Assembly (NCBI RefSeq): GCF_000189295.2
Contig: NC_016803.1
Span: 1,890,001-1,922,000 of the forward strand
DNA length: 32,000 bases
Source: Pseudodesulfovibrio mercurii
GTDB lineage: Bacteria; Desulfobacterota; Desulfovibrionia; Desulfovibrionales; Desulfovibrionaceae
Direction of reading: 5' to 3'
Part shown: positions 1 to 32,000 of the stretch, one piece after another
Numbering within the stretch: position 1 is the first letter of the stretch
Layout of the letters: each line of letters begins with the position of its first letter
Position numbers and translations under genes: made by a program
The notes under the pieces: model-generated
What the model saw: the letters and a program-made list of their open reading frames with translations, nothing else
What the model was told of the DNA's origin: nothing
The model's database searches: none

Positions 1-2
1 AG

Positions 3-317
3 CAGCTCGAAGGCTACTTCCAGGACAAGGAAGCGTCCCCGATCCGCGTGTATCTCGCGGCCGGCGGCTGAGCGGGCCCGCGCCTGACCCTGGCTCTGGA
101 TGAGCCTAACGATATGGACGACGTGTCCGAGGCCGGTGGATTCACCTTCCTCGTGGAAAAGGACCTGCTGGCCCAGACCGGCGATATCAGAATCGACATG
201 ACCTACTACGGATTCGTCGTGGAGTCCCAGAACCCGGTCAGCGGCGGCGGCGACAGCTGCTCCTGCTCCTCCTCGGGTTCCTGCTCCTCCGCAGGCTCCG
301 GCGGCTGCGGCTGCTAG
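3..317 (+). CDS. HesB/IscA-like (A-type Fe-S carrier fold) selenoprotein. The 5' end is truncated by the window edge (about 10 codons missing). The in-frame TGA at 69-71 is read as selenocysteine.
   Basis: The frame starting at nt 3 is open to the TAG at 315-317 except for the TGA at 69-71. The translation QLEGYFQDKEASPIRVYLAAGG-U-AGPRLTLALDE aligns residue for residue with ELTKYFEDKDVQPIRVHLADGG-C-AGPRLSLALDE of the paralog at 895..1215. Similarity continues on both sides of the TGA. The C-terminus ends in CGC, like the IscA C-G-C motif. Confidence 0.8.
92..106 (+). promoter_or_regulatory. Candidate SECIS-like recoding hairpin: GGCUC-UGGAU-GAGCC.
   Basis: It is a 5-bp stem with a G-containing 5-nt loop. 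The loop starts 26 nt after the UGA. The equivalent codons in the Cys paralog (GGCCCUGGACGAGGU) cannot form this hairpin. The self-complementary GCGGGCCCGC at 72-81 is also unique to the Sec copy. The structure is small and was not scored with a model. Confidence 0.35.
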
Positions 318-361
318 CCGCCAGCTGCCGATACGACGCCATCCGCTGCGTTGCTGCAAAA

Positions 362-410
362 GGCCCGGACCCTCGCGTATGAAGATACGCTTCGGCCCCG
401 GGCCTTTTTT
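362..410 (+). terminator. Family A hairpin plus T-tract (copy A1). Probable intrinsic terminator of the Sec-HesB gene.
   Basis: GGCCCGG (362-368) pairs with CCGGGCC (398-404). There is an inner stem GCGTAT/ATACGC, followed by T6 at 405-410. It lies 45 nt after the stop codon. Confidence 0.6.
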
Positions 411-473
411 GCGCCTTGCGGCTGACGCCGTCTCGACAGCTGGCTCTCGCACGTTGAGGCGGTAAGAAAAAAT

Positions 474-523
474 GCCCGGACTGTTGCGTATGTTTTGATA
501 CGCTTCGGTCCCGGGCTTTTTTT
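474..523 (+). repeat. Family A hairpin plus T-tract (copy A2).
   Basis: GCCCGG...CCGGGC with inner stem GCGTAT/ATACGC and T7 at 517-523. It is followed by the shared tail GCGCCTTGCGGC. Confidence 0.6.
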
Positions 524-589
524 GCGCCTTGCGGCTCACCACTTCTCGCCAGCTAGCCCATCTCCCGCCAAGGGAATTGGGCGGGACGC

Positions 590-638
590 GCCCGGACCCT
601 CGCATATGTTTTGGTATGCTTCGCCCCCGGGCCCTTTT
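590..638 (+). repeat. Family A hairpin (copy A3) with a weaker T-tract.
   Basis: GCCCGG...CCGGGC. The inner stem is changed to GCATA/TATGC, a compensated G:C to A:T change relative to A1. It has the shared tail GCGCCTTGCGGCTGACGCCGTCTC. Confidence 0.55.
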
Positions 639-894
639 GCGCCTTGCGGCTGACGCCGTCTCACGAGTTGGGCCATTTCCATTATATAAAATCGGGCGAG
701 GCGGGGTGCGGGCGGTCGTTCGCCTGGTTGCGGCTTGGGGCGAGCGGATTTCCGGGGATGAAATTTCAGATTTTTTCAGTCGGGATTACGGCGGGTTGGG
801 GCGGCCGGATCGGGTTGTGCATCGTTTTTCTCTTTACATCGGATAGATGATCCTTATTGTCTTGGGGAACGAACCCCATCCAGGAGAGAATCAT

Positions 895-1215
895 ATGATC
901 ACAGTTTCCGAATCGGCCCAGAATGAACTGACCAAATATTTCGAGGACAAGGACGTGCAGCCCATCCGGGTGCACCTGGCCGACGGCGGTTGCGCCGGTC
1001 CGCGCCTGTCCCTGGCCCTGGACGAGGTGCGCGAAGGCGACAAGTCCGTGGAGCAGGGAGCCTTCACCTTCCTGATCAACGAGGAACTGGCCCAGGCCTC
1101 GGGCGCGGTCTCCATCGACATGACCCCCTACGGCTTCCAGGTCTCTTCCGAGAACCAGATCGGCGGCGGGGGTTGCGGATGCTCCTCCTGCGGCACCGGC
1201 TCCTGCGGCTGCTAG
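895..1215 (+). CDS. HesB/IscA-like protein. This is the cysteine paralog of the upstream selenoprotein, with a Gly/Cys-rich C-terminal tail.
   Basis: ATG at 895 is preceded by AGGAGAG at 882-888. The product is 106 aa: MITVSESAQNELTKYFEDKDVQPIRVHLADGGCAGPRLSLALDE...GGGGCGCSSCGTGSCGC. Cys33 is encoded by TGC at 991-993. Confidence 0.85.
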   Translation: MITVSESAQNELTKYFEDKDVQPIRVHLADGGCAGPRLSLALDEVREGDKSVEQGAFTFLINEELAQASGAVSIDMTPYGFQVSSENQIGGGGCGCSSCGTGSCGC

Positions 1216-1253
1216 GCCGCGATAAGCGGCGATCCGCTGCGTTGCTTCAAAAA

Positions 1254-1301
1254 GCCCGGACCCTCGCGTATTAAGATACGCTTCGGTCCCGGGCTTTTTT
1301 T
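1254..1301 (+). terminator. Family A hairpin plus T-tract (copy A4). Probable terminator of the Cys-HesB gene.
   Basis: It has the same architecture as A1: GCCCGG...CCGGGC followed by T7 at 1295-1301. The upstream flank ATCCGCTGCGTTGCT is shared with A1. Confidence 0.6.
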
Positions 1302-1510
1302 GCGCCTTGCGGCTGACGCCGTCTCGCCAGCCAGCCCATCTCCCGCCAAGGGGATTGGGCGGATCGCGTCGGGGACGCCCGCAGTCGCGGGCTGTCGACG
1401 TCATCGGATCGGGAAAGGCAAAAAGCCGCCAGGAATCTTTCCATATAAAAAGCGAAACACCATATCGCGTTTCGCTTTTCAAACGGAAAACCACACCCCA
1501 CCATCCCCCA

Positions 1511-1554
1511 TGGAGCGCCTTCGGGTGCCCCCGGCACCCGAACAGCGGCTCTCG
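1511..1554 (-). repeat. Family C hairpin module (copy C1).
   Basis: The reverse complement reads GAGAGCCGCTGTTCGGGTGCCGGGGGCACCCGAAGGCGCTCCA. This matches 18326-18366 and 31805-31845. Confidence 0.6.
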
Positions 1555-1621
1555 CGCCAGCACGCTGTTCCGCACAACGCACCCCGGCCACGGGGCCGCT
1601 CCCCCGCGCCCCTCGCCATCA

Positions 1622-1740
1622 GGCTTGGGAGAGTGGGTCAGCTGTGCATTTTCTTCCGGCCGCGACAACCGCAGCGTAGCCGTCTACGTGAGGATTGGCG
1701 CGGCCGGAAAAAATGTGCAGATGGCCCGCTCTCGCAAGCC
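1622..1740 (+). repeat. Family B long hairpin element (copy B1).
   Basis: It has a 31-position outer stem (1622-1652 with 1710-1740) and a perfect 11-bp second stem (1654-1664 with 1699-1709). The conserved core is CC-GCAG-[5-bp hairpin]-UGA-GG-A. Confidence 0.7.
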
Positions 1741-1760
1741 GCGCCCGAGCCTCCTCCCCC

Positions 1761-1794
1761 AAAGAAAAAGGGCGGTGCTCGCTTGGCACCGCCC
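1761..1794 (-). terminator. Intrinsic terminator for the PaaK-like gene.
   Basis: A 9-bp stem, GGGCGGTGC (1770-1778) with GCACCGCCC (1786-1794). The A-rich run at 1761-1769 reads as a U-tract on the minus strand. Confidence 0.55.
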
Positions 1795-1834
1795 ACTTCG
1801 ATTAGGACCGCAATCCCGGCCCTGACAGCCGGGT

Positions 1835-3073
1835 TTAATCGAAAGTCCTTTCATCGACGAGACGAGGGGCGTTCTCAGGCAGGGTGCCGGGGACGCAGGT
1901 CTCGACGACTGGTCGCAGTTTCATCGTGGCCTGGAAGTCGGCCTCGAAGCTTTCCGTATCGAAAGGCTGCGCCGTTTCCGCCACAACCACGAGTACGTCC
2001 CTGCCACTAACATGTTTCACCCGTATTTGCCAGCCTGAAATGGCCGGGTATCGTGAAAAGACGGTCGCGGCCTGGCCCGGATAGATGAACTGGCCCTTGA
2101 CCTTGGTTGTGTCGTCGGCCCGCCCTTTCCATCCGGTAAGCTTTCTGGCCGTGCGGCCGCAGGCGCAATGGCTCAGGTCCATGGACGACAGGTCGCCCGT
2201 GGCCAGGCGGACCAGCGGATAGTCGGTGAAGAACGGGGTGACCACCACCTCGCCCACCTCGCCGTCGGGCACGGGCAGCCCGGTGGCCGGGTCGCAGATC
2301 TCCACGTGCCGGTAGTTGGACAGGTGCATGCCGCCCAGTTCGCGGCACTCGTAGGCGATGCAGCCCACGTCCGCCGTGCCGTACCCCTGGCGCACGGTGA
2401 TGCCGAACATCTCCTGCACCTCCCGGCGCAGGCTCTCGGGCAGGGGCTCGGCCGCCACGTAGGCCTTTTCCAAATGGAAATCCGCCAGCGGGTCGAGCCC
2501 CAAGGCCACGGCCTTCTCGCCGATGACCTTCAGGTAGCTGGCCATGCCGATGAAGGCGTTGACCGGCAGCTCGGTCAGGAACTCGATCTGCTTCTCGGTG
2601 TTGCCCGGACCGGCCGGGATGACCGCGCAGCCGATGTCCCGGAGCGGCTCCTCCAGCATGAGCCCGGCCGGGGTCATGTGGTAGGAAAAGGTCATCTGCG
2701 CCAGGTCGCCGGGCCGGAACCCGGCCGCGAAGAACCCCTCGGACCAGGCCCAGTAGTCCGGCTCGCGCCCCTCGGGATCATAGATCGGGCCGGGCGACTG
2801 GTAGATGCGCCGCAGTTCGCCGGGCCTGCCGTTCAGGAACCAGCCGATGCCGTGCTCCCGCTGCCACTCAATGAGGTCCTTCTTGCGCAGGGGCGGAATC
2901 TTGGCGTAGTCGTCCCAGTCCTTGAAATCGCGCGCGCACGCTCCCAACGCCCCCAGCCGCTCCCGGAACTCGCCAGACCCGGCCTCGGCCGCCGCGAGCA
3001 CGTCCTTCACGCCCTTCCACTTGCGCTTCATCCGCTTCTCGCGCGGCTCCGTCTCATACTCGGTGTAGTACAT
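1835..3073 (-). CDS. Phenylacetate-CoA ligase family (PaaK-like) adenylate-forming enzyme.
   Basis: 412 aa, with typical PaaK-like motifs (YQSPGPIYDP, GYGTADVG, KVKGQFIYPGQ). GGGAGG lies 8 nt upstream of the ATG. Confidence 0.8.
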   Translation of the reverse strand: MYYTEYETEPREKRMKRKWKGVKDVLAAAEAGSGEFRERLGALGACARDFKDWDDYAKIPPLRKKDLIEWQREHGIGWFLNGRPGELRRIYQSPGPIYDPEGREPDYWAWSEGFFAAGFRPGDLAQMTFSYHMTPAGLMLEEPLRDIGCAVIPAGPGNTEKQIEFLTELPVNAFIGMASYLKVIGEKAVALGLDPLADFHLEKAYVAAEPLPESLRREVQEMFGITVRQGYGTADVGCIAYECRELGGMHLSNYRHVEICDPATGLPVPDGEVGEVVVTPFFTDYPLVRLATGDLSSMDLSHCACGRTARKLTGWKGRADDTTKVKGQFIYPGQAATVFSRYPAISGWQIRVKHVSGRDVLVVVAETAQPFDTESFEADFQATMKLRPVVETCVPGTLPENAPRLVDERTFD

Positions 3074-3221
3074 GCTGCGTGCCTCCCGAATCCCGTTGGA
3101 ACATTGTCGCCGCCTTGCCGCGTGTGAAAAATCCTGCCGCTGTCTTTGCCCTGAACCCTACGACAGATGCCGCATTTTTTCCACCATCCTCCTCCCACTC
3201 CCCTCCCCCGCCCCCGGAAAA

Positions 3222-3343
3222 GGCCTGGAAGAGTGGGTCAGCTGTGCATTTTTCGAGGGGAGATTTGACCGCAGTGTACTCTTCCGTACATGAGGATCAA
3301 ATCCCCCCTCGGAAAATGTGCAGATGGCCCGCTATCCCAAGCC
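3222..3343 (+). repeat. Family B long hairpin element (copy B2).
   Basis: The outer arms are nearly identical to B1. The second stem has a different sequence (CGAGGGGAGATTTGA with TCAAATCCCCCCTCG, 14 of 15 paired). The apical hairpin is changed to TGTAC/GTACA. The element ends 2 nt before the livF stop codon. Confidence 0.7.
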
Positions 3344-3344
3344 G

Positions 3345-4145
3345 CTACCCGAGCCAGCGCTTTCTTCTTCTGTAGTGTTTGACGTCGCGGTAGCTCTTCT
3401 TGTCCCCGGCGCTGCCCATGCCGAGGTAGAATTCCTGGACGTCCGGGTTGTCGAGCAGGTCCCTGGCCGTGCCGTCCATAACCACCCGGCCGTTCTCCAT
3501 GATGTAGGCGGTCTCGGCCACGGACAGGGCCGCGCGGGCGTTCTGCTCCACCAGCAGGATGGTCACGCCCTCCTTCTCGTTGAACCGCTTGATGATGTCG
3601 AAGATTTCCTCCACCAGAAGCGGGGCCAACCCCAGCGACGGCTCGTCGAGCAGAAGCAGCCTCGGCTTGGCCATGATCGCCCGGCCGATGGCGCACATCT
3701 GCTGCTCGCCGCCGGACATGTAGCCCGCCAACTGCCGCCGCCGCTCCTTGAGCCTCGGGAAATAGTCGTAGACCAGGGCCAGGGAGTCGCCCATCTCCGA
3801 ACCGGGCCGGGTGAACGCGCCGCAACGCAGGTTCTCCTCCACGGTCAGGTCCTCGAAGATGCGCCGCCCCTCCATGACCTGGAACACGCCCCGGCGCACG
3901 ATCTTCTCCGGCACCAGCCCCTGGATGGGCTGGCCGCGGTAGACCACCGCCCCGTCCGTGACCTCGCCGTCCTCGCACTGCAACAGGCCCGAAATGGCCT
4001 TCAGCGTCGTTGACTTGCCCGCGCCGTTCGCCCCGAGCAACGCCGTGATCCGCCCCTCGGGACAGGCCAGGGACAAGCCCTTCAGGACCAGGACCACGTC
4101 GTTGTACACCACTTCCAGGTTCTCGACTCTCAGGATATCGTTCAA
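3345..4145 (-). CDS. livF: Branched-chain-amino-acid-type ABC transporter ATP-binding protein (LivF-like).
   Basis: 266 aa, with Walker A GANGAGKST and signature SGGEQQM. TTG start, with GGAGG 4 nt upstream. Confidence 0.8.
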   Translation of the reverse strand: MNDILRVENLEVVYNDVVLVLKGLSLACPEGRITALLGANGAGKSTTLKAISGLLQCEDGEVTDGAVVYRGQPIQGLVPEKIVRRGVFQVMEGRRIFEDLTVEENLRCGAFTRPGSEMGDSLALVYDYFPRLKERRRQLAGYMSGGEQQMCAIGRAIMAKPRLLLLDEPSLGLAPLLVEEIFDIIKRFNEKEGVTILLVEQNARAALSVAETAYIMENGRVVMDGTARDLLDNPDVQEFYLGMGSAGDKKSYRDVKHYRRRKRWLG

Positions 4146-4159
4146 GATGCCTCCGGCGG

Positions 4160-4189
4160 CCCAAGAACCTTTTGAAAAAGGTTCTTGGG
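4160..4189. repeat. Perfect 13-bp hairpin, CCCAAGAACCTTT-TGAA-AAAGGTTCTTGGG.
   Basis: Read directly from the sequence. It lies inside the operon, between the binding-protein gene and livF. Confidence 0.6.
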
Positions 4190-4371
4190 AATCTCCAAAA
4201 CTTTTTGGCGCGCCGCTGGACCTCTATGCGGACGCCTTCATATCGTAGGCGGCGAGAGGCTTGCCGGGCAGCGGTCGGCCTGCCGCGTTCGCACCTTCCA
4301 CGCCGCCGTGTCATACTTTCATGACCTGCCCCCTTCCTGGCGGGTGGCGCCAAAAAATTCCGGAAGGGGGT

Positions 4372-4405
4372 CCGGGGGAAGCCTCTCTCAAGAGGTTTCC
4401 CCCGG
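4372..4405. repeat. Family D hairpin (copy D1).
   Basis: CCGGGGGAAGCCTCT-CTCA-AGAGGTTTCCCCCGG. It shares the GGGGGTCCGGGGGAAG base, the CTCA loop and the TTCCCCCGG close with 18446-18505. Confidence 0.6.
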
Positions 4406-4418
4406 TTCTCTTTCACAA

Positions 4419-5633
4419 CTAATGACCGAGCCACTCTTCCCGGCGTTCGAGGATCTGTTCCTTAACGAAGGTCAGTTTGCCGTCCTTGATGGTGTAGAGG
4501 AACACGGCCATGTTCGGGCGGTGGTCGTCTGGGTAAAAGGAGATGAGCGGGGCCAGGCCCATGGGGTCGTATTCCCGCAGGGTCTCCAGGGACGTCTTGA
4601 GGCTCTCGCCGGTCAGTTCGCCGTTGGCCAGGGCCCGCTTCATGCCTTCGGCCATGACCAGGACGGACACAAAGCCGCGCGTGTAGTGGGTCATCTGCGG
4701 CTGGTCGCCGGTGATCTCCCTGATGACCTTCATGCCCGGCACGTCCTGGCCGTAGACCGCGGCGGCCTGGTTGGAGTAGGAGCCCTCGGCGTCGGTGCCC
4801 GCCAGCTGGGGCAGGGTCTCGTCCGTGCCCCAGATGTCGGTGAAGAACACGGTCTCCATGCCGATGTTCTTGGCCGACTTGAGGATGACGGAGGTGGACG
4901 GCGTGGTCCCGCCGATCCAGCAGAAGTCGGGCGACTTCTCCTTGAGGGGCAGGAGCTCGGTGGTGGCGTCGATGGCGTTGAGGGCCACGTTGGCGTCGCC
5001 CACGATCTCGAAGCCGATCTCGGCGGCATACTCCTTGCCGCCCGCGATGGGGGCCAGGCCGTAGGGATGGTCGGGGTAGATGAAGGCCACCCTGGGGGGG
5101 CGCGTATCGGTCCAGTTGTCCTTGAAGTACTTGAGCGCGGCCCGGAGCTGGGTGGTGTAGTCCGAGGCGATGAAGAAGTTGTACGGGGCCACCTTGGGAT
5201 CGGTCAGGTGGGCCGAATAGGACGCGGACAGGTTGGGCACCTTGTCCTTGGCCAGGGTGCGCACCAACGCCTCGGTCACGGCCGAGCCGAACCCCTGGAT
5301 GCAGACCACGTGGTCGGTGTTGACCATCTTCTTGTACAGGGACAGTCCCTGCTGGACCTTGTAGGCGGTGTCCTGCAGGTCGAAGACCAGGGGACGGCCG
5401 TTGATGCCGCCCTGCCGGTTGACGTATTCGATCCCGCCCTTGAGCCCCTCGGCGTAGGGCGAGCCCACGGACGAGGTGGGCCCGGACAGGTCCACCAGGC
5501 CGCCGACCCGGATGGGCGCGGCCTCCTGTTTGGAGGTTGCGGCCGGTTTCTCGTCCCCGCCTCCGCAGCCGGCCAGCATCCACCCGGCCAGGAGCAGGAT
5601 GCAGGCTGCGGTTATGATGTTTCCAACCCTCAT
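4419..5633 (-). CDS. ABC transporter substrate-binding lipoprotein (LivK/Leu-Ile-Val-binding family fold).
   Basis: 404 aa. The signal peptide has the lipobox LAGC. GGAG lies 6 nt upstream of the ATG. The sequence is type-I periplasmic-binding-protein-like. Confidence 0.8.
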   Translation of the reverse strand: MRVGNIITAACILLLAGWMLAGCGGGDEKPAATSKQEAAPIRVGGLVDLSGPTSSVGSPYAEGLKGGIEYVNRQGGINGRPLVFDLQDTAYKVQQGLSLYKKMVNTDHVVCIQGFGSAVTEALVRTLAKDKVPNLSASYSAHLTDPKVAPYNFFIASDYTTQLRAALKYFKDNWTDTRPPRVAFIYPDHPYGLAPIAGGKEYAAEIGFEIVGDANVALNAIDATTELLPLKEKSPDFCWIGGTTPSTSVILKSAKNIGMETVFFTDIWGTDETLPQLAGTDAEGSYSNQAAAVYGQDVPGMKVIREITGDQPQMTHYTRGFVSVLVMAEGMKRALANGELTGESLKTSLETLREYDPMGLAPLISFYPDDHRPNMAVFLYTIKDGKLTFVKEQILERREEWLGH

Positions 5634-5697
5634 GTCGAACTCCTCGAGGTTGAAGTTGCGCGCCCGTCGGGACGCCGTTTATATCCAACCGCCGCCC

Positions 5698-6744
5698 TTA
5701 GTGGGCGAACGGGTAGAGTTTCCAGTACGCCTTGACCAGCCGCCAGCGGTGGGCCAGTCCCTCGGGCTCGAAGATCAGGAACAGGATGAGCGTGAGCCCG
5801 AACACGCCCTCGCGCAGGGCCACGATGTACTGGGCCACGTCCGGCCAGGACCCGGCCAGGACGTTGGCCAGCGCGTTCAGGATCTCGGGCAGGAGGACGA
5901 TGAACACGGCCCCGAAGACCGAGCCGAGCACCGAGCCCAGGCCGCCGATGACGATCATGGCCAGGTAGGAGATGGACAGGCCGATATTGAACTGCTCGGC
6001 CGAGATGTAGCCGGTGTAGTGGCCCCACAACCCGCCCGCCACGCCCGCCAGGAACGAGCTGATGCCGAAGGCCGCGAGCTTGTAGCGGAACAGGTTCACG
6101 CCCACGATCTCGGCGGACAGGTAGAAGTCGCGGATGGACACGAAGGCCCGGCCGTACTTGCTGCGCATGATGTTGGTGACCATGAGCAGGGCCCCGGCGG
6201 CGAAGGCCAGGAGCAGGAAGTACATGCGCACCTCGGTGTCGAAGGAGAAGCCGAGGATGGAAGGCGGCTCCAGGAGCAGCCCGTTGGACCCGCCGGTCAG
6301 GACCCCGCCGTGCAGGAAGACGTATTCGAGCACGAGTTGGGCGGCCAGGGTGGCGATGGCCAGGTAGATGCCCTTGAGCCGGAGCGACGGCACGCCGAAG
6401 ACCATGCCCACCAGGGCCGTTATCAGGCCGCCGGTCAGGATGGCCGGAAGGAACGGCACGCCGTGCAGGGAGCACTGTCCGGCGGCGTAGGCCCCCACGC
6501 CGAGGAACGCGCCGTGGCCGAGCGATATCTGGCCGCACACGCCGGTCAGGAGGTTGAGGGAGACCGCGCCGATGACCGAGATGAAGATCAGGTTGACGAT
6601 GGAGGTCAGGTGCGTGTTCAGGACGAACGGGGCCGCGCACAGGGCCGCCAGGAACAGGCCGACCATGAGCTTCTGGAACCCGGACGGGAAGACCTGGGCC
6701 TCGCTCTCGTAGGTGGTGAAGAAGAGTCCGCATTTTCCCTGCAT
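5698..6744 (-). CDS. livM: Branched-chain-type ABC transporter permease (LivM-like).
   Basis: Only the C-terminal 348 aa of the 770-aa ORF are hydrophobic and permease-like, starting at MQGKCGLFFTTYESE. The start lies 2 nt after the livH stop. Confidence 0.75.
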   Translation of the reverse strand: MQGKCGLFFTTYESEAQVFPSGFQKLMVGLFLAALCAAPFVLNTHLTSIVNLIFISVIGAVSLNLLTGVCGQISLGHGAFLGVGAYAAGQCSLHGVPFLPAILTGGLITALVGMVFGVPSLRLKGIYLAIATLAAQLVLEYVFLHGGVLTGGSNGLLLEPPSILGFSFDTEVRMYFLLLAFAAGALLMVTNIMRSKYGRAFVSIRDFYLSAEIVGVNLFRYKLAAFGISSFLAGVAGGLWGHYTGYISAEQFNIGLSISYLAMIVIGGLGSVLGSVFGAVFIVLLPEILNALANVLAGSWPDVAQYIVALREGVFGLTLILFLIFEPEGLAHRWRLVKAYWKLYPFAH

Positions 6745-6746
6745 GG

Positions 6747-7634
6747 CTAGACCCTCTCGATCTCTTTGGTGCCGAACAGGCCGTAGGGCTTGATCATCAG
6801 GATGACCACCAGGACGATGAAGGCCGCGACCTCCCGGAAGCCGCCCAGGCCGAGGAACTGCCGGGCCGCGCCGTCGCAGACGTTTTCGAGCACGCCGATG
6901 ATCAGGCCGCCCAGAGCCGCGCCGAGCAGGGAGTCGAGCCCGCCGAGGATGACCGCCGGGAAGACCTTGAGCCCCAGGTGGCCGATGTGGGCGTTGATGC
7001 CGTTGATGTTGCCCAGGATGACCCCGCCCACGGCCGAGACGATGCAGGCGATGCACCAGCTCATGGCGAAGATGTTCTTGATGCCGATACCCATGGACTG
7101 CGCGGCCTGCTGGTCGAAGGCCGTGGCCCGCATGGCCACGCCCGTGCGCGAGTACTTGAAGAAGGCGGAGAACACGGCGAAGAGCACGGCGGACAGGATG
7201 AAGGCCGCGATGTACACCGGGGCCACGGGCAGCCCGGCGATCATGACCGGCTCGGTGGGCAGGACCTGGGGGTAGACCCGGATCTGCGTGCCCCAGAAGA
7301 GCTGGACCAGGGACTTGAGCACCGAGCTCATGCCGATGGTGACCATGATGACCGAGATGTGCTCCTCGCCGATGAGCGGCCTGAGCACCATGCGCTCGAT
7401 GGCCAGGCCGAGCAGGACCGAGAAGACCAGGGTGATGAGGAAGGCCCAGATGAACGGGATGTGGAACTGGACCGTCAGGGCGAAGCAGACGTAGGCCCCG
7501 ACCATGACCAGCTCGCCCTGGGCGAAGTTGACCACCTTGGTGGCCTTGTAGATGACCACGAAGCCGAGCGCCACCAGGGAGTAGATGGAGCCGACCACCA
7601 GGCCGTTGACGATGAGTTGCAGGTAGTATTCCAC
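6747..7634 (-). CDS. livH: Branched-chain-type ABC transporter permease (LivH-like).
   Basis: 295-aa polytopic membrane protein beginning MEYYLQLIVNGLVVGSIYSLVALG. The GTG start directly abuts the stop of the upstream ligase gene. Confidence 0.8.
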   Translation of the reverse strand: MEYYLQLIVNGLVVGSIYSLVALGFVVIYKATKVVNFAQGELVMVGAYVCFALTVQFHIPFIWAFLITLVFSVLLGLAIERMVLRPLIGEEHISVIMVTIGMSSVLKSLVQLFWGTQIRVYPQVLPTEPVMIAGLPVAPVYIAAFILSAVLFAVFSAFFKYSRTGVAMRATAFDQQAAQSMGIGIKNIFAMSWCIACIVSAVGGVILGNINGINAHIGHLGLKVFPAVILGGLDSLLGAALGGLIIGVLENVCDGAARQFLGLGGFREVAAFIVLVVILMIKPYGLFGTKEIERV

Positions 7635-9548
7635 TTAGCCCTCCATGTCCTGAATGCGGATGTCGCCGCACATCCGGCGGACGCGGCCGTCCTGGTAGGT
7701 GATCTCGGTTTCGAGGCCGAGCGCGCAGGCGTCGGTGTAGAGCGCCTCGATGAGCGCGCCGTAGCGCTCGTTGATGGTCCCGCGCCGGACCTTGCGCGTG
7801 CGGGTCAGCTCGTTGTCGTCCGGGTCCAGCTCCTTGTAGAGCAGGCAGAACCGGCGGATGCGCGTCTCCTCGGGCAGGGTCGCGTTGGTCCTGGCCACCT
7901 CCTCCCGGATGAGCGCGTAGACCTCGTCCTTGGCGGCCAGGTCCTGGTAGGTGGTGTAGGTGATCATCTTGGACTCGGCCCAGTGGCCCACGATGGGCAT
8001 GTCGATGCACAGGATGGCGGCCACGAAGTCCCGGCCGTCGCCCAGGACCACGGACTCGCGCAGGAACGGCGAGAACTTGATCTTGTTCTCCAGGAACTGG
8101 GGCGAGAACCGGGTGCCGTCCGCAAGGTGCATGACGTCCTTCAACCGGTCGATGACCACCAGCCGCCCGTTGTCGTCGAAGTAGCCCGCGTCGCCCGAGA
8201 GCAGCCAGCCGTCCTCGGTCAGGGTCTCGCGGGTGGCCGCCTCGTTGCGGTAGTAGCCCAGGAAGACGGCGGGCGACCGGGACAGGATTTCGCCCGTCTC
8301 GGAGATGCGCACCTCGGTCTCGGGGATGGGTGAGCCCACGGAGGTAAAGTCCACCTCGCCCTCCTTGTGGATGCAGGAGATGCCCGCGATCTCGGTCTGG
8401 CCGTAGATCTGCTTGAGGTTCACGCCCATGGCGTGGAAGAAGCGGAACACGTCCGGCCCCAGCGCGGCCCCGCCCGTGGTGGCGCTGCGCAGGCGCGAGA
8501 AGCCCAGCCGGTCGCGCAGGGCGCGGAACAGCCCCTGGTCGGCCAGGCGGTACTTGAACCTGAGCCAGGGCGACGGGGTCCCGCCCGCGAAGACCGCGTC
8601 AACAAACTCGTAGCCCACGGGCAGGCAGCGGTTGTACAGCCAGCGCTTGAGCGGGGTGGTCTCCATGATGTCGCCAGCCACCTTGGCCGCAATGGACTCG
8701 TACACGCGCGGCGGGGAGAAGATGAAGTGCGGGCCGATCTCGCGCGAATCGGCAGAGGCCGTGTCCGGGGTCTCCGGGAAGTTGACGCAGAAACCGAAGA
8801 GCAGGGCCGAGGCCACGGCCATCATCTGCTCGCCCATCCAGGCCAGGGGCAGGAAGGAGACGAACTCGTCCGAGGCCGACTTGGGGTCGTACTTGCCCAG
8901 GTTGTGGGCCATGGACAGGAGATTTTTGTGCGACAGCACGGCCAGCTTGGGGCGGCCCGTGGTGCCCGAGGTGGTGGCGATGAGGCAGGGATCGCCGGGC
9001 TTGGTGGCCCGGGCGGCCTCCTTGAACCTGGCCGTGCAGTCCCCGCCCCGCTCGCGGCCCAGGCGGCGCACGGCGTTGAAGCTCCGCAGCCCCGGCACCC
9101 GCGCCTCGTAGGGCTTGAGCCCCTTGGGGTCGTGATAGACGATGTTCGCCAGTTCGGGCAGCCGCCGCCGGATGGCGCGGACCTTGTCCACCTGCTCCTG
9201 GTCCTCGGCCACCACCAGGCGGCACTCGGTCAGGGCGAAGACGTACTCGATCTCCTCGGCCGGGGAGTCCTGGTACAGGCCGAGCGCCATGCCGCCCAGC
9301 CCCTGGACGGCCAGCTCGGCCCAGATCCACTCGGGCCGGTTGTTGCCGATGAGGATGACGATGTCGCCCCGGCCGATGCCCAGGCCCTCAAGGCCACAGG
9401 CGAACTCGGCGGTGATGCGCAGGGAGTCCTCCCAGGAAACGGCCTGCCAGACGCCCCACTCCTTTTCGCGCAGGGCGGTCCTGCCGGGCCGGTCCCCGGC
9501 CTGCCGGACGAGCAGTCTCGGCAGCGTGGTCATATACGGTTTGGCCAT
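7635..9548 (-). CDS. AMP-dependent synthetase/ligase (long-chain-fatty-acid-CoA-ligase-like).
   Basis: Starts at MAKPYMTTLPRLLVRQ, with GAGGA 6 nt upstream. It has the AMP-binding motif TSGTTGRPK and GYGQTE-like IYGQTE. The 85-codon upstream extension shown in the track has off-frame-type composition. Confidence 0.8.
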   Translation of the reverse strand: MAKPYMTTLPRLLVRQAGDRPGRTALREKEWGVWQAVSWEDSLRITAEFACGLEGLGIGRGDIVILIGNNRPEWIWAELAVQGLGGMALGLYQDSPAEEIEYVFALTECRLVVAEDQEQVDKVRAIRRRLPELANIVYHDPKGLKPYEARVPGLRSFNAVRRLGRERGGDCTARFKEAARATKPGDPCLIATTSGTTGRPKLAVLSHKNLLSMAHNLGKYDPKSASDEFVSFLPLAWMGEQMMAVASALLFGFCVNFPETPDTASADSREIGPHFIFSPPRVYESIAAKVAGDIMETTPLKRWLYNRCLPVGYEFVDAVFAGGTPSPWLRFKYRLADQGLFRALRDRLGFSRLRSATTGGAALGPDVFRFFHAMGVNLKQIYGQTEIAGISCIHKEGEVDFTSVGSPIPETEVRISETGEILSRSPAVFLGYYRNEAATRETLTEDGWLLSGDAGYFDDNGRLVVIDRLKDVMHLADGTRFSPQFLENKIKFSPFLRESVVLGDGRDFVAAILCIDMPIVGHWAESKMITYTTYQDLAAKDEVYALIREEVARTNATLPEETRIRRFCLLYKELDPDDNELTRTRKVRRGTINERYGALIEALYTDACALGLETEITYQDGRVRRMCGDIRIQDMEG

Positions 9549-9660
9549 GCAACGTCCTCGTTTCCCGGCGTTCGGCCGGGCCTTCCCAACGTGTCCGGCG
9601 GGACCGATCCCCGGTCCCCCCCGCAGTCGCCTCGCGCGCCCCGCTCGGGGCCTGCGCGGG

Positions 9661-10458
9661 CTACCTTCCCATGAACGCGGCGTCCTCGGTGCCCAGGTAG
9701 GCCCTGATGACGTCCGGGTTCGCCTGCACCTCGTCCGGGGTGCCCTCGGCGATCTTGGAACCGAAGTCGATGACCACGACCTTGTGGGAGATGTCCATGA
9801 CAACGCCCATGTCGTGCTCGACCAGCAGGACGGTGACGCCCCACTCCTCGGCTATGTCCAGGATATATCGGGCCATGTCCTCGGTCTCTTCGAGGTTCAT
9901 GCCCGCCATGGGCTCGTCCAGGAGGATGAGCTTGGGCTCGGCGGCCAGCGCCCGGCCGAGCTCCACCCGCTTGCGCACGCCGTAGGGTAGTCGCCCGGCG
10001 TGCTGGTGGCGGTAGGGGGATAGGTTCAGGAAGTCGATGACGTCCTCCACCCGGCGCCGGTGGCGGCGCTCCAGGCGCACGGTCCGGCCGAAGCGGAGGA
10101 TGGCGGATAGCAACCCGTAGTCGATGCGGCCGTGCCGCCCGACCATGAGGTTGTCGAGGACGGACAGGCCCTTGAACAGGGCGATGTTCTGGAATGTCCT
10201 GGACAGTCCCAGCTCCGTGCGCTTGTGCGCGGGCAGGGAGAGCAGACATTCGCCGTCCAGTGAGATGGAACATGCGCCGCGCGCGCCCCCGTCCGGGGTG
10301 TAGCGGCCGCTGATGCAGTTGAGCATGGAGGTTTTGCCGGCCCCGTTGGGGCCGATCAGGGACGCGATGGTCCCCTGTTCCACGGAGAAGGACACGCCCA
10401 TGAGCGCGGCGATGCCCTTGAAGGTGAGCGTAACGTCGCGGACGTCGAGATAGGCCAT
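9661..10458 (-). CDS. livG: Branched-chain-type ABC transporter ATP-binding protein (LivG-like).
   Basis: Starts at MAYLDVRDVTLTFKG. It has Walker A GPNGAGKTS and Walker B LILLDEP. Confidence 0.8.
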   Translation of the reverse strand: MAYLDVRDVTLTFKGIAALMGVSFSVEQGTIASLIGPNGAGKTSMLNCISGRYTPDGGARGACSISLDGECLLSLPAHKRTELGLSRTFQNIALFKGLSVLDNLMVGRHGRIDYGLLSAILRFGRTVRLERRHRRRVEDVIDFLNLSPYRHQHAGRLPYGVRKRVELGRALAAEPKLILLDEPMAGMNLEETEDMARYILDIAEEWGVTVLLVEHDMGVVMDISHKVVVIDFGSKIAEGTPDEVQANPDVIRAYLGTEDAAFMGR

Positions 10459-10573
10459 AATCGTTCCATTATGGTCTCGGAACCCCCTGGTCCCAAACGA
10501 CGTCCGCACGGCCCGTCGGTGAATGCCGAAACACCGCCCGGGTCCATATGCTGTCGGATGGCCCTTGGAGCCC

Positions 10574-11230
10574 CTAGGTCCACTCCTCCTCGAAATCCTC
10601 GGGAGTGACCAGTTTGTAGCCCCGGTCCTCGAGCGCGGCTGCGACCGTGGACGGGTCTTCGGTATCTATTCGGACGACCACGATGCGGCGTCCGTTGTAA
10701 AAGAAGGTGCCGGTGGAGATGATCGAGATCTTCATGTTGGCGATGACCCCGGCGATCTCGTAGAGCACGCCGGAACGGTCCTCCACCTCAAGCGTCAGGC
10801 GGCTGCCGCCCTCGCGGTAGCCCATCTCCTCGGCCAGCACGTCGAGCATGACGTTGCGGTTGATGTAGCCGATGAGCTCGCCGTCGGAATCGACCACGGC
10901 CAGCCCGGCCAGGTTCATCTCGTACATCATGTCGGCCGCGCCCTCGATCTCGGTCTCCGGGGCCACGGTCTTGATGTCCGTGCGGAAGATCTTCTCCACC
11001 GTGAGCTTGCTCATCAGGTAGCTGATCTCGTGTTTCTCCAGGGACGTCATGATGCTGGGCAGGGCCGCCGAGATATCCTCCTTACGCACGTAGCCGACCA
11101 GCTTGCCCGCGTCGTCCACCACCAGGAGCATCCAGAGCTTGTTGTCCTCAAGCTGTTTCTGGGCGTCCTTGACCAGCGTCTGGGGGGTGACCTTGACGAA
11201 GTCGCGCAGCATTTTCAGTCCGACGTACAT
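10574..11230 (-). CDS. CBS-pair plus ACT-like domain protein (AcuB-like).
   Basis: Starts at MYVGLKMLRDF, with GGAGGA upstream. It has two CBS-like repeats followed by a C-terminal ACT-like segment (SRLTLEVEDRSGVLYEIAGVIA). Confidence 0.7.
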   Translation of the reverse strand: MYVGLKMLRDFVKVTPQTLVKDAQKQLEDNKLWMLLVVDDAGKLVGYVRKEDISAALPSIMTSLEKHEISYLMSKLTVEKIFRTDIKTVAPETEIEGAADMMYEMNLAGLAVVDSDGELIGYINRNVMLDVLAEEMGYREGGSRLTLEVEDRSGVLYEIAGVIANMKISIISTGTFFYNGRRIVVVRIDTEDPSTVAAALEDRGYKLVTPEDFEEEWT

Positions 11231-11557
11231 GTATTCCTCCTTGGCAGTGCACCACGTGCTCTGTGTTGCGTAAATGGCATGGATTCGTCCCGGTTCGATA
11301 CACGTTTTCATTGAACGGCGCAATTCAAACCGTGAGCGGCGCAGTTTGCCCAGGAATACCCTGCAAACCCGTTTTCAAACGACAAGTCAATACTCAAACG
11401 CTTGTTTGGACGGCGTTTTCCCGCACGTCGCCAGGCCGGGAAACCCGCCGCCAACCATCCACCCGTAGGTCAACATCCCCCCGACGCTTGACTTTCCTGA
11501 TTTTCAGGGCACATTTCATAAAGGGGAAACCACGATCGCGCCAGGGGGAACCGGAAC

Positions 11558-13228
11558 ATGTTTTTCAAGATGCACTACCCGAACCTCATCGGCAGGCTGC
11601 CCGAGGACGACCCCAGGATCCTCCTCGGGGCCATCCGCATATTCATCGTCCTGCTCCTGATCATCGGGGTTCTGCTCACCGGCGGCGGGGCCGTCATCCA
11701 CTTAATCGAGAACGGCAACTATCTCGGCGGGCTTCGGACCACGGAAAGCACCTCCCTGACATTGCAGGAAACGACCATCGCCCGCGAGCTGGACCACATC
11801 GTGGCCGACGTCCTGTTCCTGTCCCGGCAGAACGAACTCATCCGGCTCCTGGACGGCGGCGACGCGCAGGCGGCCAGGGCCATGGAGCGGGAATACCTGG
11901 AGCTGGCCGACAGCCGCGAGGACTATGACCAGGTCCGCTACCTGGACGCCGACGGCCTGGAGCGGGTCCGGGTCAACAGCCGCAACGGCCGGACCTCGGC
12001 CGTGCCCGAAAGCGGCCTGCGGGACAGGAGCGACCGCTACTACTTCAGGCAATGCCTGGGGCTGGACAAGGGCGGCATCTATCTTTCGCCCATGGACCTG
12101 AACGTCGAGGACGGGCTGGTGGAGCAGCCGGTCCGGCCCATGCTGCGCATCGGCACCCCGGTCTTCGACGCCGCGGGCCGCAAGCGCGGCATCATCCTGA
12201 TCAACTACAACGCCCGGACCCTGCTGGACCGCATCCTGCGCACGGGCAGTTCGGCCGAGGGGCTGACCATGCTCCTCAACGGCCGGGGCTACTGGCTCCT
12301 GGCCCCGGACGAGACCAGGGAATGGGGGTTCACGGCCCCGGAGACGGAGGACCTCCGCTTCGCCACGGAACGGCCCGACGAGTGGCGGCAAATGCTCGAC
12401 CTGGAGCGCGGACAGTTCCGCACGGACAACGGGTTGTTCACCTTCGCCACGGTCCGCCCCATGGCCGAGATGCAGGCCTTCAGTTCCCGGCTGCACGGCG
12501 CCGCGCAGGACGGGGCGCAAGGCGCGGAACCGGCCTATTTCTGGATGCTCGTCTCCCAGGTCCCGGCCGCGACCCTGGACCGCCACGCCCGGACCCTGCT
12601 GTTCAAGCTGCTCCTCGGCGGGGGCCTGCTCCTGGCGCTCTTCGCCTTCGGCGCGTGGCACCTCTCCCTGGCCCTGTCCCGGCGGCGGCTCTTCCAGGAA
12701 CAGCTCCTGGCCGCGGCCATGTTCGACGCCCTGACCGGGCTGCCCAACCGCAAGCTCTTCTTCGACCGGCTGGAGGCCTCCCTGGCCCTGTCCGTCCGGT
12801 ACGACCGCAGGCTGGCCCTGCTCTACATCGACCTGGACGGGTTCAAGGTGGTCAACGACACCATGGGGCACGCGGCGGGGGACGAACTGCTCAGGCGGGT
12901 GGGGAAGCTGCTGACCGGCTCGGTGCGCAAGTCCGACACCGTGGCCCGGCTGGGCGGCGACGAGTTCGTGGTCATGCTGAACGAGGTGACCAACCTGGGG
13001 GACGCGGCCCTGGTGGGCGAAAAGCTCGTCTCCGCCCTGCGCGCGCCCATCGTCCTCAAGACGGGCACGGCGACCATCAGCGCCAGCGTGGGCGTGTCCG
13101 TGTATCCCGAGAACGGCGCGTCCGCCGAGCTCCTGGTCCAGAAGGCGGACCAGGCCATGTACGCCTCCAAGCACATGGGCAAGAGCACCTGCACCATGGC
13201 CGACTCGTCGCGCTGCGCCGACGCCTGA
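11558..13228 (+). CDS. Membrane-bound sensor diguanylate cyclase (GGDEF domain).
   Basis: 556 aa, with two TM segments flanking a periplasmic region of about 300 aa. The C-terminal domain carries RLGGDEFVVML. Confidence 0.85.
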   Translation: MFFKMHYPNLIGRLPEDDPRILLGAIRIFIVLLLIIGVLLTGGGAVIHLIENGNYLGGLRTTESTSLTLQETTIARELDHIVADVLFLSRQNELIRLLDGGDAQAARAMEREYLELADSREDYDQVRYLDADGLERVRVNSRNGRTSAVPESGLRDRSDRYYFRQCLGLDKGGIYLSPMDLNVEDGLVEQPVRPMLRIGTPVFDAAGRKRGIILINYNARTLLDRILRTGSSAEGLTMLLNGRGYWLLAPDETREWGFTAPETEDLRFATERPDEWRQMLDLERGQFRTDNGLFTFATVRPMAEMQAFSSRLHGAAQDGAQGAEPAYFWMLVSQVPAATLDRHARTLLFKLLLGGGLLLALFAFGAWHLSLALSRRRLFQEQLLAAAMFDALTGLPNRKLFFDRLEASLALSVRYDRRLALLYIDLDGFKVVNDTMGHAAGDELLRRVGKLLTGSVRKSDTVARLGGDEFVVMLNEVTNLGDAALVGEKLVSALRAPIVLKTGTATISASVGVSVYPENGASAELLVQKADQAMYASKHMGKSTCTMADSSRCADA

Positions 13229-13241
13229 CGCCCCGGCCGGG

Positions 13242-15917
13242 TCAGCCGCCCATGCGCCGGAAGAGCGGGGCCTGGGCGCAGCAGCCCGACAGCCCCAGGG
13301 CCCGGTAGACCGCGTCCATGTCCACGGCCTCGCGGACCACGGAGGCCAGGTTGTCCAGGGCGTCCTCCAGGCCGAAGACGGTCTGGACCGTCTCCAGGGG
13401 CGAGAGCCCCTTGTCCATGCGCAGCTGGTCGATGAACCAGCGGCGGAACCCGTCCGCGTCGAACAGCCCGTGCAGGTAGGTGCCGAGCACCCGCCCGTCC
13501 GGGCGCATGTAGCCCAGCGGCTCGCCCGCGTTGTCGCGCAGGGCCGTGCGCAGCTCCCCGGACAGGGGTTCGGTGCGGCCGTGGTGGATCTCGTAGCCGT
13601 GCACGGCGAGCCCCGAGGCCGAGTGCGTGCCGAAGGTCCGGGTCAGGGTCTTTTCCGGGGCCAGGGTGGTCTGGACCGGCAGCAGGTCGAAGCCCTCCAC
13701 CCGGGTGGTCTCGGACTCCAGGCCGTAGGGGTCGTCCACGATGCGGCCGAGCATCTGGAACCCGCCGCAGATGCCCACGATGCGGGTCCGGCCCTCGGCC
13801 AGCCCGCGCAGGACCGCGGCCATGCCCGTGCCCTTGAGGGCGCGCATGTCCGGCACCGTGGACTTGGAGCCGGGGATGATCACCGCGTCGGGCGCGCCCA
13901 CGTCGCGGGCGTCGGCCACCACGCGGACGCGCACGTCCGGCTCGCGGTACAGCGGGTCGATGTCGTTGAAATTCGAGATGCGCGGCAGGTCCAGGACCAC
14001 CACGTCCACGCAGTCGGCCTCGGGCAGCTTGTCGCCCTCGGGCCGGAACCCCTCCTTGAACGAGACCGAGTCCTCCTCGGGCAGGCCGAGCCCGTGGATG
14101 TACGGCACCGTGCCCAGGACCGGCTTGCCCGTGCGCTCGAACATCTGGCCGAAGGCCGGGTCGAGGAGCGAGGCGTCGCCCCGGAAGCGGTTGATGACGT
14201 AGCCCTCCACCAGGGAGCGCTCTTTCGGCGTGAGCAGACTCATGGTCCCGACGATGGAGGCGAAGACCCCGCCCCGGTCGATGTCGCCGGTCAGGAGCAC
14301 CCGTGCGCCCGCGTACTCGGCCATGGCCATGTTGACGATGTCGTGGTGCTTGAGGTTGACCTCGGCCGGGCTGCCCGCCCCCTCCAGGACCAGGACCTCG
14401 TGCTCGTTGGCCAGGGAGTCGTAGGCCGCCTTGACCGCGTCGAAGGCGCGCGGCTTGTACTCCACGTACTCACGCACGCTCATGTTGCCCACGGGCCGCC
14501 CCATGACGATGACCTGGGAGCCGGTGTCCGAGCCGGGCTTGAGCAGAACCGGGTTCATGCGCACGTCCGGGTTCAGGCGGCAGGCCATGGCCTGGGTCAC
14601 CTGGGCGCGGCCCATCTCCCCGCCCTGGTCCGTGACGTAGGAATTGAGCGACATGTTCTGGGCCTTGAACGGGGCCACGTCGAAGCCGTCCTGGAGCAGG
14701 ATGCGGCAGAAGGCCGCCGCCAGCACGGACTTGCCCGCGTTGGAGCTGGTCCCCTGGATCATCAGGGCCGGGGTGCGGCGGACGCGCCGGACCACAGGGC
14801 CGCGCGCCGTGCCCGCCACCGCCTCCATGGCCCGGATCAGGGTCTCGTTGTCCTCGCGGTTGCGCACGGCCACCCGGAACCAGCGGTCGTCCAGGCCGGT
14901 GTAGTTGCCGCACAGCCGGATGCCGATGCGGTGCTCCCGGAGCAGCCGCTCCCACAGCGAAACCGCGTCCCGCCCCACCCGTTCCACCCGGCAGAGAAGA
15001 TAGTTGGCCGCCGACGGCAGGACCCTGATCCCCGGCACCTGCCTGAGCCCCGAGGCCAGGGACTCGCGCAGAAGCCGGGTCTGCTCGCGGGTCTCGGCCA
15101 GGTAGAGGGCGTCCTTCAGGCAGCGCTCCCCGACCTTCTGGGCCAGGGCGTTGACGGACCAGGCGGGCATGTTCCGGCGGATGCGCGGGATCACGTCCGG
15201 GTCGGCGAAGGCCAGCCCCAGCCGCAGGCCCGGAATGGCGTAGGTCTTGGTCAGGGAGAGGACGGTGATGACGTTGGACGGCCGGTCGCGGGTCAGCCGG
15301 TCCGCGTCCTCGGGCAGAAATTCGGCAAAGGACTCGTCCACCACGAAGGTGGACTGGGGGAACATGGCCGCCACCTCGCGCAGGTCGTTGGCCGGGACCA
15401 TGGTGCCCGTGGGGTTGTTGGGCGAGCACAGGAAGACCAGGGAGGGCGTGGCCAGGAGCGGCCCCATGGCCGGAAAATTCACGGTGAAGTCGTCGTTCAG
15501 GGGCGGCTCGACCACGGGCAGCCGGTGGGCGCCGCACCCCCTGGCGTAGTCCACGTAGGTCGGCGCGGGGACCACCGCCTGGCGGAACCCCCTGAGCCCG
15601 GCGATGGCGAAGAGCAGTTCGGACGCGCCGTTGCCAGCGACCACCTGGGAGGGCCAGACCTTGTAGCGCTCGGCGGCGGCCATGACCAGCCCGGTGCAGT
15701 CCGAGTCCGGGTAGGCGTCCACCCCCTGCAGGGCCTGGCCGACCACCTGCCCGAGCCACTTCGGCGGCCCCAGCGGGTTCACGTTGGCCGAAAAATCGAG
15801 GATCTCGTCCGGCGCGCACCCGGCCGTCTCGGCCATGCGCCGCCGGTTCCCTCCATGGACGAATCTCCGCTCGTCCAGCACCTCGGGTATCCCCGCGAAA
15901 AGATTCTGCTTATCCAT
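13242..15917 (-). CDS. cobQ: Fusion of a CobD-like threonine-phosphate decarboxylase (class I/II aminotransferase fold) with cobyric acid synthase CobQ/CbiP.
   Basis: 891 aa. The N-terminal ~365 aa are aminotransferase-like ([26 protein letters not shown]). The remainder is CobQ-like ([12 protein letters not shown], and a GATase part with ICGGFQMLG). Confidence 0.8.
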
Positions 15918-16147
15918 AAAAATCCGCTATCCGCCGGTCAACTGTAGAGAAATTCAAGACTTTTCATCGGAATACGCGCAAAGCGGGCGGGTGTCCACTT
16001 GCAAAGGGCAGCGGCGCGTTCGTCCCGCCCCGTCCATATTCCCCCTGGCAATCATTCCTGGTTTGTGCGACCCTTCGCGGGCGCTCCGTCGCCTTTGTCC
16101 GGCGGGGCGCATTTCAAGACATCTTCAATGCCAAGGCGGATAGCATC

Positions 16148-18169
16148 ATGTGGAAACGCGCGGTCTGCACCAAGGACTGTCCCGACACCTGCGGCCTGCT
16201 GGTCAAGGTGGAGAACGGCAGGATAACCTCGGTCAAGGGCGACCCGGACCATCCCTACACCCGGGGGTTCCTCTGCGGGAAAGGGGCGCGGTTCCCGGAG
16301 CACGTGCACGGCGCGGCCCGGCTGACCACGCCGCTCAAACGCACCGGGCCCAAGGGCAGCGGCGCCTTCGCGCCCATCTCCTGGGACGAGGCCCTGGACG
16401 AGGTGGCCGCCAACATCCGGCGGGTGGCCGACGCCTACGGGCCCGAGGCCATACTGCCCTACACCTACGCCGGGCACATGGGCATGGTCCACCGGTACGC
16501 GGGCCACGCCCTGTTCAACAAGCTCGGGGCCAGCCGCCTGGACGCGACCATCTGCGGCCCGGCGGCCACGGCGGGCTTCAAGGCCACCCTGGGCAAGGGC
16601 CCGAGCACCGAGATCCAGGAGGCGGCGCAGTCCGACCTTGTCGTCATCTGGGGCAACAACACCCTGGTGACCAACGTCCACGCCTGGCCGCACTTCCTCA
16701 AGGCCCGCAAAAACGGCGCGAGGATCATCGTCATCGACCCCTACCGCAACGCCACGGCCCGCGAGGCGGACGCGCACCTCATGCTCCGGCCCGGCACGGA
16801 CGCGGCCCTGGCCCTGGCCGTCATGCACGTGCTCGTCACCGAGGACCTCGTGGACCACGAGTTCATCGCGGCGCAAACCATCGGCTTCGACCGGCTCAAG
16901 GAACGCGTCCTGGACTGGCCGCCCGCCCGGGCCGCCGAAATCTGCGACCTGGCCGAGCCGGACATCGTCGCCTTCGCCCGCGCCTACGGCCGCGCCCGCG
17001 CCCCCTACATCCGCACGGGCTGGGGACCGGCCCGGCAGCTGGCGGGCGGCATGGCCATGCGGACCATCTCCCTGCTCCCGGCCCTGGTCAACGCCTTCGG
17101 CAAACCCGGCGGCGGCATCACCCGGTCCCTGGGCGGCGCGCCCGGCAAGGCCCCGTCCCTCATCCGCGAGGACCTGCGCCCGGCGGGCACGCGCACCGTG
17201 AACATGGTCCACCTGGGCCGCGCCCTGACCGAGCTCGCCGACCCGCCGGTCATGCTCCTCTACAACTACCTGTCCAACCCGGCGGCAGTGGCCCCGCAGT
17301 CGGCCCAGGTCATGGCCGGGCTGGCCCGCGAGGACCTGTTCACCGTGGTCCACGAGCTGTACATGACCGACACCGCCCGGTTCGCGGACATCATCCTGCC
17401 CGGCGCGAGCTTCCTCGAGGTGGGCGACATCTACCGCTCCTACGGCCACAACCACGTCCAGATCGCCCGGCCCGTCATCGACCCGGTGGGCGACAGCCGG
17501 TCCACCCTGGACATCTTCCAGGACCTAGCCCGCCGCCTCGGCTTCACCGAGGAGGTCTTCTCCCTGAGCGAAGCCCAGTGCATCGAGCGCATCCTGGACG
17601 AGGCCGACTCGCCCTATCTCGACGGCGTGGACCTCGACGCCCTGCGCCGGGGCGAGCCCGTGCGCCTGAACATCCCGGCCAACCCCTTTGCCGGCGGCTT
17701 CGACACCCCGTCCGGCAAGGTCGAGTGCTTCTCCCAATCCATGGCCGACCAGGGGCTCGATCCCCTGCCCGACGGCACGCCCGTGCGCGACCCCGAGGGC
17801 GGCGAGGAATACCCCCTCGAATACATCACCCCGCCCCACCCCATGCTGCTCAACTCCGCCTTTAACGAGATCGAGACCCTGCGCGAACGCATCGGCGGCC
17901 CCAAGGTGCTCATCCACCCCGCAACCGCCGCCGCGCGGGGCATCACCCAGGGCATGACCGTGCGCGTGTTCAACGCCCGAGGCCGGAACACCGCCCGGGC
18001 CGAGATCACCGAGGACACCCGGCCCGAGCTGCTTGTGGCCGAAGGGCTGCACCGGGTGGACGGCACCCCCGGCCAGGGCTCCAACCAGCTGACCAGCCAA
18101 CGCCTGACCGATATGGGCAACACCTGCGCCTTCCACTGCAATAAGGTCCAAGTGGAGCCTGTCGGCTAG
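16148..18169 (+). CDS. Molybdopterin (bis-MGD) oxidoreductase family protein. It has no Tat signal, so it is probably cytoplasmic.
   Basis: 673 aa. The N-terminal Cys cluster is C-x3-C-x3-C (CTKDCPDTCG), followed by FLCGKG. The layout is MopB-like, with a C-terminal beta-barrel region. Confidence 0.8.
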   Translation: MWKRAVCTKDCPDTCGLLVKVENGRITSVKGDPDHPYTRGFLCGKGARFPEHVHGAARLTTPLKRTGPKGSGAFAPISWDEALDEVAANIRRVADAYGPEAILPYTYAGHMGMVHRYAGHALFNKLGASRLDATICGPAATAGFKATLGKGPSTEIQEAAQSDLVVIWGNNTLVTNVHAWPHFLKARKNGARIIVIDPYRNATAREADAHLMLRPGTDAALALAVMHVLVTEDLVDHEFIAAQTIGFDRLKERVLDWPPARAAEICDLAEPDIVAFARAYGRARAPYIRTGWGPARQLAGGMAMRTISLLPALVNAFGKPGGGITRSLGGAPGKAPSLIREDLRPAGTRTVNMVHLGRALTELADPPVMLLYNYLSNPAAVAPQSAQVMAGLAREDLFTVVHELYMTDTARFADIILPGASFLEVGDIYRSYGHNHVQIARPVIDPVGDSRSTLDIFQDLARRLGFTEEVFSLSEAQCIERILDEADSPYLDGVDLDALRRGEPVRLNIPANPFAGGFDTPSGKVECFSQSMADQGLDPLPDGTPVRDPEGGEEYPLEYITPPHPMLLNSAFNEIETLRERIGGPKVLIHPATAAARGITQGMTVRVFNARGRNTARAEITEDTRPELLVAEGLHRVDGTPGQGSNQLTSQRLTDMGNTCAFHCNKVQVEPVG

Positions 18170-18175
18170 GGGGGC

Positions 18176-18296
18176 GGCTTCCGAGAGCGGCGCATCTGCA
18201 CATTTTTTCCAGGGGGCTTTCATCCTCACGTAGACGGCTACGCTGCGGTGAAAGCCCCCTGGAAGAAAATGCAAAGCTGCACCACTCTCGAAAGCC
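18176..18296 (-). repeat. Family B long hairpin element (copy B3).
   Basis: The reverse complement aligns with B1 and B2. The second stem is TTCCAGGGGGCTTTCA with TGAAAGCCCCCTGGAA, a perfect 16 bp of unrelated sequence. The core CCGCAGCGTAGCCGTCTACGTGAGGA is identical to B1. The element starts 7 nt after the oxidoreductase stop. Confidence 0.7.
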
Positions 18297-18325
18297 TATC
18301 CCGAGGACGCTTTGGCGGCTGAAGA

Positions 18326-18366
18326 GAGAGCCGCTGTCGGGTGGCTGCGCCACCCGAATCGCTCCA
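18326..18366 (+). repeat. Family C hairpin module (copy C2).
   Basis: GAGAGCCGCTGTCGGGTGGCTGCGCCACCCGAATCGCTCCA. The stem is GGGTGGC/GCCACCC, compared with GGGTGCC/GGCACCC in C1 and GAGTGCC/GGCACCC (one mismatch) in C3. Confidence 0.6.
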
Positions 18367-18445
18367 GGACGAGGAAAGCTGTGGGCCTCGCGAACTTCCC
18401 CGCGAAGCGACACAAAAAGTTTAGGAGGGGAGAGGGGATGGGGGT

Positions 18446-18505
18446 CCGGGGGAAGGGGAGAGGGGGACCCTTTTCTCAAAGGGTCCCCCTCTCCCCTTCC
18501 CCCGG
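18446..18505. repeat. Family D hairpin (copy D2): a perfect 27-bp stem with a TTCTCA loop.
   Basis: CCGGGGGAAGGGGAGAGGGGGACCCTT-TTCTCA-AAGGGTCCCCCTCTCCCCTTCCCCCGG, read directly from the sequence. Confidence 0.65.
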
Positions 18506-18622
18506 TCGCCGGAGGCGCCCCTTCGGCCGGTACTCCGGGTATTGGGGGAAGCGTTGCTTTTCCCGGTGGGGCGGGCTAATAGGCTGCATTGCCGGGCCTG
18601 TGCGCCGGGCATCGGTGACCGC

Positions 18623-19897
18623 ATGCGAACGATCTGCGCCTACATCCTCCTCTTCCTCATGCTCCTGCCGCCCGTGGCCACGGCCGGGGAGGAGCCGCCG
18701 TATCCCTTCACGGACCCATACCGGGCCACGGTCCTGGGCACGCCCGCCAAGGTGCGCTACCAGTTCGCGGACCCGGTGTTGCCGGACGTGCGGGCCTTCC
18801 GCATCGAAGGGCGGCAGGTGCCCGAGGTCTTTTCGTACAGCCGGGACCTGTTCTTCACCACGGCGTTGCAGAAGCACGCGGCCCCGCTCATGTTCGTCAT
18901 CGCGGGCACGGGCGCGGAGCACAACTCGGGCAAGATGTCCTTCCTGACCCAGGTCTTCCACGAGGCCGGGTACCACGTGGTCGCCCTGTCCTCGCCCACG
19001 CACATGAACTTCGTCGTCAGCGCCTCGCAGCACGGGGTGGCGGGATACGTGCCCTATGACGTGGACGACCTGGACCGGGTCATGGGCTGGATTCGGGAGG
19101 AGCTGGCCAAGGAGTGCGAGATCACCGGGTACAGCGTGGCCGGGTACAGCCTGGGCGGGCTGCACGCGGCCTTTCTGGCCAAACGGGACGCCGAGACCCA
19201 CGAGTTCGACTTCCGGCACGTGCTTCTGATCAACCCGCCGGTCTCCCTGTACCGCTCGGTGACGCGGCTGGACTCCTGGGTGACCAGGGAGAACCTGGGC
19301 CGGACCACGGTGCACCACGAGATCGAGGGGTTCATCGACCGCTTCTCGGACTACTACCTGCATGCGGACGTGACCGACCTGGACGACGACTTCCTGTACG
19401 ACATGATCACCGACATCGGGCTGACCGAGCGCGACTTCAAGACGCTCATCGGGGCCGCCTTCCGGGTCTCGTCCGCGTCCATGATCTTCAGCTCGGACGT
19501 CTGCCTACAGGCCGAGTACCTGGTGCCGCCGAGCCACTACCCGCTCAAGACGGCCAGCCCCCTTCTGCCCTATGCCCGGCAGGCCTTCGACGTCTCCTTC
19601 GAGCAGTACCTGGACGAATTCCTGCTGCCCTACCTGCGCTACGAGGACCCGACCGTCACGCGGGACGAAGTCATCCGGCGGTCCACCCTGGAGTCCATCC
19701 GGGGGTGGCTCGAAAAGACGACCAAGGTCGTGGTGGTGGGCACCAGGGACGACGTCATCCTGAGCCACGGGGACGAACAATTCCTGGAAACGGTCTTCCC
19801 CGGCGGCCGGTCCATGCTCTTCGAGCACGGCGGGCACTGCGGGAACATGATGCACCCGGCCTTCGTCCGGGCGCTGAAGGACATGGTGCGGCTGTGA
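18623..19897 (+). CDS. Secreted alpha/beta-fold hydrolase (putative lipase/esterase).
   Basis: Starts at MRTICAYILLFLMLLPPVATAGEE, which is a signal peptide. It has the nucleophile elbow GYSLGG. The upstream 27 codons shown in the track lack signal-peptide character. Confidence 0.65.
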   Translation: MRTICAYILLFLMLLPPVATAGEEPPYPFTDPYRATVLGTPAKVRYQFADPVLPDVRAFRIEGRQVPEVFSYSRDLFFTTALQKHAAPLMFVIAGTGAEHNSGKMSFLTQVFHEAGYHVVALSSPTHMNFVVSASQHGVAGYVPYDVDDLDRVMGWIREELAKECEITGYSVAGYSLGGLHAAFLAKRDAETHEFDFRHVLLINPPVSLYRSVTRLDSWVTRENLGRTTVHHEIEGFIDRFSDYYLHADVTDLDDDFLYDMITDIGLTERDFKTLIGAAFRVSSASMIFSSDVCLQAEYLVPPSHYPLKTASPLLPYARQAFDVSFEQYLDEFLLPYLRYEDPTVTRDEVIRRSTLESIRGWLEKTTKVVVVGTRDDVILSHGDEQFLETVFPGGRSMLFEHGGHCGNMMHPAFVRALKDMVRL

Positions 19898-20694
19898 ACG
19901 CGCGCGCGGGCATATTCCTCCTGCCGGTCATGCTGGTCCTGCTCCTGACGGCCGGGTGCGGGCCCAAGGTGACGGACGTAACCGACCCGCAGGCCGGGCT
20001 CGCGCCCACCGGATTCAAAACCACGGTGCACCACTGGCCCGAGGCCGACTCGCCCTCCCTGCGCTTCCTGGACGTGGACGACCCCTGGGAGCCCATGAAC
20101 CGCAACTTGTACGAGATCAACGCCAGCCTGGACAAGTACGTCATGTACCCGGCGGCCACCCTGTACAAGGTCTTCATCCCCGAGCCCATTCGCACCGGAA
20201 TACGCAATTTCTACAACAACCTGAACGAGATGCCCACGGCCTTCAACAGCGTGCTCCAGGGACGCATGAAAAAGGCGGCCATCTCCTTCGTGCGCTTCCT
20301 GATCAACTCGAGCTTCGGCCTGCTCGGCGTGCGCGACCTGGCCTCGCGCAACAAGAGCCTGCCGCGCCAGCGCGAGGACGTGGGCCAGACCCTGGGCTAC
20401 TGGGGACTGGGCTCGGGGCCGTATTTCGTCATGCCGATCATGGGTCCGTCCAACGTGCGCGACGCGGTCGGCTTCGGCGGGGACATCCTGATCCTGTACG
20501 TGGAGGTGGACATGATCTATCAGGCCGCGGGCATGGAAGACAGCAGCCCCCTGGACCTGACCGACCTGGTCCTGCGCGGCCTGAACATCCGCGCCAACAC
20601 CGCCTTCAGCTACCACTCCACGGGCTCGCCCTTCGAGTACGAGATGGTCCGCTTCATCTACACCAAGAAGCGCGAACTGGACATCCGGCGCTAG
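19894..20694 (+). CDS. mlaA: MlaA/VacJ family outer-membrane lipoprotein.
   Basis: The GTG start overlaps the upstream TGA (GTGA at 19894-19897). It has the lipobox LLTAGC and VacJ motifs (DPWEPMNRNLYEIN, NSSFGLLG, DVGQTLGYWG). Confidence 0.8.
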   Translation: MNARAGIFLLPVMLVLLLTAGCGPKVTDVTDPQAGLAPTGFKTTVHHWPEADSPSLRFLDVDDPWEPMNRNLYEINASLDKYVMYPAATLYKVFIPEPIRTGIRNFYNNLNEMPTAFNSVLQGRMKKAAISFVRFLINSSFGLLGVRDLASRNKSLPRQREDVGQTLGYWGLGSGPYFVMPIMGPSNVRDAVGFGGDILILYVEVDMIYQAAGMEDSSPLDLTDLVLRGLNIRANTAFSYHSTGSPFEYEMVRFIYTKKRELDIRR

Positions 20695-20740
20695 GCCGGG
20701 TCCGGCGCCCGGTCCTGCCCGCGGGGAACTTTTCCACGCG

Positions 20741-20773
20741 AAAGGGCCCGCTCCCCAGTGGAGCGGGCCCTTT
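20741..20773. terminator. Bidirectional intrinsic terminator between convergent genes.
   Basis: AAAGGGCCCGCTCC-CCAGT-GGAGCGGGCCCTTT, a perfect 14-bp stem that includes the flanking A and T runs. Confidence 0.7.
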
Positions 20774-20807
20774 CTATTGCAATGCCTTCGTACCGGTTGC
20801 GGGACGG

Positions 20808-21515
20808 TTAGGCGGAGGTTTCAGCGGCGGTCTCCAGCGACAGCCCCAGGCGGAGGTAGCTGACGGCCATGTTGGCGATGTCCAGGATGATCTGGGCGTG
20901 CAGAGACTCGCGACGCTCGCGGTCGCGGGAGAACAGGTTGATGACCTCCACGAACAGGGCCGCGCCGAAGGCGTTGACCAGGACCATGGGCGGGGCGATG
21001 AGCTTGACCAGCTCCCAGGCCTCGGAGAACGGCCTGGACATGAGCAGAAGCAGCCCCATGTGGATGAGTTCGCCCGCCAGGGCCAGGGCCGAGGCCATCC
21101 GCCAGTTCATGGCCTTTTCGCCATACTTCCAGGCGATCATGCCCGCCGCGAAACCCTCCAGCGCCGTGGCCAGGCCGCAGGGGTAGGCGCTGAAGCCGTG
21201 CAGGTCGAAGATCACGCGGTGCACCCCGGCGATGAGCCCGGCGCCGATGCCGACCACCGGCCCGCCGAACAGACCGCCGGAGATGACCACCATGGCGCGC
21301 AGGTTGGCCACGGAGTCGAAGACCGCTTTGCCGGTGTAGGTGCCGAGGATGCCGAGCAGGCCGAAGAGGATGGTCACCAGCACGGTGCGCAGCCGCGAAC
21401 TCTCGCTGGTGAAGTGCATGCGCCGGACCGGCATGGTGGTCAGGAAGAGGAAGACGACGCCGACCATGAGCCCGAAGCGCTCGGCCAGGGTCAGGATGAT
21501 TTCATAGGTGTTCAA
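20808..21515 (-). CDS. LytS-type 5TMR-LYT membrane receptor domain protein lacking the GAF and histidine kinase domains.
   Basis: 235 aa. It aligns from memory to the first ~235 residues of LytS and ends at YLRLGLSLETAAETSA, where the LytS GAF region begins. It has a TTG start. Its GGAGAG RBS overlaps the upstream stop codon. Confidence 0.7.
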   Translation of the reverse strand: MNTYEIILTLAERFGLMVGVVFLFLTTMPVRRMHFTSESSRLRTVLVTILFGLLGILGTYTGKAVFDSVANLRAMVVISGGLFGGPVVGIGAGLIAGVHRVIFDLHGFSAYPCGLATALEGFAAGMIAWKYGEKAMNWRMASALALAGELIHMGLLLLMSRPFSEAWELVKLIAPPMVLVNAFGAALFVEVINLFSRDRERRESLHAQIILDIANMAVSYLRLGLSLETAAETSA

Positions 21516-21524
21516 CGCGCTCTC

Positions 21525-22304
21525 CTACAGCTCCATGGCGTCCTTGAAGGGCCGCACCCGGGCCTTGCTGACCGTGATCTCGGTCTCGGCCTCGTCGCGC
21601 ATGGTCAGCACGTACTTGCCGTTGAACCACGGGGCGTAGGTCCGAACCAACGCCAGGTTGACCAACTGGGAGCGGTTGGCCCGGAAAAAGGGAAACCCGG
21701 CCAGGCGCTCCTCAAGGCGGTCCAGGGTCAGGTCGCAGGCGCAGGGATAGACCGCGTTGCGGGTCGCGGCATGGACCCGGCGGTCCTCGTAGTTGAAATA
21801 GACGATCTCCTGGGGGGAGAGGAGGATGTTGCGGCCCGCGTGCTCCACGCTGATGCGCGTCAGCCCCGGCTTGATGCCCACGCCCGCCAGGAGCCTGCGC
21901 AGGACCTCGCTCGAATCCCTGGTCTCGCTGGCCGCGAGCCGTCCGCGCACCCGCTCCAGGCTGTCGGCCAGCCGCTTGGGGTCCACGGGCTTGAGCAGGT
22001 AGTCCACCGCGTTCTCGTCGAAGGCGCGGATGGCGTACTCGTTGAAGGCGGTGACGAAGACGACCAGGGGCTGGTGCTCCATGGCCATGACGTCCTGTAG
22101 CACGGAGAACCCGTCGCGGCCCGGCATCTGGATGTCCAGGAAGACCAGGTCCGGCCGTTTGGCCGCGATGGCCTTGACCGCGTCCGCGGCATTGCCCGCC
22201 ACGCCGATCACGTCGATGTCGTCGTGGGCCGAGAGCAGGTAGTTCAGCTCGTCCTGTGCCGGCGGCTCGTCGTCCACCAATATGGTCCGTATGGCGTTGT
22301 TCAT
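21525..22304 (-). CDS. LytR/AlgR-family response regulator (REC plus LytTR DNA-binding domain).
   Basis: Starts at MNNAIRTILVDDEPPAQDEL. The receiver domain has FLDIQMPGRDG. The C-terminal LytTR-like region has FFRANRSQLVNL. Confidence 0.8.
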   Translation of the reverse strand: MNNAIRTILVDDEPPAQDELNYLLSAHDDIDVIGVAGNAADAVKAIAAKRPDLVFLDIQMPGRDGFSVLQDVMAMEHQPLVVFVTAFNEYAIRAFDENAVDYLLKPVDPKRLADSLERVRGRLAASETRDSSEVLRRLLAGVGIKPGLTRISVEHAGRNILLSPQEIVYFNYEDRRVHAATRNAVYPCACDLTLDRLEERLAGFPFFRANRSQLVNLALVRTYAPWFNGKYVLTMRDEAETEITVSKARVRPFKDAMEL

Positions 22305-22373
22305 ATCCCTTCCCGCGTCGGGGGCACGCAAGGACGAAGTAAGGCATGCGGGCCGGGTTGGCAAGTCCGCACG

Positions 22374-22402
22374 AAAAAGCCGCTCCGAAGAGCGGCTTTT
22401 TT
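22374..22402 (-). terminator. Intrinsic terminator after lepB.
   Basis: The stem GCCGCTC/GAGCGGC has a CGAA loop, flanked by A5 and T6. It reads as hairpin plus U-tract on the minus strand. Confidence 0.65.
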
Positions 22403-22423
22403 CCTTCCGTCGGTCGCCGTCGG

Positions 22424-23044
22424 CTAGTTCAGCATGGTGCCGATGCGGTTGAAGCGGATGTCGGTCAGGGAGCCCCAGGACCAGTAGATGACCAGGGCCT
22501 TGCCCACGATCTTCTGGCGCTTGACCGGGCCCCACCAGCGGGAGTCGTAGGAGCCCTCGCGGTTGTCGCCCATGACGAAGTACGTGCCTTCGGGGACGAC
22601 CACCGGGCCGAAGTTGTCGCGCACGGGCAGGGTGTCCGCCTTGGTGTGCAGCACGTAGGGCTCGTCGAGCGGCTGGCCGTTGATGTAGACCACCTTGTTG
22701 CGCACCTCCAGGGTCTCGCCCGGCAGGCCGATGACGCGCTTGATGAAGTCCTTGGACTCGTCCTCCGGGAAGAGGAAGACCACGATGTCCCCGCGCTGCG
22801 GGTCGCCGGTCTTCATCAGCACCTTGCCGTCCGTGGTGTCCAGCCAGATGTCCGAGGGCAGGCGCACGTCGTAGGCGAACTTGGAGACCAGCAGGTGGTC
22901 GCCGATCTGGAGGGTGTCGAGCATGGACCCGGACGGGATCTTGAAGGCCTGGACGATGAAGGCGCGGATGATGAAGGCCAGCAGCAGGGCCACGACAATG
23001 GCCTCAAGGGTGTCACGAAACGATTTGAGCGAACTTTGAGTCAT
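22424..23044 (-). CDS. lepB: Signal peptidase I.
   Basis: 206 aa, with the catalytic-Ser motif IPSGSM and GDNREGSYDSRWWG. Confidence 0.9.
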   Translation of the reverse strand: MTQSSLKSFRDTLEAIVVALLLAFIIRAFIVQAFKIPSGSMLDTLQIGDHLLVSKFAYDVRLPSDIWLDTTDGKVLMKTGDPQRGDIVVFLFPEDESKDFIKRVIGLPGETLEVRNKVVYINGQPLDEPYVLHTKADTLPVRDNFGPVVVPEGTYFVMGDNREGSYDSRWWGPVKRQKIVGKALVIYWSWGSLTDIRFNRIGTMLN

Positions 23045-23068
23045 GGGATTCCTTGTTGGGAGGGCCGA

Positions 23069-24883
23069 CTAGTCCTCGTCGGCTTTCAGTACGGACAGGA
23101 ACGCTTCCTGGGGGATTTCCACGTTGCCCATGCGGCGCATGCGTTTCTTTCCCTCCTTCTGCTTTTCCAACAACTTGCGCTTCCGGGTGATGTCGCCGCC
23201 GTAGCACTTGGCGGTGACGTCCTTGCGGAAGGGAGCGTTGCGTTCCTTGGCAACGATCTTGTTGCCGATGGCGGCCTGGATGACCACCTCGAACATCTGG
23301 CGCGGAATGCTGCGCTTGAGCTTGAGCGCGAGCGAGCGGCCGATGCGGGCGGAGTTCTCACGGTGCACGATGCAGGAGAAGGCGTCCACGGGGTCGCCGT
23401 TGATCAGGATGTCCAGCCGGACCAGGTCGGCCTCGCGATAGTCGATGACCTCGTAGTCCAGGGAGGCATAGCCCTTGGTGGAGGACTTGAGCTTGTCGAA
23501 GAAGTCGTACATGACCTCGGCGAAGGGCATCTCGTAGGTGATGACCACGCGGGTCGAGGTCAGGTAGGCGATGTTCTTCTGGATGCCCCGCTTTTCCTCG
23601 CACAGGGCCAGGACCGCGCCCACGAACTCGTTGGGCACGTGCACCTCCAGGCGCACGTAGGGCTCGCGGATGGCCTTGATGCGGGTCGGGTCGGGCAGCT
23701 TGGACGGGTTGTCGATGGTCAGCTCCTCGCCGGTCACGGTCAGGACCTCGTAGATGACCGACGGGGCCGTGGTGATCAACCGCGCCTCGAACTCGCGCTC
23801 GAGCCGCTCCTGGATGATCTCGATGTGCAAAAGCCCCAGGAAACCGCAGCGGAAGCCGAAGCCCAAGGCCTGGGAGGTCTCGGGCTCGTAGGTGAAGGCC
23901 GCGTCGTTGAGCTGGAGCTTTTCCAGGGCCAGCTTGAGGGTCTCGTACTCGCTCGGCTCCACCGGGTAAAGGCCGGAGAAGACCATGGGCTTGACCGGCT
24001 TGAAGCCGGGATACGGCCTGTCCACCGGGTTGTCGGCCAGGGTGATGGTGTCGCCCACCGGGGCGTCGCCGAGCTCCTTCATGGAGGCGCACAGGAAGCC
24101 GACCTCGCCCGGCCCCATCTCCTTAATGTCCTTGGCCTCGGGCATGAACGCGCCCAGCCGGGTGACCTCGAACTTCTTGCCGCTCGAGAAGATCATGATG
24201 CGCTCGCCCTTCTTCAGGGTGCCGTCGATGATCCGGAAGAGGACCACCACGCCCTGGTAGGAGTCGTACCAGGAGTCGAAGATCAGGGCCTTGAGCGGCG
24301 CGTCCGGATCGCCCTTGGGCGGCGGCAGCAGGTTGACCACCGCGTCCAGGACCTCGCCCACGTTTTTGCCGGTCTTGGCCGAGACCATGATCGGGTGGGA
24401 GCAGTCCAGGCCGATGACCTCCTCGATCTCGCGGGCGATGCGCTCGGGGTCGGCGCTGGGCAGGTCGATCTTGTTCAGCACCGGGATGACCTCGAGGTCG
24501 TGATCCAGGGCCAGGTACACGTTGGCCAGGGTCTGGGCCTCCACGCCCTGGGTGGCGTCCACCACCAGGAGCGCGCCCTCGCAGGCCGCCAGGGAACGCG
24601 AGACCTCGTAGGAGAAGTCCACGTGGCCGGGCGTGTCGATGAGGTTGAGGATGTACTTGGTCCCGTCGTGGTCGGTGTACGGGATGCGCACGGTCTGCGC
24701 CTTGATGGTGATGCCGCGCTCGCGCTCCAGCTCCATCTTGTCCAGGTACTGGTCCTTTTTCTCGCGGTCGCCGACCATGCCGGTGATCTCGAGAATGCGG
24801 TCCGCCAGGGTGGACTTGCCGTGGTCGATGTGGGCGATGATGCTGAAATTGCGTATTTTATCGATCTTGCTCATGATTTCCAT
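23069..24883 (-). CDS. lepA: Elongation factor 4 (LepA).
   Basis: It has [20 protein letters not shown] and DTPGHVDF, and similarity runs the full length. The start is either ATG at 24883 (MEIMSK) or ATG at 24874 (MSK). Confidence 0.9.
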
Positions 24884-25195
24884 TGGTAATGGGAATTTCC
24901 GCCGGGCAGGGGATAAGACCCCAGTCCTCCGGGCGTCGGAATGGTCTTGTAAGGCATTTGCACCCGCCTGTCCAATATATATGGGCCACGTTCGAAGACG
25001 AAAAATCGGGTCCGGGCTGGTCCGAATTCGGGTTCCGGCCGAAAACAAACCGTTTTTCCGGCGGCTTTGCCGAGCAATCGTCTATTTTCTGCGCCCCCCT
25101 TGTTGCAATGGCATTGAAGTGATACGTTTGCCCCAAACGTAAAATCCACGCCCGGCCGGAGGTCGCGCCGGGCGCATGCGTAAGGAGTCTTGGAC

Positions 25196-26350
25196 ATGTC
25201 TGCGAGCAAAGCGGTATTGGCCGACCTGCTGACCGAGGCCGGCGTGGCGGTGGACGGCGATCATCCCTGGGACATCAGGGTCTCGGACGAGCGCCTTTTT
25301 CACGATATCCTGCTCAGGAAGAACCTGGGGCTGGGCGAGGGGTACATGCGCGGCTGGTGGAACTGCGACCGCGTGGACGAGTTCATCTGCCGCGTGCTCA
25401 GGACGGGCGCGGAGAACCGGGTGCGCGACTCCTGGCGGCTGGTGGTTAAGGCCCTGCCCGCCCTGGTCTGCAACCTGCAGAGCCTGTCCCGCGCCAGGGT
25501 GGTGGCCAGGCGTCACTACGACCTGGGCAACGACCTGTTCCAGGCCTTCCTGGACCCCCACCTGCAATACAGCTGCGCCTACTACAAGGGCATGGACGGC
25601 AGCCCGGACAACCAGTCGGACGAGGCCGTGGCCCGTGACCTGGAAACGGCCCAGGAGGCCAAGATGCGCCTCATCTGCGACAAGCTGGACCTGCAGCCGG
25701 GGGACCGGGTCCTGGACATCGGCTGCGGCTGGGGCGGCCTGGCCCGGTTCATGGCCGAGGAGCGCGGCTGCTCCGTGGTGGGCGTGAACATCTCGAAACG
25801 GCAGATCGCCTTCGGGCGCGAGTTCTGCGCCGGGCTGCCCGTGGAGATACGCGAGCAGGACTACCGGCGGCTGAACGAGTCCTTCGACAAGATCGTCTCG
25901 GTGGGCATGTTCGAGCACGTGGGCCCCAAGAACTACGCCACCTTCATGCGCACCGTGGCCCGCTGCCTCAAGCCCGACGGCCTGTTCCTGCTGCACACCA
26001 TCGGCAGCAACACCAGCGGACCGGGTTTGGACCCGTGGATCGCCACCTACATCTTCCCCAACGGCTGCCTGCCGTCCATCGCCGAGGTCGCCAAGGCCAC
26101 GGAGAAACACTTCGTCATGGAGGACCTGCACAACTTCGGCCCCTACTACGACCGCACCCTGATGAGCTGGCTGCGCAACTTCCGCCGCGCCTGGCCCAGC
26201 CTGCGCGGCGCCTACGGCGACCGCTTCAAGCGCATGTGGGAATACTACCTCCAATCCTGCGCCGGGGCCTTCCGGGCGCGGGACATCCAGCTCTGGCAAT
26301 TCCTGTTCACGCCCATCGGCCGAAAGCAGCCGGAGTGCCGGTTCGGGTAG
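25196..26350 (+). CDS. cfa: Cyclopropane-fatty-acyl-phospholipid synthase family methyltransferase.
   Basis: AAGGAG lies 8 nt upstream of the ATG at 25196. It has the SAM motif VLDIGCGWGG and CFA-synthase-like sequence throughout. Confidence 0.85.
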   Translation: MSASKAVLADLLTEAGVAVDGDHPWDIRVSDERLFHDILLRKNLGLGEGYMRGWWNCDRVDEFICRVLRTGAENRVRDSWRLVVKALPALVCNLQSLSRARVVARRHYDLGNDLFQAFLDPHLQYSCAYYKGMDGSPDNQSDEAVARDLETAQEAKMRLICDKLDLQPGDRVLDIGCGWGGLARFMAEERGCSVVGVNISKRQIAFGREFCAGLPVEIREQDYRRLNESFDKIVSVGMFEHVGPKNYATFMRTVARCLKPDGLFLLHTIGSNTSGPGLDPWIATYIFPNGCLPSIAEVAKATEKHFVMEDLHNFGPYYDRTLMSWLRNFRRAWPSLRGAYGDRFKRMWEYYLQSCAGAFRARDIQLWQFLFTPIGRKQPECRFG

Positions 26351-26407
26351 GACCGCTTCACCCGGCAGGACGAGGCGGTGGACCAGTCGGCCCGGCTCCC
26401 CGCCCGC

Positions 26408-26431
26408 AAAAAAGCCGCCCGGAGGCGGCTT
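26408..26431 (-). terminator. Intrinsic terminator after the PocR-domain gene.
   Basis: AAGCCGCC-CGGA-GGCGGCTT. The A6 run reads as a U-tract on the minus strand. Confidence 0.55.
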
Positions 26432-26456
26432 GAGAAATGACGTCCGGCGGGCGGAG

Positions 26457-26945
26457 CTAGGGCAGGTATTGCTTCAGGCGCTCGGCGATGAAGGCCTGGA
26501 TCTCGGCCAGGCGGGCCTCGTCGGCGGGCTTGACGGTCTGGGCCTTGGCGGCGATGGCGTCCTCGGAAAGACCGCTCATCATGCCGATGGCGAACTCGTC
26601 CACCTCCTCGTCGGCCGGGACCAGGCCGCAGCCGCCCACGCCGCCGATGACCTCGCCGTCGACCACCACGGGCACGCCGACCCTGACCATGCCCGCGTCG
26701 CAGTATTCCACGAACGGCTCGCCCTCCTTGAGCAGCTGGGTGAACATCTGCCCGGCCGTGGCGCAGATGGCCGAAAAGCCCTTGTCGTCGTCGCGGATCG
26801 CCCGGCACAAATCGTTGCCCCAGGTGGAGCCGAAGAGCCGGTGGCCCTCCCCGTCCATGATGTCCGCGTTCAGGCCGAAGCGGTCGTGCAGGTCCTGCTG
26901 CAGCCTGACCAGTTCCTCTTCCGGTACGAGATCCTTGAGCGTCAT
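26457..26945 (-). CDS. Standalone PocR-type sensory domain protein.
   Basis: Only the last 162 aa of the 821-aa ORF look protein-like: MTLKDLVPEEELVRLQQDLHDRFGLNADIMDGEGHRL...CDAGMVRVGVPVVVDGEVIGGVGGCG. Confidence 0.65.
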   Translation of the reverse strand: MTLKDLVPEEELVRLQQDLHDRFGLNADIMDGEGHRLFGSTWGNDLCRAIRDDDKGFSAICATAGQMFTQLLKEGEPFVEYCDAGMVRVGVPVVVDGEVIGGVGGCGLVPADEEVDEFAIGMMSGLSEDAIAAKAQTVKPADEARLAEIQAFIAERLKQYLP

Positions 26946-27089
26946 GCGAAACTTCCCGTTAACGTTGTTCTGGCGTAAAATCCTACCTCGTTTACCGGGA
27001 ATCGCCGGGCTTCGCAAGGGACGCATGCGCCTCGGATTTTGGTTTCCAGTCCGGCCAAAACCCGCTAGAACATGGGGCGGAGAACGACC

Positions 27090-27965
27090 ATGACCAACAC
27101 GTTCAAGGACAAACTGCGCGGCATGACCTTCGGGGTGCCGTGGAATATCGCCCTGCTCACCCTGGGCTCCTTTCTCATCGCCTTCTCGGTCAAGGCCGTG
27201 GCCGTGCCCCATGGCCTGCTCACGGGCGGCATCTCCGGCATCTCGCTGCTGTGCTACTACGCCTTCGGCGGGCTGACCACGGGCCAGTGGTACTTCGCCC
27301 TGAACCTGCCCGTGTTCGTCCTCGGCTGGGTCTTCGTCAGCAAGCGGTTCTTCTTCTATTCCCTGTACGGCATGGTCGCCTCGTCCGTGTTCATAGACGC
27401 CATCCCCTACGCCCTGCACATGCAGGACATCTGGCTCGCGGTCATCACCGGCGGCGGGATCATGGGCGCGGGCGTGGGCATCGCCCTGCGCTCGCTCGGT
27501 TCCACCGGCGGGTCCGACATCCTGGCCGTGATCTGCAAGGAAAAGTTCAACATGTCCATGGGCTCCTTCGAGTTCTGGTTCAACATGCTCGGCTTCATCG
27601 GCGGCTTCGTCTACCTGGACATGAACATCGTCTTCTACTCCATCGCCATGACCTTCGTCATCGCCTTCGGCATCGAATACGTGCTCGGCCTGTTCTCCGA
27701 GCGCAAGATGGTCCTGATCGTCTCGGACCACCACGCCGCCATCAACGCGGCCATCCTGACCGACCTGGACCGGGGCGTGACCATCCTGGAGGGCACGGGC
27801 GGCTACACCGGCGAGCCGCGCAAGGTGATCATGACCATGATCTCGTCCATGCAGCTCAAGGAGCTTGAGGAGCTGGTCTACACCATCGACCCGGACGCCT
27901 TCTTCATCATGGGCTCGCGCTTCCACGTCCAGGGCCAGGGCTTCTCGTCGAGGAAGGTGTACTAG
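27090..27965 (+). CDS. YitT-family integral membrane protein (DUF161/DUF2179 architecture).
   Basis: GGAG lies 7 nt before the ATG at 27090, with an alternative ATG at 27072. It has multiple TM segments and a C-terminal DUF2179-like part (GVTILEGTGGYTGEPRKVIMTMIS). Confidence 0.7.
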   Translation: MTNTFKDKLRGMTFGVPWNIALLTLGSFLIAFSVKAVAVPHGLLTGGISGISLLCYYAFGGLTTGQWYFALNLPVFVLGWVFVSKRFFFYSLYGMVASSVFIDAIPYALHMQDIWLAVITGGGIMGAGVGIALRSLGSTGGSDILAVICKEKFNMSMGSFEFWFNMLGFIGGFVYLDMNIVFYSIAMTFVIAFGIEYVLGLFSERKMVLIVSDHHAAINAAILTDLDRGVTILEGTGGYTGEPRKVIMTMISSMQLKELEELVYTIDPDAFFIMGSRFHVQGQGFSSRKVY

Positions 27966-28790
27966 ATGATCTTCTCGTCCGAGAAAAAGGAGACCCGGCC
28001 GCCCCGGACCATCGGACTGATCACCGACTTCGGCCTGACCGACCCCTACGTGGGCCAGGTCAAGGCGGTCCTGGCGCGCAAGGCCCCCGGCTGTCCGGTG
28101 GTGGACATATCCCACGGCGTGGCCCCGTTCAACGTGGCCCAGGCCGGGTTCTTCCTGGCCGCCAGCTACGAGCATTTCCCCAAGGACGCCATCATCCTGG
28201 CCGTGGTCGATCCCGGCGTGGGCACGGACCGGCGCATCGCCTGCCTGGAGATCGGCAACCGGCTGCTCCTGGCCCCGGACAACGGCCTGCTCACCCTGGC
28301 CCTGAACCGCACCTGGTCCGAGGTCCGGGCCTATGACCTGACCAAGGCCATGGACGCGCCCAGAAAGGTCTCGCACACCTTCCACGGCCGCGACGTGTTC
28401 GCGCCCCTGGCCGCCTGGCTCGCCCTGGGCGGCAGGCCCGAGGGCGTGGGCGCGGAGCTGGACCCCGCCGACCTGGTCACCCAGACCTGGTCCCACCCCG
28501 TGATCGAGGCGGGCCGCGCCCTGGGCCACGTGGTCCACATCGACCGCTTCGGCAACTGCGTGCTCAACCTGGAGGCGGGCAGCCTGGGCACCCCGGCGGG
28601 TCTGCGCATGGAATCCCCGTCGGGCGGGCCCCTGGCCTATGCGGTCAAGTACGCGGACATGCCCGAGGGCGAGCCCGGCCTGCTCGAAGGCAGCCAGGGC
28701 TTCCTGGAACTGGCCGTGAACCAGCGGTCCGCCGCGAAACGATTCGGCCTGTCCATGGGCGACCCCGTGGAACTGGCCTGGGAGGCGTGA
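27966..28790 (+). CDS. SAM hydrolase / SAM hydroxide adenosyltransferase family protein (DUF62).
   Basis: IGLITDFGLTDPYVGQVKAV and VVDPGVGTDRR are typical of the family. The ATG directly follows the yitT stop. Confidence 0.7.
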   Translation: MIFSSEKKETRPPRTIGLITDFGLTDPYVGQVKAVLARKAPGCPVVDISHGVAPFNVAQAGFFLAASYEHFPKDAIILAVVDPGVGTDRRIACLEIGNRLLLAPDNGLLTLALNRTWSEVRAYDLTKAMDAPRKVSHTFHGRDVFAPLAAWLALGGRPEGVGAELDPADLVTQTWSHPVIEAGRALGHVVHIDRFGNCVLNLEAGSLGTPAGLRMESPSGGPLAYAVKYADMPEGEPGLLEGSQGFLELAVNQRSAAKRFGLSMGDPVELAWEA

Positions 28791-28791
28791 C

Positions 28792-29523
28792 ATGCCGCGC
28801 GACTTTTTCGATACCCTCGGCTTCCTGACCCGGCTGGCCCCGGCCCGGGTCATCCCGGACACGGCCATGAACCGGTGCATCCGCTGGATGCCCGTGGCCG
28901 GACTGGTCCTCGGCCTGGTCATCGCCCTGCCCCTGCGCCTGGGCCTGTTCGCCGACTCCCCCTGGATTCAGGCCTGGCTCCTGGTCGCGGCCTCCATCTA
29001 CCTGACGCGCGGCCTGCACATGGACGGCCTGGCCGACGTCTGCGACGCGGTGACCACCCATGCCGATCCCGCCCGGTTCTGGGAGGTGGTCAAGGACAGC
29101 CGCACCGGGGCCTTCGGGGCCATGGGCCTGGTCATGGCCCTGGCCGGGCAGGTCATCCTGTTCCACGCCATGCTCGCCAGGGGCCAGTACTGGGCCGCGG
29201 CCTGGGCCTTTGTCCTGGGCCGGGCCGCCGCGGTCTGGCTGGCCTACCACGTGCGCCATCTGGTCCGCCCCGGGCTGGGCAAGCTGTACATCGACGGGGC
29301 CACCCTGGGCGTGGCCCTCATCGCCACCCTGTTCACCTTCGCGGCCGGGTGGCTCATGGCCGGATTCGCCGCCACCCTGGCGTCCACGGTCATCGCCACC
29401 CTGCTGCTGCTGGGCCTGTACCGCCTGGCCGAGCGGGTCGGCGGGGCCAACGGCGACTTCCTGGGCTGCGCCGTGATCCTCGGCGAACTGGCCGCAGGAC
29501 TCGGCTTCGCCCTGGTCATGTGA
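28792..29523 (+). CDS. cobS: Adenosylcobinamide-GDP ribazoletransferase (cobalamin synthase).
   Basis: 243-aa membrane protein with GLHMDGLADVCDA. The start lies 1 nt after the upstream stop. Confidence 0.8.
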   Translation: MPRDFFDTLGFLTRLAPARVIPDTAMNRCIRWMPVAGLVLGLVIALPLRLGLFADSPWIQAWLLVAASIYLTRGLHMDGLADVCDAVTTHADPARFWEVVKDSRTGAFGAMGLVMALAGQVILFHAMLARGQYWAAAWAFVLGRAAAVWLAYHVRHLVRPGLGKLYIDGATLGVALIATLFTFAAGWLMAGFAATLASTVIATLLLLGLYRLAERVGGANGDFLGCAVILGELAAGLGFALVM

Positions 29524-29552
29524 CCCGTCCCCGCGCCCGTCGGACGCATCTT

Positions 29553-29558
29553 TATAAT
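29553..29558 (+). promoter_or_regulatory. Candidate -10 hexamer TATAAT within an AT-rich patch upstream of the EF-hand gene.
   Basis: A perfect TATAAT sits in the AT-rich stretch at 29551-29570, within an otherwise GC-rich region. I found no convincing -35 element. Confidence 0.25.
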
Positions 29559-29665
29559 TCTTAATATATCGAAGGCCGATTCCGGCCCGCGCCTTGCTGT
29601 TTCCCACGGTTGAGTTGCCATGGGCAATTCTTGCCACCCTCAACCTTCAACCAAAGGAGTACAGC

Positions 29666-30190
29666 ATGAGCATCTCGGCAGTGAGCGGTTCCAGCTCTTC
29701 CTTCGGGCTGGCGGAGATGATGCAGGTGCGGCGCAAGGAGCCGGACCCGGATGAAATGGCCGCGTCCATCGTGGAGAAGGACGATCAGGACGGCGACGGC
29801 TTCCTCAGCCTGGCCGAAACGCCCCTGGACGAGGACCGGTTCAACGAGATCGACGCCGACGGCGACGGGCTGATCTCGGCCGACGAACTGAGCGCCGACG
29901 CCCAGGAACACATGTCCGAAGCGCCGACCGGCATGGCGGGCATGGCCATGGGCGGTTCCGCCGGTTCGCAGTCGTCCTCCGGCTCCGGCTCCAGCGACGA
30001 GTCCTCGGACGAGGAGTACGACCAGTACGACCTCAACGAGGACGGCGTGGTCACCCTGGACGAGTTGATGCAGGCCCTGAACCAGGGCGACACCAGCGTG
30101 CAGGCCCTGTTCCAGAACATGGACGGCGGGTCCTCGGCCCTGATCCAGCGGCTGGCCAGCGAGGCCTACCAGGCCCAGATGGAGGCCTAG
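29666..30190 (+). CDS. Acidic EF-hand calcium-binding-motif protein with a Ser/Gly-rich linker.
   Basis: AAAGGAG lies 6 nt upstream of the ATG at 29666. It has three DxDxDG-type loops: DQDGDGFLSLAE, DADGDGLISADE and DLNEDGVVTLDE. Confidence 0.7.
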   Translation: MSISAVSGSSSSFGLAEMMQVRRKEPDPDEMAASIVEKDDQDGDGFLSLAETPLDEDRFNEIDADGDGLISADELSADAQEHMSEAPTGMAGMAMGGSAGSQSSSGSGSSDESSDEEYDQYDLNEDGVVTLDELMQALNQGDTSVQALFQNMDGGSSALIQRLASEAYQAQMEA

Positions 30191-30335
30191 CAAACGGCTA
30201 CGGACCGCCTGCACGGCCCGCCCGACACCATCTCCCTCAGGGAGGAGAGAGATGCGTGCCGGGGCCGATCTCTCCTTGGCAAGAATCCCCCTCCCCGATA
30301 GGATGCCATCGTAAACTGACATCCCGGAGGATTCC

Positions 30336-31343
30336 ATGCCGACCCGCCTTTCGTCCCCGACCACCCGACGCTTGCCCCTGGCCGCCCTGTTCCTGGCCCT
30401 GCTCCTCGTGCTGCCCGGCTGCGCGCCCAAGATCAAGATATTCGCCTCCCAGGCCACCGAGCCCCTCAAGGAATACGTGGTGGACGGCGAGGGACCGGGC
30501 AAGATCGCCCTCATTCACCTGCGCGGCTTCCTGTCCACCGAGCCCGCCCAGGGCATGCTCCGCTCCCAGCCCAGCGCGGTCCAGGAGCTGGTCAACAACC
30601 TCAAGCTGGCCGAGGCGGACGACCAGGTCGGGGCCGTGGTCGTGGCCATCGACTCGCCCGGCGGGACCACCACCGCCTCGGACGTGCTCTACCACGAGCT
30701 GACCGCCTTCAAGCAGCGCACCGGCAAGCCCGTGGTCGCGGCCATGTTCGACGTGGCCGCCTCGGGCGGATACTACGCGGCCCTGCCCGCCGACTGGATC
30801 GTGGCCCACCCCACGACCATCACCGGGTCCGTGGGCGTGGTCTTCATGCGGCCCAAGCTGAACGGGCTCATGGACAAGGTCGGCGTGGACGTGGAGGTCT
30901 CCAAGTCCGGCCGCGACAAGGACATGGGCTCGCCCTTCCGGCCCACCACCCCCGAGGAGGAGGCCCTGTTCCAGGGCATCATCGACGACATGGCCGCCCG
31001 GTTCTACGCCCTGGTCCAGGAGCACCGCCACCTGACCCCGGCGCACCTCGAAACGGTCAAGACCGCCCGCGTGTTCACCGCGAGCCAGGCCCTTTCCATC
31101 GGGCTCATCGACCAGATCGGCTACGTCCAGGACGCGTTCGCCAAGGCGCGCGACCTGGCCGGGCTCGACCCGGAGTGCAAGGTAGTCACCTATCGGCGGG
31201 ACATGTATCCCGACGACAACCCTTACAACACCTTGGACTCGGCGGAGCCGTACAAGCCGAGTCTGCTGGGGGTGGATGCGGGGTTTGTGCTGCCGCCCAG
31301 GGCGGGGTTCTGCTACGTCTGGGAGGGCGGGGTTACGAGGTAG
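30336..31343 (+). CDS. sppA: Signal peptide peptidase SppA, 36K type (S49 family), lipoprotein.
   Basis: It has the lipobox VLPGC and the motifs AIDSPGGTTTASD, ASGGYY and ITGSVGV. Confidence 0.85.
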   Translation: MPTRLSSPTTRRLPLAALFLALLLVLPGCAPKIKIFASQATEPLKEYVVDGEGPGKIALIHLRGFLSTEPAQGMLRSQPSAVQELVNNLKLAEADDQVGAVVVAIDSPGGTTTASDVLYHELTAFKQRTGKPVVAAMFDVAASGGYYAALPADWIVAHPTTITGSVGVVFMRPKLNGLMDKVGVDVEVSKSGRDKDMGSPFRPTTPEEEALFQGIIDDMAARFYALVQEHRHLTPAHLETVKTARVFTASQALSIGLIDQIGYVQDAFAKARDLAGLDPECKVVTYRRDMYPDDNPYNTLDSAEPYKPSLLGVDAGFVLPPRAGFCYVWEGGVTR

Positions 31344-31369
31344 GCGATTCGGCCTCGCCGCGACCTGAT

Positions 31370-31440
31370 GAGTGCGCCTGCGGCGCTGCCAGAGAGCGCG
31401 CCTGCGGCACTGCTTGAAGAGCGCGCCTGCGGCGCGAGAG
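31370..31440 (+). repeat. Three tandem ~24-nt repeats, each containing a GCGCC-TGC-GGCGC or GCGCC-TGC-GGCAC mini-hairpin.
   Basis: The three units are GAGTGCGCCTGCGGCGCTGCCAGA, GAGCGCGCCTGCGGCACTGCTTGAA and GAGCGCGCCTGCGGCGCGAGAG. Confidence 0.65.
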
Positions 31441-31804
31441 CCGGGAGGGAGCTGCGCTCCTCCCTCCGAGAGCCAGTGAGGCGGTTGCACCGCCACAGCT
31501 TCCATGCCCTCCCGGCGGGGTCCATTTTTTTGCTGGCCCAAAAAAATAGACGAAAAAAAGGGCCTTGCGGGGGGAGCGGCCGCCCGGGGAGGGGTCGCAA
31601 GAATCCGATCCGCTCGGGGCGGCTCCATCTGATCAAAAGTATAGAGCGTCTCCCGGAGCGGGATGGCCCCTTTTGGGTGAGACCGAACTTCGGTGGGACA
31701 AGAGCCGCCACCCCTTCGCGGTCGGCTTCTACGCGCCCCCTCCAGGGCTGGTTGGGAGATTGAGGTGCGGTGGGACGCGGGAGGGCGTGCGTTTTGGCGG
31801 GGCC

Positions 31805-31845
31805 GAGAGCCGCTGTCGAGTGCCGGGGGCACCCGAATCGCTCCA
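31805..31845 (+). repeat. Family C hairpin module (copy C3).
   Basis: GAGAGCCGCTGTCGAGTGCCGGGGGCACCCGAATCGCTCCA. Its 5' flank TTTGGCGG..GAGAGCC is shared with C2. Confidence 0.6.
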
Positions 31846-32000
31846 GTGGGCGCGAGTTGGGGGAGTGTGGGGTCGGAGATGCGGGCCGAGGGCGGAAGTT
31901 TGCGTTGGAAGAGCCCTGAAAGGGGGATGGGATGCGGTGAGCTTTCCTACTTCTCCCGCGACGCGCTTCATCTGAGTCTCAGTGTGCTGCCGCCAAGGCG

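Follow-up and report, generated by a model that had tools for sequence, protein, structure and literature searches.

At the left edge of the 32,000-nucleotide stretch of Pseudodesulfovibrio mercurii DNA analysed here (hereafter the window) lie two copies of a small HesB/IscA-like gene in the same orientation. The first is cut by the window edge and interrupted by an in-frame TGA, and the second carries a cysteine codon at the corresponding place. For the frame of the first copy, the mechanical list of open reading frames contains one entry of 67 amino acids at 114..317 and nothing more, in agreement with the earlier note on this DNA. Translation of frame 3 of the plus strand from position 3 gives QLEGYFQDKEASPIRVYLAAGG*AGPRLTLALDEPNDMDDVSEAGGFTFLVEK...GGCGC*, in which the residues after the interruption begin AGPRL. 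The TGA at 69-71 is the single internal stop, and the frame ends with the TAG at 315-317; apart from that one codon it is open from the window start, just as the note had stated. The features of this region, and two genes further along the window, are the following:

1..317, plus strand: 3′ part of a HesB/IscA-like gene, very probably encoding a selenoprotein; codons 11-114 and the stop codon of a 114-codon gene
69..71, plus strand: in-frame UGA, predicted to encode Sec33 in a U-A-G-P motif, from alignment to Cys33 of the paralog and to the IscA-type ligand cysteine
92..106, plus strand: candidate SECIS apical hairpin, GGCUC-UGGAU-GAGCC, with a 5-bp stem and a 5-nt loop, within the codons for A-L-D-E-P
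114..116, plus strand: ATG that opens the 67-aa ORF; an internal Met codon and not a start (Lys in orthologs, no Shine-Dalgarno sequence)
318..671, plus strand: three tandem palindromic terminator-like repeat units of ∼113 nt each, downstream of the interrupted gene (repeat families D1-D4)
895..1215, plus strand: Cys paralog of 106 aa with its Cys33 codon, TGC, at 991-993; identical to EGB14910.1 / WP_014322338.1 (Pseudodesulfovibrio mercurii)
1216..1334, plus strand: fourth unit of the palindromic, terminator-like kind, following the Cys paralog; 91% identical to 329-440
1835..3073, minus strand: AMP-binding ligase, identical to EGB14911.1
22424..23044, minus strand: signal peptidase, identical to EGB14926.1

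An interrupted reading frame and its cysteine paralog

By BLASTP, the interrupted copy and the paralog at 895..1215 share 54% identity over 79 residues (E 5e-31). The alignment begins at residue 11 of the paralog, which pairs with residue 1 of the window fragment, and it places the TGA on Cys33 in the context GG-C-AGPRL. The homology of the 22 codons before the TGA to residues 11-32 of the paralog and the position of the TGA on Cys33, both proposed earlier from the letters, are confirmed by this alignment. The comparison with the paralog inside the window suffices to recover the gene.

Since the window edge cuts the interrupted gene, the feature begins before position 1. Its missing N-terminus comprises 10 codons and reads MIEVTEAARQ in relatives that are ∼92% identical in DNA. 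The start codon in relatives is an ATG located 32 codons before the TGA and preceded by TAGGAGG at normal spacing, and full-length orthologs begin MIEVTEAA. For the window gene, translation would begin ∼30 nt before position 1. At ATG114, orthologs carry AAG or AAA (Lys), indicating a lineage-specific Lys-to-Met change, and no Shine-Dalgarno sequence is found upstream of it. In other records, gene callers pick a GTG rather than this ATG for the 3′ ORF, and the exact product of the 67-aa ORF has no match in the protein collection. The doubt previously cast on translation starting at position 114 was therefore well placed.

How such genes appear in public records follows the same pattern. On JGI contigs that are ∼92% identical in DNA, the pair of genes is present and the upstream gene is called as two ORFs of 32 and 64 aa. 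The protein search returned full-length Cys forms of 105-154 aa as well as many “hypothetical protein” entries of 58-78 aa, the latter representing the 3′ portions of Sec forms. Taken at face value, ORF finders and public records would support two products: a 32-residue peptide ended by the UGA and a separate 64-67-aa protein starting from ATG114 or a nearby GTG. We consider this very improbable, because ATG114 is a Lys codon in orthologs and lacks a Shine-Dalgarno sequence, the two pieces always occur in the same frame and jointly cover full-length Cys homologs from one end to the other, and the C-terminal fragment on its own would have neither strand 1 nor the helix nor the ligand residue of an IscA fold.

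Both strands of the 32-kb window were scanned for TGA codons lying in an open frame with coding-like composition on either side (GC3 ≥ 0.8, GC2 < 0.55). Only the TGA at 69-71 qualified. TGA also serves as the ordinary stop codon of 5 of the 24 window genes, indicating that the genetic code is not reassigned.

Both copies belong to a curated family. The NCBIfam model NF038090 (IscA_HesB_Se; cutoff 85) matches the paralog with 106.4 bits and the interrupted copy, truncated by the window and with U entered as C, with 97.7 bits. With TIGR01911 (HesB_rel_seleno), the interrupted copy and the paralog score 33.5 and 39.8 bits, both below the cutoff of 66.35, and the genes are therefore assigned to the NF038090 branch, a Desulfovibrionales subfamily that is related to but distinct from that of TIGR01911. 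The Pfam domain PF01521 (Fe-S_biosyn; gathering score 26.3) gives 36.8 for the paralog and 18.1 for the interrupted copy without its first 10 residues.

The AlphaFold model of the Cys paralog has a pLDDT of 78, with the tail residues 91-106 below 50. Its top PDB matches in Foldseek are 1X0G, 1R94, 2APN, 2D2A, 1NWB and 1S98, with a probability of 1.00 and TM values of 0.59-0.75; judged from this model, the paralog has the IscA/SufA fold. In sequence, the resemblance to canonical IscA is weak (PDB E-values between 6e-4 and 0.14). In an alignment to the A-type carriers 1NWB, 2APN and 1X0G, Sec33 falls on their first ligand Cys, which is where the earlier note had placed the TGA. The S-C-S-C of the tail aligns with the C-G-C of the same three proteins, although less reliably, as this is low-complexity sequence.

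The modelled fold, the first ligand site and a C-terminal C-x-C are shared with IscA, SufA and ErpA. In contrast to these carriers, the predicted Sec protein would have selenium in place of sulfur at one ligand, and instead of a single CGC there is an extended, low-confidence tail rich in Gly, Ser and Cys with several C-x-C motifs. Family assignment and modelled fold suggest that the protein is most likely a selenium-containing carrier or transfer protein for Fe-S clusters (or metal).

Each copy is followed by its own terminator-like repeat, and a promoter-like site precedes the Cys copy. The RNAs of the repeat units downstream of the interrupted copy fold at -44 to -58 kcal/mol (z -4.6 for the first unit and -4.0 for the second), and the fourth unit, at 1216..1334, folds at -59 kcal/mol (z -5.8).

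Conservation of the UGA and of the codons before it

We combined a metagenome scan with genome loci to obtain a comparison set of 89 loci. Across the gene copies from genomes and metagenomes, the site of the window TGA is TGA in 66 (53 distinct sequences) and TGC or TGT in 70. The TGA copies extend to ∼45% protein identity. Of 88 loci, 41 have the Sec and Cys genes side by side, and the genome scan revealed a syntenic tandem Sec/Cys pair in P. karagichevae and D. caledoniensis, in which the upstream copy reads MIEVTEAA.KQL.GYFQDKEASPIRVYLAAGG*AGPRL... with the stop codon at the same place.

The simplest technical explanation would be a sequencing or assembly error at a true TGC or TGT codon, from which the observed codon differs by a single base. 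Independent isolate genomes and dozens of independent metagenome assemblies share this TGA, and nearby synonymous codon choices are specific to the Sec copies. An error is accordingly so improbable that it can practically be neglected.

Next to the presence of the codon, we considered how the sequence around it evolves. Among moderately diverged orthologs, the 22 codons before the TGA show a pN/pS of 0.00-0.13 at a pS of 0.3-0.6; where the non-synonymous divergence is 0.02-0.04, the ratio amounts to 0.04-0.13. Downstream of the TGA, pN/pS is 0.2-0.36, indicating weaker constraint than on the part before it. By these substitution ratios, strong purifying selection maintains the protein sequence encoded before the TGA, and purifying selection also acts downstream of it. 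The conservation upstream of the TGA on which the earlier note had built its case is thus present in homologs as well.

These data also bear on the view that the window copy is a pseudogene, that is, a duplicated HesB-like gene killed by a TGC-to-TGA nonsense mutation whose 5′ part no longer belongs to a functional protein. Such a change requires only one base, and a working Cys paralog 0.6 kb away would make one copy dispensable. A dead gene is nevertheless hard to reconcile with a TGA shared by 53 distinct sequences down to ∼45% protein identity, with two halves that remain in frame and under purifying selection, and with a Sec-specific hairpin held at synonymous sites (see below). We therefore give the pseudogene very little credence and return to a UGA that is read as a sense codon.

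The hairpin downstream of the UGA

The hairpin at 92-106 begins 20 nt past the UGA, and its loop, which contains GG, begins 25 nt past the UGA. Numbered from the U of the UGA, the stem occupies columns +23..+27 and +33..+37. Each of the 53 distinct Sec copies can form all five pairs; each of the 41 distinct Cys copies falls short, with one to four pairs. The Cys copy of the window itself reads GGCCC TGGAC GAGGT at the corresponding place and is unable to form five pairs. The earlier note was thus right that the hairpin lies at a plausible SECIS distance and has no counterpart in the Cys copy, and both observations extend to the distinct copies compared here.

Codon usage within the element differs between the two groups. 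For the Ala in the 5′ arm, 50 of 53 Sec copies use GCU despite the G+C richness of their genomes; the Cys copies use GCC (28/41) and GCU (8/41). The Leu codon that provides the UG of the loop is CUG in all Sec copies, and CUC or CUU occurs in 11 of 41 Cys copies. Because these synonymous codons (GCU, CUG) are fixed, amino-acid conservation does not account for the pairing. The three Sec copies that do have GCC all pair it with GGG in place of GAG, a compensatory change from U-A to C-G that is made at the cost of a Glu-to-Gly replacement.

A formal pairing count over 50 distinct sequences found 100% of 250 cells paired, compared with 13-50% in controls in which the 3′ arm was slid by one to three columns. 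Covariation was seen at one pair, changed on both sides in three related sequences. As far as the alignment goes, the signal of the hairpin is mostly the invariance of synonymous sites, and covariation is thin.

Folding of the 21-nt context 89-109 gives -8.8 kcal/mol for the hairpin, compared with the -5.7 kcal/mol that the Cys copy reaches with a mispaired alternative, and the centroid fold retains the hairpin 92-106 as its sole element. Over the 71 nt from 60 to 130, the minimum free energy is no better than that of shuffled sequences (z -0.03). The long-range pairs in this larger fold are not conserved, and the apical hairpin alone is therefore kept. In this lineage its stem amounts to five pairs, and a lower stem is absent; some other clades have two to five further pairs or a bulged U. 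The earlier note had also looked to an RNA family model over 60-130, and here the outcome was negative: Rfam gave no SECIS or other credible match at gathering score over the whole window and none at E ≤ 10 over 1-1400, a result of little weight, as bacterial coding-region SECIS hairpins may not be covered by Rfam models.

In the bSECISearch model, the distance between the UGA and the loop is reportedly 16-37 nt, into which the 25 nt observed here fit. Like the bacterial SECIS elements of the E. coli fdhF/fdnG type, the window hairpin lies just 3′ of the UGA inside the ORF, has a G in the loop and constrains the encoded peptide. Unlike those elements, it has a very short stem (5 bp), and neither a lower stem nor a bulged U is conserved in this lineage. 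On the strength of its position and its restriction to the UGA copies, we infer that the hairpin at 92-106 is a SECIS element to which SelB would bind.

The following model would account for these observations. The ribosome would not stop at the UGA at 69-71, and the hairpin at 92-106 would serve as a bacterial SECIS that recruits SelB-GTP-Sec-tRNA(Sec), so that selenocysteine is inserted as in the standard bacterial pathway. Sec33 would substitute for the first of three conserved cluster-ligand cysteines, the Gly/Ser/Cys-rich C-terminal tail supplying C-x-C motifs, and the gene at 895..1215 would be the cysteine isoform of this protein, transcribed as a unit of its own.

Known HesB-like selenoproteins and the Sec/Cys pair

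A HesB-like selenoprotein family was reportedly described as early as 2004 by Kryukov and Gladyshev. HesB-like proteins are now an established prokaryotic selenoprotein family with the motif UxGP (PMC13188914), and Zhang et al. (2006) counted HesB-like selenoproteins in D. vulgaris and D. desulfuricans (PMC1794560). With the curated model NF038090 and this survey (PMC1794560), the family was, as the earlier note had acknowledged, established well before the present analysis. The D. desulfuricans HesB-like selenoprotein reads VYLAPGGUSGPRLALALDEP... (PMC1794560 supplement). The window protein is 61% identical to it, with the U at the same site. As in the HesB-like selenoproteins of NF038090, the predicted Sec is at the first conserved Cys, within U-A-G-P in the window gene. 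The downstream LALDEP motif, which encodes the hairpin, is likewise common to both, and the host is again a Sec-utilizing sulfate reducer; we see no essential difference.

The organism has been surveyed as well. Pseudodesulfovibrio mercurii is the mercury-methylating strain formerly named Desulfovibrio desulfuricans ND132, and under that name Peng et al. (2016) list it as Sec-utilizing with six selenoproteins (PMC5029168, Table S2). The same study found the HesB-like family in 86 organisms and defines Sec-utilizing bacteria by SelD, SelA and SelB (PMC5029168). Because the family has been known since 2004-2006 and the organism had already been surveyed for selenoproteins, the window gene is not new: it is an ordinary, already known member of a known selenoprotein family.

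We also searched for the Sec insertion machinery. A query with D. vulgaris SelB (PMC1794560 supplement) yielded at least 8000 candidates at E ≤ 1e-50, of which the best 120 carry SelB Pfam domains. The few among these 120 that carry a source name come from Nitratidesulfovibrio, Bilophila, Desulfovibrio and Oleidesulfovibrio, all Desulfovibrionaceae, a family in which SelB is widespread; the name Pseudodesulfovibrio does not occur among the best 120 of the at least 8000 matches. P. methanolicus is without a [NiFeSe] hydrogenase, an observation that is uninformative on the Sec trait.

Within the 32-kb window, gene annotation shows none of selA, selB, selD and tRNA-Sec, and a tRNA scan of the same stretch found no tRNA of any kind. 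A second selenoprotein is not present among the window genes, and no TGA interrupts the frame of the molybdopterin oxidoreductase at 16148-18169. The lack of sel genes in the window would also fit readthrough of the UGA by means other than selenocysteine, that is, near-cognate insertion of Trp or Cys or a suppressor tRNA. Some bacteria insert Cys at Sec codons under selenium limitation. Several lines of evidence nevertheless leave such readthrough only a very slight chance of being correct: only the UGA copies carry the conserved hairpin at a SECIS distance, TGA is the normal stop of 5 of 24 genes elsewhere in the window, the protein belongs to a curated selenoprotein family (NF038090; PMC13188914) and the strain has been published as Sec-utilizing (PMC5029168).

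The conserved TGA, selection on the codons before it, the Sec-specific hairpin and the match to the family model together support the selenocysteine recoding proposed in the earlier note. Positions 1..317 are, with high confidence, the 3′ part of a HesB/IscA-like selenoprotein gene of 114 residues in which the UGA at 69-71 is recoded, and selenocysteine is almost certainly inserted at this codon, as far as comparative evidence can tell.

Why Sec and Cys copies occur side by side can be addressed by analogy to Methanococcus maripaludis, where a Sec gene and a Cys isogene coexist as well and selenium-regulated switching of Sec/Cys isogenes has been described (PMC11097638). The HesB-like selenoprotein of this archaeon was confirmed by 75Se labelling, the only precedent that we found, but is itself absent from the switched pairs described there (PMC11097638). 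Based on the adjacency of the two genes in 41 of 88 loci, the separate terminator-like repeats and the promoter-like site before the Cys copy, we raise as a speculative and rather unlikely idea that the pair could act as a selenium-responsive isoform switch, in which the Sec form would be the superior (or Se-delivering) Fe-S or metal carrier when selenium is available. In this mercury methylator, the Sec/Cys-rich protein might perhaps also handle Hg or Se.

Knowledge of selenoproteins is unchanged by the window gene. Its value lies in annotation, as the gene is split or shrunk to a “hypothetical protein” of 58-68 aa in many public records, and in the clean textbook case that it would provide of a SECIS that lies within a coding region and restricts both the choice of synonymous codons and the amino acids, the Sec copies keeping LALDEP. 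As a tandem Sec/Cys pair in a genetically tractable Hg-methylating strain, the locus may offer an experimental entry point to the function of HesB-like proteins.

Coding sequence of the Sec gene and start of the Cys paralog

The gene for the HesB/IscA-like selenoprotein (Sec gene) is split or shortened in public annotations (loci L006-L009; protein entries P0027 and P0039). On the JGI contigs L006-L009 it is annotated as two ORFs of 32 and 64 aa, and in GenBank it appears as a "hypothetical protein" in P. sediminis (PSDVSF_28900) and Pseudodesulfovibrio sp. zrk46 (HFN16_03195). Its protein sequence is constrained by the SECIS at window positions 89-109 and at the homologous positions of the other loci: the peptide L/M-ALDEP is present in 49 of 53 Sec copies, and in three Sec copies a GCU-to-GCC change is compensated by a Glu-to-Gly exchange. 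In Cys copies, the last residue of the ALDEP stretch is variable (A, V, L or T).

For the Cys paralog, the mechanical ORF (847-1215, 122 aa) begins at ATG 847. The start in homologs and in the public protein is ATG 895 (MITVSES...); it has a purine-rich stretch, aggagag, in front of it. A promoter-like site, TTTACA-16-TATTGT (833-860), overlaps ATG 847.

Intergenic repeats

Both gene copies are followed by a repeat unit of ~113 nt:

318-671, three tandem copies, after the Sec gene
1216-1334, one copy, after the Cys paralog

All four units are long, imperfect palindromes made up of an A-run, a GC-rich stem and a U-run, with RNA fold energies of –44 to –59 kcal/mol and, in three of the four, z-scores of –4.0 to –5.8. 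The same sequence is found after Sec/Cys genes in loci L001, L002, L003 and L006. The unit looks like a bidirectional terminator or a REP-like element.

A second intergenic repeat family, its copies 77-93% identical and one of them inverted, lies between genes unrelated to each other and has no match in Rfam:

1599-1746, window
3287-3355, window
18164-18366, window
5028-5211, contig L006

Two further genes of the window

13242-15917, – strand, 891-aa ORF with class I/II aminotransferase, CbiA and GATase_3 domains
16148-18169, + strand, cytoplasmic-type molybdopterin oxidoreductase, 673 aa, with an N-terminal 4Fe-4S domain

The former resembles a CobD-like/CobQ-like fusion of cobalamin synthesis; in relatives, CobT-like and HemC genes are encoded in the region upstream of the window. 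The oxidoreductase gene contains no in-frame TGA and does not encode a Sec-containing formate dehydrogenase.

Adjoining Sec and Cys copies

Sec and Cys copies adjoin in 41 of 88 loci (set L001-L089), in the orders Sec-Cys (26), Cys-Sec (8) and Cys-Cys-Sec (7). Human-gut contigs with three copies are among these loci. The adjacency suggests a conserved pair of isoforms, not a recently duplicated gene.

Follow-up and report, generated by a model that had tools for sequence, protein, structure and literature searches.

Hairpin repeats and neighbouring genes in the window

The window analysed, a 32,000-nt stretch of Pseudodesulfovibrio mercurii contig NC_016803.1 (positions 1,890,001 to 1,922,000), carries three copies of a hairpin-forming repeat, hairpin B, at exactly the positions given in the initial annotation. 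B1 (1622..1740, + strand; subtype CGGCCGCGACAA/TTGGCGCGGCCG; 124.2 bits on the + strand versus 69.9 on the −) and B2 (3222..3343, +) lie downstream and upstream, respectively, of an acyl/phenylacetate-CoA ligase gene (1835..3073, −), a housekeeping gene which is syntenic in relatives. B1 is located 94 nt past the ligase stop codon, beyond the intrinsic terminator of that gene (1770..1794, −), which lies between the stop codon and the hairpin. B2, a solo hairpin lacking a Family C module, occupies the intercistronic gap before the ligase gene and abuts the stop codon of an ABC-transporter ATPase gene (3345..4145, −), its 3′ end being 1 nt from the TAG. B3 (18176..18296, −; subtype CCAGGGGGCTTTCA/TGAAAGCCCCCTGG) similarly abuts a molybdopterin oxidoreductase gene (16148..18169, +), with its 3′ end 6 nt from the TAG stop. 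All of the window copies are convergent to the neighbouring gene, as had been described. The copy number of three was upheld by motif searches allowing up to three mismatches, which find no others in the window (chance expectation ∼0.01).

Each copy folds as one long hairpin, with free energies of −86.0, −76.2 and −86.5 kcal/mol for B1, B2 and B3 and z scores of −10.8, −9.5 and −12.6, respectively, none of 200 shuffles being equally good. The hairpin base reads GGCTTyCGAGAG...CTATCGrAAGCC. A 31-position outer stem had been reported as shared by all three copies; this holds for B1, but several positions are changed in B2 and B3, some of them with compensation. The second-stem sequences quoted for the three copies are correct as read and complementary, but the description of this stem as fully compensated is too strong, as B2 has one A·C mismatch there. 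The core CC-GCAG...UGA-GG-A is present in all three window copies and the apical helix covaries between CGTAG/CTACG and TGTAC/GTACA, both as initially read. With respect to the conserved G·A mismatch, the internal G20·A108 is universal, whereas a second, G10·A118, is observed in B2 and in most copies elsewhere and is G-C in B1 and B3.

The suggestion that the repeat may belong to a larger composite element is borne out, as a Family C module lies beside both B1 and B3, and at least 52 of 65 copies in related genomes have one ahead of the hairpin; hairpin B is one module of a mosaic containing a C+B unit. The C module of B1 (1512..1553, +; GGAGCG-CTTCGGGTG-loop-CACCCGAA-CAGCGGCTCTC) is joined to the hairpin by an unusually long linker (1554-1621) with an extra small hairpin, and that of B3 (18326..18365, −; GGAGCGATTCGGGTG-GCGCAGC-CACCCGACAGCGGCTCTC) by a linker at 18297-18325. 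The C hairpin itself covaries between copies (GGGCGG/CCGCCC, GGTTGG/CCAACC). A further module of the mosaic, M1 (18399..18518, −), combines AAACTTTTTGTGTCGCTTCGCGGGG and a C-rich tract with a 33-bp hairpin rich in G and A (18441-18473 paired with 18478-18510), and is also found upstream of most B copies in related genomes.

A sister family of B, family A, is present in the same window. An intact, full-length family-A hairpin (323..441, −; 58.9 bits, −75.2 kcal/mol, z −9.4) is located 5 nt from the stop of a convergent ORF and is in tandem with two decayed units at ∼450-556 and 563-671 (450..671, −). The 3′ end of another (1215..1332, −) overlaps by 1 nt the TAG stop of an Fe-S-cluster gene (847-1215, +), the stop codon of the gene in this family residing inside the terminal stem. 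Families A and B have the same architecture, with the common motifs CGAGA/TATCG, GTCAGC/GCAG..GATGG and CCG-AAG-CGTAT...ATACG-CGA-GG.

Covariation, strand polarity, placement and age of the copies

Approximately 75 further B copies are present in related genomes; in CP195092.1 they are spread over 0.37–4.07 Mb and not in arrays. The proposal of a genuine conserved hairpin with covariation is supported by statistical testing on 53 copies, in which paired cells amount to 94.8% compared with 82.8% in shuffles, with none of 500 shuffles as good. The covariation score is 0.303 versus 0.095 in shuffles, and slid controls collapse. In the cross-taxon comparison both partners vary in 46 of the 51 pairs, and the score is 0.534 versus 0.141. 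The excess of G·U pairs on the strand given initially is also confirmed, with 350 G·U versus 19 A·C cells among 51 distinct copies and a ratio of 73:23 in members from other taxa. The given strand is the more stable in 51/51 copies (−83.8 versus −64.6 kcal/mol) and is scored 50–60 bits higher everywhere by the covariance model. Pairing is selected on one strand only, that antisense to the adjacent gene.

Conservation extends to the irregularities of the fold. More than 50 copies, and members in different phyla, keep six G·U positions, two G·A mismatches, a bulged A and the asymmetric internal loop, and conserved non-Watson-Crick features are common to the sister families as well. Over the superfamily described below, the outermost 6–7 bp vary freely and the sub-terminal and apical motifs are invariant. 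The innermost pair of the CGUA/UACG stem covaries (12 C-G, 9 U-A and 6 G-C). A kink-turn was considered for the GCAG/UGA loop and rejected, as the register required for tandem G·A pairs clashes with the CGUA/UACG stem. GUACGUGAGGACCGG bears a likeness to the 23S sarcin-ricin loop and GCAGAUGAC to 4.5S RNA, and both likenesses were treated as coincidence.

A GC3-validated convergent gene ends −15 to +120 nt from the hairpin 3′ end in 56 of 70 copies, and 11 nt or less from it in 31, compared with 3/58 in the mirror-orientation control. This placement rule was replicated in family A and in copies chosen independently of our own pattern, and is also seen in Bacteroidales, other metagenomic taxa and Geobacter operons. 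One member group, downstream of fliP, is in the sense orientation. Neighbours of the copies include no recurrent mobile-element genes, all being housekeeping genes of unrelated function, and the flanks have no common motif besides stop codons. The elements lie between cistrons of operons in the window and in Geobacter, and are therefore transcribed. A TAG-specific insertion target was rejected because TAG, which constitutes 57% of all stops in these loci, is not enriched above this background (p = 0.14). Orientation is not tied to the replication strand, a lagging-template bias being rejected because 12 of 22 loci have the hairpin on the G-rich strand. On the folded strand no promoter-like signal was detected, and the hairpin is followed by GCC(C)n and then by the antisense of the coding region; as no U-tract follows, it is not an intrinsic terminator. 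Separate intrinsic terminators are present near copies.

The second stems had been described as completely different in each copy yet complementary. Compensation does occur within subtypes, in ∼10–12 independent events, several with G·U intermediates still present, but the window trio represents three block-inherited subtypes and does not count as three independent cases of compensation. Subtypes are swapped between copies even at orthologous sites. Orthologous copies often differ in subtype (75–87% identity) and same-genome paralogues are 95–99% identical, and one copy, L019, is a mismatched chimera. Many sites are old and orthologous: ∼20 carry a copy in D. caledoniensis as well as in P. karagichevae, the B2 site is occupied in all six related genomes examined (seven genomes in all), and an apparent B3 orthologue in P. 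karagichevae (L013) lies on a segment of 87% identity with the 3′ flank in common. Individual copies can be decayed, interrupted by insertions or exchanged in their interior, some contain other small modules, and one from a metagenome, L122, forms a perfect palindrome. Occupancy of some sites (L031/L036 and the B1 site) varies with the species, with one remnant and a subtype replacement. No clean filled/empty site pair or excision product was found among relatives, the B2 site being filled everywhere and the B1 site rearranged, not empty. Similarly, no direct repeat indicative of target-site duplication was found at the junctions of ∼65 copies or in the L031/L036 comparison. Many P. karagichevae contigs end in or beside these elements.

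A hairpin superfamily extending to Geobacter and Bacteroidales

The initial annotation assigned the element to no known family. This is superseded, as the element belongs to a superfamily catalogued in Geobacter metallireducens in 2009, where 24 ‘predicted short RNA elements’, Gmet_R1001-R1024, were listed without explanation (Aklujkar et al. 2009, BMC Microbiol 9:109; PMC2700814, Fig. S1, Table S4). Like B, the Gmet_R10xx elements occur between genes in multiple copies of ∼112 nt, have the palindrome CGTAG...CTACG at their centre and are located next to housekeeping genes, antisense to the operon. The Geobacter hallmarks of ∼110–120 nt and a central palindrome GRCGTAGC...GCTACGCC are found in B, whose apex is CGTAG-loop-CTACG. 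In reverse complement, five Geobacter copies (Gmet_R1003/1010/1013/1015/1021) hold three blocks, GGTCAGA / AACCGCAG-GCGTAGC..GCTACGTC-GAGGATTG / AGATGGCC, in the same order as B and colinear with it, and the reverse complement of the printed sequences forms one long hairpin and is the more stable strand in 10/10 copies. Unlike B, the Geobacter elements constitute a different sequence family with no Family C partner, and their internal loop has diverged in 19 of 24 copies. The architecture and the core CCG-MAG-CGTA...TACG-YGA-GG are common to Desulfovibrionales, Bacteroidales and Geobacter, at least three lineages, across which the 20-nt core, the fold and the fixed mismatches are kept. Hairpin B is one lineage of a widespread superfamily of ∼110–125-nt hairpin-forming interspersed elements. 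Structure, polarity, placement rule and function of the Geobacter elements are not given in PMC2700814, from which the Pseudodesulfovibrio B lineage, family A and the Bacteroidales link are also absent.

Database searches did not extend this assignment. At the gathering threshold, Rfam 15 gave no matches in the window and, besides tRNA and RNase P, none on 17 diverse loci; at permissive E-values a window copy returned only sub-threshold matches to miRNA precursors, that is, generic hairpins, and member L117 none. In the literature on Desulfovibrio and Pseudodesulfovibrio repeats and MITEs, nothing relevant was found other than the Geobacter paper. A phage or plasmid origin gave no blastn match, and two pattern matches in viral contigs were attributed to chance, as neither has the hairpin. 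An ORF chosen in a high-GC member, L103, yielded no homologues and is probably spurious.

Interpretation of hairpin B

The reading we favour, tentatively and with slightly less than an even chance of being correct, is that hairpin B is a non-autonomous repeat similar to REPINs, of which the folded single strand is recognised. REPINs are REP doublets which form hairpins and are mobilised by RAYT transposases, with conserved inverted ends, a less conserved spacer keeping the hairpin, and common compensatory changes (Bertels & Rainey 2011, PMC3116915). B likewise has conserved inverted ends and a less conserved spacer, the hairpin being kept by compensatory change. Both are hairpins of ∼100 nt with tens to hundreds of extragenic copies and tandem clusters, persist vertically over long periods and are predicted to function as hairpins of ssDNA or RNA. 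Unlike REPINs, B is oriented strictly antisense to the adjacent gene, adjoins stop codons and has a conserved apical core. In addition, the B arms are not REP-like mini-palindromes, with folding energies of 0 and −3.7 kcal/mol that do not surpass those of shuffles, and arms of the A-like type are only weakly self-pairing. REP and REPIN elements are normally lineage-specific whereas the core is here conserved across phyla, which on this point speaks more for a universal host factor or for a function of the RNA itself. The REPIN-like reading is also weakened by the lack of a filled/empty pair, excision product or target-site duplication. Searches for a RAYT/Y1 enzyme (phmmer and tblastn with E. 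coli RayT, and an HUH/Y-motif scan) gave no match in the ∼460 kb around ∼65 copies, which is part of each genome; no other recurrent enzyme was found in this DNA or around diverse metagenomic members, and no TnpA/TnpB in the DNA around the copies.

A cis-acting RNA element of the host, located in 3′ UTRs and between cistrons and acting as the co-transcribed copy or as a cis-antisense transcript of the folded polarity, is rather unlikely though of appreciable weight. Such an element could alter the stability of mRNA 3′ ends, the processing of operons by RNase III or RNase E or the termination of translation at the neighbouring stop codon, or could block antisense read-through into the gene. Upstream mRNA is made more or less stable by REP and ERIC elements, and ribosomes can stall at REPs close to a stop codon; a comparable role would suit the location of B at gene 3′ ends, often 0–11 nt from the stop codon, its transcription between operon cistrons in Geobacter and the window, the occupation of the same sites in different species, and a deep conservation, in both sequence and structure, that spans phyla with no transposase found. 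An RNA-level role is kept in play because the sense copy is certainly co-transcribed inside operons. However, selection on pairing acts on the strand opposite to the mRNA, no promoter-like signal is seen for an antisense transcript, the hairpin on the folded strand has no U-tract after it and is thus not an intrinsic terminator, the genes served are unrelated in function, and decay, insertions and interior swaps resemble those of selfish repeats. In integron attC sites the bottom strand, antisense to the cassette ORF, is recombinogenic, and the site lies against the stop codon or overlaps it. An ssDNA recombination site working in this manner, read by a site-specific recombinase, would account for the geometry of a folded strand antisense to the upstream ORF at or over its stop codon, including the stop codon within the terminal stem of family A. 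It would likewise account for the similar size range, the conserved base with extrahelical, unpaired or mismatched bases beneath a variable paired stem, and the ligase gene between two directly oriented copies. It is nonetheless improbable, as inspection of the sequence reveals no RYYYAAC/GTTRRRY core sites at the hairpin base and no AAC/GTT boxes, copies are dispersed along the chromosome without arrays, the flanked genes are syntenic housekeeping genes and not cassettes, no integrase was seen nearby, and the apical core is conserved whereas the terminal structure of attC is variable.

Two further explanations, both raised in the initial annotation as possible refutations, fare worse. ERIC/IRU and Correia (NEMIS) elements are ∼100–160-bp palindromic MITE-like repeats which are co-transcribed and affect mRNA fate. 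They are similar to B in size, in intergenic location at gene ends and in forming long RNA hairpins, and they have orientation-dependent effects on neighbouring transcripts. An ordinary MITE of this kind, an internally deleted derivative of a DDE-type IS with the arms as terminal inverted repeats, is consistent with a multi-copy, intergenic, ∼120-bp imperfect palindrome, with the small modules nested inside and with presence differing between species at some sites, but is very improbable. No target-site duplication, TA or other, was found at any junction inspected and no IS or transposase adjoins any copy. The outermost pairs are the least conserved and the sub-terminal and central ones the most, the opposite of transposase-bound inverted repeats, and strand-specific G·U would be meaningless for double-stranded ends. 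Homology to ERIC is rejected, as blastn against 5,426 E. coli genomes gave no match. For a PATE, derived from IS200/IS605, a fixed tetra- or pentanucleotide target at one end and a bias to the lagging-strand template are expected, neither of which is displayed by B. A palindrome kept mechanically, through snap-back or template-switch copying or hairpin-templated correction, such that complementarity arises without selection, would explain the perfect palindrome of L122 and the inheritance of between-subtype differences as blocks. This explanation has the least to commend it and is largely refuted by the irregularities, which are preserved and not ‘corrected’ in more than 50 copies and across phyla. 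In addition, G·U intermediates of compensation persist, the mismatched chimera L019 exists, and a C-to-T bias of transcription or replication would, judging from known asymmetries, predict G·U on the sense strand, the opposite of that observed.

Under the favoured REPIN-like reading, the active molecule would be the folded single strand, most likely ssDNA and otherwise a low-level antisense RNA, of the strand antisense to local transcription. A putative trans-acting protein, suggested by the non-Watson-Crick features common to sister families and to different phyla, would read the conserved base xGAGA..GTCAGC/GCAGATGR..TATCx, including the fixed G·A mismatch, and the apical core, consisting of the CC / G-M-A : G-A / GG loop and the CGTA...TACG hairpin, and the middle and outermost stems would need only to pair. 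Copies may be tolerated in few places, namely after a stop codon and before the terminator or the following cistron, where they would persist for long periods, kept intact and homogenised by copy-to-copy exchange via the conserved arms or possibly by re-insertion. Copies which place the fully paired strand in mRNA would be removed by selection, which could produce the strict antisense orientation.

A further proposal, which we consider unlikely but not negligible, is that the superfamily is a cross-phylum structure-specific element with dedicated machinery, either a new hairpin-recognising enzyme, such as an HUH-type nuclease or recombinase, or a new, widespread cis-antisense RNA/ssDNA device at gene 3′ ends. 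If true, the mechanism would differ from those of REP/RAYT, MITEs and attC; the enzyme would maintain ‘genomic replicators’ on the strand antisense to transcription, and the device would mark or insulate gene 3′ ends. REP, REPIN, ERIC and Correia elements are usually lineage-specific, whereas this ∼120-nt hairpin keeps its fold, fixed mismatches and 20-nt core across phyla. It displays textbook covariation yet has no Rfam family, no transposase is seen beside it, and it follows an unusually strict rule whereby folding is on the strand antisense to the neighbouring gene, the element often touching the stop codon of that gene. In practice, the elements will confuse gene-end annotation, terminator prediction and assembly, and they provide ready-made strain-typing markers in sulfate reducers. 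If a partner protein or RNA function exists, it would be both conserved across phyla and new.

Structure and strand polarity of hairpin B

Hairpin B, a repeat of ~120 nt, is located as given in the initial annotation, at 1622-1740(+), 3222-3343(+) and 18176-18296(-) for B1, B2 and B3, respectively, and a search of the 32 kb for its arm or core motifs with up to three mismatches detects exactly three copies (~0.01 expected by chance). Folding gives one long hairpin per copy, with energies of -86.0, -76.2 and -86.5 kcal/mol (z = -10.8, -9.5 and -12.6) for B1, B2 and B3, respectively, the complementary strand folding 7-16 kcal/mol more weakly. The stems were quoted correctly, as were the core CC-GCAG-[hairpin]-UGA-GG-A and the apical covariation of CGTAG/CTACG versus TGTAC/GTACA. 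Minor corrections concern the 31-nt outer stem, which is present in B1-B3 but not identical in all three, and the two G.A mismatches, one of which gives way to G-C pairing in B1 and B3.

When one genome per species was scanned for the invariant 3'-arm motif, 80 loci were obtained, ~60 of which belong to 'Desulfovibrio' caledoniensis (complete chromosome of 4.15 Mb), Pseudodesulfovibrio karagichevae and two Desulfovibrionaceae/Pseudodesulfovibrio MAGs. The other ~19 matches, from unrelated taxa, agree in number with the ~17 expected by chance, none having a hairpin. The window belongs to Pseudodesulfovibrio, and its ligase protein, whose gene (1835-3073(-)) lies between B2 and B1, is 88-91% identical to its nearest database relatives. 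A covariance model built from 53 copies detects ~75 B copies in ~0.5 Mb of DNA from relatives and always scores the given strand 50-60 bits above its complement.

The B hairpin is strongly supported on these 53 copies (51 distinct), in which 94.8% of cells are paired compared with 82.8% in column shuffles; sliding the partners by 1-3 columns leaves 31-47% of cells paired. Covariation holds statistically, with a score of 0.303 against 0.095 in shuffles, none of 500 shuffles reaching the observed score. Both sides are altered in 10 of the 12 second-stem pairs, and a position has up to 4-5 pair types. This stem had been described as completely different in each copy yet complementary; the pairing is real but the free variation is not, as a few discrete subtypes are observed, for example CGGCCGCGACAA/TTGGCGCGGCCG, GAGGGTCCGCCTGA/TCAGGCGGGCCCTC, CCrGGGGGCTTTCA/TGAAAGCCCCCyGG and GGGGGCAAGrCAA/TTGkCTTGCCCCC. 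D. caledoniensis and P. karagichevae share ~20 orthologous B sites, whose flanks are ~90% identical, and roughly half of the orthologous pairs compared carry different subtypes in the two species and are only 75-87% identical; paralogues within one genome are 95-99% identical. One locus (L019) is a chimera of non-complementary half-stems from two subtypes. Combined, the subtypes, ortholog swaps and chimera suggest that much of the difference among B1-B3 reflects block inheritance and copy-to-copy exchange or replacement via the conserved arms. Independent compensation is also real, with ~10-12 compensated pair changes within subtypes, several of which retain the G.U intermediate (C-G to U.G to U-A, alignment columns 42/88, 47/83 and 57/74), and with one clean G-C/A-T exchange between B2 and the orthologous copy of L082, the closest relative.

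The strandedness hinted at by the window copies extends to the 51 distinct copies, among which 350 G.U and 19 A.C cells are found. Six pairs are majority G.U and none majority A.C, and the given strand folds better in 51 of 51 copies (mean -83.8 vs -64.6 kcal/mol); with DNA parameters, B1 folds at -53.4 kcal/mol on the given strand and -39.3 kcal/mol on the other. The irregularities reported as conserved, a G.A mismatch, a bulged A and an asymmetric internal loop, are retained everywhere, which disfavours the idea that the palindrome is 'corrected' mechanically. C-to-T biases linked to transcription and replication affect the sense or leading strand and would therefore put G.U pairs on the sense strand, contrary to what B shows. 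Since mutational biases predict the opposite strand, the polarity of B is taken as the product of selection. Near the start of a 1.1-kb metagenome contig (L122), a perfectly palindromic B is present, the two arms being exact reverse complements and every G.U pair and mismatch being lost; this is either an assembly/amplification snap-back artefact or a template-switch product.

Gene-end placement, mosaic context and site history

The folded strand of B is antisense to the neighbouring gene, the 3' end of the hairpin facing the 3' end of the gene. Counting only ORFs of ≥80 aa with GC3 ≥0.75, a convergent gene ends between -15 and +120 nt from the B 3' end in 56 of 70 copies, as compared with 3/58 in the mirror-orientation control; 31 of the 56 genes end within 11 nt. 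In more distant cases the gene's own terminator intervenes, as at B1. Neighbours are unrelated housekeeping genes (TyrRS, GAPDH, GlnA, ABC transporters, kinases etc.), no transposase or integrase recurs among them, and no RAYT-like ORF was found in ~460 kb around B copies. B orientation bears no relation to replication strand on the complete chromosome (12/22). The antisense orientation, strict and unrelated to replication, would most simply result from selection against mRNAs containing the fully paired version. TAG is not enriched next to B over its 57% background; it is the commonest stop, at 57% of GC3-validated ORFs of ≥150 aa (Pseudodesulfovibrio loci L002-L085 and the window), which is unusual relative to many bacteria.

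As previously suspected, B belongs to a composite element, being the last module of a mosaic ordered M1, M2, family C and B on the hairpin strand. M1 comprises a GA-rich long hairpin, a C-rich tract and AAACTTTTT..GCCGCTTCGCGGGG; in the window it occupies 18399-18518(-), with GCCTCCGGCG, a 33-bp GA-rich near-perfect hairpin, the C-rich tract (CCCCCATCCCC...) and AAACTTTTTGTnGCCGCTTCGCGGGG. M1 is multi-copy, lying upstream of most B copies (loci L002-L073), and the many G-runs of its opposite strand could form a G-quadruplex. M2 is a terminator-like hairpin and a repeat family in its own right. The hairpins between M1 and C (L005, L009, L014, L022, L035, L046, L060 etc.) are mutually alike, which marks this terminator as a repeated module; they have A-run and T-run flanks and the consensus GGCCTCCGACTCA..TGAGTCGGAGGCC, the better T-run being on the gene-sense strand. 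In at least 52 of 65 copies B is preceded by family C (GGAGCGATTCGGGTG-loop-CACCCGACAGCGGCTC), whose hairpin covaries across copies; the commonest start of family C is 55-57 nt upstream. The gene-sense order of stop codon, B, C and terminator places the C+B unit in the 3' UTR.

Palindromic modules of ~52, 58 and 85 nt are nested within B hairpins, the 85-nt module containing three hairpins (z = -5.7). They occur as core inserts (L020, L031, L057, L066, L073:45-218, L050), after the B 5' arm (L028, L034, L041, L056) or inside it (L019, L054, L068), and these genomes seem to contain a whole set of small structured repeats inserting into each other. Many P. karagichevae draft contigs (e.g. L013, L025, L033, L045, L068, L072) terminate in or beside mosaic repeats, suggesting that the repeats break short-read assemblies.

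At syntenic loci in relatives, the B2 site, directly after the stop codon of the ABC-ATPase gene (3345-4145(-)), is occupied in 7/7 genomes with differing subtypes. The B1 site is occupied in P. portus, reduced to a 40-nt remnant in L083/L084 and missing from L082, the closest relative, whose locus has another gene instead. In the remnant (5331-5370 of L083/L084) the B interior is wholly deleted between GTGCAG direct repeats, found in both arms, which shows one decay route of these elements. In a further pair of loci (L031/L036), two species have the C+B unit on different sides of one shared native terminator, with a remnant on one side. Neither a target-site duplication nor a clean empty site was found at the syntenic loci. 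B elements are old and vertically inherited, yet turning over.

Family A and the wider superfamily

The covariance model matches family A, the window's other hairpin repeat, over its full length at 323-441(-) and 1215-1332(-). Family A has the same ~119-nt architecture and shares with B the motif CGAGA/TATCG with the same G.A mismatch, GTCAGC paired with GCAG..GATGG, and the core CCG-mAG-CGTAn...nTACG-yGA-GG. It follows the B placement rule, the stop codon sometimes lying within the terminal stem. A Fe-S-cluster-biosynthesis-family gene is tandemly duplicated along with its family-A hairpin (15-1332), and three tandem family-A units, two decayed, are present at 323-671(-).

A metagenome scan using only motifs common to A and B detected 38 loci of 41-68% GC, almost all of which form long hairpins with an apical core, several contigs having more than one copy. 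Neighbours are again housekeeping genes; at L089, from a Bacteroidales bacterium whose GlmS is 91-96% identical to Bacteroidales MAG proteins, the hairpin is antisense ~5 nt behind the glmS stop. One superfamily group, downstream of fliP in sense orientation, is an exception to the antisense rule. In the cross-taxon alignment, fitted to the model, as qualifies its pairing and covariation figures, 88.7% of cells are paired compared with 60% in shuffles, 46/51 pairs are altered on both sides, and covariation is 0.534 against 0.141 (0/500 shuffles as good; slid controls 0.08-0.10). G.U outnumbers A.C by 73 to 23. Invariance is confined to the 20-nt core and a few base positions; for the outermost and the middle stem, pairing suffices. 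No match to an Rfam family, E. coli ERIC, phages or plasmids was detected. In members such as L124, L111 and L106 (GTACGTGAGGACCGG), the 3' half of the core matches the sarcin-ricin loop of 23S rRNA (GUACGAGAGGACCGG) at 14 of 15 positions; the likeness is probably coincidence, and this half could alternatively form a C-GNRA-G mini-hairpin.

The 'short RNA elements' Gmet_R1001-R1024 of Geobacter metallireducens (Aklujkar et al., PMC2700814) form ~110-nt hairpins as the reverse complement of the printed strand, which is the more stable strand in 10/10 copies, and five have each of the three conserved blocks, GGTCAGA, AACCGCAG-GCGTAGC..GCTACGTC-GAGGATTG and AGATGGCC. Most copies lie between operon cistrons, e.g. 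nuo, nif, etf, dap and cys (Table S4, Aklujkar et al., PMC2700814); the sense copy is therefore transcribed with the operon, the folded strand again being antisense.

Nature of the element

That B is a real feature is strongly supported. Its evolutionary pattern is that published for REPINs, namely conserved inverted ends, a stem needing only to pair, many extragenic copies, tandem clusters and long vertical persistence (PMC3116915). On this match we tentatively read B, with slightly less than even confidence, as a REPIN-like element that is non-autonomous, its folded single strand being recognised by a putative trans-acting protein. REPIN/RAYT membership is not established, since no RAYT was found in the ~460 kb around B copies, the arms are not palindromes of the REP kind, and the core, unlike that of REPs, is conserved across phyla. 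No promoter was seen on the folded strand of B, and we therefore lean, weakly, towards ssDNA rather than RNA as the active form.

The main rival, a host function exerted at the RNA level at gene 3' ends, draws support from the gene-end placement and deep conservation but is weakened by the strand polarity, and appears rather unlikely. Although the geometry of an attC-like ssDNA recombination site is strikingly analogous, B fails all attC-specific tests, leaving this identity highly improbable. The REPIN-like reading remains preferred. B is a lineage of a widespread, barely described hairpin superfamily, one which is closest to REPIN-type repeats yet differs from them in several defining respects.
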